Assembly (NCBI GenBank): GCA_000004985.1
Contig: GG738879.1
Length of the DNA stretch: 64,000 nucleotides
Source of the DNA: Naegleria gruberi
Taxonomy: Eukaryota
Strand: one strand, 5' to 3'
A program made the translations under genes and the position numbers. Of the stretch, positions 1 to 64,000 are shown one piece after another. Positions within the stretch are counted from its first letter, which is position 1. The number at the start of each line of letters is the position of its first letter. The notes beneath the pieces are model-generated. The model searched no databases, had not been told where the DNA came from, and was given only the letters and a program-made list of their open reading frames with translations.

Positions 1-1352
1 AACCAAAATGGGAAACGACCACCAACAGCATGATTACCAACGAATGTATTGTTTGGATTCGTAATCCAAAATACTGAAACATCAGAATCAGATAAAATGA
101 TTTGACGAGGATTTTCTCTTGAGATTGGAATGGGGTCAACGCCCAAATTATTGTTAAATTCGTTTCCTACTTCAGAACCATCCTCTAAAAAGTACATATG
201 ACCAAAAGCACGATAACAAACATTATTCTTCAGAAGAATATAATTAGTATCGTGAACAACAAAACATCTTTGGTAACTGTGATGAACTGTGTTATGTGAA
301 ATTCAATCCAAATGGTTTGTTTTGTAACAAGTGGAAATGGAAACTATTGAAATTAATGAATATTAAATAACAACAGTTAGATAAATTATTAAAAACCAAA
401 CATACCTATATCTTCCCATTAAACCTTGTTGACCAAATCTTGTAATTTCAACTCCTTCCATTTGGAACTTTTCAACCAAACGAATAATAAAGTGACCACC
501 AAATAATGAACTCTCAGACGAATCATCCCCTCTAAAGACAATTCTTCTTGTTAATAAACCAACCTCTGCACGGATCTTTCCATTTGCACTTGCAAAGTGA
601 GTAAAGTTCAATGCTCTATCAAGAACAACAGTCTTATTACCATTCAATAATTGAATAATCTTTCGTTCTTCATTTTGATTTGGGAATGGTTCTCCTCTAA
701 TCCATCCCAAGGAAGCATTCTTTTCAACTCTATAATCATACACCTCACCATAGTCAGTAGAACTAACAACAATAGAATCACCAACATTCCAAGTAACGGC
801 ATCTCTCAACTCAAGTTGATTAATTCCCTTGGATGCATTCTTAACAATTTCTGTCCAACTTGGACCATAAACTTTACCATACATTTGAACAATTGAACCA
901 CTTAAGAATGCAATACCCTTAGAACCCAAACTTGCTCCATCATATGGATCTGAACCAATGTCATTAACTGAACTGCTCACACGATCGCCATAGAATGTAA
1001 CAACAACCTTTGAAGTGATTGGACAACTTGAACTTCCCATAATAAAACTACCATTTGATTCAACTCTAATAAAATTCAAATCCAAGCTCAAATTTACATT
1101 ATCAAATATTAAAGAACCACCTGATTTGACCGTAATCGAACGTAATCTATTGGGAGGAGAGACATTCATCTTGACAGCGTTTGAGATAACAATATCAGAA
1201 TTTGCTACATTCCATCCAGTCAAAGTATTAAAATTGACTAGACCAGCTTGTTGATATGGGCATTGTCCAAAAACCAACACACTTTCAATCATAAGTAAAC
1301 ACAATAAAGTGCTCACAAGTAAGATTGTAATACAATGTTTGTTGCAATACAT
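1..1352 (-). CDS. Secreted G8-domain protein, CEMIP/TMEM2-like, 5' part only. Exon 1 is about 1352 down to 408, with more exons toward the window start and at least one small intron (GTATGT...CAATAG, about 344-407). The gene runs off the window.
   Basis: ATG at 1352 is followed by a signal peptide (MYCNKHCITILLVSTLLCLLMIESVLVFGQ). The long glycine-punctuated G8-domain pattern ends in ...GLMGRY. Minus-strand translation of 1-300 gives ...SHNTVHHSYQRCFVVHDTNYILLKNNVCYRAFGHMYFLEDGSEVGNEFNN...SVFWITNPNNTFVGNHAVGGRFPFWF. From recalled CEMIP sequence, SIHHTFSRCVTVHG and FWMANPNN sit immediately after the G8 domain and match this. The exact splice junctions between 300 and 410 are unresolved. Confidence 0.6.
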
Positions 1353-1973
1353 GTCTTGATTTTTTTTTCTGTGTTCTCATACCTTAATTCACACATTCTT
1401 GCTTTTCAATCTGTTTTTATGACGACAGTTGAAAGGTTTTAGACAAACACAAACGAATCAGCAATTTGAATTATTGGTTGGTAGGATGTGCTCCTTAATT
1501 ACAACAAAAATCCTTATTATTATGGTATTCAAGTCTGTTTGTTCTTCACCTTGATACCCAATCATCAATACGGAAGGTCCATTGAGCTGATTTTGGAAAT
1601 GATGAAACGTATGACAGGCACACCTATACATGTTCATGTGAATACAGTGTTACCAATACTCTAGTAATTTGCTAAATAAAATTACACTACAGTAATATAT
1701 TCTCTATCTGGTTGAAAAATACAAATAAATTGTTGTATAAAGCTGTTGAGAAACATTTGCTGTTGTTATGATGAAGATCAAAATCCAAGGTTTTGCAGAA
1801 GAATGCAAAACATCATCCCGAAGCTGCTAAATTTGTCATTTTTTATTTAAAATCCACAACAGCAACCATTCTGCCATTTCTTAAGGCTCACTCAAGCAGA
1901 CCAATGCTCCCTTATCGACCACTACTATTATTCAACATCGATCCAAGTGTGATATATTAGCATTACATAATAT

Positions 1974-2804
1974 CAGGGGGGCGGAAAGTTGGTATCAGCC
2001 CAGCGAAAATGTTGAGATTCTTCAAAGTGATTCCAAGTTGATATATGTTTTTACAATCAATATAGAATGCTAAACTACAATCGCTTCATAACTTATCATA
2101 AAATACTTGAATTTTACTATTATTGATTTAAATATTAAATAAATAATCTATTTTAAGAGAAATTAAACAAACTAGTCCATTCTGGGACGAACATAATATA
2201 TAATAATATTGTATAGATTTTATTGCATTATTATATATGTTAATAGATTACTTGTCCTAAAATAATTTGTTTTTATGAAGCAGATGTTGTGAACAAGTAA
2301 ATTTCTTATTTAAATTTTGAGCCATAAAAATATTGACTGATTAGGAAGTTTCAAAAACAATAAATATGGTGAATTAAAAAAATAGCTATCCTCAAATCAT
2401 TTTAAATTGCATTTACTCCAATATTTGAAGATATGAAACATTTTAACCTTTCTTTCGTGGTAGCTGCGTAATTTTAAAAATCAGTGTTTTTCGCTTGGTT
2501 GTTACTTTACTATTTTGAGGTTGATAACCAACATTCGTTCTTGAGATATGAGCAAAAACAAAAAAATAGCTATTCTCAAATCGTTCTAAATCTTGTTTAC
2601 TGTTAAAAAAGACGATTTAATTTAAATAATTCTACCATTTCGTGGTAGCTGATTACAAAGTTTAATAGTGTATGAATTCATTGAGTTACTTTTCTTGCTG
2701 CAAAAAATGTCAAACTCAAAAATAAACTACAGATTACAAAATATTTGTTTATTGTGTTCATTTTTTCCTTTACTCAACATTTTTCTTCACTTTCCGCCCC
2801 CCTG
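1974..2804. mobile_element. Non-autonomous hAT-like DNA transposon (MITE-like), 831 bp. It has imperfect terminal inverted repeats of about 45 bp and an 8-bp target-site duplication CATAATAT at 1966-1973 and 2805-2812.
   Basis: The left end CAGGGGGGCGGAAAGT (1974-) is the exact reverse complement of the right end ACTTTCCGCCCCCCTG (-2804). A second shared block GAAAATGTTGAG lies about 20 nt inside both ends. Identical CATAATAT direct repeats flank the element. An 8-bp TSD and a CAG-initial TIR are typical of the hAT superfamily. There is no ORF inside. Confidence 0.6.
2381..2660. repeat. Tandem duplication of a roughly 180-bp unit inside the hAT-like element.
   Basis: AAAAATAGCTATCCTCAAATCATTTTAAATTGCATTTACT...TTTCGTGGTAGCTGCGTAATTTT (2381-2474) recurs as AAAAAAATAGCTATTCTCAAATCGTTCTAAATCTTGTTTACT...TTTCGTGGTAGCTGATTACAAAG (2561-2660). 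Confidence 0.55.
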
Positions 2805-2897
2805 CATAATATTTGAACACTCATCTTTTTTTCATAGTTGATCACTGCTGAAAGAACAAGCACTTCGATTTTCCACTCGAACTCTAGGAAGAAAAAA

Positions 2898-3665
2898 ATG
2901 CAACAAGAGCAAAAGGCGCCCACAACAGAGGAGAACAAGCAGAACATCAATGGTGATGAAATTCCAAAACTTTTCCATAGTGGTAAGGTGGTGAGAGGTC
3001 CTAGACACTTGAAACAAATCAAAAACCAGCAAACATTGGTGAGGGAGGAAAAGAAAAACCAATCATCACTTGAGAAGATACCAACAGAAATTACAAGTGA
3101 AGAGGATTATTGGAGTTTTAGAACAAATAAATTGCAACAGCAACGATCTGAAAGTTCTGCAAAGAAGACATGTTTGGATATTTATTCCAATGTAGTTCAC
3201 AAGTTGAAAGATGGTAGCGAAAAGGAGAATGAAATGCCATTAGCATTAGACAATAGTAATCGAGGGGTGAATACTCAATTATTCAGTGGATTAGTATTTT
3301 TCTTCAATAGCATACGAGGAAGTGGTCCAAATTCTCAATATAATCTAGTGAAATTGGCCTCTGTTCATGGAGCAACAGTACTGTAAGTTTTCTCATTCAA
3401 AATTTATTGAAACACTAACATTGAAAACAGACCAAATCCATCAAGAAAGAGAAAACTCACTCATGTCATTGCTTCCAACTTGCCAAACTCTAAAATTGAA
3501 AGAATGGAAAACAAGAAACACATTTCCAATCTTCATGTAAAATATGTCACTCCTTCATGGTTGACCGATTCAATTACACAAAATAAGGTACTTTCAGAGG
3601 CTTCCTATCTTCTCACCAAACCTAACTCTCCATCAACAACTAAATTCTTTACTATCAAAAAATAA
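2898..3665 (+). CDS. BRCT-domain protein, two exons: 2898..3382 and 3431..3665, about 239 aa.
   Basis: ATG after an A7 run. The 48-nt intron is GTAAGTTTTCTCATTCAAAATTTATTGAAACACTAACATTGAAAACAG, with an ACTAAC branch motif. The spliced frame joins ...LFSGLVFFFNSIRGSGPNSQYNLVKLASVHGATVL to PNPSRKRKLTHVIASNLPNSKIE...VKYVTPSWLTDSI..., a canonical BRCT fold signature (F.G..F...G, THVIA, W..DSI). Confidence 0.6.
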
Positions 3666-3851
3666 TAATTATTGTTTTAATAATTGAAATTTTAAGGAAC
3701 TATCGAATTTGTGAAGTTAACATTATTGAACAATTTCATAATAAAATGATGGGTTTCCAATATTTCTTAATGAGACTATTTGGAAAGTGTGAAAGCCATT
3801 ACAATACTTCATCAAGAAATAATATTTAATAATTTATTTAAATTAAAAAAA

Positions 3852-6800
3852 ATGTCTAAAAAACAACCAAGCGAACTTTCTATTGATGATTTGCTTCGGG
3901 AAATTGATCAGACTGTTTATGAGCAACCAAAGGAAAATACTCGTGAGATTCCATTCCAAATCAGAGGAAGTGGTCTTGTAGGAGATGTTTCCTTGTACAA
4001 TGTTGGCTTTCAATTTGGCAATGATTACTTTAAACATGCCGAAAAACAAGGAAAGGAAGCCTTCTCATCAACTCACGTTCCATTCCCAAAACAATTGGAA
4101 CCATCCGAGTATATGAAACAAGCCTATTTGACACCTAAATTGGAAAATGCTCAAGAGGATTATCGTATCTTCCCTAGATTATTTAAACCAAACGAATTGT
4201 ATTCATTGGCTGTTTCCAAACCAAAATATGTTATTGAAACAGTTAAAGATCCATTCACTGGAAAAATTAAAGAATGCAAAGAGATTTATAGTCCACAAGC
4301 AAATGACACTTCAAAATCCTCAACATCATTATTGAGACAACCTGCTGCCAGTAAAGACTTTGTTAGAGGTAGCAGTCACAATGTTCCTTTCCATTTTGGA
4401 GGTATTGATAGAGATGAAGAAAGAGGAATTGAACAAGTTTTGGAAGGAGAAGCTGAAGCTAACAATGAACCTACTATTGTCAATGTCTTTGATAGACCAA
4501 TTGAAGAGGAATTGAAGTTATTATCTCAACAAGACAATGAAAAGGATTACTCTTCAGTCGTTGATGGTTTGGAAACAAGACCAAGTGGATTCAAACATGG
4601 TCTCTTCCATTCTGCCAACAAAAGTCAAGCTAATATTGACACTACTGATTTGAATGCTTTGGCTGTCGGTAAAAATCAACAAGGATTATTGGATGCCTAC
4701 AAGCAGGATATTTCTAATTACAATATTGATGGAAATGAAGAAGTTTTCTTGTCTGTCGAACAACAAAGAGAACTCAGAAGAAGAGAAGAATCTAGAAATA
4801 GAAAGGAACAATTACTCAATTTTACAGAAGTCTTTTCGTCAACACTATCTGATGATCCATTTGGAAATATTGAAGAAGATTACAGTGAAAATAACCAAAC
4901 TAATGGACAAGTTGCTACTTCTGGTAGCTCTCCAACTGTTCAAGCATCAGCTGAAGAAGAAAAACAAAAACAAGTTGCTGAAATTAGAAAAGTTAAAAAC
5001 AGATCTGAATATACTATTGATGATCTTTTGGATGCCGATGAAGATGTCTTGTATTCCTCATTTATCAAGAAGCAAGGTAAAAGACAAAAAGAAAATGAAT
5101 ATGCCATCATGTCTCGTGTTGATGTTTCTAACTTTAAGCAATTAGTCCCAGAAATGGCTATTCAATATCCTTTTGATTTGGATATTTTCCAAAAAGAAGC
5201 TGTTTACCACTTGGAAAATAATGAAAGCGTCTTTGTTTCTGCCCACACTAGTGCTGGTAAAACTGTTGTTGCCGAATATGCTATTGCTCTGGCACAAAAA
5301 CACTTGACAAGAGTTATCTATACCTCTCCAATCAAAACTCTATCTAACCAAAAGTTCCGTGAATTCAAAAAGACCTTTGGTGATGTTGGTATCTTAACAG
5401 GTGATGTTCAAATCAATCCAACTGCTACTTGCTTAATCATGACAACAGAAATTTTGCGTTCCATGTTATATAAGGGTGCTGACTTGATCAGAGATGTTGA
5501 ATGGGTCATTTTCGATGAAGTTCACTACGTCAACGATCCTGAAAGAGGTGTCGTTTGGGAAGAAGTTATTATTATGCTTCCAAAACATATTAACCTTATT
5601 TTACTCTCAGCTACAATTCCAAATACCTATGACTTTGCTGATTGGGTTGGTAGAACCAAGAAAAAGAAGATTCACGTCATTCAAACATTCAAGAGACCTG
5701 TTCCTCTTGAACATCATTTGTACTATAATGGAAATATTTACAAGATTGTCGATTCCAATTCTAAATTCCTTGCTGCAGGTTATAGATCTGCTCTTTCAGC
5801 TGAAGAAGAAAAGGAAGAAAAGAATAAGAGTAGAGGTGGATTCAAAAAGACACCATATTCCAAGCTGATTGAAACTCTCAATAAGAAGAATTTACTTCCT
5901 GCTGTTACTTTCGTTTTCAGTAGAAAACAATGTGAAGATATCGCCATTTCTCTTCAAAATACAGATCTCAATGAGGCTGGAGAAAAGAATGAGATTCACA
6001 GATTTATTAATCAATCAGTTTCCAGATTGAAGGGATCTGATAAGGAATTACCTCAAATTGTGAGAATTTCTGACTTGCTCAAGAGAGGTATTGGTATTCA
6101 CCACTCTGGTTTATTACCAATCGTTAAGGAAATTGTAGAAATTTTGTTTTCAAAAGGTCTTATCAAGGTACTCTTTGCTACAGAAACATTTGCTATGGGT
6201 GTTAACAGTCCAACAAAGACTGTAGTTTTCAACACATTATGGAAGTTTGATGGTAGAGACAAGAGAGATTTATTGTCTGGAGAATATATTCAAATGAGTG
6301 GTAGAGCTGGTAGAAGAGGTCTCGATACTGTTGGTAACGTTATTATCAATTGTGCTTCTGAAATTCCTGAAGAACCTCTTCTCCAAAGATTAATCCTTGG
6401 TAAAGCAACTCACCTTGAAAGTAAATTCAAGTTGAGTTACAACATGATTTTGAACTTGATGAGAGTTGAAGATTTCAAGATTCAAGACATGATTAAGAGA
6501 TCCTTCTCTGAGAGCAGAACTCAACAAATTGTACCAAACAAGGAACTTTTGCTTAAGAGTAAGGAAAAGTTGGCAGAAATTGAGAATATTGATTGTATTA
6601 ACGGAGAACCTGCTATCGAACCATTCTATGCTGTTGCAAGAGATTTAGAAGATTTGAACTACAAGATTACAATGGAAGTCATGACAAATTCAAAGGTTGG
6701 AACATTGTTAACATTTGGTAGAGTTGTTGTTGCTAGATACAAGCTTGGATATACTTTGGCCATTCTTGTTCGTCAAGATACTTCAACCACCAATAAGGAT

Positions 6801-7919
6801 GACAAATTCTACGTACTTTTGGCTGTCAAACTTAATCCATCATTTGAAAGAAGAAAACAAATCATTCCAATCCCAACTGTTTCTGGACTCCCAGAATTTT
6901 CTCCAATCTTGCTTCCTCAAACTGGAGAGCTTAGTACTTTGATTGCTTGTCCTTCCTATGATATTTTAACAATTTGTAATGAAAAACTCAACTTGACATC
7001 ATCCATGGAAGAATTTAGTTTCCATAAGGAAACATCAGAAATGAGAGCAGCTGCCAATCAACTTATCAACATTTGGAAAGAAAAACCACCAACACCAATG
7101 AATATCGTTAAGGAACTCAAATTATCATCCCTAGAATTTACTGAAGCACTGTCAAAGAGACAACAAATTATTCTCAAGCTTCAAGAAAACAAGTGTAACA
7201 TTTGTCCTAAATTGGAGGAACACTTTGATAAGATTGATAAGCAACACAAGATTAGACAAGGTCTCGATAAATTGAGATATGCCCTTTCAGATGAAAACTT
7301 GGAATTGATGCCAGAAGTTAGAAAGAGAATCAAGGTACTCAAATTGTTGAAATATGTAGATATTGATGAAACTGTACAATTGAAGGGTAGAGTTGCTTGC
7401 GAATTGAACTCTTGTGATGAAATGTTAGTTACTGAAATGATCTTTGAAAACTTCTTTACAACCATGACATGTGAAGAAGCTGTTGCCGTTCTCTCATGTT
7501 TGGTTTGTCAATCAAGAGGAGAATCAGAAGAACCAACCCTCACCAAGAGATTACAAGAATTGAAAGATAAGGTTTCAAACTTGGCTCTCAGTCTTGGTCA
7601 ACTTCAAATGGAAAATGGTTTAGACACAAGCCCAACTGATTACCTCTCCAAGACTCTTAACTTCTCAATGATGGAAGTTGCCTATGAATGGGCAATGGGA
7701 CAAGAATTCAAAGACATTTGTTCTCTCACAACCATTCCAGAAGGTACTGTTGTGAGAAGTATTTCACAATTGGATCAAGCACTTCGTGATGTAAGAAATG
7801 CTGCTCGTATTATTGGTGATACCAACCTTTACCAAAAGATGGAAGAATCCTCTAGAAAGATTCGTCGTGATATTATCTTTGCGGCATCATTATTCTTATT
7901 CCCGACTGATGAGAAATAA
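3852..7919 (+). CDS. SKI2: SKI2-type (Ski2/SKIV2L-like) DExH-box RNA helicase, 1355 aa.
   Basis: ATG after an A-run. Helicase motifs I (AHTSAGKT), II (DEVH), III (SAT) and VI (QMSGRAGRRG) are present. The arch/KOW-like region and a DSHCT-like C-terminus (WAMGQEF...TIPEGTVVRSISQLDQALRDV) are present. The long low-complexity N-terminus is typical of Ski2 rather than Mtr4. Confidence 0.8.
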   Translation: MSKKQPSELSIDDLLREIDQTVYEQPKENTREIPFQIRGSGLVGDVSLYNVGFQFGNDYFKHAEKQGKEAFSSTHVPFPKQLEPSEYMKQAYLTPKLENAQEDYRIFPRLFKPNELYSLAVSKPKYVIETVKDPFTGKIKECKEIYSPQANDTSKSSTSLLRQPAASKDFVRGSSHNVPFHFGGIDRDEERGIEQVLEGEAEANNEPTIVNVFDRPIEEELKLLSQQDNEKDYSSVVDGLETRPSGFKHGLFHSANKSQANIDTTDLNALAVGKNQQGLLDAYKQDISNYNIDGNEEVFLSVEQQRELRRREESRNRKEQLLNFTEVFSSTLSDDPFGNIEEDYSENNQTNGQVATSGSSPTVQASAEEEKQKQVAEIRKVKNRSEYTIDDLLDADEDVLYSSFIKKQGKRQKENEYAIMSRVDVSNFKQLVPEMAIQYPFDLDIFQKEAVYHLENNESVFVSAHTSAGKTVVAEYAIALAQKHLTRVIYTSPIKTLSNQKFREFKKTFGDVGILTGDVQINPTATCLIMTTEILRSMLYKGADLIRDVEWVIFDEVHYVNDPERGVVWEEVIIMLPKHINLILLSATIPNTYDFADWVGRTKKKKIHVIQTFKRPVPLEHHLYYNGNIYKIVDSNSKFLAAGYRSALSAEEEKEEKNKSRGGFKKTPYSKLIETLNKKNLLPAVTFVFSRKQCEDIAISLQNTDLNEAGEKNEIHRFINQSVSRLKGSDKELPQIVRISDLLKRGIGIHHSGLLPIVKEIVEILFSKGLIKVLFATETFAMGVNSPTKTVVFNTLWKFDGRDKRDLLSGEYIQMSGRAGRRGLDTVGNVIINCASEIPEEPLLQRLILGKATHLESKFKLSYNMILNLMRVEDFKIQDMIKRSFSESRTQQIVPNKELLLKSKEKLAEIENIDCINGEPAIEPFYAVARDLEDLNYKITMEVMTNSKVGTLLTFGRVVVARYKLGYTLAILVRQDTSTTNKDDKFYVLLAVKLNPSFERRKQIIPIPTVSGLPEFSPILLPQTGELSTLIACPSYDILTICNEKLNLTSSMEEFSFHKETSEMRAAANQLINIWKEKPPTPMNIVKELKLSSLEFTEALSKRQQIILKLQENKCNICPKLEEHFDKIDKQHKIRQGLDKLRYALSDENLELMPEVRKRIKVLKLLKYVDIDETVQLKGRVACELNSCDEMLVTEMIFENFFTTMTCEEAVAVLSCLVCQSRGESEEPTLTKRLQELKDKVSNLALSLGQLQMENGLDTSPTDYLSKTLNFSMMEVAYEWAMGQEFKDICSLTTIPEGTVVRSISQLDQALRDVRNAARIIGDTNLYQKMEESSRKIRRDIIFAASLFLFPTDEK

Positions 7920-8006
7920 ATTCCATCATCTTTAATAATAATTAATTATCTTTTGCTGTATCGTGCTGTTAATAGAAATAAATTAATAATTAATTATTTA
8001 TTTACA

Positions 8007-8510
8007 TTATTTATCCTTCTTATTCATATCCTCCCATTCCTTCAGCCATCCGACAACTCTATACTTCATTTCAAAGTGATTATACATTCCGTACAAGTTA
8101 TCCTTTTCAAAAGCACCAAGACTAGAAATATCCAATTGATCCAAAAGACTTGGCTTGAGTTCATTCTTGGCTAAAGCCACAGAGCTTTCATGTCCAGCAA
8201 ACATATCATATGTTTCATTTGGTCCATAGAAGCCACTACCAGTAACATCAAAAATCTTTCCAAGAACACTAACATAGATTTTCTTGTTAGGATTGGTAGA
8301 ACTTTCAACACCATTGTAGGTGTGTAATTCTTCAAGAGTAAATTCTCTCTCTTCAATCTTTTCTTCTTCTTCATCACTGTCAGAATCTGATGATGAACTG
8401 TAGGCATCTCCGGAAGCTGTCTTGCCCTTGCTCTGATTACTATACATATTATAAATAAAAACAGCTCCAACAATAAAAACTGCTATTATCAACACGGTTG
8501 TCAAATCCAT
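8007..8510 (-). CDS. Membrane-associated progesterone-receptor (MAPR/PGRMC/Dap1-like) cytochrome b5-like heme/steroid-binding protein, paralog 1.
   Basis: N-terminal TM helix, acidic SSSSDSDSDEEEE linker, then the cyt-b5-like core KIYVSVLGKIFDVTGSGFYGPNETYDMFAGHESSVALA matching the MAPR family. Confidence 0.75.
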   Translation of the reverse strand: MDLTTVLIIAVFIVGAVFIYNMYSNQSKGKTASGDAYSSSSDSDSDEEEEKIEEREFTLEELHTYNGVESSTNPNKKIYVSVLGKIFDVTGSGFYGPNETYDMFAGHESSVALAKNELKPSLLDQLDISSLGAFEKDNLYGMYNHFEMKYRVVGWLKEWEDMNKKDK

Positions 8511-8743
8511 TTTCTTTTCTCTCTCTTATTTGAAAACAAAATCTTTGGCAATAGATTCACCTAGATACAATTTTTTTGTCCTATCAAGCCTATTTATAGG
8601 TCGTATTTAAAAATTGGAGTAGCATCATTTTCCAACATAATGTACGCATACGATTACAACAAAAATTGTGAATACCAGTTGTTAATACTGTAAATCAACA
8701 AGGAGAAAATGTCTCCAACGAGTAAAATTAATAATTATTAGTA

Positions 8744-8761
8744 GATGATGATGATGATGAT
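8744..8761. repeat. (GAT)n microsatellite in an intergenic spacer.
   Basis: GATGATGATGATGATGA run. Confidence 0.7.
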
Positions 8762-8967
8762 TTAAAAAAATAATCGTCATCATGATAAAAACTTTTTGAT
8801 TCGATTTTATGGTCCTACAAAGTACTTACACACGGGAAAATTGGTTGGTGATTTGTTGAAAATGATTTGAGCATTATCAAAAGAAAAGAAGATTGGATTG
8901 TTTTCCACAAATCAAAACACGTATTGATGAACAACAAAACACGTATTGTGGTCAAGAATATAGAAAA

Positions 8968-9477
8968 ATGTTCAAACGCTACCTATGCCAATTGCTCTTC
9001 TTTTCAATTGCCTTTCTCATCCTATTCTTTCATGTTTATCATCAGCTTGGCTTTGATCTCTATCAACATGATGTTGTTTTGCAGAGAAGTAAATCATCGG
9101 AATTAGTTCAACGATGTGTTCTTGGTTGCATCAATCCAAAGACCCATCCAAACACCAAGCAAAGTACAATTAAAATTGGAGATGTATTGTTTCATCAGGG
9201 AGTTGTTGATACAGTTGGTTTTCCTCCAAATTTGCCAATTGTGGTGGTGGATTATCAGTTGAATAGAACAAATTTTGTGTTGGAATGGAAGACAGTGCAA
9301 AAATCAGATTGGTTGGATATGAGCGAACGATATTCCTATTCGAATGTGGATGGTCATTTGAGAATCAAGGTGTTTGAGAGTGGTTATTTGACTCTGTTGA
9401 CTAATTGGTTGACACCTTTTGATTCATTCCACTACTGGCGCTTGAATTCGTGTCTTGGATCAAACAAAGTTTTGTAA
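8968..9477 (+). CDS. Small hypothetical membrane protein (signal-anchor/TM followed by a roughly 130-aa domain).
   Basis: First real ATG (MFKRYLCQLLFFSIAFLILFFHVY...) with an A-rich context. The ORF-track start at 8893 is a TTG. No recognisable domain. Confidence 0.35.
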   Translation: MFKRYLCQLLFFSIAFLILFFHVYHQLGFDLYQHDVVLQRSKSSELVQRCVLGCINPKTHPNTKQSTIKIGDVLFHQGVVDTVGFPPNLPIVVVDYQLNRTNFVLEWKTVQKSDWLDMSERYSYSNVDGHLRIKVFESGYLTLLTNWLTPFDSFHYWRLNSCLGSNKVL

Positions 9478-9576
9478 TTGTCACATTTTAAACGTGAGGC
9501 CAATCAGAATTGTCCACTCATTCCACTAATAAAACCAAGCATGACAAACAAAACGTGAAACAATTCAAAAAAAAGT

Positions 9577-10632
9577 ATGTTGAGCACCAACACTGCGTCA
9601 TCGAGCACAGACAACCTTTTCCAATACATTAAAAAGTTGGTGCTTTCCAATAATTTGAAAGAGCTTCAACAAGTTGATCTTTCACAAATAAGCAACGATG
9701 AAATGAATGAATTGATTGAACTTGCTATTGAAAATGAATTTTGGGAGATTGTTTGCTTCTTGCGACAATATTTCTTCAATGATAATGAATTTGATAATCT
9801 AGACACCAATTATGAAACTGACAAACATAATCAAAAAGGTGTTAAGGATAAATATGTACAAGCCAAAGATACCAAGCATGGAAAGATTGTTGGAAAATAC
9901 TGCTTGACCAGTGGGAATAGTGAATACTTTATCAACTTGAAGGTTGCCCCCTCTCCATATACAATCCCAATCATTGATATTGATTGTAACGAATTGGGAG
10001 AAACTCAATTTGGAGTTAATATTGAGAAGTTAGATCAAAACAACCATGTGGAACAACTATCCTTCTCAAAATTTGATTTGGTTTTTCCCAAATCTGAACA
10101 TTCCCTCCAAACACTTTTAAATAACAAAGCTTTACCATGTAAAGCAGCGTTAAAGTGGATTTTACAACTAATCCAAGGAGTTCAATTCTTACACAAGCAA
10201 GGATTTGTTCACAGAAATATCAAACCATTCCATGTGCATGTTTATAAGGACCCAGTCACAGGAGATAAAAGTGTGAAATTGGGAGCAACTTGGGGAGCAT
10301 GTCCTATTGGTTATAAAGGAGAAGTTTATGGTTCAAGTGAAATACAAGCTCCAGAGATTAGCCAGCACGATGATGAAGAAGATTTCGAATACTGGCCAAG
10401 TTTAGATATTTATTTACTTGGTTGCACCCTTGCTGAATTAATGAATATTGTCATACTTACAGAACATGAATTGGAGCTTGTTAATGCTTTCATTAACAGA
10501 ATGAAACATGAAAATCCTATGGAGAGACCTGATATTGATGAATGCTATGAATTTTTCCATGATTTATTTCAATCCATGTTGTTCCCATTTTCAAACAAAT
10601 TTTCAGATTGTGTATTCAAATCATCTCAATAA
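9577..10632 (+). CDS. Protein-kinase-like domain protein, probably a pseudokinase.
   Basis: Catalytic-loop-like HRNIKP (N replaces the catalytic D). There is no DFG (VKLGATWG instead). The APE motif (QAPEISQ) and a DIYLLGCTLAELM subdomain-IX-like helix are present. No Gly-rich loop. Confidence 0.5.
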   Translation: MLSTNTASSSTDNLFQYIKKLVLSNNLKELQQVDLSQISNDEMNELIELAIENEFWEIVCFLRQYFFNDNEFDNLDTNYETDKHNQKGVKDKYVQAKDTKHGKIVGKYCLTSGNSEYFINLKVAPSPYTIPIIDIDCNELGETQFGVNIEKLDQNNHVEQLSFSKFDLVFPKSEHSLQTLLNNKALPCKAALKWILQLIQGVQFLHKQGFVHRNIKPFHVHVYKDPVTGDKSVKLGATWGACPIGYKGEVYGSSEIQAPEISQHDDEEDFEYWPSLDIYLLGCTLAELMNIVILTEHELELVNAFINRMKHENPMERPDIDECYEFFHDLFQSMLFPFSNKFSDCVFKSSQ

Positions 10633-10640
10633 ATGTTCAT

Positions 10641-12161
10641 TCATTCATCATCATCTTCATTCTCTTCAGATTTAACTCGAGTCAAACGTTTGAGAGATTT
10701 CTTCAATTTTTGCAATTCTGTTGCCTCAACATACATTCCAATTGTAAATTCTTCCAATCTTCCAAAAGATTCATTCTTTCCCAAAGTAGTCAAGAAACTT
10801 TTGACTTTTCCTTGTAAGTACATAATGTACAAACTCTTCAAATTTGGAAAGTGAGTAGATTTTGGAAGTAATAGATTATCCTTGCTTTCAATTTGAAAAC
10901 CCAAGTGTAAATGTTCCAATTTTGTAAATTTGTCACTTGCACAAAATTCCTTAAATCCAATTTCTGAGTGATTAAATTCTTGGTAGTTAATTTTGAAAGA
11001 TTTCAAGTTTTCAAATTGGCTTTCTGCTAATAGTTTGAAAACTGAAGATTCTTCATCGATTCCCATATCAATTTTACATTCCAATTCAGTTAATCCTTTC
11101 CAGGAAGGATTAGAACAAACTTGTTTGAAACATTCATGTGAAATATCAATTAATACGAGAGATTTGATATTGGAAATACTTTCATTCTTCAATAGAGCAT
11201 CCAAACTTTGCATTGTACTACTAAATTTCAATCTAATACTTTCCAATTTTGGAAAATCAGATTTAACAAATTCACAAATAAGGCGATCAAAATCTTCCTC
11301 TTCTGGAACTTCCTCTTCCACATCCATGAAATATTCATTATTACAAATTTCAAGAGTTTTCAATTGTGGACATGAAACTTTTCTTTTGATAAATGGAATG
11401 CAGAGTGATGTTGGTCCATGCATGTTTAGTTTAAAAGTTTCCAATGTTGGAATTGACATAGTTTCGTATATTTGATCTGCTTTCAATGATTTTTTGGTTG
11501 AACTAACAGTTGCAATGTAAAGAGATTTGAGGTTTGTTAAGGATTTGAGTGGTGAGAGATCAGAACCTGAAAATGTAATTTGTAATTCTTCTAAATTAGG
11601 AAAATTGTTTACAATTTCTTGGCAAGATTTGATTGGTGAATGAAGAGTAAGAGATTTCAGAGTTGGGATTTCACAGCTGAATTCGAAAGATGCTTGTCGT
11701 CCTTCTATAACAAGTTTCTTCAATTCTGAAAACTTGGGAATCGTCAACTTTCCAGAAACTGGAAACGAAAGTTCAATTACTTTTGGACAATTTTCCATCA
11801 ATGTCTTTGCCTCCTTTGCATTGATTCCATTAATAATCTTAATAATTCTAAACTGTTCACAATTTCTATTCGAATTTAACCAACCATTAAATTTGTTTCG
11901 AATATCTTCATCTAATTCTTCACTTTCAAACTCCGATTCTTCAAATTCTTCTTCTTCACCTGGGGATGATAAAACTAAACTTCCCAATGTCAATGTGTGT
12001 AATTGTTCAACTCCAGAACGAAATTGCTTGCAAGTTGTCATTAATTCGAAAGGTTCGAAATTTGACAGGTAGGAAAAGATGTTTACCATGCAATCATCAC
12101 CAATTTGATGAAGATTAGTTTTGACAGCTTCAACTTTACGTTTCTTGGTTTGTGGAGCCAT
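10641..12161 (-). CDS. F-box / leucine-rich-repeat protein, 506 aa.
   Basis: N-terminal F-box-like MVNIFSYLSNFEPFELMTTCKQF. Then many LxxLxL repeats (LKSLTLHSP, LEELQITF, LKSLTNLKSLYI...) and an acidic tail. Confidence 0.55.
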   Translation of the reverse strand: MAPQTKKRKVEAVKTNLHQIGDDCMVNIFSYLSNFEPFELMTTCKQFRSGVEQLHTLTLGSLVLSSPGEEEEFEESEFESEELDEDIRNKFNGWLNSNRNCEQFRIIKIINGINAKEAKTLMENCPKVIELSFPVSGKLTIPKFSELKKLVIEGRQASFEFSCEIPTLKSLTLHSPIKSCQEIVNNFPNLEELQITFSGSDLSPLKSLTNLKSLYIATVSSTKKSLKADQIYETMSIPTLETFKLNMHGPTSLCIPFIKRKVSCPQLKTLEICNNEYFMDVEEEVPEEEDFDRLICEFVKSDFPKLESIRLKFSSTMQSLDALLKNESISNIKSLVLIDISHECFKQVCSNPSWKGLTELECKIDMGIDEESSVFKLLAESQFENLKSFKINYQEFNHSEIGFKEFCASDKFTKLEHLHLGFQIESKDNLLLPKSTHFPNLKSLYIMYLQGKVKSFLTTLGKNESFGRLEEFTIGMYVEATELQKLKKSLKRLTRVKSEENEDDDE

Positions 12162-12370
12162 GTGTTTAGGTTGTGGTGATTTTTTTTTATTCGAAACTAT
12201 ATCTTCAACCCAATTTCTTTGGATTTAGGTTGTACCTTACGTTTTAACTACATTTCCATTCTTGAATACTTCTCTCGAACTTCCCTAAACTCCACCAATG
12301 AAAAGAAATTATAAACGAAAATAGAAAAATTATTGTAAACAATTTAAAATAATAAAAAATTAAAAAAAAA

Positions 12371-13810
12371 ATGAATGCACAAGATGAGATCGAATCGATA
12401 CAGTTGCACGACGTTCACCTCTCTAATCGTCTCCATTTGAAATTAAAAATTCTTCCGAAATATGAAGATGTTTTACCTGATCAAATGTTGGACAATTTAT
12501 TTTCAAATCATGATGATCAATTCAAAGATGAAAAAGTCAAGAAAATTGTTAATTTAGGGGGAAAAGCTTGTTTTCTTTATTATTATGGTCAATTTGAAAA
12601 GATTGGAGTGATTTTTATTGGATATATGGATGGTTCTATTGAGATGGTTTCAATGCTTAAAACACAAGAGGAAAGAGAAGATGTACAATCTCAACAACCT
12701 AAGAGATTTTCTTTTGTAGATAAATCAAGGAAGAGACAGCGTTGTCATCAAGCACAAATTACTGGAATTTTGTGTTTTTCTGTAGTGAGTGGAATGTCAC
12801 TATTAATGACATCATGTGCAGATGGATTTGTAAAGTTTTGGTTTCTTGATACTGATAAGGTTGATGATGAGATACAACCATGTTTGAAATTATTTGACAT
12901 TGGACATGAATATAATTTGGAATCAAGTGTTGTATCTTTGAAATTTGTTTACAATGAGGTTTATTATTCAAGTTGTGCAACGAAGGAAGATTTTTCTCTT
13001 TGGAGAGTCTTTCATGTAGTAGCTGTTTGTAGGAATGGAAATATTTATAGATGGGATCCAGCATTGATTCCTAAAGTTATCATGACAGAAGTTTCTCGAT
13101 ATGAGGTGCAAAATATATTCACACTCTTAACAGAGGAATATGTTGAATCACCAGAATTAATTAGTGAAATTAAGGGCGGTAATGTGGAGGTTGTTTGTGC
13201 TACCTTATCTCAGAAAATTACAACAACTGCGCAAGCATATATTGTTTGTGGTCTGTCAAACGGGATGATAGTATCTGTATCATTGTCATTTAAAGATCCA
13301 GATGAGGAGAGTAAAACTATTGAGGAGGATTACAGATTGACTAATATATCATTCATTTCTGACACTTTTTTACAAAGCAATCCACCAACAAAAATAGTTG
13401 AAATCTATCCATTCTCTCCTAACAACGGCTTTCATATTCTCTCCCGTAACAAGGTCTTTAATTTTAATCCAAAATCTAAGGGTATTTTTCTATATTTTAG
13501 AGAAGACAATTCAGATTTAATTACAATTTGTGAATATTTATACTTTACAAATGGAAGAGAGCTTGGAGAGAATGTCACCATCCCAGTTGACTATGTTTCA
13601 CAACAATTTACTGTTAGAGATTTGTGTTGGATTGCCAGAGGTAGTTTAATGTGTGTGAGCAGTGAAGAAGGTAATTTACTACTCTACCATAAGGAGCAAG
13701 AAAATTGGTACGAGCTGGTTTGTTTAGAACATACTCTTCTGAAATATACCTCATTTTCAATAATCAATCATTGTGCTCTGAGTGATGTGTTTATTATTGC
13801 ACAGAATTGA
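12371..13810 (+). CDS. WD40-repeat protein, 479 aa.
   Basis: ATG after an A9 run. WD-like blades are present (LLMTSCADGFVKFWFLD, VAVCRNGNIYRWDP, GYMDGSIEMV). Confidence 0.5.
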   Translation: MNAQDEIESIQLHDVHLSNRLHLKLKILPKYEDVLPDQMLDNLFSNHDDQFKDEKVKKIVNLGGKACFLYYYGQFEKIGVIFIGYMDGSIEMVSMLKTQEEREDVQSQQPKRFSFVDKSRKRQRCHQAQITGILCFSVVSGMSLLMTSCADGFVKFWFLDTDKVDDEIQPCLKLFDIGHEYNLESSVVSLKFVYNEVYYSSCATKEDFSLWRVFHVVAVCRNGNIYRWDPALIPKVIMTEVSRYEVQNIFTLLTEEYVESPELISEIKGGNVEVVCATLSQKITTTAQAYIVCGLSNGMIVSVSLSFKDPDEESKTIEEDYRLTNISFISDTFLQSNPPTKIVEIYPFSPNNGFHILSRNKVFNFNPKSKGIFLYFREDNSDLITICEYLYFTNGRELGENVTIPVDYVSQQFTVRDLCWIARGSLMCVSSEEGNLLLYHKEQENWYELVCLEHTLLKYTSFSIINHCALSDVFIIAQN

Positions 13811-13889
13811 GGTTTAGAATGCATACTGAAATGGTATTCCTAATCAAATGGGTTTATGCTCTAGTTACAATTAACCGACCTAAAATGAA

Positions 13890-16800
13890 CTACTTATAAG
13901 AACCACCTGAAGATGCAAGAAGACGTGTTAATCTAACATCTGATTCAAATACTTTCTCATAGACCTGTAAAGAATCCAATAATCTTTCCACTAGCTCATC
14001 AGGGGAGAGTCTGTCCACTTCTGGTTCAATAAATACAGGATTTTGAAATTGTCTCATATAAGCATCCATATCAATATTGCTATGTCTTGGTTCGACATCC
14101 TCTTCTTGATCGACTAATATCTCATCGTTTGAATCATAAACAATATCCACTGGAGTAGATGTTTGAACCTCGATTGATCTTCCTTTTCCACATTCTTCAA
14201 AAATTAAAGGTTGAGTCTGACAAGAAGTGGAACATTGTTTGGATTTCAACTTTGAAACAATTTCCAGACCTTGCGGTTTGCATTCCTTGTATTGTTTGAT
14301 TTCTTCTTTAATTTTCTCCTTCTTATATCTCCTCTCTTTTTCAATTTCAGAATGTGATTTAGCTTTGATAGTACTGATAATGTTGAAGGGATCAACTTCA
14401 CTGGAAGCTATCTTTGATTTGTTTCGTTTGTAGGATGAAGCTAATTTGTCATTTTTAGAATTTTTAAGGCTCAAGAACACTTGTTTCTTAATTTCTTCCT
14501 TTTTCTTTCTAACTTCTTCCAATAAAACTGAAGTTTCAGAATCATTTTCTATACTTAGTAAACTGGCCGAGGAAATATCAGAGCTTACTGAACTTGTTTC
14601 ATTTGATGTTATTTTACTCTTACTTCTACTTTCTCTTCCATAATCCGAACTTGTTCTCAGTGAACTAATACTTGATGTAGATTGTCTCAATGAAGGTTTG
14701 GACTTCCTTTGATTTTTCCTTTTGTCTCTTATTTGCACGTCTTTTCTCGGGTATTTCAGTTTGTTCCTCCTCTCGTACATGTTTTTTTGAAAAATATGAA
14801 ATCTTTTCAATTTCAGAAGAACCTGTCACTGAAGGAGATGATATCATTTCTATAGAGAATGAGTTATAGTTAGGGTCGATCTGTATGTTTCGTTCCTTAG
14901 GTTTAGAAAAATGGAGCTCTATTTCTTTTGCATTGTCTTTTTTGATTAGTTCATCGCTGAAAATGGCTGTTGAAGGATTGAATGATGCATGTTCATGGAT
15001 ATCTTCTATATTATCCAATGAATTTTCACTTGATGAATCAACAATAATTGAAGATTCTGAATTAGTCCCTTCAGACAATTCGGAATTGTTAATCACAACC
15101 TTATTTGATTCCGAGTTATGATATGTCTCATACTCAACTGGATTGAAATATCTTTGTTTGGATTCTAAAGTTATGACTATAGGATCCAAATTACTGTTGT
15201 CTAGAGAAGAGGACTCACTATCATTTCTTTTAAGTTGACTGGAAAATGGATGGAGAGAAGATCTGTCACTCTTAATGCTATATTCACTGTACACTACGGA
15301 AGGTGAAGAAGCAATTGTTTCTGAAAGTGTATCCTGGTGAGGAGAAGTTGGCGCTTCTGTTTTAATGTTTTCGGAAGATGAGGTTTCTTCTAAATTTACA
15401 GGGATAGGAGCCTCAACAAGAACCTCTTTTTTTTCGGGTGAGGCCTTTTCCTTTCTTTCTTTTGAAGGGAATTGAGGAAGCATTCTATTTGATATTGACT
15501 TTTCGCTTGATGATATAGTAGGTTTTGATTCAGTTGGTTCTCTTGTGTCATAAGTTGTGTCAATCGGTTTAGATGGAACCTCTTCTTTAGCTTTACGGGC
15601 ACTTGATATCAGTTGTAGGGCATTCTCAATAATTTTTCTTCTCTCAATATCTGCTTCTGTCAACCGTGGTTCAATGCTGGATATATCATTATATGTACAA
15701 TCAACATGTTTGGGTATTGGAAATGAAAAATCCCTTATTTCAGACTTCCCCTTCAAATATTCCTTATTATTTTCAACTGGTTTTGCTGGTGCTGACCAAA
15801 GAGACCACACAGAACTGTTTGTACTCTCAGATTCTTCGTCCATAAATGCATTAAGTGGACTGTCTTTCTTAATTTTGTGAAGGTTCCTTCTTCTTAGTTC
15901 CCTAGCCAACTCCTGTGCTGCTTCTTTCAGCTTTTTCTTTCTTTCGTGGTCAACTGCAAGTTTTGATCTCACTTTTTTCCCAAAATCTTTCACTCTTTTT
16001 CTACTGTCTGTGTTTTCATTTCCTTCAAGTTGTTCTTTAAGAAATTGAGGCATTTCTGGCTTCTTTTTCTTTGACTTTTCGTCTTCAGGAGGTGGAGGAG
16101 GGTTTGTGAACAATTCATGAATGTATTCATCTAGTCTCTTTAGAGCATCCTTTTTTCCAATTTTCTTTTGAATTTCCTCTTGCTTTTTTTGTTCAGCTAG
16201 CTTTTTGTCATTAACTTGCTTTTGCTTCATAAACTCTTTCACTTTTTCCTCATCATATGGTTTTTTCCTCATGTTATTATTTCGAGGAGGTCTCATTCTA
16301 AGTTTTTCCTTCTCCTTTCTTCTCTTCTCCTTCATATATTCTCTAATTTCATTTTCATCATAGAACTTTTGTCTATTCTCGTAATATGGCTTGTAGATGT
16401 ATTCTTCTACAGTAGTGAATGGTTTCTTTTTCTCTGTGCTTGAAGGTCTGCTTGATGGTTTCTTTTTCTCAGCAGTCTTTTCTGAGTTTTGAGTGGTAGG
16501 TCTTGAGGCTGATTTTGGTCTTTCTCTTACTATACTTTTTAGTTCCTGAGGAGGTGATGATGTGTTAATTACATTAGTTTGTTGATTGTTTTCTTGGTTG
16601 AGTTGGGGTTGTTCACATACTTGTTCGGTAGCTTGTGGTTCTTGAAGCATTTCTGGATTTGTTTCCTCATTACTTTCTTGAGGAGCTTGGGTATCACTTT
16701 CATAAGATCCATAAGGATCAAAATCTTCAAATTGTGAATCGTCTTCCTGTGTTTCCTCTTGGTTTTTCATTTCTGTTGGAGTGTTTCCCTCGCAATGTTG

Positions 16801-17166
16801 CTCCTCTTCTGTTGCTTGTGCTACTTCGACTATTTGTTCTTCGTAAGGATTTTCCTCATTCTGCTGTTCCTCCTCTTCATAATTTTCAAAATGCTCCTCC
16901 TCTGCATAATGTTCCTCTTCATTGGGTTGTTCTTCGTACGACTGATATGTTTCTTGAGGATGTTCCTCTTCTGTACCAGGATGATACATTTCCTCCTCAT
17001 AGGGATTATTCTCTGGATGGTCATCGTACACATCACCTCCAAAATTATGTTCATAATCATCATGATGATCATCTCCTACATCCCCTGCATAATGTTGCTC
17101 TTCCTCGTCATGATGAAAATCATTGTCATAGAAATCCTCTCCTAAATCCTCAAGTGAATCATCCAT
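13890..17166 (-). CDS. Large low-complexity protein with an acidic N-terminus, a K/R/E-rich basic middle and a Ser-rich C-terminus. It is split into two overlapping ORFs (14665..17166 and 13890..14810) by a +1 frameshift in a T7/A7 homopolymer at about 14782-14788.
   Basis: Both ORFs are on the minus strand. They overlap by 146 nt in frames offset by one and have the same composition. Deleting one A from CAAAAAAAC fuses them into an ORF of about 1120 aa. No AT-rich GT..AG intron of suitable length is present. Confidence 0.45.
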
Positions 17167-17194
17167 TAGTTTTTTATTTTAAATTATTATTATG

Positions 17195-17235
17195 AAATTG
17201 GCGCGGAAACTTGCTACATTTTTGGCGGCAAAACG
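17195..17235. promoter_or_regulatory. GC-rich E2F-like motifs (AAATTGGCGCGGAAAC and TTTTGGCGGCAAAACG) inside a 111-bp bidirectional promoter.
   Basis: The only GC-rich islands in an otherwise A/T spacer between divergent ATGs at 17166 and 17278. They resemble TTTSSCGC. Confidence 0.35.
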
Positions 17236-17277
17236 ACAATAAAAAATATGAAAACAAACTCTTCAATTTAACGGAAT

Positions 17278-18375
17278 ATGGAGGATGTGAAAAGAATTAG
17301 AGAAGAAAATAGGAAAAAATTTAAAGATTATTTGATTGTGGAAAAGTTATTGAAAAATTATTCGGAATACTTTAACAAGAATGATCTGCTGAAAAGATGG
17401 ATGTTCATTCGTGCTAGTCACAGGTTGGAAGAAAGAAGAAGAAAATTGAGAGTTGAAAAAATTAGAACATTGATGAAGATACAACTCTCCCATCACATGA
17501 AATCGAGCACTAAAAAATTGAAAAAATTATTTAAAATTATTCCAGAAGAATTTGAAAGTTTATTTCAACAAAAGTTGACTTTTTGCATTTCAAATATAGA
17601 AAAGTATTTTAAAAAAACTGAAAATGAATTTATTGTACTGAGTTCTTCAACATTTAAGGATACATTGCAAGAATCAAATAAGAATCAAGCCATTATTCCA
17701 ATAGTTAGGACAATATTAGCTCTATCGAAATGGGATGGAATAGATCTTTTGCCCCATCGATTTTTGGACTTTTTTAAAGATCTTTCCCATAGATACTCAC
17801 CTAATGAAAGAATCAGAGCCCTCTACATGATAGCAAAAACTGGAACAAAAAAGAAGGAAGTAGAGCATTTAGATGAGCTAGTAGAAATATTTAGGAATAA
17901 TTTCTCAGTCCTAAATATTTTGGAAAGAAAACTCATTTCATGGACTGGAAATAATGATTTTTGCTCATCATATATTGCATGTGCACACTTTATGAAGAAT
18001 ATTCTGGCTTCAAGTACTGTAAGGGGAGGTACCATTGGAATCAAAGCAAAAAAGATGCAACATTTCTATGAGGTTTTGGAAACAGTTGCTAAAGAAATTC
18101 AACAACGAACCAAACTCAAACTTTTGGACAAGTATGATGGTAATATAACCAAAGACCTAATGAAGCAACAAGCAATAGAAATGTTAGATGAATATGATGG
18201 AATTCATCACTCTCTCTTCAGCTTATTCTCCCCTTTCATTCATGAATTAATGCGTATTATTACAATGAGATCTTTTTTCAAAAAATTGTTGCTAGCAAAG
18301 AAACAAAAAACCTTACAAAATCTAATTACAGAATATTACAGTAGGATGAATCGAATAAATAGCAATTTCCATTAA
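17278..18375 (+). CDS. Hypothetical K/E-rich helical protein, 365 aa.
   Basis: Uninterrupted ORF from a real ATG. No recognisable domain. Confidence 0.4.
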   Translation: MEDVKRIREENRKKFKDYLIVEKLLKNYSEYFNKNDLLKRWMFIRASHRLEERRRKLRVEKIRTLMKIQLSHHMKSSTKKLKKLFKIIPEEFESLFQQKLTFCISNIEKYFKKTENEFIVLSSSTFKDTLQESNKNQAIIPIVRTILALSKWDGIDLLPHRFLDFFKDLSHRYSPNERIRALYMIAKTGTKKKEVEHLDELVEIFRNNFSVLNILERKLISWTGNNDFCSSYIACAHFMKNILASSTVRGGTIGIKAKKMQHFYEVLETVAKEIQQRTKLKLLDKYDGNITKDLMKQQAIEMLDEYDGIHHSLFSLFSPFIHELMRIITMRSFFKKLLLAKKQKTLQNLITEYYSRMNRINSNFH

Positions 18376-18490
18376 TATTACATTTGCGTACAGTACTATC
18401 TCATAACCACTAATAATGGGTTCTGAACAAGCTTCATAACCGTTACATATTTCGTCAGCTTTCTTCAATACCTAAAAAAAAAGATCCTTG

Positions 18491-19465
18491 ATGAATCAAA
18501 CACCCACAAGAAACCAAACTCCAAACAAGCCCCGTCCTTCCCCACTCTCTAATTTTTCAACAACAACACCTAATAATTCTTCTTCTACATACAATGATGA
18601 TGAAGATTCAGAATTGAAAAGACACTCACGACAATATAATCACGATTTTTCCCAGCATTTATTTCATAGAATTTGTATCGGAGATGATGGGTTTGATTCA
18701 ACCTATCCATCACACATTCTAAATGAAAAGGAAGTAACTATGAAGGATTATCAGTTATTCATAACCCAATTGAATGGAATTTACTTTTTACAAATTTCGA
18801 ATAGGACAAAGGCTATCATTCTGGCATGTTGGATTATTGTTTCATTGATAGCTCTCATTATTAATTTATCTATTGGATTAAGTAATATTTCTAACATTTC
18901 AAATTGTGTCAAACAAACACATTCAGTGGAGCAACAACTCAGGTCAATTATGATTTTTGAAACAAGTGTAATAACTGCAAACACAACATGTACAGATTTA
19001 ACCTTACCCTATATTCTAACTTTTCTTCCTGCTGTTGGAAGTTCTATAGCTATTTTATTGATTTTATTTTTCATTATTGGAATTATTTATCTCGTTCACC
19101 TTAATATCAGACATTCTAAATTGTCTTCATTTATTGAAAAGAATAGATTTCATTTCCTTAAAATTGGGATTGAATTGAATATTATCAGTTTAAGAATGTT
19201 CAATTTTCTTCCAAAGGGCATTTGTATTGAAATGCTGAAAATTACAAATGAAAGAGAGGACAGTCTACTTCGAATGTTTAAGGACGATAATGAAATGAAA
19301 AAGAACTTTTCCAAGAGGTTTAGTAGAAATGTTCTTTCACCAACAAATAGAGTTTCTATTGACTATTCGAATTTATATAATGATCACCACCAAGCAGTGA
19401 ATAACCATCATTCACCATATTATACCTCAACATCTCCAAAATCAAATTATACAAGATTAGATTGA
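18491..19465 (+). CDS. Hypothetical two-TM membrane protein, about 324 aa.
   Basis: Real ATG (MNQTPTRNQ...). Two hydrophobic helices (AIILACWIIVSLIALIINL, ILLILFFIIGIIYLVHL). Confidence 0.4.
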   Translation: MNQTPTRNQTPNKPRPSPLSNFSTTTPNNSSSTYNDDEDSELKRHSRQYNHDFSQHLFHRICIGDDGFDSTYPSHILNEKEVTMKDYQLFITQLNGIYFLQISNRTKAIILACWIIVSLIALIINLSIGLSNISNISNCVKQTHSVEQQLRSIMIFETSVITANTTCTDLTLPYILTFLPAVGSSIAILLILFFIIGIIYLVHLNIRHSKLSSFIEKNRFHFLKIGIELNIISLRMFNFLPKGICIEMLKITNEREDSLLRMFKDDNEMKKNFSKRFSRNVLSPTNRVSIDYSNLYNDHHQAVNNHHSPYYTSTSPKSNYTRLD

Positions 19466-19612
19466 ATCCGATTTTGAAACTAGGCATTTTAATATAATTG
19501 ACAAATAAGTAATGTGATAACTATTATAGAAATTACCGTAACTATGAATAAGGAATATCAACTTTAAATTAAAATATATATTTATTTACAGTTATTTACA
19601 ATATTTATGTAT

Positions 19613-20176
19613 CTACAAGCTTTGAGATTTTCTATAATAATCTAAAAATCCAGAAAGTGATTTTTCAAAAAGGTCATTCCATCTATTAGAAACCAATCCC
19701 TTAACTAAGAAAATTGGCATTCCATGGAAAACTTCAACATTGGTAACTTCCAATTTTTCAGAATCTAAACATTCAAACGACCAAAGGTGGCATGCTGCAA
19801 TTCCTCCTTCCTCTTTGTTCCACATAATTTTTGCATGATTTTCTGATATTTCATTCACTGCAACCTGCTCATTGGAAACTTGTTGGCCAACAGGGAAACC
19901 CAAATTGAGAGTTTGTGTAAATTTTGTACCAACTGAAAGAGTTTTAGAATTGTCATCTGAATATTGAGCACTGGCATGCAATGGAACTGACCATTCTTTC
20001 CACAAATCCAATCTCTGGAATAATTTGTAAAGTTCTTGCATTGTCTGTTGTGAATTAGTACATGGAAGAATTGCAGAGCTGCCAACAATTTGAGTTTTCA
20101 TTGAAGGTTCTTTCAATTTCAATATCTCTAAAGCATATTTGACTTGTTTGTGATCCTTGGTTACTCTTCTAATCAT
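19613..20176 (-). CDS. Small hypothetical protein, 187 aa (possibly an SRPBCC/Bet-v1-like fold).
   Basis: Real ATG with an A-rich context. No confident domain. Confidence 0.35.
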   Translation of the reverse strand: MIRRVTKDHKQVKYALEILKLKEPSMKTQIVGSSAILPCTNSQQTMQELYKLFQRLDLWKEWSVPLHASAQYSDDNSKTLSVGTKFTQTLNLGFPVGQQVSNEQVAVNEISENHAKIMWNKEEGGIAACHLWSFECLDSEKLEVTNVEVFHGMPIFLVKGLVSNRWNDLFEKSLSGFLDYYRKSQSL

Positions 20177-20300
20177 TGTTATTATTTGTTTTTGTTGAAT
20201 TTGAAATTTTAATAAACGTGTTCAATGCCTATTTATTCAGTTCAGAAATTTGTGCGTTTGAGAGTCGCATCAATGCATTCTTGGTTTATTGTGACCGCTC

Positions 20301-20332
20301 AAATTGGCGCATACTTTTTTTCGATATCGAAA
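20301..20332. promoter_or_regulatory. Divergent-promoter motifs: AAATTGGCGC (E2F-like) followed by the perfect 14-bp palindrome TTTCGATATCGAAA.
   Basis: The same 10-mer AAATTGGCGC occurs in the 17166/17278 bidirectional promoter. The palindrome is at 20319-20332. Confidence 0.3.
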
Positions 20333-20607
20333 CTGTAAAGAACCATTGTACAATGGTTCAAATAATTGAAAGATTGTATCTTAAGATATTAATGATACTG
20401 CAATATTTACTAGAGGCTAAAAATTAAATATTAGTAGTAACCATCAATTAGAATACAAAATGGTTATTGAAGGAAGGGCACCTAGGGTGATGACCGGAGT
20501 TCTTGTAAGCCTACAGTCACACACATTAATCTCTTTGATGGATTCTCTCTTGTTGGAAAGTTGTTCTTCTTGTATTTCGAAGGTAGATTTTTTGTAACCA
20601 CAAAAAA

Positions 20608-23600
20608 ATGAAGACTCGAAACATGCGCCCTGCCGCACTGGTGGCGTGCAGTCTTGCTCTTTTACTTGTTGCTTGTGTTTTTGGTCAACAAGTAATTCCA
20701 ATCACTGATATTGGTATTTCCCTCCACGGCACTGTGGAAAAGGACCAATGGATTTATTACTCTGTTGATCCAAGCAAATTTGAATTTGGACAAAATGATA
20801 CTGGTTATGCTACATTTATGCTCACATCATTGAGTGGTGACTCTGATCTTCACGTTAGTATCACTGGTGTACCAAATGGTATTCCTTGCACTAATTGTAT
20901 ATTCTCTGCCGATACTCCTTTCAGTGATACACAAACTGTTGACAAGAGTGATAACACAAAATGGCCAGCTCCTGGTGGTATTTTCTACATTGGTGTTCAT
21001 GGTTTTAGTGTTGCTGAATTTGTTTTTAACGTTTGGTCAAGCAACAGTAAGTTGATACAATTTTTAAAAAACATATTATTTAACAATATATTGTGATGAT
21101 GAATATTATTATTTATTATTATTATTGTAATTTTCAGAGTTTGTTCACCTTACCGACGGAACTCCACAACAAGCCAAGGCTCTCAGAGGAACCTACACAT
21201 ACTTTAGACTTGAACTTCCTCACCTCTTGGCAACTAATCTTTCTATTTCAGTCACTCCAATTGATGGAGATCCTGATATTTTTGTTTCTTCACAAACACA
21301 ATATCCAACTTCAAATAATTATGAATGGAGTTCTAGGAGCTATGGATTTGACATTGTCAACATTCAACATGACACTCAAATGAATCCAGGTCTTGTTTAT
21401 TGGATTGGTGTTTATGCTTACAATGATGTTCACTTTACCATTGTTGCTAGACAATCCGAAACTGCAGTCCGTCTTCCTGAAGGACATGCTGTTGGTGATT
21501 TGATTGAAGCTGATCAAATGGAATATTATGTTTACAATAATCTTCAATTCCAACGTCTTTTGATAAGTCTTATTCCTTTGACTTCAAGAGGTGATCCAGA
21601 TCTTTACATCAAATTCGGTTCCGTTCCAACTTTGACCGATTATGATTATTCCCAAAGATCTATGGGTAATGATGCTTTTGAAATTGAAAAGGCCTCATCT
21701 CAATTGGGTTATTATTATATTGGTGTTCATGGTTATGCCAGAGATACCAAATATAGAATTCTTGTCACCACAGAAGAAGCTAACACTGTTTGTGCTGATG
21801 GTGTTTCTTATGCTGGTCGCCTTCTTACTAATGAACTCAATTACTACAAATTCTCTCATGCTGACACTGAAAGTCGTGTTACTGTTACAGTTAAGGTCTA
21901 CTCTGGTGCTGTCACTTTATACTATGCTTCTCATTCAAGACCAACACCTCAAAAGTATGATAGAATGGAAGTTTTGCAAGCTGGTGAACAAACCATTAAT
22001 ATGATGCTTCCTGCTATTGTTCAAGATTATTTCTTTGCAGTTCATGGTGTTTCTAATGCTGATTACTCAATTATTATTTCTACCAATCAAGTCCCTAGTC
22101 CTTTGGTTGATGGTTATGCCATTTACTGGGCTAGAGTTCCTAAAAATTATTATAGACATTTCTACTTTGAAGCTGATGATTTTGATACTAGTGATGTTTC
22201 TATTACTGTCGATCCAAGACTTGGTGATGTTGATCTCTATGTTAGTACTGAAGATTATTTCCCAACCAAAGATAACTACACTTGGTCCAGCAACAGCTAC
22301 AGCAAGGATACTGTACATATCGCTGCCAATGATCCTCTTGCAAAGGGTAAGAAATTGTTCCGTATTTCAGTCTTTGGTTTCCAAGAATCTAATTTCTTTA
22401 CCATTATTGCCATGCAAACCAATACCACTGTTATTTTGTTAGACGATGTCAGCACTCCTGGTACTGTTACCAGAAGAGATTATATTACCTACAAATACAA
22501 TGTTGAAGGTACCTCCAACCTTAGAGTTTCAGTTCAACCAACCTCTGAAGGTTCAGTTACTGTTTTCTGGAGTAGAACCAATCCAAAGCCAAACATGTTC
22601 CACAATGATGGTACATCAGATGACTTTGGTGGTAGTGTTTTTGAAATTAATTATGCTTATAAGGGTCCTTTATATATTAGTGTTTATGGTAAATCTGGTG
22701 CTCTTGTTTCATATGTTATTAATGTCAGGACAAACTATCAACATATTTATTCCAATGGACAATCATACCTTATTGAAGCTGATCAAAGTGAATATACTCA
22801 GTTCAGACTTTATGTGGGTTCCCATGTCAAGAACCTCGTTATTTCAGCTACTCTTGTCTCTGGTTTCACTAAGATGTATATTTCAAATGATGGCCAACCT
22901 GCCAACGCTACTCATTACACTTGGGTCAACTCTGAATGGCCAGGTAACGCTTTCATCATTCAAAATACTAACCCAGATTTCAAGCCTGGCAACTGGTTCA
23001 TTGGTGTTTATGGCGTAGTTGCATCTACATTCTATATTTCTGCCTCATCATATCCATATTATGCTTGGTTGGCTGAAGGTGTTCCAATGTTGGGTAAGGC
23101 TCCAGCTGATGGTACCCCAATGGTTTATGCTTATTGGTTGCCATACGTAGCAGATGACAAGAAGTCAGATTATGCCCTTCATATTAGAGCTATTGCTGGT
23201 CCAGTTGATGTATACGTCATTCAAGATTACAATGTTATTCCATCAAAAACTAACTTTACATTCTTCTCATCAGGCGACTCTGATAGAACTCTTTATCTTC
23301 CAAAGACCTCACTCAAATTTAGTTCTTCTCTTTATATTGGTGTTTATGGTAGAGCCGACTTTGGTGTTCCAACATTCCAACTTACTATGGGTACTTCTGA
23401 TTCTCCTAAATTCCTTGGACAAGATCAACCTCAATCTATCATCCTTCCTCCAAAGACCTATTCTTACTATCAAGTTATGAATAGATATGCTAAAAGCAAG
23501 GTATCTGTTTTCACTGAATCTTGTAACAATTCTCCAGCACCAAAGGTTTACCTTTCTGCTCTTGAAGAAAAACCACAAGCTGATTCATCTGATGCTGTTG

Positions 23601-24424
23601 CCTCAGTTGCTTTAACTGATTATCCTAGAAGTCTTGTTCAATCTGTTTCTGTTGACTCTCTTGCTGAACAAAAGTTCTATCTTGGTGTTGGTAATTTGGA
23701 TTATGCATCTGATTCATCAATCTATGTCACAACTGGTGATGATGCTAGACCATCTCTCATTAAGAACGTTCTTGAAGGTGCTAATATGGATAATTCAATG
23801 ACTGTTATGATTGTTCCTACTGCCAAAGCATCCTCCAGAGAAATGCCAGGAAACTTCTTGACATACAATGTTTACATCACTGAAATTGCTAAAGATCAAA
23901 ACTTTGGTGTTGTTAACATGCACACTACTTGTGGTATCAAGCGTAGTGGTTTGTTGGTCACTTCTGTTGTTGGTAACCCTGCATCTCAAAACATCCAAAT
24001 CAAATTCAGCGTTGATAAGAGTAGAAAGTACATTGTTAACGTTTTAGCTCAAGATAATATCGGTCTTTCAATTCCTTACACTCCATCTTATATTGTTAAT
24101 GGTGTTGTTATTGCTGAAAATACATCAGATGGAGGTTCTGTTGCTGCTGCTGTCATCTTCTCACTTTTGGCTGTATTCCTTGTTTTAGGTATTGCTGGCT
24201 ACATTGGTGGAGGTATTGCTTACAAGCATCGTCAAGGTCACAGAGGTATTGAAATGATTCCTAACATTGATTTGTGGAGAAAGATCTTCACTTGTGGTAG
24301 ATATGGTAGCTCTTACTCTACATTTGATGATGACAGAGTCAACACTTCTGGTTTCGGTAGCACTAATAACTCTTCAAGAGGTGAGGCTCAACCAATCAAC
24401 AGCTCTGGTTATGGATCTATTTAA
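20608..24424 (+). CDS. Type I membrane protein with about nine tandem PPC (pre-peptidase C-terminal)-like beta-sandwich repeats. Two exons: 20608..21046 and about 21138..24424. About 1210 aa.
   Basis: Signal peptide (MKTRNMRPAALVACSLALLLVACVFG). Each repeat has GDxDLYVS...YEWSS/YSQRS...YYIGVHGY/YWIGVYAY...(Y/F)TI motifs. There is a C-terminal TM (AAAVIFSLLAVFLVLGIAGYIGGGIAY) and a G/S/Y-rich tail. The 91-nt intron (GTAAGTTGATAC...TGTAATTTTCAG, about 85% AT) joins ORF 20608 to ORF 21227 in frame (AAC A|AG TTT) and keeps the repeat periodicity. Confidence 0.65.
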
Positions 24425-24752
24425 GTCTCTTTAGCGAGAAAACACATTAATTTATTTAATAAAAATATTTATTCATTCATCAATCTATGTCACAACTGGT
24501 GATGATGTTGAAATTTATATGATTTGACATCTGTTTCTAGTTAATGTTTGAATAAGGTAACCTTTGTTTGAACTCTTATTCTCATGGAGAAATTACCCAG
24601 AGAAACTGAAATAATTTAGAAAGTGAATTAAAGAAGGAAAGGATGAGAACAATAAGAAACAGAGAACACTTAAATAATTTCTTAAGTTATGAAGCCAAAT
24701 TTCAAGAGAAAGGGAAGTCCAAATTTGGAAAACAAATAATAACAAGCCAGAA

Positions 24753-27700
24753 TTAATGACTAATCTTATTTATTGGTTTTACAACCCAAATCCATTTACA
24801 TACAATAGAGAAAAAACAATGACCATCAACCACGTTGAATGATGTGATGATTGATGAATCACCCAATCTTTGACTCTCGAGAACTTTTGGTGAAGTTGAA
24901 CATTCACTTCCTGACCATCCACCCACACAAGCACAGTTATTTGGTGAGAAACAACTGCCGTGTCCAGAACAAACAGATACACTTGTGGAGATAGTTCCAT
25001 AACAATCAAATTGGTTACACTCTTTTCCATAGTAGTTATTTGCACATAAACAATTATTTGGTGATAAACAACTGCCGTGTCCAGAACAAACTGATGTGTT
25101 TGTGGAGATTGTTCCATAACAATCAAATTGGCTACAGTCATTTCCGTAGTGATTATTTACACATGAACAATTATTTGGTGAGAGACAGCTACCATTCAAA
25201 CTTCCACCACATGCATTATTGTCAATCAATCCAAAACAAATTGGTGTTCCACATTCTTTACCCGTGTATTCATTTGAGCAGGTGCAATTGTTGAAAGAGG
25301 AACAATTGCCTTTGAATGGACCATTACAGGCATCACTTCCATTCAATCCAAAGCAAATAGGCTTCTCACATTCAATTCCAAACCATCCACTTGTGCATGA
25401 ACAGGTATTTACATCACTACATAATCCATTTCCAGAACAGGCAGCAGTTGAGGTTTTGTTGAAACAAAATGGAAGACAAGTTTGGAAATCATCTTGCATT
25501 TCATAACCATCTGGACATCCAATCTTTCTTACAACTCTTCCATTTCCATTACTCATATGAATTACACCAATGGCATTTGTCAAAGGTGAAACTGAAATTC
25601 CAACAATATCACCAAATGTTGCATTACTCAATAATCCATCTTCCATTGAGGTCGATCCAGATTTTCCAGTCACTAACTTTAACACATTTTCCTTCTCATC
25701 AAATCTATAAATTTCATTGTCTCTCACCAAAATAATGGTTCCAAACTTGGTACATTGTATAGTATAACTTTCAATGGATAAACCATCCAATTGTTTTCTC
25801 AACATTCCATCTGGTGTTAACTTGAAAAAGTATGAATTAATAAGCAAGTAAACATTATCATCATTTGGACATGTGGTGAAATCATTAAATTCCATAAGTG
25901 GAAAGTCAGTTGCTTTGGTAATATTTGGATAAACATAATAAGGATTGTACAAGCCATTGCCAACTATTGTTGAAACTATTCCATTAGCATCAATCTTTCT
26001 CACTCTGCTATATTCATAATCATAAATCATCATTTCTCCGCTATTATAATTCACATTAACACCATATGGAGTAAATTGAGTTTTAGTATAGTGAACATTT
26101 TCCACCAGTTGACCAATAATAGTGGAAACAGTTCTTACATCCATATCCACAATTCTCACTCTTTTACCATCGAGGAAGTATAAATTTCCATCAATGGATG
26201 AAATTCTTGCTGCTGCAACTGTAGCAAGGGTGTTTTCTTCAGAAAGTTCTTTGTTATCCCCACTTACAACAGAACTTCTGGTTGTCTTTCTTTCAACTGA
26301 ATTACCTGTTAATGATATCTCTATTAATTCATTATCGTAAACTGTGAAAATCATGCCATTGTAGTAACTCAAATAGTATGGATAGCCTATTGAGGCAGTT
26401 GAGAGATTACCATTTTGGTAATTGGTGTTTTGGTATTGACCAGCCACAGTAGAAACGACTCCATTAGAAATCTTTCGAATAACACAATTGAAAGTATCTG
26501 AAACATATAGATCTCCATTGGTAGTATCTATATCAAGACCATTGGGAAAGTAAAAACGTGCAGTCTGAATTGGACCATCTTGATATCCACTTATCGTTCC
26601 TCCAGAAAAGGTTGAAACTATTTGAGATGTGAAATTGTAAACTCTGATTCTATGATTATAAGCATCAACAAAATATAGTTGACCATCAAGTGCATTAAAT
26701 GTCAAACCTAGAGGGTAATTTAATTGAACATCCGTGCCAATACCACTTTCATAGTTATTGGAAGTTGAAGAACCTGTTCCAATAATTCTGGTTGATTTTT
26801 CTAAAGAATCAACTCTATAGATAGAGGTTCTATCTGAGAAGTAAACATTAGAATTTGAATCTATTTCAATTGACTGTGGATTTCCATTGTATAGACTATT
26901 ACCTGAACTGTCAGCTGTTATGTGAATAGTTGAAATTATTCCATTTTGTGAAATCTTTCTAATTCTGTCCAAACTTAACAAGTAAATTTCACTTGTTTTC
27001 TTATCAAATTTGATGTCAATATAGTTTGATGAGGTAATTGCTTGCTCAAACGGGACATTATCAACTCCAAAGTAATCTGGAGCAAATAAAAGTCTTGTTC
27101 CATTGGTTAAATACTTGTACATTACTCTATCACCAATGATATAGATATTGTTCTGATTATCAGCATATTCTATTTGATACTTGTTACTTCCAGAAAGACC
27201 TGTGTTAAACAGGAAAGTTGTCAATCCATCTTTAAATTTGACAACTTGTTGGTAACTTGAAACCACAAATGAATCCTCATTCAATGAATAAGCCAGGCTG
27301 TTTCCTTTGACAAATGATTGTCCATAGGTTGTTCCTGAAATAGTGTATGGATCTGGTGAACCTGCTATAATTGTTGTCCATGCTTGTTGATTTTGTAGAT
27401 CTACCTTTCTAATAACTCGATTATCAAGATCGGCAATCAATAATTGATCCAATTGTGGTAGATATTGAATTTGGTAGGGTCTTACATACACATCCTTTCC
27501 ATTTTGTGGAAGATATGTTCTTTCATATGAATTGATATCGTTTCCCAAAAGTGTTGAAACCTGATTAGAATTCATATTCAACACTCTGACACGTTGATTA
27601 TTCAGATCTGAAATGAACAACTCTTGTGTCGAGTCTTTGAATGAAAGAGAGGGAATATAGTAAAACAGAGCTTGAGTTGCATTTCCATCTCTATATCCAT

Positions 27701-28442
27701 TATTATAATTATTGCCATCTCCTGCAATTACACTCATCACTCCATTACTCAACAATTTAACAATATTATTATAGGCTGACAAGTAAATATCACCATTTGA
27801 TGGATTAATAACCAATCCATTCATATTTTGATAGTAAGCAATGGTTGAAACAGTCGAGTTGACTTGTGAAATTAATCTCACTTTTTCTCCATCAGCAAGA
27901 TAAATGTCCTTGTTGGGACCGTGGACAAATAATTGTCTTGGCCCAACGAAAGTTGAACTATTCAAACTACGATCATCATATCCACTAGTTCGGGGAATAC
28001 CAGCAATATCAAAAATCTTTCCATTCACATCAATTTTTCTAACCAAATAATTATTCGAATCTGTGAAATATAAATCACCATTACTATCATCAAGAAAGAG
28101 AGAAAAAGGAGAGTCAATCTTTGCTTTCAAAGCATCTCCATTATGATCAGTGTTATAACCTGTATTACCATAAATACCTGCTATAGTCTGAAGAGTTCCA
28201 TCTTTTCTAACCTTTCGAATAACTTCATTGGTACAAAAGTAAAATTCAGAACCATCCCTTGATGAGGCAACACATGAAACACTTCCAATATAATTACCCA
28301 AAACAGAGGTAAAATCATTATTTGTATTGGTACTATTAGTGAGAGTGGTCACTGTAGGAAGTATTGGATTCAATGCATGTGTCAGTTGACAAAATAATCC
28401 AATAACCAAAAATAAAAGAAATTGAACGGTAGATTGGTTCAT
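24753..28442 (-). CDS. Large secreted or surface protein with NHL-type beta-propeller repeats followed by tenascin-type EGF repeats, 1229 aa.
   Basis: Signal peptide. Many YxTDxxNxxIRKI-type NHL blades (YFTDSNNYLVRKID, NHRIRVYNF, CVIRKISNG). The C-terminal CxGxGxCxxxNxCxCxxGWxGxxC repeats occur six times or more. A possible 44-nt terminal intron followed by a hydrophobic exon is unresolved. Confidence 0.65.
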   Translation of the reverse strand: MNQSTVQFLLFLVIGLFCQLTHALNPILPTVTTLTNSTNTNNDFTSVLGNYIGSVSCVASSRDGSEFYFCTNEVIRKVRKDGTLQTIAGIYGNTGYNTDHNGDALKAKIDSPFSLFLDDSNGDLYFTDSNNYLVRKIDVNGKIFDIAGIPRTSGYDDRSLNSSTFVGPRQLFVHGPNKDIYLADGEKVRLISQVNSTVSTIAYYQNMNGLVINPSNGDIYLSAYNNIVKLLSNGVMSVIAGDGNNYNNGYRDGNATQALFYYIPSLSFKDSTQELFISDLNNQRVRVLNMNSNQVSTLLGNDINSYERTYLPQNGKDVYVRPYQIQYLPQLDQLLIADLDNRVIRKVDLQNQQAWTTIIAGSPDPYTISGTTYGQSFVKGNSLAYSLNEDSFVVSSYQQVVKFKDGLTTFLFNTGLSGSNKYQIEYADNQNNIYIIGDRVMYKYLTNGTRLLFAPDYFGVDNVPFEQAITSSNYIDIKFDKKTSEIYLLSLDRIRKISQNGIISTIHITADSSGNSLYNGNPQSIEIDSNSNVYFSDRTSIYRVDSLEKSTRIIGTGSSTSNNYESGIGTDVQLNYPLGLTFNALDGQLYFVDAYNHRIRVYNFTSQIVSTFSGGTISGYQDGPIQTARFYFPNGLDIDTTNGDLYVSDTFNCVIRKISNGVVSTVAGQYQNTNYQNGNLSTASIGYPYYLSYYNGMIFTVYDNELIEISLTGNSVERKTTRSSVVSGDNKELSEENTLATVAAARISSIDGNLYFLDGKRVRIVDMDVRTVSTIIGQLVENVHYTKTQFTPYGVNVNYNSGEMMIYDYEYSRVRKIDANGIVSTIVGNGLYNPYYVYPNITKATDFPLMEFNDFTTCPNDDNVYLLINSYFFKLTPDGMLRKQLDGLSIESYTIQCTKFGTIILVRDNEIYRFDEKENVLKLVTGKSGSTSMEDGLLSNATFGDIVGISVSPLTNAIGVIHMSNGNGRVVRKIGCPDGYEMQDDFQTCLPFCFNKTSTAACSGNGLCSDVNTCSCTSGWFGIECEKPICFGLNGSDACNGPFKGNCSSFNNCTCSNEYTGKECGTPICFGLIDNNACGGSLNGSCLSPNNCSCVNNHYGNDCSQFDCYGTISTNTSVCSGHGSCLSPNNCLCANNYYGKECNQFDCYGTISTSVSVCSGHGSCFSPNNCACVGGWSGSECSTSPKVLESQRLGDSSIITSFNVVDGHCFFSIVCKWIWVVKPINKISH

Positions 28443-28970
28443 CTTTGCAATATTTTTTTTTTGAACTGGTAGCCAATTTAACTGTCTGCGTGAATGGAAA
28501 ATGAACTTGATAGTAGGTAGGCCACAGGTTGCTATTCCTGGCTCTAATGGGCATGATTGACAAGTGACTTATTCACAAAGATGATGCACTTTTGTTTCAT
28601 TGTATTAAACAATGTCTTGTAATGGTGAATTAGTTATTTTCAGATTTTATTTTCAAACAGTTTAATTCACTCTGTGTTTCGTCAAGAACTTTTTGGGTTT
28701 TTGAGACTTGTTTTTCATTGGTCCACCACAAAAGTGTCCTTACAATACAAACTGTAAATTCAAACTTGCATTACAACCATTCCAATGAATCTATTTTAAA
28801 CTCTCAGCCAATCAGCACAGCCTTGTTTCGTGTATTTTCAACAGCTTAAAATTCCCGCGATTCTCAAAGGCTAAAAAATCAAATCTTAAAAAAAAACAAC
28901 GAAAAAGTTCCGCAAGGTTACGCAAGTACTCGACTCTCTGTAAAAACAACAACACATAGACGGTTACCCT

Positions 28971-29942
28971 ATGCTAAAAATCCCACAACCACAACAAGAA
29001 TATAACAACCAAGGAGTAGCATTAGAACAACACCCACCTAATAATCGTACAAATAGTTTAAGTAGTCAAAATGTCGGAATTAAGTTTTTGCAAACAAGTA
29101 ACAAGACCTTAGTTGAGGTTTGTATTTGAACATGTTATGTAATTTCTTAAACACTGTTGGTGCTATAGACCAAGATTCAAGTCTCTTTGGAGAGTCTCGT
29201 AAAATTGGATGATAATACTGTAAAGAATATTCTTTACGAAATGGCAAACTCAAATTTGAGTATTGAAAATTCTTCTATTGAGAATTTTGCATTGATTACT
29301 TCAAAGCACTTTTTCAGAGAATTTGATAATATTAATCTTGTAAAGTTGGACGTTGAACAATCTAATTGGCAACAAATCGAAAACAACAAGGCTGGACATT
29401 TCCAAGCTGAATGTCTCAGATTTGGTGAGTTTTGTTTTTAGCTTTGATGATTGACATTAATAGTTCGTCTCGCTGATCCAAGAAATGGTGAAATTTCCCT
29501 TTGTAGTGGAGTTAAATCTTTGAGTGTTCCAAAGAAATCTGAAGTATCAGAATTCTTGAAGAGTAATTCTATCAAGATGGACGTTTTCTGGAAGATTTCC
29601 TCAAGTGGCATTGAAGAACATACAAGAAGCTTGGTTAATGATAGGCAATCTGTTATTGACTTTAATGAAACCTATGATAAGGTTAGAGAATCTATTTGGA
29701 ATGGTGTAAAGGACATTCAAAACATTGACTTGAAGGATCAATGTAACAATGTATTGGGAGATGTACCAATAATTAAGTGTGTCTTTATCTCAATCCCAAA
29801 TTGTGGACAAAAGATGGATGCATTTGCTTCTAGACATCAATCTGTTACTCAACAATTCTCATTCCATGGTCGTCCAGCCAATAATATTTTCCTCAACCAC
29901 TTCCATAGAATGAACAGAGATTTTTATGCTTCCAAGCTCTAA
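28971..29942 (+). CDS. Urate oxidase (uricase), three exons: 28971..29117, 29169..29424 and 29464..29942. About 293 aa, with a C-terminal SKL peroxisomal targeting signal.
   Basis: Tunnel-fold strands VGIKFLQTSNKTLVE|TKIQVSLESLVKLDDNTVKNILYEMAN and ...AGHFQAECLRF|VRLADPRNGEISLCSGVKSLSVPKKSEVSEF resemble the uricase family. Both introns are short, AT-rich and GT..AG (GTTTGT...CTATAG and GTGAGT...TTAATAG) and restore the frame. The protein ends ...FYASKL. Confidence 0.7.
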
Positions 29943-30136
29943 ATCCTATGTAAATAAATTCCAAAATATGTCTTATTAATATCATAAAATCTGTCAAATC
30001 CTTCACTTGTTTATTTCCAGATAATTTTTAATAATTCTTGTTCTGGTGCTTATATTACATTTGATTCTTTCAATTTTACATATTTGGATAATTGATTTAT
30101 TTATCAAAAGAATAAGTAGAAACAAAGTAAAAGAAA

Positions 30137-30577
30137 ATGCACGTTAAAAACTTTATGATTCCTGCAAAGCAAGTTATTACAGCGTCACCTTCATCCTCTT
30201 TAACTGAAGTTGGATCCCTGATGGTGACCAATCACATTGGTTGTGTACTAATTGTCGAAAACTCAAAACCAATCGGTATTATCACAAAATCAGACATGGT
30301 AAAATACTATCTGGAAAATGCTGATATTAAAAAACCAGTCCAAGAATTCATGAGCACCAATTTGAAAACAGTGAAGGATACCTTAGAAACAGACCAAGCT
30401 GCAACTGAAATGAATTCTAGCAAACTTCACTATCTCATCGTTAATGATTCAAAGAATAATTGGGAAGGTATTGTTTCAACGAAGGATGTGCTTGAAGAGG
30501 AGGTGTTTGAATCAAAGGCATTTCCTTATGTGACACGAGTTGGTATTTCCAGATCATCGCCATACATTAAATATTAA
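30137..30577 (+). CDS. CBS-domain-pair protein, 146 aa.
   Basis: Two CBS-like motifs (VITASPSSSLTEVGSLMVTNHIGCVLIVENSKPIGIITKSDMVKY and NLKTVKDTL...HYLIVNDSKNNWEGIVSTKDVL). Confidence 0.6.
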   Translation: MHVKNFMIPAKQVITASPSSSLTEVGSLMVTNHIGCVLIVENSKPIGIITKSDMVKYYLENADIKKPVQEFMSTNLKTVKDTLETDQAATEMNSSKLHYLIVNDSKNNWEGIVSTKDVLEEEVFESKAFPYVTRVGISRSSPYIKY

Positions 30578-30711
30578 TCATCCAATTGATTCAATCTAAC
30601 TTTAGTATTATAACACTTCTTCATCATTTTACTTATTGATAATTGAACATCTTCAATTGGATAGTCCAATCTAACAGATTCCATCTTAATATAAATCACA
30701 ATGTATCCATA

Positions 30712-31272
30712 TCACATATAAATACTTACGGCAGTATGTTTAACACATTGAAAATGGATTTTTGAAGGTTGATTTTCATCAGAATCTCTCAATAACGATC
30801 CACATTCAGCCCAATAGGATGCCCTAATTTCAGAACATGATCTATCATCCAATTTTCTCAAATTAAAATTCCTAATAGAACACAATGGAGCGTCATCAAT
30901 GGAATGTATCAATTCATGTCTTAACACTTCATTTAATTCACTCTCATTCAACACATGATTTTTGCACACAATAATTCTTCTCTCTTCCTTTCCATCATTC
31001 AAGTAGCGCCTTTGATAATATGCCCTCGCATGATTATCGCACTCTATTACATTCAATTTCACATCTTGTTTACATTCGGAAAGGAGAGTTTCATACAAGA
31101 GTCTAACTTTTTCATCACAATTATTTCCTTTTAATTTTAAACAATTATCAAAATACTTTTGAATCCAATCATGATCATCTTTTATATTATTATCATTGTT
31201 TTGATTCTTCCCTTCTTCTGAATTTTCTTGATCCGAGCCGAGAAATGAAAAACTCTCTTCATGTTGTTGCAT
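30712..31272 (-). CDS. ATP23: Mitochondrial inner-membrane protease ATP23 homolog (peptidase M76).
   Basis: HExxH zinc motif in context LRHELIHSIDD. Conserved Cys pattern C...C...ECGSLLRDSDE...HFQCVKHTA. A short extra 3' exon between 30585 and 30700 cannot be excluded. Confidence 0.6.
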   Translation of the reverse strand: MQQHEESFSFLGSDQENSEEGKNQNNDNNIKDDHDWIQKYFDNCLKLKGNNCDEKVRLLYETLLSECKQDVKLNVIECDNHARAYYQRRYLNDGKEERRIIVCKNHVLNESELNEVLRHELIHSIDDAPLCSIRNFNLRKLDDRSCSEIRASYWAECGSLLRDSDENQPSKIHFQCVKHTAVSIYM

Positions 31273-31339
31273 TTTTTTTTAAAACTGTTTTTAAGGTTTT
31301 TCAAGAATTTACAAAAACATTAAATATTAATAAACCTTT

Positions 31340-32215
31340 TCATTCATCTGATTCATCTGTTTTCAAGTTTCCTTTTCGTTCTTTCATACGTTGCTTCTTT
31401 CTTTCCTCTTCCATCTTTTGAATGATTGAAATGGATTGTTTCATTAGTTCTATATTCTTGTTGATTTTCTCTCGTTGTGATTTTTCTTGTTCTGTGTTGG
31501 ATAATAGAACGTTATTGATAATCTTGTCATGGGATTCCTTACTCCTTCTCAATTCGCATATTAACTGGACTGATTTACTTGTCATTGCCTTAACATAGTC
31601 TTTACCAAAATTGGGATCTATTGGTGGAGCTTCCCTTTTTTTCAATTTCCTTGGTCTTTTCAAATTTGCTTCATCGATATCAAATATTCCCTCCAGTAAA
31701 TCATCAACCTCCAAAATCTGAGCTTTCACTTGTGGTTGCATTTGTCCAAAACTTGCCTTTTCTAAAATCTTTTTCTGTGCATAATTAAAGAGATTTGTTT
31801 GAAAATCAGGATCCTTTTTAATTTCCTCTCTTCTATTCACAATTCTTCCATATTTTTCAATGGTTCTCATCTTGGATTCCATTTCTTTTTGATGTTTATG
31901 TTGATTTTCAAGTTTGAGTCTTCTCTTTGGTGATGAAGATCCATCTATTGTGCCTTGACTGAGAGTTGGAGAATGTCCTCCATCGTCAGTCATGGTTCCA
32001 TCTTTCGAATAATCAGCCATGGGTATTTGGAGAGCCATCTTTGGATCGAGTAGTTGGACTCTTTTGAGGTGTGCTGCTTCCAAATTGCTAGCATTGGCTT
32101 TTAGTAATTGTTTGGAGGTTTTAGGGTCTTTCGGATCATTTTCGAAAAGATTATGAGATTCTCTTGAGGGAGGTCGATATATTCTTGCTGACATTACGCC
32201 ATTTGTTCTAAGCAT
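31340..32215 (-). CDS. Hypothetical K/E-rich coiled-coil (nuclear-type) protein, 291 aa.
   Basis: Real ATG. Charged low-complexity sequence with no recognisable domain. Confidence 0.35.
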   Translation of the reverse strand: MLRTNGVMSARIYRPPSRESHNLFENDPKDPKTSKQLLKANASNLEAAHLKRVQLLDPKMALQIPMADYSKDGTMTDDGGHSPTLSQGTIDGSSSPKRRLKLENQHKHQKEMESKMRTIEKYGRIVNRREEIKKDPDFQTNLFNYAQKKILEKASFGQMQPQVKAQILEVDDLLEGIFDIDEANLKRPRKLKKREAPPIDPNFGKDYVKAMTSKSVQLICELRRSKESHDKIINNVLLSNTEQEKSQREKINKNIELMKQSISIIQKMEEERKKQRMKERKGNLKTDESDE

Positions 32216-32542
32216 TTTATTTTAAAATTGTTGATTTCCTCAACTGAACACTGTAGAGTTGTAATGACAGTTTGATGGAGATGGTGTTATTATCTCATCT
32301 TAAAAGATGTATTGGAAATTTCACCTCTATAGTTCATGACAATCTCATGCTTTCTTTGGTTTGTTGTTCTTACTATTTTCAATGACATTCATGACATATT
32401 GAAAGACTGAGGGAACGTTTATGTTGGATTTTATGTTCATTTCTTGTTACGATGCAAGGTCAATAAGAGTTATTTTGCTTTGTATTATTGGGAAATTGTA
32501 TCTGAACTTGAAATAGTAAATTAAACAATTAAAAGTGATTTT

Positions 32543-35500
32543 TTAATCAACTATGGATTCTATTGGAGGTAAAACACTATCTTCTTCTTGTTTTACCTTT
32601 TTAATATTTGTATTGTCATTTGCATAAAGTCTTTCTCTCTTAATTCCACCACTTGTATCTGTCTTGTAAATTAATTGGCTTGGTGATTGAGGAATTGTTT
32701 GTTGAGGTGAGGAATGAGAAGGTGAAGGATTATCATAGAAATAGGATGGAGAAAGAGATGGAAATCCTGTCATTGGGGATACTAACATATGAGGTGGTGA
32801 AGGACTTGTTGGATTGGTATGATAGGAAGGACTTCTACGGTCAATTCTAGGAGAAGGAGAATTTGAGAAACTATATAATGAAGGACTTGAAGATGACATA
32901 AAATTTGGAGAGGATGACATGAGTGAGGAAGATCTCTTTGGATCACTTTCACCTAAAGTAGTATTTGTAGAGGTTGGTTTTGAATAGGATGGAGGTTTTG
33001 AAACATGTTGTAAATAATCACTAGGTTGAAATAGAGAAGTAAACTTTTTAGGGGTAGTGGTGGTATTTGAAATGTTGGAATTGGAGCCAATGCTATTCAT
33101 TGTTGTTGTTGATGATTGAATTGAAGGCATTTGAGATTGTGGATAGGAAGGAACATTTGACTTGTTTGAAGAATATTGATTAGGTGATGAATAAGAGTAA
33201 GGTGGTGATAAATTTGGCGATCGGCCTCCAAGTGGAGATGAATGGTGATGAGCAGGTGGACTTAGACCAGTACCACTAGCAATACTACTTGTTAAAATTT
33301 CTTGACTTGCAGATCTGTGAAGTGAAGCCATATTGTGTAGTGATGATGATTGAGTTGATTTTGGAGGTGGGTTCATCAGAGTATCAGATGCACTTGGATA
33401 ACAATTTGAAAGAGATGAATTATTATTAGCAGTGAGCAGAGAACCATGATGAATATTAGTGTTCATATTGCTATTTCCAATATTTCCAATAAGGTTTTGT
33501 GGAATATTCATCAAGTTATTATTACTGGACATGCTTGGTGGCATGTTACTACCCATCATATTATTTGGAATAGTATTAGGAATATTATTCATCATGTTAG
33601 GAGGCATTCCAGATGACATGTTATTTTGCATATTTGTAATATTGTTTGGAATACCATTTGGCATACCATTCATACCGTTTGATATGTTACTTGACATATT
33701 ACTTGGCATACTATTCATATTGTTTGGCATGTTATTTGGAATAGTATTTGGCATACTGCTCATTATATAATTATTAGGATTTTGATTGTAATTCAACACC
33801 TTATGAGATGCACTTGTTAGAATGTTATCATTTACATTCACTGATGATGGAGGCATCATATTTGGTATGTTTGGTTTCAGTTTTGATGCTGATTGAACAC
33901 TATTACTTGACGATACTCTAGACATTGGTTGTTTAGTTTCTTGATAAGAACTGACATTAGTGCTGGTATTGCCTGTACTTGATTGAATATTTTGGGGTGT
34001 TGTTGGCTTTGATTCTTGATTGAGGTTAATAACTGTCGATGAAGATTTGCTTTGCTTTGCTTTCTTTTCCGTTGTTTGTGATGCAACAATTGCACCATCT
34101 GATTCACTCAGTAAAGGATGGTTATGCGTTCCAAGACAAAGTAATAATCTTCTGTTATCAGCCTTATCAAGTGGTACATAGAAATGTAACTTGAAAGGAC
34201 ACTTTCCACTCTTTGTCAATGAATTATTGTTATGTTTCTGACAAGTGTGAAATCTCAATCTACATGGTCTAACAATACACGATTCACTGTCATCATCCTT
34301 GTGAGGACAATAATAAACACCCTGACATGTTCTTTCATAATGCATTACTTTACAATTCAAATAACTACAATGAACTTTCTTTTGAGTGGATGGAGTGCCA
34401 AATGAATAAGCAATCTTATCATAAAAACTATTCTTATCTGTCCAATTCTCAACATTGTAAATGTATAAAATTCCATGTTTTGGATATTCTACAGGTTCGT
34501 TTGGTGTTACACTTGTATCTGCTCGAATATTTCTAGTAATTTTAATTCCACCTTTTTGCCCTGCTTCTTGAGAAGCATCTCCTCCGGTTTCCTCTTCATT
34601 TGGCTGAGAATCCACTGCAGTTGCAGTTGGTTGTTGTTGGCTATTAGTAGGACTGGTTTCAGGTTTTACAAGTGTTGGTTGAACTATGGTTGTTTGTTGT
34701 ATTGTCCATTTTGGTTGGGTATTATTTTGGGCTTTTACCATTGTGGGCGTTGTAAACGAAATGGGTGTTGCTGAAGTGGAATTTTGCACTAGGACTCTGG
34801 AACCAACACTTGGATTGGATGATTGTTGCATGGCAGTTGTAGTTGAAGGTAGAGGAGTAGAATTTGGTGCATGTTTCATAGCATTGCCATTGTCATTATT
34901 GGAAAGTCGAAAGAAACTATTCACAGAGAATATATTATCTCCATCAACAATACGAGTTGGTGTTGGAGTGGAAGAATTTTGTAATTGGTGTTGAAGTGGT
35001 GTTTGATTCTGTTGAATGATCAATGCATCAGACGAAACTAAATTATTAGATGAATTATTTTGCACGTGATGATGAGATGTATCAATGGATTGATTACCCA
35101 TCATGACTTGGTAATTACTACCATTAAGATTATTCATATTATTATTGTTGCTATTGGTATTATTAAAATTGGAAGAAAGTTGATTATAGGATTGATTAGA
35201 TGACATTGGATAATTATTGTTCATCATGTTAGTATTGATTTGTTGCTGCATTAAACTATTGAACATGTTTTGTTGTTGATTATTATATAAACCCTGATGA
35301 TGATTATTCGAATTCCCTGTATTAAACCCAACAGAGTTATTGCCAAGTTGTTGCTGTTGTTGTGGAATATGATAACCTGACCCTCCGTGTTGTTGTTGTG
35401 GTTGAGCAACAGTTCTAAACTGTTGAGGAGGTGGTTGATGATGTTGTTGTACTACATTCCCATTACTGTTGCTAAATGTGTGTTGTTGCTGAAAATTCAT

Positions 35501-35779
35501 TGGCCATGAACTTGACACGACTTGCTGCTGATGATGGTGTAGGGAGGAAGGAGTTGTTGGACGTGATGATGTTGTTGCATAGAGATTATTAGAGGTAACA
35601 GAATTGTTATTGGTAGTGGAGACTGTCATCATCATGTTGGTATTATTATTATTATGGACTCCTACTGCAGTAATTTGATTAGTAATTGGTAAATTAGAGG
35701 ATTGTGGTGATGGTGAATTTGTTATTATTTGTTGTTGATGTTGATAGAGATTATGACCAGTATGTTGCTGGTTCTGCAT
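32543..35779 (-). CDS. N/Q-rich putative transcription factor with a central WRKY-like (WRKY/GCM1-superfamily) zinc-finger DNA-binding domain. About 1078 aa.
   Basis: Long poly-N/poly-Q and S/T/P tracts. A central Cys/His module ...KKVHCSYLNCKVMHYERTCQGVYYCPHKDDDSESCIVRPCRLRFHTCQKH...SGKCPFKLHFYVPLDKADNRRLLLCLGTHNHPL, where the C-terminal half follows the WRKY C..K..V.R..D...(L)..(L/Y).G.HNH pattern. Confidence 0.5.
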   Translation of the reverse strand: MQNQQHTGHNLYQHQQQIITNSPSPQSSNLPITNQITAVGVHNNNNTNMMMTVSTTNNNSVTSNNLYATTSSRPTTPSSLHHHQQQVVSSSWPMNFQQQHTFSNSNGNVVQQHHQPPPQQFRTVAQPQQQHGGSGYHIPQQQQQLGNNSVGFNTGNSNNHHQGLYNNQQQNMFNSLMQQQINTNMMNNNYPMSSNQSYNQLSSNFNNTNSNNNNMNNLNGSNYQVMMGNQSIDTSHHHVQNNSSNNLVSSDALIIQQNQTPLQHQLQNSSTPTPTRIVDGDNIFSVNSFFRLSNNDNGNAMKHAPNSTPLPSTTTAMQQSSNPSVGSRVLVQNSTSATPISFTTPTMVKAQNNTQPKWTIQQTTIVQPTLVKPETSPTNSQQQPTATAVDSQPNEEETGGDASQEAGQKGGIKITRNIRADTSVTPNEPVEYPKHGILYIYNVENWTDKNSFYDKIAYSFGTPSTQKKVHCSYLNCKVMHYERTCQGVYYCPHKDDDSESCIVRPCRLRFHTCQKHNNNSLTKSGKCPFKLHFYVPLDKADNRRLLLCLGTHNHPLLSESDGAIVASQTTEKKAKQSKSSSTVINLNQESKPTTPQNIQSSTGNTSTNVSSYQETKQPMSRVSSSNSVQSASKLKPNIPNMMPPSSVNVNDNILTSASHKVLNYNQNPNNYIMSSMPNTIPNNMPNNMNSMPSNMSSNISNGMNGMPNGIPNNITNMQNNMSSGMPPNMMNNIPNTIPNNMMGSNMPPSMSSNNNLMNIPQNLIGNIGNSNMNTNIHHGSLLTANNNSSLSNCYPSASDTLMNPPPKSTQSSSLHNMASLHRSASQEILTSSIASGTGLSPPAHHHSSPLGGRSPNLSPPYSYSSPNQYSSNKSNVPSYPQSQMPSIQSSTTTMNSIGSNSNISNTTTTPKKFTSLFQPSDYLQHVSKPPSYSKPTSTNTTLGESDPKRSSSLMSSSPNFMSSSSPSLYSFSNSPSPRIDRRSPSYHTNPTSPSPPHMLVSPMTGFPSLSPSYFYDNPSPSHSSPQQTIPQSPSQLIYKTDTSGGIKRERLYANDNTNIKKVKQEEDSVLPPIESIVD

Positions 35780-37751
35780 ATTTATCAAGTAGAGGAGTGA
35801 AGGTATTATTGTTCTTGATCAACTATTAGTAGTCGTGATGGAGCAGTCGTCGCTTCCGTATTACAAATTAATTCTGATGTGGTGCCACAAGAGGGTATAA
35901 GCTTTGATATATTTCAATTAAAATTGGGTATTTGATGCATTGACTGAGTGCACTCAATTTTTGTATCTCTTATGTCTGTTGCTACTCAAATGTGTTTGTG
36001 TGTTCTTTATATTAAATTATTTGGTGCGTAATGATCTCCAACACAACACAAGAATGTGATGATATTATTTGGTGATGATAATGGTTGCTGTGACTTGTTG
36101 TGACTGCAACTCCAAATGGGAGAGGATGATGATGGTGCAGGAGGAATGAGAATCTTTACACAAAACACTTCAACTTAATCGTCCAATACTGATGGAATAA
36201 GAACGAAGAACTTGAACACTAGATGATGATGGTGCAAGACGCAGATATCTATGCTTTTCTTTTTCAAAAAGAGAATCTGACAGGAAAAGTCAACAGGAGG
36301 TCAAGAAGCTTGTGTCTCACCACTCTATGAAGTTACACCTGACTTTCAATATCTTCTAACAACTACAACTGCAAAGGAGAAGTGAGGAGTTGATTGTCTT
36401 GAGATTTTGTTTTCTGTTCAGGAATATTGTGAATGGGGTGTTATTGATGTGATGCTGTTGATGAATTACGTGTTGAACCTTTGTTGTTGGTGGAAGATGT
36501 GTAACGAACTACAGCAGGTGATGATAAATGTAAGTTGGTAATTGCTTGAGGTATGCGTGCGCATGGATCATGTGTAAGGTCTAAGAGGCATCGGTACAAA
36601 CTACCAAGCAGTTGTCTCTTAATTTTGTCCTTCTTGATACCTTGTTTGGAAAGGGTATTAGGAAATGCAGGATAAGTCCCTCAATGGACCGTGTGTTGGT
36701 GGCTGTTAAAAGCTCACACATATTGTTTACATGTTCCTTAATGTTTGGCAGATTTTGTGAGAAATAATGTTTTTAGGCATGCATAATTCTCAGTACTATT
36801 TTAGAAATGGTGACCCCAAATCTTGTATAAAATCGATTCTCCTTGTTTGTACATGGAACCTTAGACGCTATTTTGGCTTTATTCCAGCTGTATATACGTT
36901 CCAATAAAGAATGGAAAAATTACACTTGACTCACTAAAAAGTATATTAGAATTCCATTTGTGGTTGTTATTATTGAATTTAAAGAACAGCATATATGATT
37001 GGGTTGATTTTCCAATTTAATCCTTAATTTTCTGAAGTTTGAACTGTCTGTTGCATGTCATATAAAGTAGTGTCATTGCTTCAGATCCAAATATTGAACT
37101 ATTATTGTGAAGAATTTCTCACTTTGTGGATGTTCTTTCCTCAATAGTCGTCTTTATCCGTCTTCTTTTGACCAGGTTTATCCTTAGAGTTCAGTTTTCA
37201 TACTTCTTAAATAACCTAATTCCTTAACTTTTTGGATTGATTAATTTGCTCCAATTTATTGATGGTTCCTTGTGGTTTTAATACGATCTTCTGTATGTGG
37301 AATTTATAAGCATTTGCTAATCTCAAGAAAGGAGTGATGGAGGTATGTAGTTTTATTGCTTTATTGTTGCAAATTAATATCTGATCACAAATTTCTTGAT
37401 GTTCCTTATTATTATTTGGAACATCTTTTCATCTAATAAATTTCTTCTTTCTCTACAATCTTTTCCGATGATTTGACGAGATTATTTCCAGTACTCTTTG
37501 TTCATTCCTATTATTTAATTTAGAGAGAAAATGTTCTTTTCACAACTGTTTTTTTTGTTCTGTAAAATCTTCATGGTATCATGATCGGATGAAATTCTCT
37601 TTTTAATAAATTGATCCTCTTTGAGTTAATAATTGGAAAGGCCATCAGAGAAAATAAGAAGTAATTTCTGCTAGTATTTCTACTCCATTTGAAATACTAC
37701 AGCTCAAAGAAGAGAAAAGGCGCGAATTAAAAAATAATATTAAATAAAAAA

Positions 37752-38294
37752 ATGAGTCAACAACAAACTAGTGCTGAATCAACAACCCTCGTCGAAAAAG
37801 TAACCAAGTTCATCGTATCACCAGTATCTCTTGCTGTGATTTCTGTTGCTGGTGTTGCTGGAGCATATTTATTATATAAGAAATTTTCGCCAAAGAAAAA
37901 GACAAGTTCGATAACTGGTGATGATTATAGTGATACTTCTTCTGATAGCGATTCTGATAGTGATTCTGATGAAGAAGAAGTCGAAATCAAGGATTTCACT
38001 CTTGATGAATTACACACATTTGATGGTGTTATCAATCCAAAAGTTTATGTTAGTGTTTTAGGTAGTGTTTTTGATGTTACCGGAAGTGGATTTTATGGTC
38101 CTGGAGAAACCTACTCTCTTTATGCTGGACATGATGCTTCATTTGCCTTGGCAACTAATGACGTCACTGCCACCAACTTGGATAAATTGGATCTTTCTGA
38201 ATTGAAGGCAAACGAATTGGATCATTTACAATCCATGGTTGAACACTTTAGAATGAAGTATTTACATGTTGGTAACTTGCTGGAAATGCAATAA
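37752..38294 (+). CDS. MAPR/PGRMC/Dap1-like cytochrome b5-like heme/steroid-binding protein, paralog 2.
   Basis: Same architecture as 8007..8510: TM, SDSDSDSDSDEEE linker, then KVYVSVLGSVFDVTGSGFYGPGETYSLYAGHDASFALA. Confidence 0.75.
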   Translation: MSQQQTSAESTTLVEKVTKFIVSPVSLAVISVAGVAGAYLLYKKFSPKKKTSSITGDDYSDTSSDSDSDSDSDEEEVEIKDFTLDELHTFDGVINPKVYVSVLGSVFDVTGSGFYGPGETYSLYAGHDASFALATNDVTATNLDKLDLSELKANELDHLQSMVEHFRMKYLHVGNLLEMQ

Positions 38295-38656
38295 AAAAAC
38301 TAAAATTTCTTCATGTGTAGGTTGTTATTAATTTGCTTACATGTTGAGCTTTCCCGATGCTCATTTCTGAATTGAATTAGAGTTTAAATTCTTGAATGTG
38401 AAATGTATTAATGTTAAAAATGGCTTACACACAAATTTGTTAAGCGACATGTCTTGACAATTCATAATATACTATCTTTGTATGAAATTGAAGATTTCAC
38501 AAGCTGTTGAAATAGAAATTGAAATATTGTGTTGGTACTAATCAGTAACAAATATTTTTGTTAGGTAGAACAAAATTCATTTTTCCGTCCTTTCATTGTG
38601 TGACGAGATTTCAATCTATTTTAATCAAAAAAAAATACCATCACACCTAATATTAA

Positions 38657-40264
38657 TTGGTTAGCAACATGTTGGCAACTACAACAACTATAGCAGATAT
38701 TCAACCAACTACAACAAGTAGAAAAAGAAGATTTTTCAAGAGAAATTCATCAATAACACCAAGTGTTTCTTCTTTGGGAGATACTGATTCAAATCGCAAT
38801 AGTGGGAGTATAGATCAACAAGAAACAATTCCACAAGTTGTTCAACAGCCAGAGTTGACTTCTTCAAAAAAGGCAAAGAAAAACAGAAGGTTTATTAAGA
38901 AGCAAAAAAAGAAATCCACCTCCACCACCACTCCAAAAACTCCAAAGAAATCAGAAACCACCAAAAAGAGAAAAAGAAACAATGAATCAAAATTAGATAA
39001 GGACAAGAATCCAAAAGAAGCAACTATCAAAGAAAACAATGGAAATAATGAAATGATTCTTTTAGCAAAGAAAGCCAAATTGATTCTCTCAAAAATCAAC
39101 AACACACCACTACTCATTCCAGAACAAAAACCCATCACTGAGAAATTCAAAGTAGAAGGTGAAATATCAATCAATGGTAGTTTTAATACCAATTCTCAAG
39201 TGAGAGATGATCTATTCATTGAAACTCTGTTGAAGAACAATCATCAAAAGATTCCAGAAGAAGGTGTGGTATGGCCACGAATTCGTAAAATAATTGCAAC
39301 ATGTTACAATGGACACATGCTAAATGGGAAGAAATTCTTCTCTGGAGAGGATGTTTGCGTTGCCTCATTACTCAACTGGTTGATTGAGCTGGTACCTGAG
39401 TTTTCCAGTTCCAATGTAGAAATATTCAAGATGGAGAGGCATTCATTGAGAAAGGCAGAAACGACAAGAGTATCTCTGGTTTTGAATATGTCCAATTTCT
39501 CTCTGTCATTTGACGGAATTTCGAAACATGATTTTGAAATTGCTGCCAAGCTGGTCGAATTATTGACCCAGTTGTTTTATTCGAATTTGAAACATTTAAT
39601 TGTAATTGGTATTGAAAAACGCCATTCTCTCTTTACCAAATTTATGGAAAAGGATACAAATATTCCATTATCTATCAAGGAGAGAATATGTAAGTTAATA
39701 TTAGAAAATAATAGTGGAATGATATCTCTTGAGTTGTATCCGAAACTTGCAAAGGAATTCAAGAATTATTCCAAATTACTTGCTTGTTTCTTTGCTATAA
39801 AACAAGATGAATTCAGACACTTTAGTTTGAATAAGGGAGATGTTTCAAAGTGGCCATGTTTCGCCAAGTATTCCCTTTTCAAACATGTTTTTTCATTGGC
39901 AATGAAAGAATCAGAAGTTTGTTCATTCCTCCAACTATATTTCCAGTTAAAGAAGGAATCAAATTTAGCCAAAATGGTTCAAAATCAACTCAAAATTTTG
40001 AGAAAAGGAAATTCTGATGGTGAATCCACTTTTGAATTGTGTATTATTTATTTGATTCTAAAAGCATCCAAGAAAATTAGAGAAAATTCCAAAGAAGAAA
40101 CTAATGAATTGAAATTATCCATTCAAGAATTTCAAGATTGTAAAGAGTTTTTAGTGAATGAATATGATAGCATCATTGAAAACTCACCAACTTATCAATA
40201 CAAGAAATGTGATGCGATTTTTGGCATTAAAATGATTAGAAAATTGAGAAAGTTTATCGAATAA
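38657..40264 (+). CDS. Hypothetical nuclear-type protein with a basic, NLS-like K/R-rich N-terminus, 535 aa.
   Basis: Complete ORF from a real ATG. No recognisable domain. Confidence 0.4.
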   Translation: MVSNMLATTTTIADIQPTTTSRKRRFFKRNSSITPSVSSLGDTDSNRNSGSIDQQETIPQVVQQPELTSSKKAKKNRRFIKKQKKKSTSTTTPKTPKKSETTKKRKRNNESKLDKDKNPKEATIKENNGNNEMILLAKKAKLILSKINNTPLLIPEQKPITEKFKVEGEISINGSFNTNSQVRDDLFIETLLKNNHQKIPEEGVVWPRIRKIIATCYNGHMLNGKKFFSGEDVCVASLLNWLIELVPEFSSSNVEIFKMERHSLRKAETTRVSLVLNMSNFSLSFDGISKHDFEIAAKLVELLTQLFYSNLKHLIVIGIEKRHSLFTKFMEKDTNIPLSIKERICKLILENNSGMISLELYPKLAKEFKNYSKLLACFFAIKQDEFRHFSLNKGDVSKWPCFAKYSLFKHVFSLAMKESEVCSFLQLYFQLKKESNLAKMVQNQLKILRKGNSDGESTFELCIIYLILKASKKIRENSKEETNELKLSIQEFQDCKEFLVNEYDSIIENSPTYQYKKCDAIFGIKMIRKLRKFIE

Positions 40265-40777
40265 GCAAAAACCAATTTCTTGTAATATTTATTAAATAAA
40301 AGTATCTTTATTGTAAAATCTGGATAATTTCTTTCTTTCTCTACAATTGTATGTGTAAATGAATGAATACCAAGCTGTTTCCTGAGTCTTTGGAACTATA
40401 CTTCCCCTTTTCGAGATATCTTTGCAATTCCATTCCTTTTCAAATTCATGTCGTTGTTTGTGCTCCTGTGATGATGCTGAAGATGATGATGATGTCTTGC
40501 TTAATTGCAACAATGACTCAATGTTAGTAGTACTCTAAAATTGTTGTTGGGTCATTTTCTCAATGGGCACCTTTTACAATTTGCCCAAAATGAATGTTGT
40601 CTTGTCTTGGGGTGTGTCCTAATGATTTTTAATTTGGTTTTGCTGTATTGGAGTGTACTTGTTTGTAAAGAATATTTTCTTTATTAAGCGAATTTTTGTG
40701 AATCCCACAAATGACAGTAAAGAAGGTTCATATTAAGACCATATCACATCTGTCTGCAGCCAATTATTCAATATATT

Positions 40778-40808
40778 AAGACTCTCCTAATATTAAGGAG
40801 AGTCTGAT
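40778..40808. other. Near-perfect 10-bp-stem hairpin (AGACTCTCCT-AATATTA-AGGAGAGTCT) in the 3' spacer between convergent genes.
   Basis: Stem arms are exact reverse complements. Confidence 0.4.
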
Positions 40809-41111
40809 ATCGTTATCATAATTTTGAAAACTATCAATATCCAGTCAAGTGTTTTTCATTCCGATGATTAGAATATTCCACATAATATGGTGGAGAACAT
40901 GTTTGAAACACACTACTGTGTGCAAACCTTATATTACAGCAGGCAGGGAGAATTTATTGAGGAGGAGAAGGGAAAGGACAATTTCAAAGAAGCACACAAT
41001 TCAATGTGTGAACAAATAAGATCTTAACGGAAAAATTAAAGAGAGGACAAGATTGATACTATATTATTTTGATTCACTCAAATTGTGTCTATATTAAAAC
41101 ATTGTTCTTAT

Positions 41112-41693
41112 CTAAAAGTGTAATGCTCTGTAGCCATCTTGATGTTTCTCCTCAATGAGATTGAATATTGTGGAGAGAAGGAGAGGAAGGCAGCATCCAA
41201 AACAGTCAGCACAACACATGAGAGGACTCAACACAAATTGAGTAATGATGAATGAATGAAGACTTTCGAATAGTTCCCTATTTCTTATATTACATTCGCC
41301 AGAGTATGTTAATGAAGCAAGGGTTATCAGAACTATAATTAAAACTCCCCATAATAAGAAGGAACAACAACGAAATATTATTTGACAAGGTCTATTCTCA
41401 TGTTTCTTCTCCTCACTGGAATGTGTTCGAATAGAAAAGTAGAAACGATCCACGTATATTCCAATGAGTGCCATGAATAAATTCACTGCCAATAATAAAC
41501 CAATTGAAGAAAGTGATAAAACTAATTTTGAAATTGTATTTGCTTTGCATTGTAACGAGTCAACCATTGTAATGTCTGATGTTTTCAAATAAATATAAAC
41601 TCCCCAGAGCGAAATTCCCAAAACTAAAATCATTGAAATCATCAAATCAATACTCATTAATCCAATCCCTTTCCATCCTTTAAATATTTTCAT
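41112..41693 (-). CDS. Small four-TM cysteine-rich membrane protein, paralog A. Intronless, 193 aa.
   Basis: Four predicted helices. Cys clusters sit at helix ends (RCCSF, MCCADCFGCC). The C-terminal ...EEKHQDGYRALHF is shared with the upstream paralog. Confidence 0.5.
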   Translation of the reverse strand: MKIFKGWKGIGLMSIDLMISMILVLGISLWGVYIYLKTSDITMVDSLQCKANTISKLVLSLSSIGLLLAVNLFMALIGIYVDRFYFSIRTHSSEEKKHENRPCQIIFRCCSFLLWGVLIIVLITLASLTYSGECNIRNRELFESLHSFIITQFVLSPLMCCADCFGCCLPLLLSTIFNLIEEKHQDGYRALHF

Positions 41694-41708
41694 TTTTTAT
41701 TCTAAAGT

Positions 41709-42321
41709 TCAGTGATGAAGTGCCTTGTATCCTTCGTTAGATCTTTCTTGTTCCAAATTCTTAATAAACGAACCGAAACAACATGTTGTACAACAACCAC
41801 CACAAATCAAACAAACCAAAACAAGCATCATTACAAATTGAGTTATCAAAAATGGATGTAAATCATTGTAAAATTCCACAATAGTACTTTTACAGTCTGA
41901 TTGATAATTTAGAACTGAAATGGAAATTAAAACTGAAAAGGAAGCAAATCCAGCAATGAAATTCCAACACCTCACAAATAAACTTGTTACTTTGACATTG
42001 GAATCATCACCTGATAAGACAGTATTTATCTAAGAGTGTTCCAAATATTGAACAAATGCATAAAACTGCAGAAACATAGCATAATGTATTGTAGGTCAAT
42101 AAAAGTTGAGAAATTGTTCTGCCTTGACACTTGTCAGACAGATTAGTGGCATTCATTGAAAAATTTCCATGTATTACAAGTCCCCAAGTTCCCATTCCAA
42201 TAAGAATTAAAAAAGATATGATGGAATCCAAGCTCAATATGCTAATTTCAAGTTAGCTTTCGTTGTATTTCTAGTTAAAAAACTAAACCTACCTAATTCC
42301 AAGTAATTTCAATTTTTGCAT
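41709..42321 (-). CDS. Small four-TM cysteine-rich membrane protein, paralog B. Three exons: 42321..42293, 42241..42011 and 41970..41709. About 173 aa.
   Basis: The spliced product MQKLKLLGIS|ILSLDSIISFLILIGMGTWGL...DKYCLIR|CWNFIAGFASF...ICGGCCTTCCFGSFIKNLEQERSNEGYKALHH aligns end to end with paralog A. Introns of 51 and 40 nt (GTAGGT...AATTAG and GTGATG...TGTGAG) restore the frame. The two ORF-track pieces (42007..42237 and 41709..41975) are exons 2 and 3. Confidence 0.55.
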
Positions 42322-42416
42322 TTTTTCTTCTACTATTTTGTATTCTTATGAAAGGTATTGATGTTTTATTTTGTAAGTTTTCAATCGGTTTTAGTGTTGA
42401 TTTACTATCAACCAAG

Positions 42417-45382
42417 TTAATTTTCACCAATTGGAATGAATTGTGTCATGAGAGGTGGATGTTCTGAAATAAGATTGTCAATATAGACAATTGTGGAATT
42501 GATTGGTTTGTATCGACAATGAGTATGATTTTTAGGTGACATGGCAATGTAATCAAATGTTGTGAAGGATTTAGAAGAATTATTTCTAATAATTTCATGA
42601 CTAATAACTGGATGCATATATGTCTGATTGAAAAAGTTATTGGTCGATTTGAAATTAAGATCTCCAACAAGGAACATGGTTTCAAATTGTCTATTTGCAA
42701 TTTTGCTTTCCTTCCATTCGGCCGTGAGTAAACGGCTGGCATAGAGAGCTTGCTTATTTTGTTCTTGGTGATTTCTGACAGAGAAACTGCTTGTGAAAAA
42801 GTAGAAATTGGTCATGTTAGAAGACATTAATACCTCAGGATCATTCACTCTCACATAGGCCTTTACCATTACAGCTTGTTCACTTTGATCAGAGGGAAGA
42901 AGGTAGAAGCCTCTTTCTCCCAGTGGATATGAGGAAAGAATTGAATTACCAAAGGAACCCTCTCTTAAACTTGGCCCATAATATTCATGCATATTAAGGT
43001 AGAAGCTCAAATATTCCAATAAATCGTTATTAGATGCTGAAATTCTATTCGTATCGCTGTCTTGTAATCCAATAACACTTGCTTTCAAATCTTTTAAGGT
43101 TTGTAAAACACGGTCAAAGTTATTTCTTCCATAAATATCATAACCATTGTGAACATTAAAGGTAACAATGATGAGCTTGTCTCCGTATTGGTTTGTTGGA
43201 GTTTTAAGGTACATTAGTCTATATCCTAAACTTGGAAGCACTGAAAATACGCTAATGATAATAATCACAGCCAATACACGCTTATTAATATGAGCAAATG
43301 GAGATTCTTTTTTTTCAGATTCATCCTCTCTTATCAACCATTTAACAAAACCCTTAAAAGTATATCTATTTTCCTTGCTGGTTGGCTTTTCAACGAGTGG
43401 ATCTTCCTTTCTTCCAATAACAGGTCGTCTAATGAGATTTCCCAATCCTATTCCAAATGTAGAAATTATTACAGAGCTGAAAATTAAAAGGGTGTGTGCT
43501 CTCTTATTAATAATTGTTGAAATCCAAACAACACTTGGATCTATTATGCTTGAAGGGGAGGAAAACTCCAATAAAATAACTTGAAACATGTATGTTGCAA
43601 GAGCTATGAAAGCACAAATTGCAGTTGAAAGATTTGATGTAGGATAGGCATAACCAGTATTTTTTCGGATCAATACATAAACCCATGCAGTTGGTAGAAC
43701 TATAGAAGCAATAATTGAGCTTGTTAGAATGACAATAGAAAATGAGGAATCATCTGTAGGTAAATAGGATAAAATAAAGCAAAATGTTAGCAATGATATA
43801 GCTCCAATTATAGATCTGAAAATAAGTGATACACTAGAAATCACTAGTCCAATATTTAGTGCAATCAAAATGCTCAAATTATATGGAAATCCTGGTAGAC
43901 CACTCCACCGAACAAGAGTAGTTGAAGAACTGAAAAGCCAATGAGTTAAAAATAATAGACACCCAAAGGCCAATCCTCTAGTTATTGCTAAATAGTAAAT
44001 TTTAAGGAAAGAGAAATCAAGGTGGTTGACTTCTTTCAATTGCTCATTTTCATCAATTTCATATCTTTCCTGTTCCATAGTGTCTTTTGAATCCTCTTCT
44101 TCTTGGTAAAGAATCCATCTTCTCCAAAAGAATACAATTATTTCCTCTGTTAAAGATACAATGGCGAATATAATGCAAAATATTAATGAAACTGTTGATA
44201 TTTTCCAAGTTCTTTCACCAATGAAAAGAGGATTGAGTGAACAATAGCCAAATCTCAGATTTACAATCAACACCCAACCAATAATAAATGACCAAAGTCC
44301 TCTTTCACATTGTTTCTTATGTGCATCTCTCATACAAATCACTAAATGGCCAATTAGAAATACTAATGAAACTCCAAGACAAATTACTCTATTTTGTACT
44401 TGTGGTCCATCAAATAAAGGTAAATTAGTTATTAATCCAGCACAACTGCACAAATAAAAGAAAGGCCTTCTACATATATGCAATATGGTATCAAGTTTTT
44501 CTCCAATTGTTCGTTTTTTTTCTTGTAAATATTCGAAATTATATTCTACAAAGTTATTTTCTTCGAGAACAGGTGCTGTCTTATTTGTTAAAGGTAATAA
44601 AAGTGGTGTCGATGAGCTAGTTACAATCATGTGAGTTGTATCAGTGCTCACACTATGCATTCTCATTCTTCGTCCCCTTATAACAGTATCATCCTCTGCC
44701 TCCAAAACTCTCATTAATGATTCATTTCTTCCAAAAATATGTGAAGAAGGAGAAGGATGTTGATAATAATAATCCTGATAGGATCCAGTACCACCTACTG
44801 AAATAGGATTACTCGAAGGAATAGTCAGATATGAAGATGCTTTTTTGTGAGGTAATGAATTATTGATACTTGGAGGATCTTTTTGTTCATTTTGTTGAAT
44901 AGAAGTGTTAGAAGGTTGTTCAGTTTTTGATCTTTCCAAATATGAAACGATCAGTGATTTTGCTTTTGAATAAATAGCTAATATTACAAGTATAATACAT
45001 GGAATAAAGAATGCAAAAATAAGTGGAATAATTGGTGGAAGACTGGCAAACTCAACTTTGACATAACCTTGAAAAATCAGAGAATAAAACTCTATTAAAA
45101 AACTCCAAGTTAAGAATCCTTTCAGAATATCATGTCAATATTGAATCAAATATTGAACTAAAACATACCAAAATAAATATCAGAGCTAAAGCCAAACCAA
45201 TATAAACAATTCATCAATATCCGATATTTTGTTTGCTCGCTTTCTTTCCTATTTGTGTAATAGGAAAAGTAATTATCATAAAATTCATCTTGATGATTAT
45301 CACGTGTCTTGTTATTATTATTTAAATTGTCAAGAGATGCCGATGACAAATTGTGCCTAGAGGGTGATTTAGTTTTCAACAT
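42417..45382 (-). CDS. CWH43: CWH43/PGAP2-interacting-protein-like protein: an N-terminal multi-TM Frag1/PGAP2-like region plus a C-terminal endonuclease/exonuclease/phosphatase (EEP) domain. Two exons: 45382..45169 and 45118..42417. About 971 aa.
   Basis: The EEP signature is in the C-terminus (IIVTFNVHNGYDIYGRNNFDRVLQTLKDLKASVIGLQDSD...VGDLNF...DYIAMSP). There are more than 15 hydrophobic helices upstream. The main ORF has no in-frame ATG. An upstream exon (MLKTKSPSRH...MNCLYWFGFSSDIYF|G) joins through a 50-nt GTATGT...CTGAAAG intron in phase. Confidence 0.6.
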
Positions 45383-45548
45383 TTTAACACTATTTAAATA
45401 ATAATAACATTTCAAATACAAGTTCGATGAACTGAAAAAAGCAGTTGATGTTTTGTTTCTATCCGATCTAACAATAAAAACAACACTGAACACTTATTGC
45501 AAAGCAAATTAGGTATTTTTTTTACTTTGTGGAACGTATCTAAAGATT

Positions 45549-47495
45549 TTATCGTTGTTGCTTCTTGTTTTGAGTTGTGGTTGTTGGCATCTTAATGGAT
45601 GTAAACTTGCCAGCAGCAGGAGCAACAGAAGGGGAAGAATTGCTTGTAGAAGAACTAATTATGTCTCTATAAGTTGGTTGTTGAGGAGTTAAAGGCTGTG
45701 AAGTGGCAGTAGTGGTTGTGGAAGCACTGTTTGAGGAAGAACTGTTATCTCTTGAAATAATCTTAAATTGTGAATCAGTCACTGGTGAATCAAGCTTACC
45801 GGAAGGAACATCTGAATTGTGGAATGAAACTTTCAAATGTTTCTTTCCTATTTTATAGCTGTTCATCTTTGAGACAGCTTCCATGGCAGAGTCAATATTA
45901 CAATATTTAACAAAGCCATATCCTTTGCTTAGGTTTGTCTTAGGATCTCTAATGACTTTGACTGATTCAATTTCACCAAATTTAGAGAAAAGTTCCATTA
46001 ATTTTGAATCATCAACATCACCAGGAAGATGGAAAATAAACAAATTAGCGGTTTCGCCTGACTTTGAATTCTTATCTTCTGGAGAGCTACTTTCATTCTT
46101 TGAACGTTTGGTGTGGGTTTGTTCTTGATTTTCATTCATAGAAGATTCATCATACATTGGTACATGGTAGTATGGGTTATAGGGTGTATAAGGATTGAAA
46201 TATGGATTATAGTATGGATTGAAATTATGCAAGAAAGGTCCTTGATTATTTTGATCATCGGATTCATTTGATTTTTCGTTTTCTAATTTATCTTTGGAGA
46301 ATCTATCGGTAGGATGTGATGATACTGGAACACCCATGTGATGAGGTACAAAGTAGGTCATGTGATATGGAACATCGGAATGATATGTCATATCTTGGGA
46401 TGTTTCATCTTGTTGATCATCACGTCTCATTGCCATTTGATTGAACATTGGATATGAATAAAGGGATGGATTCATACCATTTGGATTTGAGAAACCAGTA
46501 TGATGAGAATGGACATATGGATTTGGAACATGTGTTGGAGGTCTGATGATTTGTCTTGTTTTTAACTTTCTCTTTTGTTTTTCATGTTCTGTTTCAGCGA
46601 ATCTAACAACCAGAGGAAGAATATCCTTTGATGAATCATCATCTAATTTGGAACCATTCATTTTTTGAATAGCAGAGAGAGCATCTTTACGATTTTCAAA
46701 TTTACAAAAACCGTAACACTTGCTCCTTTGTGTGTTGATATCGATCATAATCTTCACTTTTGAAATTGGACCAAATACTTCAAAAGCTTGTTTAAGTGTC
46801 TCTTCATCATAGTGAGGTGGAATATTTCTGATGAAAAGATTAGATTGTTGATCTTTTTCCTTATTCCCTGCACTATTGGAAAGCTTACAGAGCAATCTCT
46901 TATTTCCAATAGATTTTTCATTAAGTCCTTGAATAGCATCTTGAGCTTCATTTTCATTTGAAAATCTAACAAATCCAAATCCTAATGATGAATTTTCTCT
47001 TGTTTTATCAGTCATAACGTGGCAACTGACAATCTCTCCAAAAGGTGTGAATAACTCTCTTAAATCTTCATCAGAGAAATGAGGTGGAAGATATTTAACA
47101 AAAACGTTGCAAAGATCTGAATTTTCTGAATCTAGATATTCTTCCTCATCAATGCTTTCCTCTTCTTCCTCTGAGATCCTCTTTGGAATTTCTTGTTGAA
47201 TTTTTTCCTTGGAAATAAGCCCAACAGGACGTGTTCCATTGGAAGTCACCAAGTTGTTTGTAGTAGCAGTAGTGGTAATCTTTGTTTGAGTCTCTTTTCT
47301 TTGACTACTACCAATTCCAACACCAAGATTGATCTTGATGGCATTATTGTTATGTGATTTGGCGTCTTTTTCTAATTGTAAGATTACTGGAGGTTTTTCT
47401 TTTTGAAGAAGTTCAATTGTGTTGGTTGTTTTGTTCTTCTTATCATTTTGTTCAGATCCTGTTGTTGATGACATGTTTTCAAAAGAAGACCACAT
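45549..47495 (-). CDS. RNA-binding protein with three RRM domains, 648 aa.
   Basis: RNP-1/RNP-2 motifs: NVFVKYLP...LGFGFVRF, LFIRNIP...KCYGFCKF and LFIFHLP...KGYGFVKY. Low-complexity linkers. Confidence 0.7.
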   Translation of the reverse strand: MWSSFENMSSTTGSEQNDKKNKTTNTIELLQKEKPPVILQLEKDAKSHNNNAIKINLGVGIGSSQRKETQTKITTTATTNNLVTSNGTRPVGLISKEKIQQEIPKRISEEEEESIDEEEYLDSENSDLCNVFVKYLPPHFSDEDLRELFTPFGEIVSCHVMTDKTRENSSLGFGFVRFSNENEAQDAIQGLNEKSIGNKRLLCKLSNSAGNKEKDQQSNLFIRNIPPHYDEETLKQAFEVFGPISKVKIMIDINTQRSKCYGFCKFENRKDALSAIQKMNGSKLDDDSSKDILPLVVRFAETEHEKQKRKLKTRQIIRPPTHVPNPYVHSHHTGFSNPNGMNPSLYSYPMFNQMAMRRDDQQDETSQDMTYHSDVPYHMTYFVPHHMGVPVSSHPTDRFSKDKLENEKSNESDDQNNQGPFLHNFNPYYNPYFNPYTPYNPYYHVPMYDESSMNENQEQTHTKRSKNESSSPEDKNSKSGETANLFIFHLPGDVDDSKLMELFSKFGEIESVKVIRDPKTNLSKGYGFVKYCNIDSAMEAVSKMNSYKIGKKHLKVSFHNSDVPSGKLDSPVTDSQFKIISRDNSSSSNSASTTTTATSQPLTPQQPTYRDIISSSTSNSSPSVAPAAGKFTSIKMPTTTTQNKKQQR

Positions 47496-48017
47496 TAATA
47501 AATAATAAATATATTATAGAAGAGTAATATAAAAATTTGATGATGATGATATAAAGACTTGTATAAACTGTTAAATATATAAAGCAAACAGATAAAGTAA
47601 AATCTGCTGCTATTCAATATATATTATTATAAAATTTAAACCTATTTCCTCTCCAAATTAACAATATATCTGATGCTAGATTATTGTTACTCTTGGTGTT
47701 GATGCAAAGGTGGTGGAGAGAATATTTTTTAGAGAAAGTTTTTTCCACCACCAACATCAAATTGAACAAGGAAGTTTGGACAGCAAAAAGCGAATGAATC
47801 TTTTTGGGCGTTTAGCATATCTTGAGTGCTATCTATTCAATCTGGGCAGTAATAATGGCTTTTGTATCAATGAGACAGAACCATTAATGCTCCTTATCAT
47901 TGTTTCAACAGTTATAATTTGAAAAATCTTTAAGAATATCTGATTGTTTGTTGTGGGGAGTGGATGATGATGTGTATAGGAATTATATTATTAATTAATA
48001 AAACTTTTAAAACAAAA

Positions 48018-49978
48018 ATGTCCGAATTGTACCATCCATCACCATCAGACCTCATGTTGGCACCATCAAGTTTGTTGGTGTTTGACTTTGATAGTACATT
48101 GGTTAGAGAGGAAAGTTTGGTCACCATGTTGGAGTATGCTTTGAGAGAAGAATACGGAAATGATGAAGAAAAAATTGAGAAAGCTATTGAACAAATCAAG
48201 GAAATTACAAACAAGGGAATTAAAGGAGAAATTACAATGGATACTTCTTATGCAAACAGAGTTGGTACAGTTAAACCAACAAGAAAACATTTGGAAAAAT
48301 ATTTACAAAGACCAATTGATCAAATTTTAACTCCAAAAATGGATATTGTGAGTAAGTGTAATTTGTGGAATTAATATTTATTGGAAAATTTAGTTCAAAA
48401 TGTTAGAGAGCATTATCCTTCTGTTCAAATTCATGTTATTTCTCAAGGACCAAAAGTAATAGTTGAACATTATTCTAAATTATTATTTGGAATTCCAAGT
48501 GAAAATATTCATGCTGTAAATGTAAATTTCCCAGAGGATGGAGTAGATGTTTCAACTCATGAATATATTTCTCCTCAAGATGAAATGTTAGTGAAAGGAA
48601 AAAGTGGAATTTTACAAAAAGTTATTGATGGAATTAATTCACAATATACCACAACAGGAACAAAGGTTGAAAATATCATTGTCGTTGGAGATGGTGTATC
48701 AGATATGAATATGAAACACAAAGGACCTGCAACAGTTGCCATAGGTTTTGGTGCTCACTTACTTTTCCAAAAAACTAAGGAATTGGCAGATTATTATGTA
48801 ACTGATTGTGATCAATTGAATCAATTATTAATTGAAAGACTTTTAAGAGATATGGTAAGCTATAACTTCTTCCCTGGTCCTGCAACAATTCCAACTGAAA
48901 TCATGTTAAAAGTCAAAGATAATCTTGTTTGCTTTGATAGAGGTATTTCTGTTTTTGAATATTCACACCGTTCTCCAAAATTTTTAAATGTTTTAAGCAA
49001 TGCAGAAAAGAAACTCAGAAAAATTGTAGATATACCAGACGATTATGCTGTTCTCTTCTTACAGTAAGTTTTCATTTTACATATTTTGAAATATTTTGAA
49101 AAAGAGGAGGAGCCTATACTCAATTCTCAGCAATACCAATGAATCTTTGTGAAAATACTGATAATTCTGCCATTTATTTGGTATCTGGTATTTGGTCAAA
49201 GAAGGCCTATCAAGAAGCAAAGGAATTTATGGGTGGAAATGTTCAACAATTGAGTTTAGAAGAAGCTGATACAATTACATCCAATGAATTCTATACTCGT
49301 TGCTCTTATGTTTATTATTGTGATAATGAAACAGTTCATGGTGTTGAGAAGCCGAATGACTTCCTTGACCAAGTCTCCAAAGATGGTAAAATATTAGTTT
49401 GTGATATGAGTTCAAACTTTTTATCTAGACCTGTCAATGTTAGAAAGTATGGTCTCATTTATGCATGTGCCCAAAAGAATTTTGGTATTGCTGGGCTCAC
49501 AATTGTAATTATTAGAAAGGATTTAATTAAGGAAAGGGAAAATTATGTTCCTTCAATGCTCGACTATCAAGCATTATATGAAGAAAAATCACTTCTCAAT
49601 ACACCTGTCACTGCAGCAATTTATGTTGCTGACTTGGTATTTGATTGGATTATTGAGATTGGCGGATTATCTGCTCTGAATGAATTGGCTATTAAGAGAT
49701 CAAATCTGCTCTATGACACTTTAGAAAAATCATCATTCTTTGAAGTTCCAATCAAGGAGGACATTCGTTCAAGAATGAATGTTGTTTTCAAGATTAAGAA
49801 GGAAAGTTTAGAAAAGACTTTTGTTAAGGAAGCTGAAAAGGTTGGATTGATTGGATTGCCAGGTCACAGAAGTGTTGGAGGATTCAGAGCTAGTCTTTAT
49901 AATGGTATGTCAATGAAAGGAGTTGAGAGACTTTGCAAATTTATTCAAGCATTTGAAAACAAGTTCAATACTCAATAA
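48018..49978 (+). CDS. Bifunctional fusion: an N-terminal HAD-superfamily phosphoserine phosphatase (SerB/PSPH-like) joined to phosphoserine aminotransferase (SerC/PSAT). Three exons: 48018..48351, 48394..49063 and 49105..49978. About 625 aa.
   Basis: HAD motif I FDFDSTLVREE (the SerB-type DxDST..E). Motif IV IVVGDGVSDMNM. PSP C-terminus ...ADYYVTDCDQLNQLLIERLL. In the same exon and with no stop, the PSAT N-terminus follows: NFFPGPATIPTEIMLKV...HRSPKF...DYAVLFLQ. After a 41-nt intron come GGAYTQFSAIPMNL...AIYLVSGIWSKKA...KNFGIAGLTIVIIRKD...HRSVGGFRASLYN. Introns of 42 and 41 nt (GTAAGT...ATTTAG and GTAAGT...GAAAAAG) restore the frame. Confidence 0.7.
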
Positions 49979-50951
49979 TAACACTCACTAATTAGTATAA
50001 TTTATTATCATTGTGTTTACAAAATACAAAATCTTTAAAGAAACGATTTTTACTCTTAATGAGTTTTACCAGAATTTCTTACTCCGCATCCCCTTTTAGC
50101 ACTATTTTATTCCTTTCCTCATTTTCATATTTAATTACATGACTCTTTTAATGAAGTTGTCAAACTACACTCGCATAATATTTTCAAATGCAATTCTTTG
50201 AATTCAAACAAAATGAACTTGTTATGTATGAATCTTTCTACATCTAACTTCTGTCTGACTCAAAAGTCAAGTGGGAGATCAATGTCTTAGATTCTAAATT
50301 TATTCATGGTGAATGGATAATGAATCTCTCAGAGAGTACGATGATGTTCGTTGCCTTTACTCGCTGTAAATCATCGTTGTACATTTTTCTGCAAGCTTAA
50401 TGTGCAATAAAATCATTTATTAACTGATTTAATATGCAGCATGAATGTTGTTGAGGAGAGAGAGAAGAAGAGTGATGTTATCCATATTTCTCTTCATCAA
50501 CAACAATAATGAATAATGGATAATGAATCATCTACGAGACAATCATCAATAATCCATCATCCAACTGATGTGATCAATAATAAGCCACACGCTCACACTC
50601 CTAACAACAACATCAAAATCTCTTTGGATAATTTTAATAATGGGTAGGATGATGTTCTTTTGTGATGGATGGTAAGCTAGTGGCTAGCTTGTTTCAACAA
50701 CACAGTGATCGTTACCCAGTGCATTTAATTGATGCTCAACTTCCAATTAATCCACTATTATTATCAACAAAAAAAACAACGACAACCTTGAGTTCAGTCC
50801 AACACAACCAAGCCAACTCAATTGTACTATATATAGATATTAAATCTGCCACCTGCCTGTAAAATATATTGTATTCTAATACTAACAGTTTCTAATAACT
50901 AGTCCTCTCTAATTTCAAGCTTACAAGTGTCAACAATCAAAAATACTCAAA

Positions 50952-52202
50952 ATGCTTACTAATGAAACATTCTTATTAGAATCCGCTCATCAAACAAGTA
51001 GTAAACTAATCAGTAAGGCACCTAAATGTACTATTGAATCCTTTCAATTATTACTTGGTGCAATTGACTATATCAATGACAATGGCGGACAAGAAACCTT
51101 CCCTAAATTATTAATTTATGATGACACAGCAGCAACAGCAAATCATCATACTACAACAACAACAATAACCGAAGAACTTTCTAATAGTAATTCAATTGAA
51201 GAAGATTATGTACCTCCTTCTCTGACAATTAGTGACGAATCTGAGGATAAATCTTCGGAGGATGAACAAGCATCAACTACACAAACTCAAACTATCACAA
51301 CTCCAAAATCTAAATCAAATAATTCTAAACATTCGAATAGTAGTAATACAAATGGAAAGGCTAGAGGAGGTCATTACCGTAACGGTGTTGATGATTCTTC
51401 TTTAATATGTAGTTGTTGCAAAAGAGATTCATCATCAGTGAGTTTTCTCAAAAACTATAGTATTCATGCAGGTAATATTGACAATTACCGAAACACATTC
51501 CCAGACTATGATGTTGTACCTGGTATTTCATGCATGACATGTTATCATAAGAGTTGGAGATATAGCAAGGGTCTCTATGATCCAAACAAAGCAAGAGGAA
51601 CAGTTAATAAGAGAGAGGGAATTCAAAAGAGTCCTTCTCCATCTTCTTCAACTCCATCCTCCTCAACTCGTAAGAAGAACGCATCTCAAAAGAGAAAATC
51701 CAATAGTAATGCAGTTGTTGAACAACAACAACTTGATAATGAAGTAAACTCCTCTGAAGATGTCAAGAGTAAACCAAGAAAGATTTCAAAGAGAAGACAA
51801 AATTCCTCTCCTTCATCCAATCAATCTAATGGTAATGATAATTCAAATCAAAATGATTTGGAATTTGAAAATCAAATGAATGAAAATCAATCATACACCA
51901 CCTCTACATATGAAAATTCTCAGGGGTTACATCATTCTTTGAGATTGGTTTTGAAATTTGTTTGGATAGAGCAAGGTGATGATGGAGAAGTGTATTCTTG
52001 CCCAATGAGTTTAGATTTTGTTCCTACCACTCTAACTTCAATCAAATCTCTGGTTATTGGAAAATTAAAGACTAAATTGTCTGGTTATGAATGTGACTCA
52101 ATTGTGTGGTGTCACGATAATCAGAAAACTCTCCTAACTGATACTGAATTACAGCAAAAAGCTTTGAGAAATGATGATATTCTCATTGTGAATGTAAAAT
52201 AA
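50952..52202 (+). CDS. Hypothetical S/T/N-rich protein with a Cys-rich segment (CSCC...CMTC), 416 aa.
   Basis: Complete ORF from a real ATG. No confident domain. Confidence 0.35.
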   Translation: MLTNETFLLESAHQTSSKLISKAPKCTIESFQLLLGAIDYINDNGGQETFPKLLIYDDTAATANHHTTTTTITEELSNSNSIEEDYVPPSLTISDESEDKSSEDEQASTTQTQTITTPKSKSNNSKHSNSSNTNGKARGGHYRNGVDDSSLICSCCKRDSSSVSFLKNYSIHAGNIDNYRNTFPDYDVVPGISCMTCYHKSWRYSKGLYDPNKARGTVNKREGIQKSPSPSSSTPSSSTRKKNASQKRKSNSNAVVEQQQLDNEVNSSEDVKSKPRKISKRRQNSSPSSNQSNGNDNSNQNDLEFENQMNENQSYTTSTYENSQGLHHSLRLVLKFVWIEQGDDGEVYSCPMSLDFVPTTLTSIKSLVIGKLKTKLSGYECDSIVWCHDNQKTLLTDTELQQKALRNDDILIVNVK

Positions 52203-52679
52203 ATGCATTGAATAGTTCAAATTTTGTGTCTTTATCTAAACAACAAACATAGGAAAAGCTGTGGTAATCGATGCAAAAATGTCCTTAAAGCTGCAAATAA
52301 TTTATTGAACAAGTTTAAAACGGAGAGTTTCACCTTTTAGGGGATCATTCGAAACATGCTGGAATAAAGATTATTAAGGCTGGTCCAAAATGTGGTATAC
52401 TATCTGGGAGTATTTCATTCATAATCTCCACATTCAAATTATTATATTTTCAATTTCACAATAGTTTATTCGAATCTATTGTATTCGTTTAGTGGTGTGG
52501 AAATGTGAAAGAACCTCTACTAGTTTTGATATCATTTTTTCTAGCCTTTTTTTGAACAATGATTTGTATTGCAAAATAAAGCCTTCTGGAAGTGGCGCCA
52601 AACTTTGATTTAAAAAACTCAACACTGCAACACCAACCTGAAACAAACTCAAAAAAAAATACTCAACTCTTTCACTAAA

Positions 52680-54422
52680 ATGGTAAGTTTTCTCTTGTAT
52701 TATGTGAGTCACTAATCAAGCCTTAAAAATTAGTCTGCTGTTGCACAACAATCAAAGACGCAATCCATCACACATGAAGAGTCTTTGACTCTAATGAGAA
52801 ATTTGATGAGAACTGCAATATCTTCTGTTTGCTATTTGAGAAATTTATTTCCTGAGGATTGTTTTCAAGACAAGTCTCTGAGTGGAATCCAAATCAAGTC
52901 TCTTCAGCCTTCAAATGAGGAGGCAAGAACACTTATCGATTGGTTAGAGAAGGGTGTGTTTGAAGCCTTGAAGAAGAAATATCTGAGAACTATAATCTTT
53001 GGAGTCTGTTCTGATCCAAGTAGAGAAATTGATTCAATGCTTGAGAGCTATGAATGTAAGTATTACACAAACTGGTTTGTTCAATTATCTGCTCTATCAG
53101 TCAAAGTAACCTATCCGGATAAGGAAGAAGGCCAGTTGAACATCTCAAGAGCAGCTGATTCGAACAAGACTAATAAGAAGATTGGAATTAAAGGAACTCA
53201 AACCAAACAAGAAATTACTCAATCAATGGTTATGATGCTTAGAACCCTCATCACTCTTGCTCAGACACTTCAACCAATTCCAGAAACTAGATATATTACC
53301 ATGAAACTACTCTACTATGAAGATGTTACTCCTAGAGATTATGAGCCATCTTTCTTTAGAGCTTTGAGAGAGGATGAATCCAGAAAATTCAATCAAGATT
53401 TTGTCAAACTGAAGATTGGGCAAGTTCAAACTCAATATCACTCGTTGAATATTCGTGTAAGAACCGCATCTGAATCATTTGAAGATGAAGATGGTAAATC
53501 AGTCACCTCAGAGATGTTATCCTCCTGCCCTATAGACAAGAATAATTCACATCCAACCTCCTCTCAATGGGCTGTCAATGTACCAGAGAATAAGCTCGAA
53601 ACAAAGAAGGAATATGATAGCGATTCGACTCAGCTTTCCCAACAGGATGACAACACTAAGCAATCAAGCAGTTGTGAAGAGAAATTATTCCTTGCAGATT
53701 TGGAAAAGATTGGTTGGTTCAATTTCCAACTCAAATCTGTCAGTAAACTATTATCCAACAAGTATCCATCTGTCACGGGCGAAATAGCTAAAGAATTGGT
53801 AATTGCCAAGAGAACCAAACTGGTCAAAGATATGGAAGATCATGAGAAGACCTATTACAAAGCACTTGCATATGTTTTAGAAGAGGATCATATTACAGCA
53901 AGTTCTCTATCCAGTGAATTAGATATCAGTTCCTACTCAGCAACCAAGTTAATCTCCCAAATGGAAAAGGAGGGTCTCCTTAAAGCTGCCTCAACAAAGA
54001 GAAAAGGGAAGAAGGTAATGCACAACAATAAGAGACTTGAAGAAGCAAAAGAGTTCATTGAATTTGAACAGTATTTGAAGCAACCTAAGACTGAATCCAC
54101 CTCCTCTCCATCCAAATCACCAGAAGCTAAAAAGAAGCAAGAATTTGATTATTCGGACTCTGATTCAGAAATTTCAAATCATGAAGAGAGTGATATCAAA
54201 CCAACTCCCAAAAAGGCTGTTCATTCCTCACCAACCGTCACTAGTCCACCAAAGCAACCTGAATCAGTTGATAAAAGAGGTGTAAAGAGAAAGACTATTT
54301 CTCAATTTGAAGTCAGTCACAGTCAAGATGAAATAACTGCCAATGATAGAGAGAATGAAGAAAATCCATCATCTTCTAAGGTGGATTTGGATTCAATCAA
54401 CTACAGTTACTCAATTTTGTGA
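52680..54422 (+). CDS. HORMA-domain protein (Hop1/HORMAD/ASY1-like meiotic axis component). The model is ATG (52680..52682) directly followed by a 51-nt intron, then 52734..54422.
   Basis: HORMA N-terminal signature ...ESLTLMRNLMRTAISSVCYLRNLFPEDCF...GIQIKSL...WLEKGVFEALKKKYL...IIFGVCSD. The safety-belt region TQSMVMMLRTLITLAQTLQP is present. AAAATG|GTAAGT...ACTAAT...TTAG lies immediately upstream of an in-frame continuation (SAVAQQSKTQSITHEESLTL-). The intronless alternative is ATG at 52794. Confidence 0.6.
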
Positions 54423-54673
54423 AGAGAGAAATTGGCTGAAACACTGTCCCGCCAGCTTACAACGGCTCAAAATTATTTTTGTGGTGTTGAAAAAAATATT
54501 AGAACGATCTATTAGGTTGTGATAAACTAACAGCAGCGAGTGCCATCAAGTCTATCATCAAAACTTGTATCAACAGTTGTTTCAAGACATTTGTAAAATA
54601 GAATTAACCTTTCAACAACAATTGTAGTAGTTGGATAATTTAAATCTACATTTCGATACAACACGAACATCAA

Positions 54674-55021
54674 ATGAATAGAAACGACAAATTAATACCT
54701 GGTTACCCAGTAAAATCGGCAACAATCACTATTGATAATAAGAATGTTTTAATCAGTGATCTCTCCGAAACTCCTGGAGGTACAATTTATGGCACAACTC
54801 CTGGTGGTACAAGACGTATTTACACTAGAAACGCTTTGTTGTTATATCGTAATTCACCAATGGCTAAAAGTCCACCGATTAATTTACCAACCATTCCAGG
54901 TATTACCACTGATGAGGATCAATCTTCTTTGTACACCAAGAAGAAGAAGGAAGTTGAACAAAAAGAAGAAAGTGATGAAGAAATTTTGAGTGATGATGAA
55001 GATCAATTCCAAATGGATTAA
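54674..55021 (+). CDS. eIF4E-binding protein (4E-BP) homolog, 115 aa.
   Basis: Paired TTPGGT motifs (TIYGTTPGGTRRIY). The eIF4E-binding YxxxxLL core is in RIYTRNALLLYRNSP. There is a PTIPG motif and a C-terminal TOS-like FQMD. Confidence 0.75.
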   Translation: MNRNDKLIPGYPVKSATITIDNKNVLISDLSETPGGTIYGTTPGGTRRIYTRNALLLYRNSPMAKSPPINLPTIPGITTDEDQSSLYTKKKKEVEQKEESDEEILSDDEDQFQMD

Positions 55022-55524
55022 TTTAATTGAATCTTATTCTAACACCTAACACATACATATTTACTTTTTGAATTGGTTTTCATCATCTTCCGTAATATAT
55101 TAGGAGTTTTTCAACAGGCCTACAATTCCATTTCCCAACCCTAAACTTTTAGTCAGACTTTTTTGATAGTACTAAAATACTATTCAAATGATTTTACTCT
55201 CTACCCAATAGTTAACTCCCTGACTACGAAATTGTAAATAAAGAACCCTTTTTGATGATGAAAATTATTAAATGTTAACTATTCTTCTAGAGTTTGATAA
55301 AATCAAAAGTATCTTTCTCATCAAAATCTAAAGATATTATCCAAATAATGAATATATTTTGAAGAGACACAATGAACAGTTATCATCATCCAACACAAAA
55401 ATTCTGCACATGGTGATGATGGCCCAGAAGATATTGTACGTTCAATAATAGAGGTTGCAAGTAGTGTTGGGAACAAGCAGATAATTGCAACAACGGAGTG
55501 GATGTGAAGTTGAAATAACAAAAA

Positions 55525-58155
55525 ATGAGTGAAAAAGCTAGGTTGAGAACGGATGCTGTGAATAACAGCTATTCCAACTCTGCTGATGATCAACCAATTC
55601 AACAAGAATTATCACCTGAAGAGATTTCAAAGAAGCGTCAACAACTTTTTACTAAAATTCTCTATATAATTCTCGGACTTGCTATTGCTGCTATTTTATT
55701 GACTGTTGTTATTGTACTTGTTCTCACTTATGAGGAAAAACAAGTTAAAAGATCATTGGTTTTTAATGATATTTTCAATGGAACCTTTGCCACTCAAGGT
55801 TTATCTGCAACATGGTCAGCAAATCCATCAAAGGAAGGAATCTTTTATTATTGGAAGAATAGAAAGACACAAGCAAGAGAAAATGTTGTTAGAAATGTTT
55901 TTGAAAATATGATTAGTGTTACTTCATTGAAAGAACGTGCTGATCAATCAGGTTGTGATATCATCAAGTATGATACTGCCACAAATTCCGAAAAGGCATT
56001 TATTTCTTTTGAAACACTTTCCAAAGCAAACATTCCTTGTAATACTAACTTTTTAATTCAAGGTGAAGAACGTTTTGTTTCATTTGAATTGGATATTGAA
56101 CATGTTTGGCGTCATTCTAGTTTAAGTAGATTTGTTGTTTTGGATACTGTTACATCCACTATTACTGACCTTTCTCCAAATGCTCCAAAGCAATCTATTA
56201 TGAAATGGTGTTCTTCAAGTGGTAACTCTGCTGTTGGTTCTGATGCTGTTGCTGCTTTCATTCAAGATAACAATATTTATGTTAACATTTTTGATTCAAC
56301 AACTGGTAAATCAAAGTCTTTCAGACAAATTACTAGTGATGGATCATTTGAATTGATTTTTAATGGTATTGCTGATTGGGTTTATGAAGAAGAAGTTATT
56401 GCTGGTGTTGATACTTTTTTCTTCTCTCCAGATTGTTCCAAGATTTCCTATCTTAGATTGAATGATTCTCAAGTTCCGCTTATTCAACTTCCTCTCTATG
56501 ATATGACTCACTCAAATCCTGAATATCTCAAGATTAGAATTCCAACTCCAGGTGATCATAATCCTATTCCATCTATTCACGTTTATGATATTAATACTGA
56601 CAAGACTGTCAAGGTTGATATTGGACAAGATGAAAATCCAACCAAGATTGAAGATGAATATTATGTTTATGATTTATTGTGGGCTTCTAATTCTCAAGTT
56701 GCTGTTGTTCGTGTTAACAGATACCAAAATCAAAAGGATATTTTACTTGGTGATTTGAGTAAGGTTGTCGACGGTATTGTTCCATCATCTATCATTCATA
56801 CTGTTACAACTGACAGATGGATTCAATATGCTCAAGGATCATCATTCTTCATTTTGGATTCAACTATGTTTGTTGATATTATTCCATATCATGACCATTA
56901 TCATGTTGCTCTCTTCGATTACAGCAAGGGTACCAATAATACCTTTGTTAGATATTTGACAAGTGGTGATTTTGATGTTACTACAGTTTACAGAAAATTC
57001 TCTTCAAACATTAAGAAGATTTATTATCAAAGTACTGGTGATTCTAATGGTATTAACAGAAAGATTTATGCTGTTGATTTGGAAGCTACTCAAACTATTG
57101 AATTGACAAAGAATTCAACTGCTGAAAATGTTCACTTTGATGCCTCAATCAGTGCTGGTGGTAATTATGTTATCCTTACTTATAATGGTCCTGACTTCCC
57201 AACTAGTACTTTACATTCTGTTCAAGGATTGATTTCTGGAGGTGATAGTGGTGTAACTTTGAGTGAAAATAGTCAACTTCAAAAGAAGTTAGAAAATGAA
57301 GTTTTCATGCCAAAGTCTAAGGTTACTCAAGTTCAAAACGATAACGGTGACAAGTTGAATGTTCTCTTTGTTTATCCACCTCATTGGAATCCTCAAAATG
57401 AAGTCAAATACCCAGCTGTTATTTATTCATACAATGGTCCTGGTTCACAACTTGTTAACAATGATTGGCACTCAATGCACAATGGATTCTCCCTTTATTT
57501 GGCTTCTTTGGGATTCATTGTTGTTACTGTTGATGGTAGAGGTACTGGTTACAGAGGTGTTAACTTTATGACTCAAACCTATAAGAATTTGGGTTATTAT
57601 GAAGTTTTGGATCAAATTTCTGTTGCTAAATATTTGACTGGATTGTCCTATGTTGACTCATCAAAGATTGCTATTTGGGGTTGGTCTTATGGTGGTTATT
57701 TATCATCCAAGACTATTTCATTCTATGAAAATGCTACAAACTCTGAATCTTCCCCATTCAAACTTGCTCTCTCAGTTGCTCCAGTTACCGATTGGAAGTA
57801 TTATGATACTGCTTACACTGAAAGATATATGCTTTGGCCAGAAGTTAATCCAACTGGTTACAAGAGAAGCAGCGTTTTGAATCAAGTTAAGAATCCAAAA
57901 TGTCCAATCTTGCCAACTGCTCTCAGTAATGGAGATGTTCAACAATCATCCAAGAAGTTCGTTCTTGCCTTTGGTTCTAGAGACGATAACGTTCACCCAA
58001 TTAATAGTTTCAATTTAATGTCCATCTTGCAAGATAGTCTTGTACAATTTGATTTAATGGTTTATACCAATAAGGATCACTCAATTGACAATAGAAGACA
58101 TATCTACAAATTCCTTTCTCAACATTTAGTTGATATTTTGGACGTTAGTGCTTAA
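55525..58155 (+). CDS. Dipeptidyl-peptidase IV family (S9B) serine peptidase, type II membrane protein, 876 aa.
   Basis: N-terminal signal-anchor (ILYIILGLAIAAILLTVVIVLVL). A beta-propeller region. The catalytic GWSYGG nucleophile motif, then Asp and His in ...DDNVH....KDHSI. Confidence 0.75.
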   Translation: MSEKARLRTDAVNNSYSNSADDQPIQQELSPEEISKKRQQLFTKILYIILGLAIAAILLTVVIVLVLTYEEKQVKRSLVFNDIFNGTFATQGLSATWSANPSKEGIFYYWKNRKTQARENVVRNVFENMISVTSLKERADQSGCDIIKYDTATNSEKAFISFETLSKANIPCNTNFLIQGEERFVSFELDIEHVWRHSSLSRFVVLDTVTSTITDLSPNAPKQSIMKWCSSSGNSAVGSDAVAAFIQDNNIYVNIFDSTTGKSKSFRQITSDGSFELIFNGIADWVYEEEVIAGVDTFFFSPDCSKISYLRLNDSQVPLIQLPLYDMTHSNPEYLKIRIPTPGDHNPIPSIHVYDINTDKTVKVDIGQDENPTKIEDEYYVYDLLWASNSQVAVVRVNRYQNQKDILLGDLSKVVDGIVPSSIIHTVTTDRWIQYAQGSSFFILDSTMFVDIIPYHDHYHVALFDYSKGTNNTFVRYLTSGDFDVTTVYRKFSSNIKKIYYQSTGDSNGINRKIYAVDLEATQTIELTKNSTAENVHFDASISAGGNYVILTYNGPDFPTSTLHSVQGLISGGDSGVTLSENSQLQKKLENEVFMPKSKVTQVQNDNGDKLNVLFVYPPHWNPQNEVKYPAVIYSYNGPGSQLVNNDWHSMHNGFSLYLASLGFIVVTVDGRGTGYRGVNFMTQTYKNLGYYEVLDQISVAKYLTGLSYVDSSKIAIWGWSYGGYLSSKTISFYENATNSESSPFKLALSVAPVTDWKYYDTAYTERYMLWPEVNPTGYKRSSVLNQVKNPKCPILPTALSNGDVQQSSKKFVLAFGSRDDNVHPINSFNLMSILQDSLVQFDLMVYTNKDHSIDNRRHIYKFLSQHLVDILDVSA

Positions 58156-58170
58156 ATAAATAATAAAAGT

Positions 58171-58845
58171 TTATACAAATACATCTTTAACAGAATATTC
58201 ACCAGACATTGCTAGAGCCATCAATTCAAGTAGAGAATCAACACCACTGCTAGATTTTACTCTATTCGATCTTACACTTAATGTTACAAGTGAGGAATTA
58301 TTTTTTACAACATCCATTAGTGACCTAACTCCTTCTTCTCCAATTCGATTTCCAGTCAAATCTAAATGTTCCACACTTCTATTGACATTTGAACTACTGC
58401 TATCCTTATTATAAAATACTTTTATCAATTCATTTAATCCTTCTGCTCCCATATCATTCATTGATAAATTTAAATATTGTATTGTTGTATTTTGTGCTAG
58501 TATTTCTGCTAAAATATTGCAACTTGCAGCATTTCCTAATCTATTTCCTGTTAAATCCAAATACATTATTTGACACACATTGGCTGGATTAATATTTAAT
58601 TTAGGATTTAAAATAAAACTCTTCTCATATAAATAATGAATATCATCAAAATCAATTAATTGAAAATTTAATTTAATAAAAGTAGGATTTTTCTCCAATT
58701 CCGATTCAAATAATTTTAAAATTCCTTCCGATCGTTTTTGTTTTGATTTTTCATCAAGTGGTTGTTGTTTAGTATTACTTGGGCTTCTCTGCCGTCCATC
58801 TATGATAAGTCTTGTGGGTGTGCTTGATTCCTCCTGTACAGACAT
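58171..58845 (-). CDS. Leucine-rich-repeat (ribonuclease-inhibitor-like) protein, 224 aa.
   Basis: Repeated LDLTGNRLG...L...L......L..L.L..N.IG.EG blocks. Confidence 0.55.
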   Translation of the reverse strand: MSVQEESSTPTRLIIDGRQRSPSNTKQQPLDEKSKQKRSEGILKLFESELEKNPTFIKLNFQLIDFDDIHYLYEKSFILNPKLNINPANVCQIMYLDLTGNRLGNAASCNILAEILAQNTTIQYLNLSMNDMGAEGLNELIKVFYNKDSSSSNVNRSVEHLDLTGNRIGEEGVRSLMDVVKNNSSLVTLSVRSNRVKSSSGVDSLLELMALAMSGEYSVKDVFV

Positions 58846-58937
58846 TTTTTTTAATATTCTTTTAAATGTTTAATAATAGATTTAATGATGTAAGAACGAA
58901 CACACAACAATTAAGAAAATTAATAATTTACAAAAAA

Positions 58938-59633
58938 ATGTCTTCAAAAGAATTGAAAAAGTTATTGAAAGGTCTTCCGAAATTAAAAACACCATCCAAA
59001 AAATTACCCTTCGCATCATCAAGTAATAATAAATTTAATTTATCGGAATCTTCTAAAACAAAAGCTACTGTCGGTCATATCAGAGTTTCAGACAAATTAA
59101 AGGATTGTATCTTTGATTCAATCAAAATACGGAATTTAACAAGGGATATATTGAAATTTACACCACATAAAGATTATGGGGTGACAGTATTATTTTGTGG
59201 AAATAAGTATATTACATCTTTGAATGAAAAGGATAGAAAGAAGAAAGGCCCAACAGATATTCTCTCATATCCTGTTTATTCTCCAGATTTGGATCATAAT
59301 TTTGCATTGATGGAGAAGGATGCTGCTTTTAATGATGATTTGGCAAAATTACTAGCTGATGAACATAAAATCTTAATGGAAGAGGAAAAGTTTTTAGGAG
59401 ATATGGTCATTTCTCAACCTTACATTGTTGATTATTGTAAGGAAAATAATATTTCATTGGATCATCATATGGCTCTTTTATTGACTCATGGAATTTTACA
59501 CTTGATGGGCTATGATCATGAAACTGATTCAGATTATGCAATTATGAAAGAAAAGGAAGACGAAATATTGAGTGGTTTAGAAAAGAAGTATGGCAAAGAA
59601 GAATGGAGTAAACTTAAAGTAACAAAAAGCTAA
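58938..59633 (+). CDS. YBEY: YbeY-family metallo-endoribonuclease (rRNA maturation factor), probably targeted to an organelle.
   Basis: Zinc motif H..LH...GYDH (LLTHGILHLMGYDHETDSD). The N-terminal basic extension (MSSKELKKLLKGLPKLKTPSKK) is consistent with a presequence. Confidence 0.6.
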   Translation: MSSKELKKLLKGLPKLKTPSKKLPFASSSNNKFNLSESSKTKATVGHIRVSDKLKDCIFDSIKIRNLTRDILKFTPHKDYGVTVLFCGNKYITSLNEKDRKKKGPTDILSYPVYSPDLDHNFALMEKDAAFNDDLAKLLADEHKILMEEEKFLGDMVISQPYIVDYCKENNISLDHHMALLLTHGILHLMGYDHETDSDYAIMKEKEDEILSGLEKKYGKEEWSKLKVTKS

Positions 59634-60228
59634 TAAAGTGGAGAATATTTCTATACCCAATATCAAATAATTGGAATTGCAAATAATTGTCTACTTAGTA
59701 ATTCTTACACAAAAGAGAAGAATTTACCTGATAATCAGATTTTGTACACACCAGGAGTTGTTTATCGACATATTTACTTTCGGATCGCCTGTCGCTCATG
59801 AATTATCATCATTAACTGTACCAGATTTATTTCTATGCAGAAAATATTTTACTTGTGCTCAATATTTTTAATGTTATGGTTTTGATAAATATTCCTTCAA
59901 TTTGTTAATTAACAAATTAATTTCTTGCAAAAAGAAGAGTCAGACAAGACCGAAACTATACATTTGAAATGTTGTGAAATTTCATGGTAGGATCAAATAT
60001 TCATTACGTCATCATCCAGAGAATTTTCTTAATATTAAGAAAAATATCAATCTATCATTGGATTCATACCTTCATCGGAACCAAAGCTTGACAAAATCAT
60101 GAAGCAAGTTGGTTAAAAATTATTTGATGATTAAAATTTTGTCATCATAATTGTTGAATTTTAAAAAAATCAAACAAACGTTTGAAGAAATTGATACTAA
60201 CGAAACAATACCACTTCATCTCAATGAA

Positions 60229-61350
60229 ATGTATAATTTAGAGGAATCATCAATAAGTGCAATTTATTCATCGGATGAAGATGTGTTCGGAAGTGTGGAA
60301 AAATTAACAACATTATCAAGCAGTGTGAATAATAATCAAGTAACAACTGCCACTTCAACAACAACATCAGAGTTTAAACCAATTCTTTCCAATGAACTCT
60401 TTAGTGAAAATATGCAATCATCATCCAGTGGTCTGGGTAGAAGATTATCCAGAAATTCCTATGCATGTGTAATGTGTAATTGTACATTCCATAAGAAATC
60501 ACAATTGAGAGCACACGTTTTAGATGCCCATCGTGAAGCATCAGATGATTCTTCCTCTAATAACTCGGATGAAACTGATGAGGAACAAATAATTCCAAAA
60601 CCAAAGGATGTTGTTGTCACAGTTTATAAATGTCCTCATCAATCATGTGGAAAAGAATTTTATTCTGAAGGAAAATTGGATAAACATTTAAAAAAACATG
60701 AAGACAAACGACATTTATGTGGATTTCCTTCTTGTGGAAAACAATTTTCATTTAGACATGAACTGCTAGATCACATTAAGGATATGCATTCACCAAAACA
60801 GAGTGTTTGCACAATTTGTAATAAGGAATTTAAAGACCTACAATCATTACAAGTACATTTAAGAACGATACACAAGAATGAAAATAGAGTATTTAGATGT
60901 CATTATGATGGATGTAATAAGTTTTATACCAATAAGAGAAACTTGGATGATCACATCAAAACAACACATTTGAAAACTAAACAATTCAAATGTGATATTT
61001 GTCAGCGAATTCTCAAACACAAAGCAAGTTTAAGAAGACATTATAAGAATATTCACAATCAAGTTTATGTTGATCCAGTGTCGACACCAATACCTTCAGA
61101 TAATGAATTCAGTGAACTTTCACTCTTTACAGATGTAAGCAGTTCAAAGAATGAAGATGCCTTCTTTAATACAGAACCAGAATTCAAAAGTCCTGACAAT
61201 ATTGACTCTAAATCCACCTCCAAAAAACGATCCAAACCAAAGTCTTCAGACACTGCCAGCACTAGTAGTGAATCTTCTAAGAAAAAGATTAAAGTTGGCA
61301 ATGTCTTTCTTGATAGAATTTTGGGTGATGACATTAATAAACAACAATAA
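60229..61350 (+). CDS. C2H2 zinc-finger protein with six fingers, several with TFIIIA-like C-x4-C spacing.
   Basis: CVMC..H....H, CPHQSCGK..H...H, CGFPSCGK..H.....H, CTICNK..H....H, CHYDGCNK..H...H, CDICQR..H....H. First in-frame real ATG at 60229; the ORF-track start at 60151 is a TTG. Confidence 0.55.
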   Translation: MYNLEESSISAIYSSDEDVFGSVEKLTTLSSSVNNNQVTTATSTTTSEFKPILSNELFSENMQSSSSGLGRRLSRNSYACVMCNCTFHKKSQLRAHVLDAHREASDDSSSNNSDETDEEQIIPKPKDVVVTVYKCPHQSCGKEFYSEGKLDKHLKKHEDKRHLCGFPSCGKQFSFRHELLDHIKDMHSPKQSVCTICNKEFKDLQSLQVHLRTIHKNENRVFRCHYDGCNKFYTNKRNLDDHIKTTHLKTKQFKCDICQRILKHKASLRRHYKNIHNQVYVDPVSTPIPSDNEFSELSLFTDVSSSKNEDAFFNTEPEFKSPDNIDSKSTSKKRSKPKSSDTASTSSESSKKKIKVGNVFLDRILGDDINKQQ

Positions 61351-61623
61351 GGTTCCTTGTTAATTTGTTCAAATTATCTAACATTCTAACATTATGTTCC
61401 AAAGTTTGCTGGAGGAGTTAATTCTTCCCTTGTCGTATTAAATATTTTCAGGAATGTAATCTCTTGAAACATCCTCTACCTCCTATTTTTGATAAGTGAG
61501 GAAAGAAGGATGTTTTGAGCTGGTAACTGCGTGCGCATTTTCTAGTAAGTTGTTACGCCAACAAAATATTTTAAATAACAATAAGCTCTTCTAATCACTA
61601 ACAAAGAACAAATACAAAAAAAA

Positions 61624-62742
61624 ATGTCATCCACTACTACAACTACTATTGCTAAAAAACTCTTCACTCCATTGAAACTTGGAGGATCAAAAATTACTCT
61701 CTCTCATCGTGTTGCTATGGCTCCATTGACTCGTTCAAGAGCTTTTGCTGGTGATTGTGAAGTGCCAGAACTTGGCCAATTGTATTACAGTCAGAGATCA
61801 ACTGAAGGAGGTTTGATTGTTAGTGAAGCAACACAAATCAGTAGAGAAGGACAAGGTTATCCAACAACACCTGGAATTTACTCTGATGCTCAAGTTGAAT
61901 CATGGAAGAAGGTTTTGGAAAAAGTTCATCAAAAAGGAGGAGCTATGTTTTGTCAATTGTGGCACGTTGGTAGATTGCGTTGGGAAGGAGCTGTTTCTGC
62001 ATCTGAAACACCACTTCTTGAAACTAAAATGACTGATTTGGCCAATTTGCAATCTGGAATTAATAATGTTCTTCCAAAACCACCTCGTGCCTTAACTCTT
62101 GAAGAAATTAAAAGAGTTGTTGCTGATTTCGGTAAAGGAGCCAAGAATGCAAAGGCAGCCGGATTTGATGGTGTTGAACTTCATGGTGCTAATGGTTATT
62201 TGATTGACCAATTTTTAAGAGATGGTATTAATAAGAGAACTGATGGATATGGTGGTTCAATTAAAAACAGATTGAGATTCCTCCAAGAAGTTTTGGAAGA
62301 AACTGCTAAACACTTCGATTCAGGAAGAATTGGTGTGAGACTTTCACCTTATTCCACACTTTATGAAATGAGTGATTCCACTGGAAAGGAACTTTGGGAA
62401 GAAGCTGCCAAGCTTTTGAATTCATACGATTTGGCTTACTTGCACGTCATGGAACCAAAGGGTGCTGGTGAAGCATTCGTTGCAGCAGAATTGAGACCTC
62501 ACTTTAAGAATCCAATTATGGTTAATACTGGTTTTGATGCTGAAACTGGTGAAGCAATTGTTCAAAAAGGTCATGCTGATTTGGTTTCATTTGGAAGACC
62601 TTTCATTGCTAATCCTGATTTAGTTTATCGTATGAAAAATAATTTACCATTGAATCAAGTTGATTATCAAACCTTGTATTATTCCCCTAATGTTAGTGGA
62701 GGTTATACTGATTATCCAACTTATGAACAAACTCAAAAATAA
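61624..62742 (+). CDS. Old Yellow Enzyme family NAD(P)H:flavin oxidoreductase (OYE / 12-oxophytodienoate-reductase-like), 372 aa.
   Basis: MAPLTRSRA near the N-terminus. HGANGYLIDQFL active-site region. GFDAE...LVSFGRPFIANPDL C-terminus. Confidence 0.8.
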   Translation: MSSTTTTTIAKKLFTPLKLGGSKITLSHRVAMAPLTRSRAFAGDCEVPELGQLYYSQRSTEGGLIVSEATQISREGQGYPTTPGIYSDAQVESWKKVLEKVHQKGGAMFCQLWHVGRLRWEGAVSASETPLLETKMTDLANLQSGINNVLPKPPRALTLEEIKRVVADFGKGAKNAKAAGFDGVELHGANGYLIDQFLRDGINKRTDGYGGSIKNRLRFLQEVLEETAKHFDSGRIGVRLSPYSTLYEMSDSTGKELWEEAAKLLNSYDLAYLHVMEPKGAGEAFVAAELRPHFKNPIMVNTGFDAETGEAIVQKGHADLVSFGRPFIANPDLVYRMKNNLPLNQVDYQTLYYSPNVSGGYTDYPTYEQTQK

Positions 62743-62824
62743 ATTGAATAAAACAATCACTCAATTTTAGATATTTCCTTAATATTATTGAATGAAAACA
62801 AAAAAAGGAAAGATTAAAAAGGTG

Positions 62825-62896
62825 TAGGAAGACAGGGAATCGAACCCTGATCTTAGGAACCACAATCCCATGTTCTACCACTGAACTATCTCCCTT
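62825..62896 (-). tRNA. tRNA-His (anticodon GUG).
   Basis: Minus-strand cloverleaf: acceptor AGGGAGA/TCTTCCT (one G-U), D-arm GTTC-AGTGGTA-GAAC, anticodon stem TGGGA/TCCTA with loop TTGTGGT (GTG), T-arm CAGGG-TTCGATT-CCCTG. No encoded CCA. Confidence 0.8.
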
Positions 62897-63270
62897 CATG
62901 TCATACCTTAAAATATGTCAAATGGAAGTTATACTCAATTTGATTGTCAAGATTTAATTGGTTATTGAGTGCAAACTTACTGCACCTTCGATTCTTCCAT
63001 AAGCCAAAGTACAAATGGATTACAATTGGAACATATTTGCTTTCTAAATTTAAAAAATAAGTCAAAATGGCACTCACAGATGACGAGATTTCTTCGTTGG
63101 TTGCCTTTGTGATTTGTGCCGTTTTGTTGATGGCTTTTATTGTGTAGGTTTACATGTATCGGAACATGACATTAATCGTATCTAATTTAGAATTTATGTA
63201 TTGTTTTCGAGTAGAATATTTGCCTTCGTCATCAGCAAACTATTGTGGTATTGGAAATTGAAGGCTAACA

Positions 63271-64000
63271 ATGAATATTTATCAATTGGTATGTAATAGA
63301 AAATAATTATAATATTGAAAATATATAGGATCTCTTACGTTTGCACCACTTGGAGGAAAGGTTTGTTTTGTGGATTTGGATTTTTGTATTAATTCCGATG
63401 TGTAATAGATTTTATTTAGAGGAGTACAATATACTACCAAGAATGGATCTTTACAAATTATTGATGGATATATAGAAGTTTATTGGTGGTTTATAATTAA
63501 ATCGACTTGGCAAAAAACTAAAAAAGAATCAAGATTTAGATGTTATCTAAATGGTGTGGAATGGCTCATTTATAATAATGTGTCACGTTATGATCAAATT
63601 AATGCCAAAAAACTAAATTATAATTTAAGTGATAGTGAGGATGAGGATAATATGCAAAATGATGATAGAATTCATGATACCGAAGATGAAGGAAATAGAG
63701 ATATTATGGAGGAAGATAACATTCAAAGGTTTTTCAAATGGGCTAAGAATGTTGGTGTGGATGTTAGAAGAGGTTGTATAGCTATTGGAAATAGTGAATT
63801 GCCAATATCTTTGAGAATTGCTTTCAGAAGAGCATTGGCTACTGTTGGATTGGAAAAACCAAACTCTACATTGGACAAATACAAACTTAAAGCAGATATT
63901 AATTTTGAATATTTCAAAATTATGTTTATCGAGAATAATAACGTTCCACAGTACAATACTCCTCATTTCGAATTATCAAGAAAGAAAACTGAAGAAGAGT
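63271..64000 (+). CDS. Partial multi-exon gene running off the window end. Exon 1 is 63271..63288 (MNIYQL). A 40-nt intron (GTATGT...ATATATAG) follows. Exon 2 is 63329..about 63361, then a second intron of about 48 nt (GTTTGT...GTAATAG). Exon 3 runs from about 63410 to beyond 64000.
   Basis: Exon 3 is an open frame with no stop to the window edge (...ILFRGVQYTTKNGSLQIIDGYIEVYWWFIIKSTWQ...FFKWAKNVGVDVRRGCIAIGNSELPISLRIAFRRALATVGLEKPNS...). It has no in-frame ATG, and AT-rich GT..AG introns upstream restore an ATG. The ORF track does not list it because it lacks a stop. The minus-strand ORFs 63625..63966 are antisense artefacts. Function is unassigned. Confidence 0.4.

Follow-up and report, generated by a model that had tools for sequence, protein, structure and literature searches.

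An 831-bp non-autonomous, probably hAT-like DNA transposon between a G8-domain gene and a BRCT gene of Naegleria gruberi, with a precise empty site in a close relative

We analysed a 64-kb stretch of the Naegleria gruberi NEG-M genome, here called the window, in which an 831-bp segment with the features of a transposable element lies between two divergently transcribed genes. The first exon of a G8-domain gene occupies 363..1352 on the minus strand (Pfam G8, E = 8.6e-21) and is transcribed away from the element, and on the opposite side an ORF at 2898..3386 on the plus strand forms the first exon of a BRCT gene. The BRCT match in the window itself is weak (Pfam BRCT_2, E = 6.4e-5), and the syntenic N. 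fowleri orthologue carries a BRCT domain. The Pfam results and this orthologue agree with an earlier note, made from the letters alone, which had placed the element in the G8-BRCT spacer. Comparison of window positions 1-8510 with locus L001 (6068-14689) further showed that the gene order BRCT, SKI2 and, on the opposite strand, a cytochrome-b5-like/steroid-binding gene is common to N. gruberi and N. fowleri, and that the two species differ upstream of BRCT, where N. gruberi has the G8-domain gene and N. fowleri one that matches a SAM domain weakly.

Several other features of the window are recorded here in their own right. The SKI2-like helicase is encoded by an uninterrupted 1355-aa ORF at 3852-7919 (plus strand), whose best database matches are from N. 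fowleri (80-81% identity), an ENA protein (81%) and Willaertia (71%); no N. gruberi entry was found among these best matches, nor any record of the exact product, while 6 of 10 ORF products of the window exactly match NEG-M protein entries. The NEG-M annotation may lack this gene or contain a wrong model of it. An ORF at 52785-54422 (plus strand) has a strong HORMA domain (E = 3.6e-59), and in its C-terminal half a winged-helix domain (FtsK-gamma or MarR type) is matched weakly, short of the Pfam cut-off; this pairing looks unusual. The sole RNA gene detected in the window is a tRNA-His (anticodon GTG) at 62824-62895 on the minus strand, and multi-copy genes of the histone, ubiquitin and calmodulin kinds are absent from the window.

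The segment itself spans 1974-2804 and has a GC content of 27%, compared with 29-37% for the surrounding window. It begins with the terminal inverted repeat (TIR) CAGGGGGGCGGAAAGT at 1974..1989 (plus strand) and ends with the exact reverse complement at 2789..2804 (minus strand), the two arms being complementary at 16/16 bp, so that the termini read CAGGGGGGCGG...CCGCCCCCCTG with CAG..CTG ends. Each TIR directly adjoins a copy of the 8-bp sequence CATAATAT, at 1966..1973 on the left and at 2805..2812 on the right. Allowing up to 3 mismatches, CAGGGGGGCGGAAAGT was found at two sites in the 64 kb, both of them the ends of the element, and none of 100 shuffled sequences contained two or more such matches. 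When all inverted repeats of the window were enumerated (exact seed of at least 10 bp, arms 80-8000 bp apart), this was the only pair to have both a TIR of 13 bp or more and, next to it, a direct repeat of 3 bp or more. The 16-bp inverted termini and flanking 8-bp direct repeats described in the earlier note are thus exact and lie far beyond chance. A BLASTN search of the window with the element returned only the element and its own internal repeat, with no further copy within the 64 kb. MITEs are non-coding elements of high copy number, typically below about 800 bp; by size this non-coding element is a borderline case, its 831 bp being at or above what is usual.

These observations bear directly on the reading that no mobile element is present and that a chance inverted repeat happens to stand beside a chance AT-rich direct repeat. 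The genome is AT-rich and an 8-mer such as CATAATAT is not rare in it, but the two TIR matches compare with 0.05 expected by chance, the pair with its flanking repeat is the only one of its kind among 1339, and the precise empty site described below refutes this explanation, to which we assign a negligible probability.

We found no sizeable ORF within the element, the longest with a start codon being 40 aa and the longest stop-to-stop frame 57 aa, as the earlier note had stated for the interior. The stop-free peptides of all six frames were joined (884 aa) and searched against a database of 5.8 billion proteins, a search meant to detect spurious gene calls on other copies of the element, and no homologue was obtained at E <= 10; the region 1800-3000 likewise gave no Rfam match even at E <= 1. 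Because it has no coding capacity, the element is non-autonomous, again as had been proposed. Inside the TIRs, the exact 11-mer AAAATGTTGAG is present as an inverted pair at 2006..2016 (plus strand, 32 nt from the left end) and at 2773..2783 (minus strand, 21 nt from the right end). An inner inverted block had been reported before as a 12-mer; the block exists, but as this 11-mer, and the pair taken alone is weakly significant (shuffle p about 0.07). It is speculative that these blocks may form part of a subterminal transposase-binding site, and no convincing reiterated subterminal hexamers of the hAT style were found in the element.

The interior further contains a duplication consisting of unit A (2366..2511, plus strand, core 2376-2417) and unit B (2550..2695, plus strand, core 2560-2601), which lies 184-185 bp downstream of unit A and was recognised through repeat families and alignment. 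Three collinear pairs of blocks share this offset of 184-185 bp, namely 2376-2417/2560-2601 (83% identity, rising to 91% over 32 nt), 2453-2466/2638-2651 (14 of 14 positions identical) and 2501-2511/2685-2695. The alignment score of the two units exceeded that of shuffled sequences by 7 standard deviations (z = 7), and by 3 standard deviations when the conserved core was left out, while overall identity between the units was about 53%; Tandem Repeats Finder did not call the repeat. The tandem duplication of roughly 180 bp noted earlier is accordingly real, with the amendment that it is old and strongly diverged.

A chimeric protein query that joined the G8 exon to the BRCT exons was searched against the protein database and identified P0131, a G8 fragment 98% identical to the G8 exon of the window, in the ENA metagenome ERZ929261. 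Its contig (L126, 4691 bp) spans the G8 exon, the spacer and the BRCT exon, the same 162-aa BRCT ORF being found at contig positions 365-853. Contig positions 939-2867 aligned to window positions 1973..1 at 95.7% identity, and contig positions 1-946 to window positions 3752..2805 at 97.9% identity, the two alignments overlapping by exactly 8 bp, which are CATAATAT (939-946). The contig accordingly reads ...GCATTA CATAATAT TTGAACACTC..., where NEG-M reads ...GCATTA CATAATAT (831 bp) CATAATAT TTGAACACTC...; CATAATAT occurs twice around the element in the window and once in the relative, from which the whole element is missing en bloc, with edges exactly at the outer ends of the TIRs. The empty-site check that the earlier note had suggested is thus positive, the spacer of a relative carrying a single CATAATAT and no element, and its 8-bp target-site duplication (TSD) holds, as both copies in the window align to this one sequence. 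The precision of the empty site rules out that the flanking match arose from mere local AT-rich redundancy, which the earlier note had named as a refutation, and the comparison proves, in the classical manner, that the segment was inserted by cut-and-paste transposition and that 8 bp of target were duplicated.

ERZ929261 (run ERR1078381, project PRJEB11402) is an environmental metagenome that holds two Naegleria lineages, the first (L125, L126) with about 96-98% nucleotide identity to NEG-M, non-coding DNA included, and the second (L127) with about 78% nucleotide and 82% amino acid identity. A second ERZ929261 contig was 97.6% identical to another part of the window, again including non-coding DNA, which shows that the lineage with the empty site is very close to NEG-M. 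In the left flank, the window and L126 also differ by a 2-bp indel (AC), window positions 1956-1962 reading GATAT--ATTAGC where L126 has GATATACATTAGC at about 955-965. The indel does not adjoin the insertion site, from which it is some 11 nt away, and is therefore improbable as an excision footprint. The L125/L126 lineage offers a ready source for presence/absence comparison of other NEG-M insertions.

The same alignment has to be weighed against the possibility that the segment is ancestral and was lost in the metagenome lineage, either through recombination or microhomology repair between the CATAATAT repeats or through precise transposon excision. With just two lineages compared, presence and absence cannot be polarised, and the spacers of the more distant Naegleria loci L001 and L127 are unalignable with the window. 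A chance deletion would, however, need end points that agree to the base with the outer ends of the perfect 16-bp TIRs, and for this reason we rate loss as very improbable. Excision by hAT transposases normally leaves footprints and does not restore the target exactly. Moreover, the spacer of the window without the insert (706 bp; 624 bp is the length on the metagenome contig) is close in length to that of the syntenic N. fowleri site (828 bp, with a different gene as upstream neighbour), and even under loss the segment would still be a transposon flanked by its duplication. Insertion in the NEG-M lineage is the reading we retain, and the comparison indicates that it is younger than the split between NEG-M and the metagenome lineage. 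The perfect TIRs, the perfect TSD and the absence of the element from a lineage 2-4% diverged point to an insertion that is recent.

The right end of the insertion lies 86 bp upstream of the BRCT ATG at 2898, and the element now cuts the BRCT gene off from all but these 86 bp of its upstream region. An effect of the insertion on BRCT expression is possible, and its position in the divergent promoter region, so near the BRCT gene, makes the locus a natural test case for the influence of a transposon on expression.

Because the element encodes nothing, its superfamily was inferred from structure alone. hAT elements are recognised structurally by an 8-bp duplication and a terminal YARNG motif (PMC3014272), their TSDs usually being 8 bp long (PMC12730594), and Repbase classifies non-autonomous elements by such structural features (PMC4455052). 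The element agrees with hAT in its 8-bp TSD, in its CAGGG terminus, which fits 5'-YARNG, and in its 16-bp TIR, which is inside the short-TIR range of hAT elements of about 10-25 bp; the Anolis hAT families tabulated have TIRs of 11-16 bp (PMC3014272). We consider it a non-autonomous class II (cut-and-paste, TIR) DNA transposon that probably belongs to the hAT superfamily, a placement to which we give somewhat better than even chances, since duplications of some 8 bp are also known from other superfamilies. The hAT-like label of the earlier note can be kept on these terms, in that TSD, short TIR and terminal motif fit, while the assignment is structure-based and unproven. The target consensus of hAT elements is nTnnnnAn, and CATAATAT, a single site, has the A at position 7 and an A rather than a T at position 2. 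A cognate hAT transposase, on an autonomous copy with the same termini, would combine a catalytic domain of the DDE/RNase H kind with a hAT dimerisation domain at its C-terminus and, in most cases, a BED finger. Of the 38 window ORFs of 150 aa or longer, 20 were scanned against Pfam, and none of these 20 contains a transposase domain.

Relatives of the element were also sought beyond the window. A composite pattern of the TIR and the subterminal block had 0 matches in the metagenome collection. The plain 16-mer TIR had at least 120 matches in metagenomes, and among the matches listed all were single, lay on contigs of at least 39% GC and had nothing in common with the element beyond the 16-mer. 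Scans of the viral and prokaryote-genome collections with the TIR gave single matches only, and the matches in all three collections appear to be due to chance. The absence of relatives from the metagenome, viral, prokaryote and protein collections searched, together with the poor cataloguing of transposons in Heterolobosea, might suggest an undescribed TIR lineage, specific to Naegleria or to heteroloboseans, that shares the 8-bp stagger and the CAG terminus with hAT by chance. We consider such a lineage improbable, as each measurable feature of the element already suits a known superfamily and these collections contain so little Naegleria sequence that the lack of matches is accounted for and is no evidence against the existence of a family.

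If the element is of the hAT type, as we favour, its insertion may be pictured by analogy with the hAT paradigm. An autonomous relative at another genomic site would supply the transposase in trans, and this enzyme would bind the TIRs and subterminal sequence and excise the element, with hairpins forming on the flanking DNA. The 3'-OH ends would then be joined to the target strands with an 8-bp stagger, after which host gap repair would yield the CATAATAT duplication. Such cut-and-paste steps are the established mechanism of hAT transposition, known from Hermes and Ac/Ds.

More tentatively, the element may mark a cut-and-paste family, hAT-like or new, that was recently active in N. gruberi and possibly still is, a view that we hold to be doubtful; otherwise it is an ordinary, routine insertion of a non-autonomous DNA transposon for which the hAT label is the best fit. 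On this view, the polymorphism between natural lineages 2-4% apart would point to a functional source of transposase in the NEG-M lineage. If the family were indeed active, such a system would give Heterolobosea its first DNA transposon of demonstrable mobility and could be considered as a vector for insertional mutagenesis or for transgenesis in N. gruberi, for which, to our knowledge, genetic tools are poor. Its distinctive G-rich 16-bp terminus could serve as a probe for the number of family members, for the autonomous element and for the transposase, and the insertion could be used as a presence/absence marker for strain typing.

Compared with known systems, the element might instead be a non-autonomous member of another superfamily known for TSDs of about 8 bp (P, Zisupton/KDZ, Merlin, Novosib or short-TIR Mutator-like), moved by the transposase of that family, an origin that we regard as possible, if rather unlikely. 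Zisupton/KDZ elements resemble it in making 8-bp TSDs and in having TIRs (PMC12730594), but all Zisupton elements described to date are large and encode proteins, and no Zisupton-like sequence was seen here. One paper assigns the YARNG terminal motif, present in the element, to P elements (PMC2820524). No report of a P transposase in Naegleria was found in the literature searched, nor one of hAT in Naegleria, where only mentions of MuDRF and Kolobok turned up. P elements make duplications of about 8 bp and have the canonical terminus CATGATG with 31-bp TIRs; the element is less like P (CATG... ends), Merlin (GG... ends) and Mutator-like elements (long TIRs) than it is like hAT. MuDRF (PMC3164196) and Kolobok (PMC9587614) are known from the same host genome and are, like the element, class II TIR transposons, but MuDRF makes 9-bp duplications (PMC3164196) and Kolobok has TTAA duplications with RR..YY termini (PMC9587614), whereas the element has the 8-bp CATAATAT with CAG..CTG ends. 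Given this mismatch, it belongs to neither family. Taken together, the CAGGG terminus, the 16-bp TIR and the 8-bp duplication make up the standard hAT signature (PMC3014272), and hAT is the assignment that we prefer.

The host sets the element apart from known hAT elements, since it resides in a heterolobosean amoeba and no published hAT was found for Heterolobosea. With known hAT elements, the similarity shown extends to 11 of 16 TIR positions, those at which the CAGGGG-initial 16-bp TIR is the same as the Anolis hAT-HT2 TIR CAGGGGTCCCCAAACT (PMC3014272). The Repbase rule for shared classification asks for the same duplication length and for positions 1-11 alignable with at most one mismatch (PMC4455052), and against hAT-HT2_AC (CAGGGGTCCCCAAACT), the sole TIR compared, the element has 4 mismatches in positions 1-11 and so fails the rule; the resemblance to hAT-HT2 is suggestive, to be taken as a lead and not as a test. 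In its overall architecture, the element is like other non-autonomous hAT elements, which have a non-coding, AT-rich interior of a few hundred bp and depend on a transposase in trans. Maize Ds1 is an example of such an element. The non-autonomous hAT elements and hAT MITEs of other hosts, such as the Anolis hAT-HT2N families (CAGGGGTCCCCAAACT, PMC3014272) and Drosophila Mar (PMC3517528), share with the N. gruberi element an 8-bp TSD and short TIRs (11-16 bp) that begin with CAG/YARNG.

Follow-up and report, generated by a model that had tools for sequence, protein, structure and literature searches.

NAEGRDRAFT_80403 of Naegleria gruberi encodes, with a probability that we put at roughly 70%, a host transcription factor that carries a GCM-type domain of the WRKY-GCM1 superfamily, acts in the nucleus, and binds DNA sequence specifically; the family to which it belongs is found mainly in Heterolobosea. 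The gene lies in the 64,000-nucleotide stretch of contig GG738879.1 analyzed here (the window). We observed in its domain the conservation pattern, the predicted fold, and the similarity to GCM that are described below. The coding sequence, the domain, and an insert within the domain are located as follows.

32543..35779, minus strand: complete single-exon coding sequence, from the open reading frame (ORF) list and translation, 1078 aa plus a TAA stop
34100..34552, minus strand: GCM-like (WRKY-GCM1 superfamily) domain, aa 410-560, about 150 aa, the sole strongly conserved, folded part
34202..34324, minus strand: 41-aa insert, aa 486-526, between core cysteines C485 and C527, carrying the conserved C491, C501, C513, and H516

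An earlier note on this DNA had described a single Cys/His-rich module, and this description holds: 9 of the 10 cysteines fall at residues 471 to 548, and the strings quoted at the time (CSYLNCKV, YYCPHKD, CIVRPCRLRFHTCQKH, and CPFKLHFYVPLDKADNRRLLLCLGTHNHPL) are all present at aa 471-556. The module is the core of the conserved domain of about 150 aa and not a chance feature. When 1.84 billion representatives were searched with a profile, 34 proteins matched at E ≤ 1e-3, 15 of them at E ≤ 1e-30. At least two of the weak matches (P0020 and P0030), repeat proteins that match a short stretch many times, are probably spurious and were discarded. This exhaustive search of representatives was the informative one; a word-index homology search did not recover the query protein, retrieved few relatives, and gained just two further sequences when the broader profile was used.

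Across 18 divergent sequences, with identities down to 25 to 30%, residues C485, G487, C491, C501, C513, C527, and H554 are invariant, and at least 90% of the sequences have H516 and H552. (In the numbering of the A3 alignment, C81, C87, C97, C109, and C123 correspond to aa 485, 491, 501, 513, and 527, and H112, H148, and H150 correspond to aa 516, 552, and 554.) The conservation of the eight Cys/His residues suggests that they are ligands for two zinc ions, with C491, C501, C513, and H516 probably forming the second site. Basic residues outnumber acidic ones in the domain (13.9% K+R versus 9.3% D+E).

The WRKY-GCM1 superfamily is defined by a four-stranded antiparallel sheet in which one cysteine closes strand 2, another opens strand 3, and two histidines close strand 4 (PMC1702500). 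Structure prediction, which the earlier note had proposed as a check for such a sheet, recovered it at the level of the fold, with zinc ligation as a prediction. An AF2 model built from the 18 sequences reached a pLDDT of 89.2 and a pTM of 0.81 (pLDDT was 79 in an earlier model based on 5 sequences), and its strand order is that of the published definition: a Cys ends strand 2, a Cys starts strand 3, and HxH follows strand 4. The predicted model has two subdomains, spans about 150 aa as a whole domain, and can be superposed on the GCM structure 1odh. A Foldseek search of the PDB gave nothing significant, the best matches being NAC domains (E of 0.25), and AFT2 was a weak structural match only. 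Searches of PDB sequences with phmmer and hmmsearch gave no meaningful match; the only hits, to a nanobody and to a VLDL-receptor repeat, had E > 1.

The earlier proposal that the module fits the WRKY/GCM1 superfamily is partly supported. The predicted fold and the GCM-type layout of Cys and His residues support it, but the Pfam models for WRKY, GCM, FLYWCH, and FAR1, the profiles suggested at that time, match neither the protein nor any of the 18 family members even at E ≤ 10. For GCM (PF03615), hmmscan also found no match at this threshold with the domain by itself. The best Pfam matches, MNNL (E of 0.0043) and zf-SAP30 (E of 0.03), were taken as Cys-rich noise. By Pfam criteria, the family is thus a member of neither GCM nor WRKY.

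In hhalign, the family aligned weakly to a 41-sequence GCM alignment (score 31.6, P of 2.8e-4, probability 41%), with probabilities of 27 to 41% overall. Controls fell far below this: the reversed alignment gave a P of 0.43, and 150 column shuffles gave a mean of 13.6, a standard deviation of 2.4, and a maximum of 20.6. By the same test, GCM and WRKY, whose pairing is accepted, reach a score of only 14.2. When aligned to mouse GCM1, the conserved positions pair as C485/C76, G487/G78, C491/C82, C513/C113, H516/C116, C527/C125, and H552 and H554/H152 and H154, so that seven of the eight conserved Cys/His residues fall on conserved Cys/His residues of GCM at nearly equal spacings. The eighth putative ligand, C501, is without an agreed GCM counterpart; profile-profile and single-sequence alignments to GCM differ in the middle of the insert. 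For the ligands of the second GCM zinc, we followed PMC1702500.

The resemblance to GCM1 and GCM2 of animals (PF03615; PDB 1odh) stands beside clear differences. Identity to the Naegleria domain is about 15%. The insert between the core cysteines has 41 residues in the Naegleria family versus 48 in GCM, and its putative ligands are C3H rather than four cysteines, with the exception of P0014, which has C-x2-C. The conserved GCM strand WAMRNTNNHN and loop RGHxGxPVT(H/N)FW are replaced by YSFGxPSTQK and KLHFYVPxD. GCM is found in animals, whereas the Naegleria domain family is found in Heterolobosea and Euglena, and the N/Q-rich regions and LPPI tail that flank the domain are unrelated to the flanks of GCM.

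The label "WRKY-like," used in the earlier note, describes the domain less accurately. Compared with classical WRKY domains (PF03106; PDB 1wj2 and 6j4e), the WRKYGQK strand is absent, the corresponding strand being YSFGTPSTQK; the core cysteines are separated by the 41-residue, putatively zinc-binding insert and not by 4 to 7 residues; and there is an N-terminal extension of about 60 residues. The family's hhalign score to WRKY (18.5) is within noise (shuffles 11.1 ± 2.6, maximum 19.5). Together with the absence of a PF03106 match, these differences effectively refute the idea that the protein is a divergent member of the classical WRKY family, to which we assign almost no weight. The N-terminal half that had seemed expanded and unusual is explained by a second conserved Cys/His (putative zinc) site in the insert and an N-terminal beta extension, which is the layout that sets GCM apart from WRKY (PMC1702500). 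Membership in FLYWCH (PF04500) is also not indicated: the sequence up to C485 reads E-R-T-C, and PF04500 gave no match.

A basic insert between two core cysteines also occurs in FAR1, yeast Aft1/Aft2, and Candida Rbf1 (PDB 4lmg), which are stand-alone transcription factors thought to be derived from the DNA-binding domains of MULE transposases (PMC1702500). Assignment to the FAR1 type (PF03101) would call for a basic insert of 20 to 70 residues, a helix preceding strand 1, and a match to the FAR1 profile; the Naegleria protein has 41 residues between the cysteines, in a domain of 13.9% K+R, and the FAR1 profile gave no match. It is unlikely, but deserves some weight, that this is an insert-containing WRKY-GCM1 domain of the FAR1/Aft/Rbf1/MULE-transposase type that gained its zinc insert independently, so that its resemblance to GCM is convergent and does not mark the two as specific sisters; such a domain would still bind DNA. 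We consider it improbable that the Cys/His module is instead a zinc-stabilized protein-protein or RNA-binding module in, for example, a scaffold or condensate component.

For the Naegleria protein as a GCM-type transcription factor, we infer zinc binding, DNA binding, nuclear localization, and a regulatory function. Its sole folded module, aa 410-560, would be the GCM-type version of the zinc-stabilized beta-sheet domain of WRKY-GCM1 proteins. The first zinc would be held by C485, which closes strand 2, C527, which opens strand 3, and H552-x-H554, which closes strand 4; C491, C501, C513, and H516 of the 41-residue insert would hold the second. If GCM and WRKY are a guide, the beta sheet may enter the major groove with its edge, which includes the highly conserved YSFGxPSTQK and VMHYERTCQG strands, while the basic insert may contribute backbone contacts. 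GCM itself binds the octamer 5'-ATGCGGGT-3' as a monomer (PMC2172107).

The gene has the properties of a cellular locus. The ORF as listed spans 32543..35788 on the minus strand; the version that starts at ATG, 32543..35779, encodes 1078 aa and ends in TAA, and its ATG is preceded by an in-frame TGA 14 codons upstream. Translated, it gives exactly XP_002675296.1 (P0005; D2VL32_NAEGR), the product of NAEGRDRAFT_80403, which is annotated only as a hypothetical or uncharacterized protein; we found no mention of this gene in the literature searched. The region upstream of the gene is as follows.

35780..37751, no strand assigned: region of about 2 kb without an ORF of at least 60 aa, from the ORF list

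This region, which presumably holds the promoter and 5' region of the GCM-like gene, separates it from a divergently oriented cytochrome-b5-like gene. The same neighbor adjoins the orthologue in Naegleria fowleri, FDP41_009931. Orthologues that look single copy were found in N. fowleri, Willaertia, and Pharyngomonas, and the domain is 75 to 76% identical to those of the N. fowleri and Willaertia proteins. We conclude that NAEGRDRAFT_80403 is a host gene because it has orthologues, is single exon in both Naegleria species, shares its flanking genes between them, and encodes conserved motifs outside the domain.

These observations bear on the possibility that the ORF is a decaying transposon remnant that kept only its DNA-binding domain and has no host function. 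MuDRF elements, a branch of MuDR/Mutator, carry GCM-type domains in Basidiomycota and include a full-length element in N. gruberi itself (Cantu et al. 2011, PMC3164196), and the protein's annotation as hypothetical would fit such an origin. However, a MuDRF transposase combines a GCM-type domain with a DDE transposase, terminal inverted repeats, and 9-bp target-site duplications, whereas the Naegleria protein, which we compared with MuDRF by its published description, has no transposase region: short motifs aside, no part of it other than the domain is conserved or matches Pfam. Its ORF is intact over 1078 aa, no second copy of the gene occurs within the window, and the conservation of orthologues, flanking genes, and motifs outside the domain also argues against decay. 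We regard a transposon remnant as very improbable.

Named homologues with the full domain come from Heterolobosea and Euglena. The presence of relatives in Naegleria, Willaertia, and Pharyngomonas led us to drop two early candidates that an AT-rich genome and an N/Q-rich protein had suggested: a Candida Aft/Rbf1-type factor and Dictyostelium CudA, the latter considered through the literature. Divergent versions are present in multiple copies in one chytrid and in Glomeromycota, and one of them is 889 aa long with a long C-terminal region. These multicopy relatives are consistent with a transposase context, and the chytrid relative P0021 may belong to a transposon; Pfam scans detected no transposase domain in it. 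The genomic context of a marine metagenome relative (P0186; L001 to L003) shows only short unannotated exon-like ORFs.

GCM, a family of master-regulator transcription factors, has been regarded as restricted to animals, and its origin has been attributed to the insertion of a zinc ribbon into a WRKY-GCM1 domain that contained an insert and had transposon ancestry (PMC1702500). The Naegleria protein, probably a transcription factor specific to its lineage, would be a rare relative of GCM outside animals. Tentatively, and with the odds somewhat against it, we speculate that the Heterolobosea/Euglena family and animal GCM are independent host recruitments of the two-zinc, MuDRF-like DNA-binding domain of one ancient transposon lineage. 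If true, this would be the first non-animal family of cellular transcription factors with a GCM-type domain and would supply an outgroup for reconstructing the rise of the "animal-specific" GCM domain. A conserved host family with a GCM-like domain and two putative zinc sites, missed by Pfam, offers a point of comparison for the scenario of GCM origin and for the recruitment of transposases as transcription factors outside animals, plants, and fungi. The domain merits a profile model of its own, so that it need no longer be annotated as hypothetical. No transcription factor is known to drive the switch of Naegleria from amoeba to flagellate, because the genus lacks FOXJ1, RFX, and XAP5 (PMC12183034). 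DNA-binding families that are specific to the lineage, among them the GCM-like one, are therefore candidates for this role.

The rest of the protein is largely of low complexity. The earlier description of about 1080 aa dominated by N/Q and S/T/P residues is borne out by a length of 1078 aa with 22% N+Q and 33% S+T+P (S, 16%; N, 13.9%; P, 8.9%; T, 8.3%; Q, 8.2%). The regions and motifs outside the domain are as follows.

34565..35779, minus strand: N-terminal low-complexity region, aa 1-405, 32% N+Q and 30% S+T+P, no Cys
34901..34939, minus strand: short motif island DNIFSVNSFFR, about aa 281-293, inside the N-terminal low-complexity region
32546..34099, minus strand: C-terminal low-complexity region, aa 561-1078, 40% S+T+P and 18% N+Q
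32984..33019, minus strand: conserved short motif DYLQHVSKPPSY, aa 921-932, with a PPxY-type sequence, from a motif search
32546..32641, minus strand: basic bipartite stretch KRER-x10-KKVK, aa 1047-1063, followed by LPPI, aa 1070-1073, reaching the protein end

The long N/Q- and S/T/P-rich flanks may serve as disordered activation or interaction regions; from its composition, aa 1-405 is probably disordered and possibly activating. BLASTP gave no alignment of this region with the N. fowleri orthologue. The pattern [LI]FSV within the motif island matches at aa 283 in N. gruberi and at aa 149 in N. fowleri (DDLFSVDRFFR), and the environmental fragment P0018 carries a similar stretch, NLFSVKEFFR.

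The C-terminal 518 aa include imperfect repeats rich in M, P, and N, and DNA tandem repeats occur at 33558-33757. The DYLQHVSKPPSY motif was found in N. gruberi, N. fowleri, Willaertia, and the environmental sequence P0015. The PPxY consensus is a WW-domain interaction motif, and the PPxY-type sequence at aa 921-932 may mediate an interaction of this kind. The C-terminal basic stretch is a candidate nuclear-localization signal and, with the LPPI motif, could provide for nuclear import and the docking of a partner. LP[PS][IF] is present in 12 of the 16 members close to the heterolobosean proteins, mostly near the C terminus, and basic K/R clusters lie upstream of it in most of those members.

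The factor gene lies in a densely packed, AT-rich (~33% GC) eukaryotic window, and its translation matches XP_002675296.1 / D2VL32_NAEGR (the Naegleria gruberi "hypothetical protein NAEGRDRAFT_80403") at every residue. An in-frame stop is found 14 codons 5' of its ATG. The gene and its neighbors are as follows.

First ATG at 35779 to TAA stop at 32543-32545, minus strand: factor gene CDS, 1078 aa
31340-32215, minus strand: conserved flank, 291-aa lysine/glutamate-rich ORF, with no Pfam match and a homologue at the same relative position in N. fowleri
37752-38294, divergent from the factor gene: conserved flank, cytochrome-b5/MAPR-like gene
30712-31272, minus strand: further downstream neighbor, peptidase M76 (Atp23-like) gene

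The composition of the translation (S 16%, N 13.9%, P 8.9%, T 8.3%, and Q 8.2%) bears out the description in the earlier note of a protein dominated by N/Q and S/T/P, and all the peptide strings quoted there are found in it. Residues 1 to 405 are 32% N+Q and lack cysteine, S+T+P make up 40% of the final 518 residues, and 9 of the 10 cysteines fall within residues 471 to 548. Imperfect DNA tandem repeats with periods of 12, 21, and 45 at 33558-33757 (aa ~675 to 740) encode M/P/N-rich peptide repeats (…MPNTIPNNMPNNMNSMPSNM…) in the C-terminal low-complexity region. Plus-strand GC skew is strongly positive at 32001-36000 (0.33 and 0.23 in 2-kb windows), where the minus-strand factor gene lies, and probably reflects C-rich codons for its S/T/P/Q/N-rich product.

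No Pfam match was found in the whole protein or in its Cys/His region, and phmmer searches of PDB sequences gave no match for the protein. An initial homology search recovered four short relatives with a common block of ~150 aa; an exhaustive search of 1.84 billion representative proteins with a profile of this block detected 34 proteins at E ≤ 1e-3, 15 of them at E ≤ 1e-30. The close, full-domain members are all from Heterolobosea: N. gruberi (the query itself), N. fowleri, Willaertia magna, and Pharyngomonas kirbyi (two proteins). The more distant ones belong to Euglena gracilis, Daphnia magna, the chytrid Phlyctochytrium arcticum (several proteins), and the Glomeromycota Rhizophagus, Gigaspora, Cetraspora, and Scutellospora (several proteins); the rest come from metagenome or read-archive assemblies. 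None of the family members contained a Pfam domain. The BLASTP alignment between the N. gruberi and N. fowleri proteins is confined to the domain (65% identity over 207 aa), which taken alone is 76% identical. Conservation beyond it is restricted to short islands: an N-terminal [LI]FSV..FFR motif, a DYLQH[VI]xxPPS[YF] island in the Naegleria/Willaertia group, and a basic stretch ahead of LP[PS][IF], mostly near the C terminus, in 12 of the 16 members close to the heterolobosean proteins.

The WRKY-GCM1 superfamily takes in GCM, WRKY, and Aft2, and NAC is a structurally related fold (Babu et al. 2006, PMC1702500). AlphaFold2 modeled the domain with a pLDDT of 79 from a 5-sequence alignment, and with a pLDDT of 89.2 and a pTM of 0.81 from an 18-sequence alignment that included divergent members. 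The predicted strand order agrees with the published fold definition (PMC1702500), placing C485 at the end of strand 2, C527 at the start of strand 3, and H552-x-H554 after strand 4. The invariant columns among the 18 sequences, at identities down to 25 to 30%, are C485, G487, C491, C501, C513, C527, and H554, while H516 (replaced by Cys in one member) and H552 are kept in at least 90% of the alignment. These include eight potential ligands, four in canonical WRKY-GCM1 core positions (C485, C527, H552, and H554) and four (C491, C501, C513, and H516) in the 41-residue insert that separates the core cysteines. A real weakness is that Foldseek searches of the PDB recovered nothing of WRKY-GCM1 relation, the best match being to NAC at an E value of 0.25. 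Such a miss is not unusual for small metal-stabilized beta domains at 15% identity. As far as prediction can show, the domain agrees at the fold level with the WRKY-GCM1 definition, an assignment to which we give a probability of roughly 0.85.

The earlier note had proposed a divergent WRKY-like zinc finger. The superfamily it named was essentially right; the WRKY label is the less accurate one, the closest relative being GCM. GCM differs from WRKY in having a metal-binding module inserted between the core cysteines (PMC1702500). For comparison, we gathered 120 animal GCM proteins and prepared a 41-sequence alignment of the GCM domain, having checked the GCM1 sequences of mouse and human against PDB 1odh. 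In hhalign, the family scored 31.6 against GCM (P = 2.8e-4, probability 41%, 101 columns); a reversed-alignment control gave a P of 0.43, and 150 column shuffles, which retain the Cys-rich composition of the GCM alignment, gave a mean of 13.6 (sd 2.4, maximum 20.6). Against five verified WRKY domains, the family scored 18.5, within the shuffle range (11.1 ± 2.6, maximum 19.5), and GCM against WRKY scored 14.2; the family and GCM are therefore measurably closer to each other than either is to WRKY. Alignment with mouse GCM1 pairs C485 with C76, C527 with C125, and H552 and H554 with H152 and H154, and also G487 with G78, C491 with C82, C513 with C113, and H516 with C116. The spacings C-x5-C and C-x2-[C/H] are common to both, while the distance to the next Cys is 10 residues in the family and 8 in GCM1, and that to HxH is 24 versus 26. 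The profile-profile alignment differs from the mouse GCM1 alignment in mid-insert. C501 lacks a settled GCM partner.

Compared with classical WRKY domains, the domain lacks both WRKYGQK and the short Cys spacer, and compared with FLYWCH, it lacks the FLYWCH tryptophan. Pfam matching gave no match to the profile definitions of GCM, WRKY, FLYWCH, or FAR1. Because the predicted fold agrees with the superfamily definition and the family profiles failed to match, we file the domain as a GCM-like WRKY-GCM1 variant that is a member of neither GCM nor WRKY.

[quoted passage not shown] MuDRF elements, a Mutator branch in Basidiomycota in which one protein joins a GCM domain to a DDE transposase, are reported to include a full-length copy in N. 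gruberi (Cantu et al. 2011, PMC3164196), and the domain is plausibly related to their GCM domains. Our literature search found no mention of MuDRF beyond that paper, none of the factor gene, and no description of a cellular GCM-like factor from Naegleria. The chytrid and Glomeromycota relatives, which are multi-copy and longer, are plausible transposase-type members; those scanned with Pfam showed no transposase domain. Among these relatives, P0021, P0023, and P0035/P0060 have an extra Cys-rich insert of ~150 residues that splits the domain and, after HxH, a conserved proline-rich stretch and helical segment (PPPP..[IL]P..[IL]...I), which is also present in Euglena and marine-metagenome members and is missing from the heterolobosean ones. 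The long C-terminal region of P0021, ~400 further residues without a Pfam match, is possibly a very divergent Mutator-type transposase. A 242-aa relative, P0186, occurs on TARA ocean scaffolds (L001 to L003; gene at L001 6001-6729) within a run of short ORFs, all on one strand, that resemble exons of a larger eukaryotic gene, and on the longest contig it adjoins a kinase/DEAD-helicase gene.

Across Heterolobosea, the factor gene is conserved as a host gene rather than as a mobile element. The window has no second copy of the domain. The N. fowleri orthologue is likewise one uninterrupted ORF (L004, VFQX01000074.1, 10001-12880), and the two flanking genes keep their order and orientation there; compared with N. 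gruberi, the factor gene is flipped with respect to these flanks, and Sec3, Rpb7-like, exo/endo-phosphatase, and one further gene lie in between.

We predict with high confidence that this conserved, basic, Cys/His-rich domain folds like GCM. It would hold two structural zinc ions, and the edge of its beta sheet, including the conserved strands YSFGxPSTQK and VMHYERTCQG, may enter the DNA major groove by analogy with GCM and WRKY, with the basic insert providing extra backbone contacts. The disordered N/Q- and S/T/P-rich flanks, a PPxY-type motif, and the LPPI tail could serve in activation or partner recruitment, and a basic bipartite stretch (KRER-x10-KKVK) could direct nuclear import. We consider it likely that the protein is a transcription factor in this full sense. 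The domain represents a previously unmodeled, GCM-like type, probably two-zinc and DNA-binding, carried by a host gene family whose members are mostly heterolobosean, and it is of moderate evolutionary interest. Because the transcription factors of Naegleria differentiation are unidentified (PMC12183034), we regard the family as a candidate differentiation factor and nothing more.

Upstream of the factor gene, ~2 kb (35780-37751) extend to the cytochrome-b5-like gene with no ORF of at least 60 aa, a long gap for an otherwise gene-dense window. Elsewhere, a minus-strand gene at 24753-28442 encodes a 1229-aa protein with teneurin-type NHL and EGF repeats, a combination that is usually an animal association.

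Follow-up and report, generated by a model that had tools for sequence, protein, structure and literature searches.

Two head-to-tail genes for small four-TM proteins

The DNA analyzed here, a stretch of 64,000 nucleotides of contig GG738879.1 (assembly GCA_000004985.1; the window in what follows), has a G+C content of ~33%, is gene-dense and carries few introns. It belongs to Naegleria gruberi: an ORF for an RRM protein within it is 100% identical to N. gruberi NAEGRDRAFT_80404. The locus of interest holds two genes, which we term A (the upstream copy) and B; their coordinates are collected in Table 1, together with those of other features of the window. A first-pass annotation, made from the letters of the window, had proposed these two genes and described their products as small, alignable proteins. 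Both genes were recovered within the same limits on the minus strand, B as one ORF of 193 aa and A as a product of 173 aa when spliced as then proposed, and the two proteins, with four hydrophobic helices each, could be aligned over their full length.

Table 1. Coordinates of the A-B locus and of other features of the window
Feature	Position	Strand	Description
Gene A	42321-41709	minus	Upstream copy of the head-to-tail pair, N. gruberi
Gene A, exon 1	42293-42321	minus	29 nt; MQKLKLLGI plus the first 2 nt of a Ser codon, preceded by the start context AAAAAATG
Gene A, intron 1	42242-42292	minus	51 nt, phase 2, GTAGGT...ATTAG; spliceosomal type
Gene A, second and last exon (our model)	41709-42241	minus	Continuous coding sequence with one extra base in the window; corrected product 186 aa
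Extra C in gene A	42018	minus	TGT-C-TTA-TCA, against TGT-TTA-TCA in a related strain; derived +1 frameshift leading to a stop at AGG TGA
40-nt segment of gene A	41971-42010	minus	Second intron of the first-pass annotation (GTGATG...GTGAG); most likely coding (…GDDSNVKVTSLFV…), cytosolic TM2-TM3 loop
A-B spacer	41694-41708	minus	15 nt between the stop codon of A and the start codon of B; identical in the strain of the ENA contig
Gene B	41112-41693	minus	Intronless single ORF of 193 aa; four-TM paralog with all family-conserved residues
PGAP2IP/CWH43-like gene	42417-44939	minus	840-aa ORF, similarity extending to ~45304; Pfam PF23226, C-terminal nuclease-like; second 6-TM domain
RRM-protein ORF	45549-47495		
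Overlapping ORFs	13890-14810 and 14665-17166	minus	Two long ORFs in different frames, 146-nt overlap, beside an A7 run
ORF with NHL repeats	24753-28442	minus	1229 aa; NHL repeats and many teneurin-type EGF domains (PF25021, PF25024, PF07974)

The PGAP2IP/CWH43-like gene and the RRM gene are collinear with their counterparts in N. lovaniensis. In tblastx, similarity to the N. lovaniensis PGAP2IP-like ortholog runs upstream of the 840-aa ORF, so that the N. gruberi gene would have further 5′ exons. Beside the same two genes, N. lovaniensis carries a single gene of the family described below (XP_044544354, here P0003), in the opposite orientation; the far flank of that locus is not syntenic. By this arrangement, P0003 is the syntenic ortholog of A.

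The A-rich start context of A is also found in front of B, of P0003, of the Willaertia homolog P0008 and of a homolog on the metagenome contig L004. With so short a spacer, either the pair is co-transcribed, or the termination and polyadenylation of A, like the initiation of B, must overlap neighboring coding sequence. A fused A-B gene with eight TM helices was considered and rejected, since there is no GT donor near the stop codon of A. Both genes seem to be unannotated, because neither B nor A (in six alternative models) has an exact match in a collection of 15 billion proteins; an exact look-up of the neighboring PGAP2IP-like ORF in the protein collection likewise gave no match. No further copies of the family were detected by six-frame hmmsearch in the window or in loci L002-L006, and default tblastn of A and B against related loci returned no match.

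Two other regions of the window deserve mention. The overlapping ORFs of Table 1, the downstream part of which is a Lys/Arg/Ser-rich low-complexity sequence, could be explained by genes that overlap, by an intron or by some other disruption of the frame. The 1229-aa ORF has, as predicted from its domains, an animal-like adhesion-receptor architecture in an amoeboflagellate.

An uncharacterized protein family of Heterolobosea

With B alone as query, a word-indexed homology search gave no match. An exhaustive HMMER search was performed with a profile built from B and the last exon of A (exon-3 fragment), and gave 17 matches (E-values of 1.7e-17 to 1.8e-11 for P0002-P0006). All matches with a named source were from Naegleria, Willaertia or Acrasis, and the informative ones came exclusively from N. 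gruberi (XP_002674039, NAEGRDRAFT_70728), N. lovaniensis (XP_044544354 and XP_044547227), N. fowleri (XP_044559041 and XP_044556565), Willaertia magna (ABK040_007560), Acrasis kona (AKO1_014965) and a few metagenome contigs; profile E-values of the proteins named here were 1e-17 to 6e-4. The members are four-TM proteins of about 165-235 aa (163-233 aa for the informative matches, some of the gene models being truncated), and they match A and B in length, in the four helices, in the invariant loop cysteines and in intron positions. When compared with an HMM of the family from which A had been left out, the A protein scored 122-140 bits, depending on the gene model. All homologs are annotated as hypothetical except one named "protein kinase dapk". 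The latter (P0017, L008 3001-3671), a 192-aa four-TM member from Acrasis kona, carries this name in NCBI and UniRef and lacks a kinase domain, and is evidently mis-annotated.

The alignment of the family revealed a set of conserved motifs. In the N-terminal half these are WG..IY at the end of TM1 and Cys-x-A-x-T-I at the entrance to TM2, followed by a variable, charged cytosolic loop. The C-terminal half contains LI[AST] in TM3, Y-x-x-x-Cys with an invariant Cys in outer loop 2, F-[LI]-I-T-Q-[FY]-V in TM4, and a cluster of cysteines. The residue C113 of A, which corresponds to C134 of B, is invariant in the alignment.

At E≤1 neither A nor B matched any Pfam entry, and the 17 members gave no consistent match to any family; the Pfam profiles of MARVEL, MS4A/CD20 and claudin/PMP22 matched none of them at the same threshold. 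A sequence-profile search of the PDB was empty. The structure of B predicted with AlphaFold from a 17-sequence alignment was a confident four-helix bundle (pLDDT 84, pTM 0.74), for which Foldseek gave no meaningful match in the PDB, the resemblance to known folds being that of a generic four-helix bundle only. Known four-TM proteins differ from the family in sequence: identity to MS4A/CD20-FcεRIβ, sarcospan and MARVEL/synaptophysin was 4-11%, with no Pfam match, and none of these has the motifs WG..IY, C.A.TI..L, Y..xC or F[LI]ITQ[FY]V. Searches of the literature with the locus tags, or with Naegleria and tetraspanin, found nothing relevant. A and B appear to be members of an unnamed heterolobosean family of four-TM, Cys-rich proteins that has no Pfam entry.

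During alignment with MAFFT, the exon-2 fragment of A was placed on the second half of B. In this misalignment, the first half of A (42013-42240, loop 1 and TM2: NLSDKCQGRTISQLLL) came to lie on the second half (41712-41969, NYQSDCKS…LITQFVM). The four-TM protein may have arisen by internal duplication of a two-TM unit, giving a 2+2 TM repeat.

Intron 1 of gene A is conserved and a second ancestral intron is missing

If intron 1 of A is retained, translation reaches a stop after 10 codons. The first-pass annotation had placed this intron at 42292/42242, behind a 29-nt first exon, and had pointed to intron positions and synteny in relatives as a check; the intron is needed for the ORF, and the comparison supports it independently, since its position and phase are conserved in homologs. 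Exon maps of the homologs were derived from their genomic loci, the model of L004 being read by hand. A first intron of phase 2 was found in the same alignment column as that of A in five homologs: N. lovaniensis P0003 and P0002, N. fowleri P0019, Willaertia P0008 and the metagenomic L004. It interrupts the codon that aligns to the split Ser codon of A (GIS|IL in A, SIS|IT in P0003). Between the window and a 99%-identical environmental strain (contig L001), the intron shows one substitution and a 2-nt indel, which is the pattern to be expected of DNA that does not code. We regard intron 1 as a real and ancient spliceosomal intron.

All five homologs have a second intron (i2) of phase 1, which follows the conserved WG and lies exactly 62 nt downstream of the first (i1). 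In A the same 62 nt are uninterrupted and i2 is missing; B has neither i1 nor i2, and no indel is seen at either site. Because five homologs carry both introns, the difference between A and B is best read as loss. Thus, of the two possibilities raised in the first-pass annotation, intron loss or intron gain, the former is favored and the latter is not. The differing intron content that it reported holds as well, but as a contrast of probably one intron in A to none in B, from an ancestral two; the second intron then claimed for A is probably a frameshift artefact, as discussed below. We propose that the ancestral gene had two short introns near its 5′ end, i1 (phase 2), some 10-25 codons from the start, and i2 (phase 1), behind the Trp-Gly of TM1, and that A kept i1 and lost i2 precisely, whereas B lost both precisely. 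Such precise loss would be explained most simply by recombination with reverse-transcribed mRNA, after a tandem duplication of the DNA.

The N. lovaniensis gene P0002, which represents a paralog lineage, carries a third intron (L005 6503-6649) of 147 nt and phase 0 in the part that encodes the cytosolic TM2-TM3 loop. As N. fowleri P0019, N. lovaniensis P0003, L004 and Willaertia do not have this intron, it may be a lineage-specific gain.

A 40-nt segment proposed as a second intron is most likely coding

The second in-frame stop of A lies at 42009-42007. It is bypassed if the 40 nt from 42010 to 41971, which have GT..AG ends, are removed; this restores the frame in the window sequence and yields a product of 173 aa. 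The first-pass annotation had taken 42010/41971 as a second intron. This assignment is not supported, since the segment is coding in a 99%-identical strain and in orthologs, its splice sites are of a kind absent from the family, and an extra base lies at 42018.

The contig L001 (ENA ERZ929261), a single metagenome contig of 845 nt that is ~99% identical to the locus, does not have the C at 42018, and its ORF is uninterrupted. The public gene model for it (P0001) reads through the 40 nt as …DKYCL-SGDDSNVKVTSLFV-RCWNF…. In the read-through ORF the two strains differ by four substitutions, each of which is synonymous; two of the four lie within the 40-nt segment (GAT>GAC and GTA>GTT). With 21% of random changes being synonymous, this corresponds to P ~0.002 for all four, and to P ~0.04 for the two in the segment alone. 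The syntenic ortholog P0003 reads DMFCLSNEEKESNTLYSLVQ at this place, and L004 reads DVYCLSDEEKERSTMYNLSR, in both cases from continuous coding DNA. From CLS to the LI[AST] motif of TM3 there are 27 residues alike in P0003, L004 and the read-through form of A, and when the outgroups are read in the same frame as the strain without the C, they give C-L-S-[ND]-E-E. Since P0003 and L004 are continuous here with the same 27-residue spacing, the state without the C is the ancestral one.

The family HMM built without A points in the same direction. The corrected 186-aa A protein scored 139.6 bits, compared with 122.5 bits for the 173-aa model. When the segment was replaced by random 14-mers the score fell to 129.8±3.7 bits, with none of 300 replicates reaching the real score, and when it was shuffled the score was 134.0±2.4 bits, with 8 of 300 replicates reaching it. 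Furthermore, among 14 verified introns of the family (a small sample, from this gene family only), donors were GTA or GTT and acceptors TAG, CAG or AAG; a GTG donor and a GAG acceptor, as in the 40-nt segment, each occurred in 0 of 14.

Restoration of the frame by a GT..AG segment carries no weight here, because it is expected by chance after a 1-nt insertion: A contains 22 frame-restoring GT..AG pairs, and when single nucleotides were inserted at random into five further ORFs of the window, 70-93% of the insertions could be rescued by removing a GT..AG segment of 25-60 nt. The shortness of the segment does not speak against an intron, as genuine introns of 38-40 nt occur in L004 (JGI metagenome 3300002220; 245-284 and 347-384) and in Acrasis kona L008. 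The loop intron of P0002 aligns within about one codon of the donor proposed for the 40-nt segment, in a loop whose alignment is uncertain, and falls between, rather than across, homologous coding residues. From these comparisons, the segment 42010-41971 is most likely coding sequence for the TM2-TM3 loop and not an intron.

The public metagenome gene calls on L001 and L004 read TGA as Trp, which produces a false extension (…HHWTLE) and a false N-terminus that runs through the intron (MKWWWM…). The odd ends of P0001 and P0005 result from this reading of TGA alone, and models of this kind mislead when taken as evidence of gene structure. After a 1-nt indel in this AT-rich genome, a GT..AG pair that restores the frame can nearly always be found, so that a frame-repairing intron inferred from sequence alone needs comparative or transcript evidence.

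The extra C at position 42018

We propose that a single inserted C throws the TM2-TM3 loop of A out of frame in the window, and that intact A, as in the 99%-identical environmental strain, would have one intron and encode 186 aa. The inserted base would be either a true frameshift allele, which would make A a pseudogene or truncated allele of very young age, or an error of base calling or assembly, and the two appear about equally likely. A frameshift allele would truncate A after TM2, at 87 aa. Naegleria strains are reported to be heterozygous or polyploid (PMC9928731), so an intact second allele of A is also possible. The first-pass annotation had named one finding that would speak against its reading, namely that the upstream copy is a pseudogene; this may hold for the reference allele, on account of the C at 42018. 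A real frameshift would mean that the laboratory reference strain carries A in a form only recently turned into a pseudogene or truncated allele.

Two other explanations would keep A functional in the presence of a real C. One is that the 40 nt are indeed spliced out, so that the 173-aa protein with a shortened cytosolic loop is made and the segment is a newborn, strain-polymorphic intron created from coding sequence. Its length of 3n+1 restores the frame exactly, the donor lies immediately before the in-frame stop at a protosplice-like CAG|GT site and near the aligned position of the real P0002 intron, relatives do have introns of 38-40 nt, and the 173-aa product still reaches 122.5 bits against the family HMM. 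The splice sites, however, are of the type not seen among the 14 family introns, 21 other GT..AG pairs would restore the frame equally well, most random insertions are rescuable in this manner, and both the sister strain and the orthologs conserve the segment as coding sequence; we consider intronization quite unlikely. Were it true, two strains would obtain an intact protein from one gene by two routes, by read-through (186 aa) or by a new intron (173 aa), and the birth of an intron would have been caught while still polymorphic, which would be of interest to specialists in intron evolution. The other explanation is a programmed +1 ribosomal frameshift at CUU-A (UGU CUU AUC AGG UGA), in which the Leu tRNA slips from CUU to UUA to give C-L-S-G-D-D. 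The sequence CUU-AGG-C of yeast Ty1 is a +1 frameshift site, and slippage on CUU-A in A would yield exactly the read-through protein of the other strain, with a stop codon two codons further on. Yet the A-site codon AUC is neither a stop nor obviously rare, and neither the sister strain nor the orthologs require a frameshift, so that the signal would be brand new; this explanation is highly improbable. A coding loop disrupted by one inserted base is the reading that we retain.

Age of the duplication and origin of the intronless gene B

With A spliced as in the first-pass annotation, A and B align over their full length with 30% identity and a pairwise E-value of 5e-30; overall, their identity is 28-30%. 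On this alignment we consider the two genes to be true tandem paralogs. As their identity is just 28-30%, the duplication is judged to be old, and the recent duplication suggested earlier is contradicted both by this value and by the position of B, which forms a long branch that is unplaced in the family tree. A clusters with P0003 and L004 (60% bootstrap, plus synteny). A C-terminal tail of the type GYxx[LM][HQ]H is common to B and the A/P0003/L004 clade only. The simplest account is that the gene was duplicated in tandem in the gruberi lineage, that B diverged fast and that introns were lost precisely.

Alternatively, B could be a processed retro-copy of an A-like mRNA that was inserted just downstream of A, instead of a tandem DNA duplicate, as the first-pass annotation had also considered. 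Both ancestral introns are missing from B without an indel, as a retro-copy would have it, and heterolobosean genomes contain reverse transcriptase genes (an RVT_1 gene adjoins the Acrasis homolog). But B lies head-to-tail, 15 nt past the stop codon of A and with a start context of its own, and no A-run follows its stop codon, nor is a flanking repeat apparent there. In addition, A itself lost one intron precisely, which indicates that in-place loss operates in the family. Given the 15-nt tandem spacing and the lack of a poly(A) remnant after the stop, a retro-copy is an unlikely origin for B, and a DNA duplication followed by intron loss is preferred.

Predicted features of the proteins and their possible role

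A and B contain 10-13 cysteines each, several of which cluster at the end of helix 4, and both proteins end in GY[KR]ALH. Both the N-terminus and the TM2-TM3 loop contain basic residues, and N-x-S/T sequons occur in loop 1 of A, P0005, P0006 and P0016; these features suggest that the N- and C-termini are cytosolic. The invariant Cys in each outer loop would form an inter-loop disulfide, as judged from the motifs.

Tetraspanins are palmitoylated at juxtamembrane cysteines, and the tails of LAMP and CD63 carry tyrosine-based sorting signals. By analogy, we propose that the flexible cluster of cysteines where TM4 meets the cytosol may be S-palmitoylated, and that the C-terminal G-Y-x-x-hydrophobic motif may act as a sorting signal of the tyrosine-based type that binds adaptors. 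The Willaertia homolog lacks the Cys cluster, and other subfamilies have YSRV and YIRV in place of G-Y-x-x-hydrophobic. The proteins could then be tetraspanin/CD63-like membrane organizers of the endolysosomal or plasma membrane. The proposed organizer role would be shared with tetraspanins (PF00335), CD63 included, whose profile nevertheless has no match in A or B or in any of the 17 family members. Tetraspanins also have a large second extracellular loop with a CCG motif, in contrast to the TM3-TM4 loop of A and B, which is ~20 aa long, has one invariant Cys and lacks CCG. The earlier remark that the family is not obviously tetraspanin is thus upheld by the lack of a Pfam match and of CCG and by a second outer loop of just ~20 aa. 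It is tentatively suggested, with low confidence, that A and B are small palmitoylated scaffolds that are trafficked through the endolysosomal system.

Significance for the family

Taken together, the account given here, of old tandem paralogs, intron loss and a frameshifted coding loop, is in our view probably correct. The pair is largely ordinary apart from being an addition to an uncharacterized, lineage-specific family: two apparently unannotated N. gruberi genes join a group of small membrane proteins for which there is no Pfam entry and no function has been described. Ancient intron positions that Naegleria and Willaertia have in common, and that individual paralogs have lost precisely, make the family a clean, small example of differential intron loss.

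Follow-up and report, generated by a model that had tools for sequence, protein, structure and literature searches.

The window analysed here, a 64-kb stretch of DNA from Naegleria gruberi, carries at positions 48018-49978 of the plus strand a three-exon gene, which upon splicing gives a CDS of 1878 nt specifying a 625 amino acid protein without an internal stop. The product is 100% identical to XP_002675213.1 (UniProt D2VL37), encoded by a NAEGRDRAFT gene of N. gruberi NEG-M, and comprises a phosphoserine phosphatase (PSP)-like domain of the HAD-IB type followed by a complete phosphoserine aminotransferase (PSAT). The following features were recognized:

48018-48020, plus strand: ATG start codon, opening exon 1
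48018-48351, plus strand: exon 1, codons 1-111 and base 1 of codon 112
48018-48845, plus strand: coding span of the PSP-like HAD-IB domain, residues 1-262, with intron 1 within
48084-98, plus strand: HAD motif I, D23-F-D25-S-T (exon 1)
within 48108-22, plus strand: E32, cap-domain residue matching a PSP substrate ligand (exon 1)
within 48255-69, plus strand: R81, cap-domain residue matching a PSP substrate ligand (exon 1)
48352-48393, plus strand: intron 1, 42 nt, GTAAGT...TAG
48394-49063, plus strand: exon 2, remaining HAD domain, domain junction and PSAT N-terminus
48441-52, plus strand: motif II, S128-Q-G-P (exon 2)
within 48594-608, plus strand: motif III, G180-K181 (exon 2)
48687-704, plus strand: motif IV, G210-D-G-V-S-D215, residues 210-215 (exon 2)
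from 48786, plus strand: ADYYVTD of the HAD C-terminal helix, residues 243-249 (exon 2)
48846-63, plus strand: junction RDMVSY, 6 residues (exon 2)
48864-84, plus strand: NFFPGPA, PSAT N-terminus, residues 269-275 (exon 2)
48864-49975, plus strand: coding span of the PSAT domain, residues 269-625, with intron 2 within
48963-74, plus strand: SHRS of PSAT (exon 2)
49064-49104, plus strand: intron 2, 41 nt, GTAAGT...AAG, interrupting the conserved PSAT motif FLQ/GG
49105-49978, plus strand: exon 3, rest of PSAT and stop codon
49187-98, plus strand: GIWS of PSAT (exon 3)
49325-42, plus strand: NETVHG of PSAT (exon 3)
49400-14, plus strand: CDMSS of PSAT (exon 3)
49469-86, plus strand: PLP-lysine motif AQK459NFG, residues 457-462 (exon 3)
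49595-606, plus strand: LNTP of PSAT (exon 3)
49862-94, plus strand: GHRSVGGFRAS of PSAT, residues 588-598 (exon 3)
49976-49978, plus strand: TAA stop codon, end of exon 3

In frame 0 the unspliced sequence meets a stop inside each of the two introns. A sequence-only reading of this DNA had proposed that two introns of 41-42 nt restore the frame; their removal indeed yields a clean ORF, the product of which aligns without gaps over both intron sites with its orthologues, including the intron-free ones. The phosphatase and aminotransferase motifs quoted in that reading were all located in the translated product, among them DFDST at residues 23-27 and FLQGG at residues 333-337, the latter spanning intron 2. 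Since two genomic fragments of the Naegleria group (P0121, P0122) start as ORFs inside intron 1, the position of this intron is conserved; that of intron 2 is shared as well, since fragments P0121, P0122, P0126 and P0128 from Naegleria-like genomes all stop at '...AVLFLQ'. Searching assembled public runs for the exact 625-aa sequence gave no match, nor did a search for a neighbouring ORF. No PGDH gene was found within the 64-kb window, and a clustering of serine-pathway genes there was rejected on these grounds.

The C-terminal half (residues 269-625) was recognized by NCBIfam profile NF003764 (SerC) with 430.6 bits (cutoff 253; E 4e-129) over model positions 4-355 of 357, by TIGR01364 with 429.1 bits, slightly below the stricter cutoff of 443.6, and by Pfam Aminotran_5 (PF00266) with 134 bits (cutoff 21.5; E 8e-39). 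It is of the SerC_1 type (429 bits) rather than SerC_2 (33.8 bits), and it aligns end to end and at full length with Arabidopsis PSAT1 (AtPSAT1, 6CZX; E 5.7e-94). Foldseek returned TMt values of 0.86-0.90 to most of the solved PSATs (including 1BJN, 6CZZ and 8A5V), the predicted fold being that of a fold-type-I aminotransferase. The motifs AQK459N, S302-H-R304 and G588-HRSVGGFRAS598 are present in alignment with AtPSAT1, and AQKN, SHR and GHRSVGGxRAS are nearly invariant across a 67-sequence alignment; by reference to the E. coli and plant PSAT structures we take the lysine of AQKN to be the PLP Schiff-base residue and the other two motifs to bind phosphate and carboxylate. Profile, alignment and motifs agree with the earlier claim of a complete PSAT. 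The Pfam and NCBIfam profiles gave no match to a 2-Hacid_dh (PGDH) domain in the 625-aa protein.

The N-terminal half (residues 1-262) is more divergent. Its best NCBIfam match is serB (TIGR00338; E 1.8e-14), and this value and the E-value of the PSAT half rule out chance as an issue. Its scores nevertheless fall under the curated cutoffs for the SerB equivalog (53.9 bits vs 144.15), HAD-SF-IB (25.1 vs 45) and Pfam HAD (23.3 vs 27), for which reason it is classed here as a PSP-like HAD-IB domain of the PSPH/3KD3 subfamily rather than as a bona fide SerB equivalog; proteins of this subfamily that stand alone likewise miss the TIGR00338 cutoff, at 48-94 bits. A profile built from the HAD domains of the fusions gave 17 matches with E<1e-3 among PDB sequences, nearly all of them named phosphoserine phosphatase or PSP-like, the best two being Francisella 3KD3 (4e-32) and human PSPH (4e-24). 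When the HAD domain alone served as query, homologue searches did not list the full-length fusions again. The AF2 model of an orthologous HAD domain (pLDDT 91.7) has helices after strand 1 and before motif II, so predicting a helical C1 cap between motifs I and II as in solved PSPs. With this model the closest Foldseek matches were 3KD3 and human PSPH (TMt 0.80-0.82) and MjPSP, and the best 13 matches were all PSPs or the PSP-like 3KD3.

The four HAD catalytic motifs (I DxDxT, II S/T, III K, IV GDGxxD) can be recognized in the sequence. D23, D25, S26, T27, E32, R81, S128, G180-K181, G210-D211-G212 and S214-D215 are shared by 13 of the 13 fusion sequences, and the invariant residues align to D20, D22, E29, R65, S109, K158, D179, T182 and D183 of the human enzyme. 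Here E32 and R81 correspond to E29 and R65, which, like Glu20 and Arg56 of MjPSP, are the ligands of the serine moiety of phosphoserine (1L7P, 6HYY). Human N133 is not kept, its place being taken by Val153 in the N. gruberi protein, and motif II reads S-Q-G-P, unlike the S-G-G of PSPs. Pfam Put_Phosphatase (PHOSPHO1/2-like) gave a weak match of 16 bits; a PHOSPHO2-like PLP phosphatase was rejected, this match being far weaker than the PSP evidence. By sequence and model, residues 1-262 are a HAD-IB phosphatase domain of a divergent PSPH/3KD3-like subfamily. The claim of a SerB-type phosphatase stands as regards fold, motifs and best match and falls short as regards the profile thresholds; given the score under the bacterial SerB cutoff, phosphoserine phosphatase activity is strongly suggested rather than certified.

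The entire HAD-to-PSAT junction lies inside exon 2 and, as had been claimed, the ORF is uninterrupted there, with no stop between GDGVSD and NFFPGPA. In Naegleria it spans about six residues. In the AF2 model of the full-length N. lovaniensis orthologue (pLDDT 93.3, pTM 0.87), a helix (252-268) leads into the PSAT domain and the junction itself is predicted to be helical (pLDDT 86-87); its shortness and predicted helicity argue against a flexible, cleavable linker. The ATG at 48852-54 is followed by GTAAGC, which resembles a splice donor. One polypeptide in which a PSP-type HAD domain precedes a complete PSAT, as originally proposed, is upheld, phosphoserine being the probable substrate of the former.

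A search of related genomes for orthologous fusions, which the sequence-only reading had suggested, recovered the same architecture in N. lovaniensis (72% identity), Willaertia (58%), Acrasis (46%) and uncultured relatives known from metagenomes. At least 12 related sequences run straight through the same junction, which is found in independent assemblies of four or more named species and of several metagenomes, and in all 13 or more sequences the PSP ORF is without a stop codon of its own. In three metagenomic relatives the fusion is an uninterrupted, intron-free single ORF in genomic DNA. As to pathway context, a genuine PGDH gene lies 3 kb downstream in one relative, and SerA fragments are joined to a further member of this HAD subfamily. 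In Pharyngomonas, a basal heterolobosean, a PSP-like transcript stands alone. In a rough NJ tree, which carries no bootstrap support, the stand-alone SQGP-type sequences P0130 and P0129 group with the fusions, a grouping readable neither as a pre-fusion state nor as secondary fission. The sequences indicate that the fusion is conserved across Heterolobosea, and it probably arose within this group after Pharyngomonas had split off.

An assembly chimera or a gene model merging two neighbouring genes could in principle produce such an arrangement; the model does rest on two predicted introns, and the product name never mirrored the HAD half. The junction, however, is contained in one exon without a stop, it recurs in the independent assemblies, and three orthologues are intron-free single ORFs, the existence of which leads us to reject an artefact; this explanation is effectively refuted. 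A genuine, continuous ORF might still give rise to two separate enzymes, either through an internal start of transcription or translation at Met265 or through proteolysis at the junction. In N. gruberi the ATG at Met265 precedes NFFPGPA by four codons and would create a typical stand-alone N-terminus, MVSYNFFPGPA. Yet this methionine is absent from all orthologues, being replaced by C in N. lovaniensis, F in Willaertia and different residues in the others, and a separate PSAT gene beginning at ATG 48852 was rejected on that account. With a short junction predicted to be helical, and a PSP frame that lacks its own stop throughout, two separate products are very unlikely.

The fusion could also be real and its HAD domain not be a phosphoserine phosphatase at all, acting instead on another phosphoester (3-phosphohydroxypyruvate, phosphoglycolate, PLP or PMP), as a ThrH-like phosphotransferase, or as a regulatory module binding serine or phosphoserine for PSAT. 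The score under the SerB equivalog cutoff, the Put_Phosphatase match and the unusual motif II are all in keeping with such a role, and the replacement of Asn133 by valine counts against the preferred reading given below; the nearest solved relative, 3KD3, is called only 'PSP-like', and there is a precedent in the algal GPDH fusions, the PSP-like domain of which appears to have been retargeted to glycerol-3-phosphate (6IUY; PMC7468427). Against it, the catalytic residues are all invariant, which makes a purely regulatory role unlikely, the significant PDB and NCBIfam best matches are all PSPs, and the fusion partner makes exactly phosphoserine. The glutamate and arginine that in MjPSP and human PSPH bind the amino-acid part of phosphoserine are likewise invariant. 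We regard a HAD domain with some other function as improbable.

The preferred reading, which we hold to be very probable, is that this gene of N. gruberi NEG-M specifies one enzyme with two activities, serving the final two steps of phosphorylated-pathway serine synthesis. The PSAT half, a PLP-dependent fold-type-I aminotransferase with Lys459 of AQKN as Schiff-base lysine, would convert 3-phosphohydroxypyruvate and glutamate to O-phospho-L-serine and 2-oxoglutarate. The PSP half would be a Mg2+-dependent HAD-IB phosphatase with a helical C1 cap, in which Asp23 would serve as nucleophile and Asp25 as general acid/base, Ser128, Lys181, Asp211 and Asp215 would complete the catalytic core, and Glu32 and Arg81 would bind phosphoserine by its amino and carboxylate groups. 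Its presumed specificity would lead to hydrolysis of phosphoserine to L-serine and phosphate, the irreversible step that would pull the pathway forward. As the last helix of the phosphatase is predicted to be followed, with hardly a gap, by the first PSAT strand, both catalysts would be made 1:1 from one mRNA and held close together. Phosphoserine aminotransferases of the SerC family are obligate homodimers. The fusion protein would probably be a PSAT-type homodimer bearing two phosphatase domains and located in the cytosol, and proximity or channelling may give it a kinetic advantage; for channelling, the short helical junction and the pTM of the two-domain model are no more than indirect hints.

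A bolder version, which we consider doubtful, holds that the fusion is the only PSP of these amoebae and forms a rigid (PSP-PSAT)2 assembly in which the PSAT site hands phosphoserine directly to the PSP site. If so, it would constitute a natural covalent 'mini-serinosome', Rosetta-stone evidence for a direct functional interaction of PSAT and PSP in humans and other eukaryotes, a synapomorphy of Tetramitia, and a structurally distinct target in pathogenic Naegleria.

The architecture had been thought undescribed. No description of a PSP-PSAT fusion was found in the full-text literature open to search; the protein model itself is public, and orthologues from N. lovaniensis, Willaertia magna and Acrasis kona have database entries. 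The architecture is thus already in the databases with its PSP half unrecognized: XP_002675213.1/D2VL37 bears the name 'phosphoserine aminotransferase' alone, and these fusion proteins are annotated solely in this way or as 'hypothetical protein'. Given such names, reconstructed pathways of Naegleria and its relatives may err in listing no phosphoserine phosphatase. In the protein cluster that contains the N. gruberi protein, a 228-aa exon fragment serves as representative. Functional coupling is classically deduced from natural fusions of consecutive enzymes; among the serine-pathway fusions found described, PGDH-PSAT joins steps 1 and 2 and PSP-like-GPDH is a retargeted form, and PSP-PSAT (steps 3 and 2) is the missing combination. 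It would lend independent evolutionary support to the serinosome idea, in which PSAT and PSP gain from proximity, and would offer a single-protein system for measuring channelling. The fusion is also a candidate phylogenetic marker within Heterolobosea and, should N. fowleri share it, the enzyme architecture would differ from that of the host and might be a possible target.

Compared with human PSPH (1L8L/6HYY) and 3KD3, the Naegleria HAD half appears to share the HAD-IB fold and its helical C1 cap (Foldseek TMt 0.80-0.82); it has the same motif I, III and IV residues and substrate-binding Glu and Arg and a similar size (about 220-260 aa), but it shows only 22-24% identity, has SQGP in place of SGG in motif II, and carries a longer cap insertion (residues about 40-60). 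Its C-terminal helix continues into PSAT, where a stand-alone PSP ends. The stand-alone SerC_1 PSATs, namely E. coli SerC (1BJN), Arabidopsis PSAT1 (6CZX) and human PSAT1 (8A5V), match the PSAT half over its full length with 41-48% identity and share all conserved motifs, the PLP lysine included. Unlike them, the Naegleria domain is without its own initiator Met or a transit peptide and has a 262-residue phosphatase joined covalently to its N-terminus, which lies only a few residues ahead of the NF(F/S)xGPA active-site segment.

Among multidomain proteins, a PGDH-PSAT fusion is known in oomycetes, brown algae and Thecamonas, with channelling or co-regulation proposed as its rationale (PMC2705460, PMC5715807). 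It too is a protist single polypeptide uniting the enzymes of two successive steps in the phosphorylated serine pathway, but it joins steps 1 and 2 where the Naegleria fusion joins steps 2 and 3. It is mitochondrial, and its PSAT, C-terminal to the dehydrogenase, is of the divergent SerC_2 type (TIGR01365), whereas that of Naegleria is SerC_1 and no 2-Hacid_dh domain accompanies it. The bidomain PSP-like-GPDH of the algae Dunaliella salina (6IUY) and Chlamydomonas, the product of which is glycerol (PMC7468427), has the same domain order: an N-terminal PSP-like HAD domain, detectably homologous to the fused HAD (E 1.7e-16), precedes the enzyme that produces its phosphorylated substrate, so that in both systems one protein would make a phosphoester and then hydrolyse it. 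In the algae the partner is glycerol-3-phosphate dehydrogenase, in another pathway and another lineage, and since the enzyme makes glycerol, the specificity of the phosphatase has apparently shifted to glycerol-3-phosphate (PMC7468427). Finally, the human 'serinosome' has been proposed as a reversible PHGDH-PSAT-PSP metabolon (PMC11139964), in which the same pair of activities is proposed to act in proximity; there the association is non-covalent, transient and made of three proteins, whereas in Naegleria PSP and PSAT are covalently joined and PGDH is encoded separately.

The gene for the fused phosphatase and phosphoserine aminotransferase (PSAT) consists of the following elements:

48018, plus strand, ATG start codon, opening a frame interrupted twice by short GTAAGT-initiated segments
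48352–48393, plus strand, intron 1 (42 nt; GTAAGT...TAG)
49064–49104, plus strand, intron 2 (41 nt; GTAAGT...AAG)
49976–49978, plus strand, TAA stop codon, the end of the spliced coding sequence

Removal of both introns gives a coding sequence of 1878 nt specifying 625 amino acids, in exact agreement with the sequence-only reading, which had placed a protein of about 625 residues with two 41–42-nt introns at 48018–49978; every motif that it quoted was found at the expected residues. Without splicing, frame 0 encounters a stop within each of the two introns and, past intron 2, the ORF shifts to another frame. A stop codon was sought between the phosphatase and PSAT and none was present, the domain junction (...LLIERLLRD-MVSY-NFFPGPA...) lying wholly within stop-free exon 2.

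The spliced product is identical at every residue to XP_002675213.1 (EFC42469.1; UniProt D2VL37_NAEGR), and the gene model is therefore already public and not new. Five ORFs neighbouring it in the window likewise match proteins of N. gruberi strain NEG-M exactly, all on one 384-kb scaffold. Its public product name is 'phosphoserine aminotransferase', and the annotation is silent on the phosphatase that makes up 42% of the protein. XP_002675213.1 was missed by the first homologue search because its 90% cluster, of which it is a non-representative member, is represented by P0121, a 228-aa metagenome fragment of exon 2; searches listing representatives under-report this protein and probably other spliced eukaryotic proteins too. 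Three in-frame ATGs occur in nucleotides 47964–48017, 18 codons before the accepted start; translation from there would yield MMMCIGIILLINKTFKTK. The public model lacks this extension, which has no counterpart in N. lovaniensis and probably represents 5'-UTR; if the upstream ATGs were used, a hydrophobic N-terminal extension would be added to the fusion.

The region from residue 269 to 625 is a complete SerC_1-type PSAT. The identity proposed for this half was borne out by NF003764 (430.6 bits, cutoff 253), the model being covered end to end, and by Pfam Aminotran_5 (E-value=8e-39). Its phmmer match in the PDB to Arabidopsis PSAT1 (6CZX; E-value=5.7e-94) aligned 4–357 to 6–360, and the PSAT half of an orthologue's full-length AF2 model gave a TMt of 0.86–0.90 on most solved PSATs. 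The PSAT motifs were all found (AQK459N, SHR, GxW, NETxHG, CDMSS, NTP and GHRSVGGFRAS); we take their functional roles, including that of AQK459N as the PLP-lysine, to be those in E. coli and plant PSAT structures.

Residues 1–262 are a divergent HAD-IB phosphatase of the phosphoserine phosphatase (PSP) type. The proposed SerB-type assignment held in part: TIGR00338 serB was the best NCBIfam match, and the fold and catalytic residues agree, yet the score of 53.9 bits lies under the cutoff of 144; the curated Pfam HAD cutoff was also missed (23.3 vs 27). Single-sequence searches of the PDB matched human PSPH (1L8L; E-value=1.6e-15) and 3KD3 (E-value=1.8e-15), a Francisella 'phosphoserine phosphohydrolase-like protein'. 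A profile built from nine fused HAD domains matched 17 PDB sequences at E<1e-3, the best being 3KD3 (4e-32) and PSPH (4e-24), and almost all carry PSP or PSP-like names, apart from 4EZE, a Salmonella HAD-family hydrolase, and 6IUY, a Dunaliella bidomain enzyme with a PSP-like domain fused to GPDH. For the domain's AF2 model (pLDDT 91.7), the nearest structures were 3KD3, human PSPH (TMt 0.80–0.82), MjPSP and SerB2.

Invariant in 13 fusion sequences are D23, D25, S26 and T27 (motif I), E32, R81, S128-Q-G-P131 (motif II), G180-K181 (motif III) and G210-D-G-x-S-D215 (motif IV); the human counterparts of the conserved residues in HMMER alignments are D20, D22, E29, R65, S109, K158, D179, T182 and D183. 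The fused domain thus keeps the full catalytic set, and also the Glu and Arg that in the 1L7P and 6HYY complexes bind phosphoserine by its amino and carboxylate groups. It departs from PSPH in having Val at the position of human Asn133 and SQGP, not SGG, as motif II. This S-Q-G-P (48441–48452, residues 128–131) is the same in all fusion proteins, canonical PSPs having S-G-G, and its Gln takes the place of the glycine that in PSPH contacts phosphate through its backbone amide. The sequence and the predicted fold together make PSP activity of residues 1–262 very likely.

The full-length query retrieved seven two-domain proteins, all other matches being stand-alone PSATs of 346–433 aa. Five of the seven are tabulated here.

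Orthologues of the fusion protein (source, length, identity where noted)
Naegleria lovaniensis, 628 aa, 72%
Willaertia magna, 624 aa, 58%
Acrasis kona, 613 aa, 46%
JGI metagenome protein, 612 aa
Logan protein, 646 aa

Among eight further fragments, seven cross the HAD-PSAT junction into NFxxGPA, and the eighth, P0129, stops directly after the HAD domain; Naegleria-group fragments end in '...AVLFLQ', the position of intron 2 in the window gene. The search for orthologous fusions also recovered the whole fusion as a single uninterrupted genomic ORF in three relatives (contigs L002, 646 aa; L004, 606 aa; L005, 612 aa), and partial protein P0006 (contig L001) is likewise one continuous ORF across the fusion. 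These intron-free ORFs rule out an intron-modelling artefact as the source of the architecture, and an mRNA encoding the phosphatase therefore necessarily encodes PSAT too. This is a genuine and conserved fusion; the original observation was confirmed and its interpretation supported.

Exactly at the domain junction, nucleotides 48852–48860 read ATG/GTAAGC, resembling a start codon plus splice donor. A functional start at 48852 was rejected since the resulting Met265 occurs in N. gruberi only and in none of the orthologues, and the resemblance is a coincidence. The junction spans 6 residues in Naegleria and 15–25 in the other fusion orthologues. In the N. lovaniensis AF2 model (pLDDT 93.3, pTM 0.87) the last HAD helix (252–268) leads directly into the first PSAT strand; structure comparison of the orthologue model found no solved structure spanning both domains (TMq ≤0.53).

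An exhaustive HAD-profile search of 1.84 billion representatives produced 1829 matches, fusions ranking first, followed by stand-alone proteins of ~220–250 aa. The deepest-branching heterolobosean is Pharyngomonas kirbyi. Its P0133 (transcript GECH01005095.1) is a complete stand-alone HAD ORF of 223 aa with SAGP as motif II. Two other stand-alone proteins resemble the fusions in this motif:

L006:6891–7568, P0130, stand-alone HAD, SQGP as in the fusions
L007:663–1418, P0129, stand-alone HAD, SQGP as in the fusions

The P0130 contig is eukaryotic and a convergent gene directly follows P0130. In a rough, unbootstrapped NJ tree the fusions grouped with P0130, P0129 and P0136; Pharyngomonas fell outside this group, and Francisella-type proteins were more distant still. 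The simplest reading would be one fusion event within Heterolobosea after the split from Pharyngomonas; P0130 and P0129 would be either pre-fusion proteins or fission products.

The neighbours in the window are unrelated: a divergently transcribed RRM protein upstream, an unknown protein, HORMA, DPP-IV, YbeY, zinc finger and OYE. Towards its C-terminus the HORMA-domain ORF (52785–54422, plus strand) shows a weak FtsK-gamma/winged-helix match that stays below threshold, and the YbeY endoribonuclease homologue lies at 58866–59633 (plus strand). No phosphoglycerate dehydrogenase (PGDH) gene was found across the 64-kb window. On L002, a eukaryotic contig (Logan SRR32315873, GC 51%) with the intron-free fusion at 102–2042, a genuine PGDH gene (5005–6416, plus strand; 438 bits vs NF008759 cutoff 404) follows 3 kb downstream in the same orientation. 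One apparent intron interrupts it, and PAP2 and PPR genes separate it from the fusion; all three serine-pathway activities are therefore within 6.4 kb. The exhaustive HAD-profile search also yielded two other fusions. P0257 (426 aa) joins a HAD domain of the same subfamily to an ACT domain and the N-terminal lobe of SerA but lacks the NAD-binding domain; the L002 PGDH and P0257 tie this subfamily circumstantially to serine synthesis. In P0205 (519 aa) a HAD domain of the same PSP-like subfamily is fused to a BioC-like methyltransferase.

In the proposed mechanism, the PSAT half would convert 3-phosphohydroxypyruvate and glutamate to O-phospho-L-serine, which the PSP half would hydrolyse via an aspartyl-phosphate intermediate on Asp23. 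Since PSATs are obligate dimers, the expected particle would be (PSP-PSAT)2, and fusion would provide 1:1 stoichiometry, co-expression and proximity of both enzymes. True channelling between the two sites, raised by the sequence-only reading, is put forward as a hypothesis only. Phosphoserine hydrolysis is the irreversible step driving the pathway, as for the human enzyme (PMC11139964).

The sequence-only reading was aware of no description of this architecture; full-text literature searches, with subscription papers on Naegleria metabolism outside their scope, found no description of a PSP-PSAT fusion, and the sequences themselves were already public (XP_002675213.1). The specific PSP-PSAT pairing appears undescribed, and so do the conservation of this fusion across Heterolobosea and the seemingly rigid junction between its domains. 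Fusing consecutive enzymes is, in itself, a familiar kind of arrangement. A PGDH-PSAT fusion joining steps 1 and 2 occurs in oomycetes, brown algae and Thecamonas; it is mitochondrial and its PSAT is of the SerC_2 type (PMC2705460, PMC5715807), whereas that of the Naegleria fusion is SerC_1. For humans, a non-covalent 'serinosome' assembled from PHGDH, PSAT and PSP has been proposed (PMC11139964). The closest architectural analogue is the PSP-like-GPDH bidomain enzyme of Dunaliella (structure 6IUY) and Chlamydomonas (PMC7468427), in which an N-terminal PSP-like phosphatase is likewise joined to the enzyme producing its substrate.

Follow-up and report, generated by a model that had tools for sequence, protein, structure and literature searches.

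The gene studied here has its closest described relatives among the meiotic chromosome-axis HORMADs, yeast Hop1, plant ASY1/PAIR2 and mammalian HORMAD1. [quoted passage not shown] Holozoan Hop1 winged helices bind DNA via their canonical face and wing arginines, and in the P. miniata and S. mansoni domains arginines of the wing and of the recognition helix are required for DNA binding. Self-interaction between HORMA and closure motif, and remodelling by Pch2, are described in at least part of the literature on the family. For Naegleria gruberi, one protein (D2VL39) has already been tabulated with a HORMA domain, one wHTH and a helical region described as 'cryptic domain ... possibly remnant of former wHTH'; its closure motif was marked '?' and the loss ascribed to misprediction (Milano et al., 2024, EMBO J, Table EV1, PMC10907721).

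The N. gruberi NEG-M meiotic HORMAD gene analysed in this work, at positions 52680–54422 (+) of a 64-kb stretch of DNA (the window), is that same locus: read without splicing from 52794, its ORF is 100% identical to XP_002675215.1/D2VL39 (= EFC42471.1), "meiotic specific asynaptic protein". Both the gene and its architecture have been published before, and the new point is the deletion of its tail, as the window DNA itself lacks the closure motif that the table entry treats as mispredicted. The whole explanation proposed here, a single-copy N. gruberi gene orthologous to the meiotic HORMAD of the chromosome axis (Hop1 in yeast, ASY1/PAIR2 in plants, HORMAD1 in mammals) with the gene model, domain plan and tail loss described below, is very probably correct. 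The features of the gene are listed in Table 1.

Table 1. Features of the N. gruberi NEG-M HORMAD gene, in window positions
Feature	Positions	Strand	Remarks
Exon 1	52680..52682	+	Lone ATG; A-rich context; first ATG after a 6-codon upstream mini-ORF
Intron 1	52683..52733	+	51 nt, GTAAGT...ACTAAT...TTAG, phase 0
Exon 2	52734..53055	+	Conserved N-terminal tail and first half of HORMA
Conserved N-terminal tail	52734-52793	+	aa 2-21, SAVAQQSKTQSITHEESLTL
HORMA domain	52782..53441	+	aa 18-222 (spliced protein, 548 aa); coding region interrupted by intron 2; PF02301
Intron 2	53056..53100	+	45 nt, GTAAGT...TATCAG, phase 1
Exon 3	53101..54422	+	Rest of HORMA, linker, chromatin-binding region, disordered tail, stop TGA (54420-54422)
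SQ/TQ cluster DSDSTQLSQQ	53616..53645	+	aa 281-290, disordered linker
Three-helix subdomain	53664..53831	+	aa 297-352, N-terminal to the winged helix; AF2 model
Winged helix-turn-helix and capping helix	53838..54068	+	aa 355-431; basic wing STKRKGKKV
Conserved basic and SQ motif KRKTISQFEVSHSQDE	54285..54332	+	aa 504-519
Deletion junction	54382..54383	+	2-bp TG microhomology
Neo-C-terminus DLDSINYSYSIL and TGA	54384..54422	+	Former 3'UTR or intergenic DNA

The missing C-terminal tail

Set against the environmental contig L004, which is 99% identical, 215 bp are missing from the window at 54382/54383 (L004 1706–1920); one reference sequence is here compared with one environmental contig and a second assembly of the same run. 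By blastn, L004 1–1705 matches window 52679–54383 at 99.1% and L004 1921–2900 matches window 54382–55361 at 99.9%. The deleted piece comprises the last 24 codons (STVVEPIEQKKRKLYRDPKKVSSL), the stop, and then 140 nt of 3'UTR, and the ORF of the window extends 12 codons into former 3'UTR beyond the junction. The bases that encode the neo-tail (peptide written out as NPSSSKVDLDSINYSYSIL) lie, in L004, 140 nt downstream of the true stop, and DLDSINYSYSIL is present in no relative aligned. Where the N. lovaniensis, L003 (a contig resembling N. fowleri) and Willaertia magna proteins end in ...KVSTVVEPIQQKKRKFYRDPKK..., the window protein ends in ...KVDLDSINYSYSIL. The missing tail is a deletion in the sequence and not a gene misprediction, and the stop at 54420–54422, where the gene ends in the earlier note, is not ancestral.

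With the removal of STVVEPIEQKKRKLYRDPKKVSSL, the window sequence carries no closure motif at the extreme C-terminus; the 99% identical allele (P0031) and every orthologue have one, and the pattern K(V/M)ST.xEPIxQKKRK is conserved in nearly all relatives aligned. The AF2 model of the N. lovaniensis orthologue shows order in only one part of the 130-residue tail, VSTVVEPIQQ (560–569), which forms strands with a pLDDT of about 85; pLDDT and secondary structure are those expected of a docked closure motif, and on this basis the segment is predicted to be docked. Two peptides, KVSTVVEPIEQKKRKLYRDPKK and NPSSSKVSTVVEPIEQKKRKLYRDPKKVSSL, are putative closure motifs. The sequence KRRKFSEPK at the C-terminus of human HORMAD1 is similar to KKRKFYRDPK in Naegleria relatives. 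A search for closure-motif partners had been proposed in the earlier note; the motif whose partners were to be sought is itself missing from the window sequence. Because this allele lacks the closure motif, its family membership rests on orthology.

Other origins of the divergent C-terminus were rejected. A third intron or a frameshift was discarded, L004 showing a simple 215-bp deletion, and the L004 comparison likewise disposed of the +1 frame 'STTVTQFCEERNWLKHCP' and of the fragment 'FVKREIG' as the lost tail. A downstream 'SSKLVSTVV...' (54555–54581), joined by a 153-nt GTGGAT...CTAACAG intron, was not retained either; the 'KLVSTVV' stretch is unchanged in L004, where it lies downstream of the true stop, and its tblastn match has an E value of 7.7. 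Among the searches for further N. gruberi sequences, a scan with the C-terminal 206 aa yielded 85 pattern matches, none of them confirmed, and the 114-aa C-terminal tail had no match in a protein search, self included, probably owing to low complexity.

The 215-bp gap may be an assembly or cloning artefact, or may be confined to a single haplotype if the genome is heterozygous or polyploid, in which case the cells would still make intact HORMAD; we regard this as a serious possibility, although short of an even chance. The deletion is carried by one sequence only, no second N. gruberi data set having been found; the remaining ORF is undamaged, and strong purifying selection is seen outside the gap, with 11 synonymous and 3 non-synonymous coding differences between the window and L004. 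The resulting pN/pS of 0.07 indicates that the gene was under purifying selection until recently. An error, though one of prediction, was also assumed by Milano et al. (2024). On the other side, the junction is clean, with a 2-bp microhomology and no flanking repeat that could collapse the assembly, its two flanks align at the identities given above without further indels, and the missing piece is absent from the rest of the 64 kb, where neither the deleted 215 bp nor the closure peptide has a significant copy. Looked up by exact match, the annotated protein and the product of the adjacent 4E-BP gene led to one ENA contig only, and the 24-nt left-flank pattern had 0 matches in JGI metagenome contigs.

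It is improbable that a meiotic gene no longer in use is decaying in a clonal, long-cultured laboratory line, with the tail deletion as its first disabling lesion. Such decay would fit the removal by the deletion of the most conserved tail motif, and we know of no sexual cycle for the NEG-M strain. Nevertheless, the 1.6-kb coding sequence contains no frameshift or stop, it differs from the wild-type-like allele by only 3 amino acids, none in an invariant column, and the consensus splice sites of both introns are intact.

Start and introns

The gene that carries this deletion is predicted to have three exons, an ATG, 322 nt and 1322 nt, separated by introns of 51 nt and 45 nt, and a product 548 aa long. 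The start, an ATG followed at once by a 51-nt intron, had been proposed in the earlier note; it is indeed present in the window and is supported by an equivalent intron in three orthologues: in N. lovaniensis (L001), the Naegleria sp. contig (L003) and Willaertia magna (L002), a GTAAGT/GTAGGT intron follows codon 3, 3 and 2 respectively. All three orthologues start at the same place and encode an N-terminus of the form M(S/P)..AQQS(K/R)T.S(I/V)T.EESLTL, whose conservation in the alignment includes orthologues P0002 and P0003 and more distant relatives, and intron 1 is 100% identical in the environmental contig L004. The approximately 20 residues by which this start extends the HORMA N-terminus are conserved in the orthologues, the HORMA profile reaches position 1 only with the extension, and the human HORMAD1 alignment starts at residue 13 of the extended model. 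The SAVAQQSKTQSITHEESLTL frame is closed upstream by the TAG of the intron 1 acceptor and contains no ATG before 52794, so that these 20 residues can be translated only if intron 1 is spliced.

The second intron was missed in the earlier note. Its position and phase (T/GTAAGT...CAG/TC, with slashes at the splice sites) are common to the three orthologues, where it is 48, 50 and 69 nt long, and the 50-nt version cannot be read through. In the window it is in frame and stop-free, which is why the public model XP_002675215.1 keeps it. Splicing it out yields ESYEFKVTYP, which matches all relatives, and increases the Pfam HORMA score by 13–19 bits, while both corrections together raise this score from 197.8 to 219.1 bits. 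Markov shuffles of the window contain the GTAAGT..YTAAY..YAG pattern about 2.9 times on each strand, versus 2 observed; as the motif alone is not above chance, the intron calls rest on comparison.

Judged by the alignment with relatives, the public model is wrong, as it lacks 21 N-terminal residues and, by keeping the 45-nt intron, contains 15 spurious residues inside the HORMA domain; by the same comparison the gene model of the earlier note, with its ATG–intron start, is right and better than the public annotation, apart from the missed second intron. It is very unlikely that the single-exon model is correct, with a start at ATG 52794 and 53056–53100 coding. The ORF is open from 52794 to 54422, with the 45 nt in frame, and this is the deposited annotation, but conservation of the 20 upstream residues extends to distant relatives and human HORMAD1. 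Together with that of intron 1, conservation of the N-terminus speaks against transcripts that start only at 52794. No relative has the 15 extra residues, and these coincide with a GTAAGT...CAG element at a conserved position; in one species the length of this element is not divisible by 3. The Pfam score of the single-exon model is 21 bits lower.

Family and domain plan

The three-exon gene encodes a Hop1/HORMAD-like HORMA protein, as the earlier note had recognized. The spliced extended protein matches the full PF02301 HORMA profile (1–209, E 5.9e-65), and the best solved HORMA relative is mammalian HORMAD1 (PDB 8j69), at 1.3e-29 by sequence and with a TM of 0.82 to the orthologue model. Among the PDB sequences searched with the protein, HIM-3 matches at about 1e-10 and there is no match to Mad2 or Rev7. 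In a structure search with the N. lovaniensis orthologue model, HORMAD1 (1.4e-18) comes ahead of HIM-3/HTP-1/2 (1e-14 to 1e-12), and these ahead of REV7/MAD2 (1e-11 to 1e-10). By both comparisons the HORMA domain is closer to meiotic HORMADs than to Mad2 or Rev7, and the outcome that would have spoken against the earlier note, best matches to the latter two, was not seen. Relatives in the databases bear the names ASY1/PAIR2. That the protein is instead a non-meiotic HORMA protein, of the Mad2, Rev7, p31comet or Atg13/101 type, can be dismissed almost outright. The fold is common to all, and there are structural matches to REV7 and MAD2 at 1e-10 to 1e-11, but the scores of HORMAD1 and of the nematode meiotic HORMADs are far better, a Hop1-type winged helix is present, the orthologues carry a HORMAD-type C-terminal motif, and similarity to ASY1/PAIR2 extends along the full length (31–34% over about 80% of the protein).

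The 'meiotic' label of this HORMAD rests on orthology. The gene has its neighbourhood and both intron positions in common with family members of related species. The N. lovaniensis (C9374_010189), N. fowleri-like (L003) and W. magna (ABK040_006096) proteins are 48–58% identical to it over the full length; their genes have in common with it the two intron positions and the downstream neighbour, a 4E-BP gene, which follows the HORMAD gene in four genomes, and the proteins the same succession of HORMA, SQ/TQ, helical subdomain, wHTH and basic tail. Rfam and tRNA scans gave no match within or near the gene. 'Macrocyst'-stage material, suggested in the earlier note for RNA-seq, is not applicable to N. 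gruberi, which is no dictyostelid.

In order, the protein has a short flexible N-terminus, the HORMA domain, a linker that is acidic and contains an SQ/TQ cluster, a chromatin-binding region made up of a three-helix subdomain and one winged helix, and a long disordered tail, basic and rich in serine. The TQ(L/V/I)(S/T) core of the SQ/TQ cluster is conserved among heterolobosean relatives and, by analogy with the SQ/TQ cluster of Hop1, DSDSTQLSQQ likely provides candidate ATM/ATR (Mec1/Tel1)-type phosphorylation sites. The three-helix subdomain (AF2 helices 2–17, 24–30 and 40–57, pLDDT 86–92) stands in place of the first of the two plant wHTH domains, and the second one, in PAIR2 residues 358–470, aligns with the Naegleria wHTH (E 1e-10). 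The helix–turn–helix-like segment that the earlier note placed in the C-terminal tail is real, but it is central: ITASSLSS...LLKAAS (aa 373–406, 53892–53993) lies within the predicted winged helix (pLDDT 91). This winged helix, between HORMA and the C-terminal tail, is a homologue of the Hop1/ASY1 wHTH, of the single-wHTH class (Milano et al., 2024). Its closest structural and profile matches are the holozoan and yeast Hop1 regions (PDB 9mug, 9myp and 8CWW), and its basic wing, KRKGKK, is conserved with KGKRLGR of the Hop1 region; from this conservation with the P. miniata and S. mansoni domains, we infer that it may bind DNA or nucleosomes. In contrast with Hop1, Naegleria has no PHD: as stated in the earlier note there is no zinc finger or PHD, with no such Pfam match and no cysteine cluster in the protein, and the segment N-terminal to the wHTH, in which Pfam found no PHD finger, is a three-helix bundle with no cysteine/histidine cluster. 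Naegleria keeps the chromatin-binding region that mammals have lost. Further downstream, the KRKTISQFEVSHSQDE motif is kept in all heterolobosean relatives and recognizable in more distant ones in the alignment.

Probable mechanism and meaning

From what is described for the family, the HORMA safety belt would wrap short closure motifs of an SYCP2/Red1-type axis-core protein, and Tromer et al. (2021) made use of an SYCP2-type protein from N. gruberi. In intact relatives HORMA would also bind its own C-terminus, producing a self-closed monomer or head-to-tail chains that the Pch2/TRIP13 ATPase could reopen, while the winged helix and its basic wing would keep the protein on DNA or chromatin and the SQ/TQ sites would be likely ATM/ATR targets. 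The truncated protein is predicted to bind chromatin and foreign closure motifs still, with no self-closure and no self-oligomerization. We propose only tentatively, and consider rather unlikely, that the deletion is real and affects the sole NEG-M allele, so that the HORMAD of this strain would load on chromatin and axis-core proteins without closing on itself or chaining head-to-tail.

To our knowledge, sex has never been observed in Naegleria. The gene belongs to the standard evidence for a meiotic toolkit in this deep-branching eukaryote with no observed sexual cycle, and its domain plan is used in reconstructing the ancestral HORMAD. The public protein model used in comparative studies has a faulty N-terminus, the end acted on by Pch2/TRIP13-type remodellers in other HORMA proteins, and 15 spurious HORMA residues. 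The published '?' for the closure motif is explained here by a deletion in the reference DNA; the species has the motif, as a near-identical environmental allele shows. Should NEG-M really carry the deletion, work on meiosis or on HORMAD function in this strain would involve a truncated protein. Were it also the sole allele, a lineage in which sex has never been seen would carry a natural separation-of-function truncation, which could mark the onset of meiosis loss in culture or contribute to the non-observation of sex.

Gene identity and exon structure

The window is AT-rich eukaryotic DNA (G+C 33%), and its long ORF at 52785–54422 (+), read from ATG 52794, is identical at every residue to XP_002675215.1 (EFC42471.1, UniProt D2VL39), the 'meiotic specific asynaptic protein' of Naegleria gruberi strain NEG-M. 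The source organism is therefore a heterolobosean amoeboflagellate, and the macrocyst stage mentioned in the earlier note, which implied a dictyostelid, does not apply. An earlier survey took XP_002675215 as the Naegleria Hop1/ASY1 homologue. In a survey of 149 meiotic HORMADs, most non-opisthokont eukaryotes had one or two winged helices instead of the fungal PHD–wHTH, and the N. gruberi protein was listed in Table EV1 (EFC42471.1, D2VL39, 542 aa) with a HORMA domain, one wHTH and a '?' for the closure motif (Milano et al., 2024; PMC10907721). Gene, family and domain plan are thus not new; what is added is a corrected three-exon gene model and a deletion in the reference sequence.

The Hop1/HORMAD-like assignment proposed in the earlier note is upheld, as Mad2 and Rev7 were the best matches neither by sequence nor by Foldseek. 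A sequence search of solved structures returned HORMAD1 (1.3e-29) and Caenorhabditis elegans HIM-3 (about 1e-10), and no Mad2 or Rev7. Foldseek, queried with the N. lovaniensis orthologue model, placed HORMAD1 at the top (1.4e-18, TM 0.82), and HIM-3/HTP-1/HTP-2 (1e-14 to 1e-12) ahead of REV7 and MAD2 (1e-11 to 1e-10). In a large protein database, HORMA proteins of Naegleria, Willaertia and Acrasis came first, followed by plant ASY1/PAIR2 with a coverage of about 80%. Orthology is supported by synteny: a 4E-BP gene lies 3' of the HORMA gene both in the window and in each of the four related contigs, those of N. lovaniensis and Willaertia magna, a third Naegleria contig and an environmental contig.

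The gene had been proposed to start with an ATG followed at once by a 51-nt intron, which adds N-terminal residues, and all the sequence elements quoted in that proposal are found in place. The frame that encodes SAVAQQSKTQSITHEESLTL is stopped just 5' by the TAG within the putative acceptor site and has no ATG before 52794, so that SAVAQQSKTQSITHEESLTL can be made only if ATG 52680–52682 is spliced to 52734. By itself the intron 1 motif is not rarer than chance (2 seen versus about 2.9 expected per strand in shuffles), and it is the comparison with relatives that is decisive for the predicted start. In N. lovaniensis, the third Naegleria contig (N. fowleri-like) and W. magna, a GT(A/G)AGT/GTAGGT intron directly follows codon 3, 3 and 2, respectively, and all three loci encode the N-terminus M..(A)AQQS(K/R)T.S(I/V)T.EESLTL. 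The human HORMAD1 alignment begins at residue 13 of the extended protein, the first position of the Pfam HORMA profile is matched only when the extension is included, and in the orthologue's AlphaFold model the HORMA domain opens with a helix that begins at residue 15 and would be truncated if translation started at Met22. The only other ATG of the window directly followed by a donor-like GTATGT is at 49902 (+) (ATAATGGTATGTCAATG), which may mark a further gene whose first exon is the start codon alone.

A second intron, absent from the earlier note, lies at 53056–53100 (+). Its 45 nt begin with GTAAGT, end with CAG, are in frame and contain no stop, and the public model therefore reads through them (ESYE-CKYYTNWFVQLSALSV-KVTYP); the corresponding stretch is ESYEF(K/N)(V/I)(T/S)YP in all relatives. 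At the three orthologous loci, introns of identical position and phase (T|GTAAGT...CAG|TC) are 48, 50 and 69 nt long and share no internal sequence similarity; read-through is impossible for the 50-nt intron. Splicing out the 45 nt raises the Pfam score by 13–19 bits (annotated model, 197.8; with the N-terminus, 206.4; with intron 2 spliced, 217.0; with both, 219.1). Comparison with orthologous sequences thus establishes the predicted three-exon structure, and this corrected model is the first contribution of the analysis.

TTTSSCGC occurs just twice in the 64 kb, and the E2F-type site upstream of the gene is one of these occurrences; its conservation 5' of the orthologues is not strict, with TTTGCGCC near −110 in W. 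magna. The mini-ORF is likely within the HORMAD 5' leader. The 416-aa ORF has no Pfam match, and the N. lovaniensis gene at the matching position (567 aa) is likewise without a recorded family.

Features of the HORMAD gene, its protein and its neighbourhood
Feature	Position	Strand	Remarks
416-aa ORF	50952–52202	+	serine/asparagine/threonine-rich; upstream of HORMAD gene
Upstream mini-ORF	52559–52579	+	six codons (ATGATTTGTATTGCAAAATAA); about 100 nt before HORMAD start codon
E2F-type site GGCGCCAAA	52594–52602	+	perfect; TTTGGCGCC on opposite strand; 85 nt upstream of ATG
Corrected gene	from ATG 52680	+	ATG, 51-nt intron, 322 nt, 45-nt intron, 1322 nt; 548 aa
Intron 1	52683–52733	+	51 nt, GTAAGT...ACTAAT...TTAG, between ATG (52680–52682) and 52734
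Three helices	aa 297–352		predicted structure
Helix, short strand, helix, helix, two-strand wing, capping helix	aa 355–431		predicted structure
eIF4E-binding protein gene	54674–55021	+	115 aa; Pfam eIF_4EBP 2.9e-34; directly 3' of HORMAD gene
tRNA-His (GTG) gene	62824–62895	-	sole Rfam or ARAGORN match in window

The winged helix

Residues 296–432 were modelled from a ten-sequence alignment (mean pLDDT 91.3). The helix–turn–helix-like segment that the earlier note had recognized in place of a zinc finger or PHD (aa 373–406) corresponds in the model to helices 2 and 3 and the beginning of the wing, and Pfam gives no PHD or zinc-finger signal. Foldseek with the modelled region ranked 9mug and 9myp within the top four, the region profile matches the Patiria miniata Hop1 chromatin-binding region (4.9e-8), and BLASTP aligns the region with residues 358–470 of rice PAIR2, the second plant winged helix (1e-10). 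DNA binding via the canonical face and the wing arginines was demonstrated by experiment for the animal domains; the Naegleria wing KRKGKK aligns with their basic wing, which by analogy suggests that the Naegleria winged helix also binds DNA.

A deletion of the closure motif in the reference sequence

All aligned relatives save one truncated sequence finish in a conserved K(V/M)ST(V/I)xEPIxQKKRKxYRDPK, in which Ser561 and Gln569 (N. lovaniensis numbering) belong to the few columns that hardly vary across the family alignment. AlphaFold predicts the tail of the N. lovaniensis protein, roughly 130 residues, as disordered (pLDDT about 30) except for VSTVVEPIQQ (560–569), which forms two short strands (pLDDT about 85), as a HORMA-docked closure motif would be expected to do. 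The window protein departs from its relatives after ...NPSSSKV and stops 12 codons further. Two other proteins cluster with the annotated protein at 90% identity; both come from environmental run ERR1078381 and end ...NPSSSKVSTVVEPIEQKKRKLYRDPKKVSSL. Positions 1–1705 of their contig, the environmental contig L004, align with 52679–54383 (99.1%) and positions 1921–2900 with 54382–55361 (99.9%), and 215 bp are therefore absent from the window; the two blocks share a TG microhomology where they meet (54382/54383). In L004 these 215 bp comprise the final 24 codons with their stop codon, followed by 140 nt of 3'UTR, and the window tail DLDSINYSYSIL* comes from DNA that is untranslated there; neither the 215 bp nor the closure peptide has a copy elsewhere in the 64 kb. 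This alignment shows that the putative closure motif is absent from the reference DNA through a deletion and not through misprediction, which is the second contribution of the analysis.

The 215-bp gap may also be an artefact of the assembly or a deletion on one haplotype only, a serious though less probable reading, since metagenome scans, a protein search and exact look-ups yielded no second N. gruberi data set. Window and L004 differ by 11 synonymous and 3 non-synonymous changes, and the resulting pN/pS of 0.07 indicates that purifying selection has acted on the gene in this lineage and that the deletion, if real, must be recent. Divergence shifts sharply at the junction, with 15 differences over the 1705 nt on its 5' side (3.3% at synonymous sites) and 1 over the 980 nt on its 3' side, which could reflect haplotype recombination or a chimeric metagenome assembly; in the Logan assembly of that run (L005), 2 of 1526 positions differ from L004. 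Rescue of the tail by a third intron or a frameshift was rejected, as the several candidate fragments turned out to be chance resemblances. SSKLVSTVV (54555–54581, +), in the main frame, resembles the true motif start SSSKVSTVV, and the nearby ELTFQQQL resembles EPIQQKK; both occur untranslated in the intact allele and are therefore chance look-alikes, which could misdirect gene modelling.

Predicted consequences for the meiotic axis

The fold assignments are firm, and the family (Hop1, ASY1, HORMAD1) suggests how such a protein would act. The HORMA domain would capture closure motifs of an axis-core protein and of its own tail, Pch2/TRIP13 would reopen it, and the winged helix would anchor the protein to chromatin; the conserved TQ/SQ sites at aa 281–290 and in FEVSHSQDE (aa 511–519) would be checkpoint-kinase targets. 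An SYCP2-type protein was reported for N. gruberi (Tromer et al., 2021), which makes an axis partner of the HORMAD plausible. The protein encoded by the reference sequence is thus predicted to keep chromatin and partner binding, without self-closure or head-to-tail assembly.
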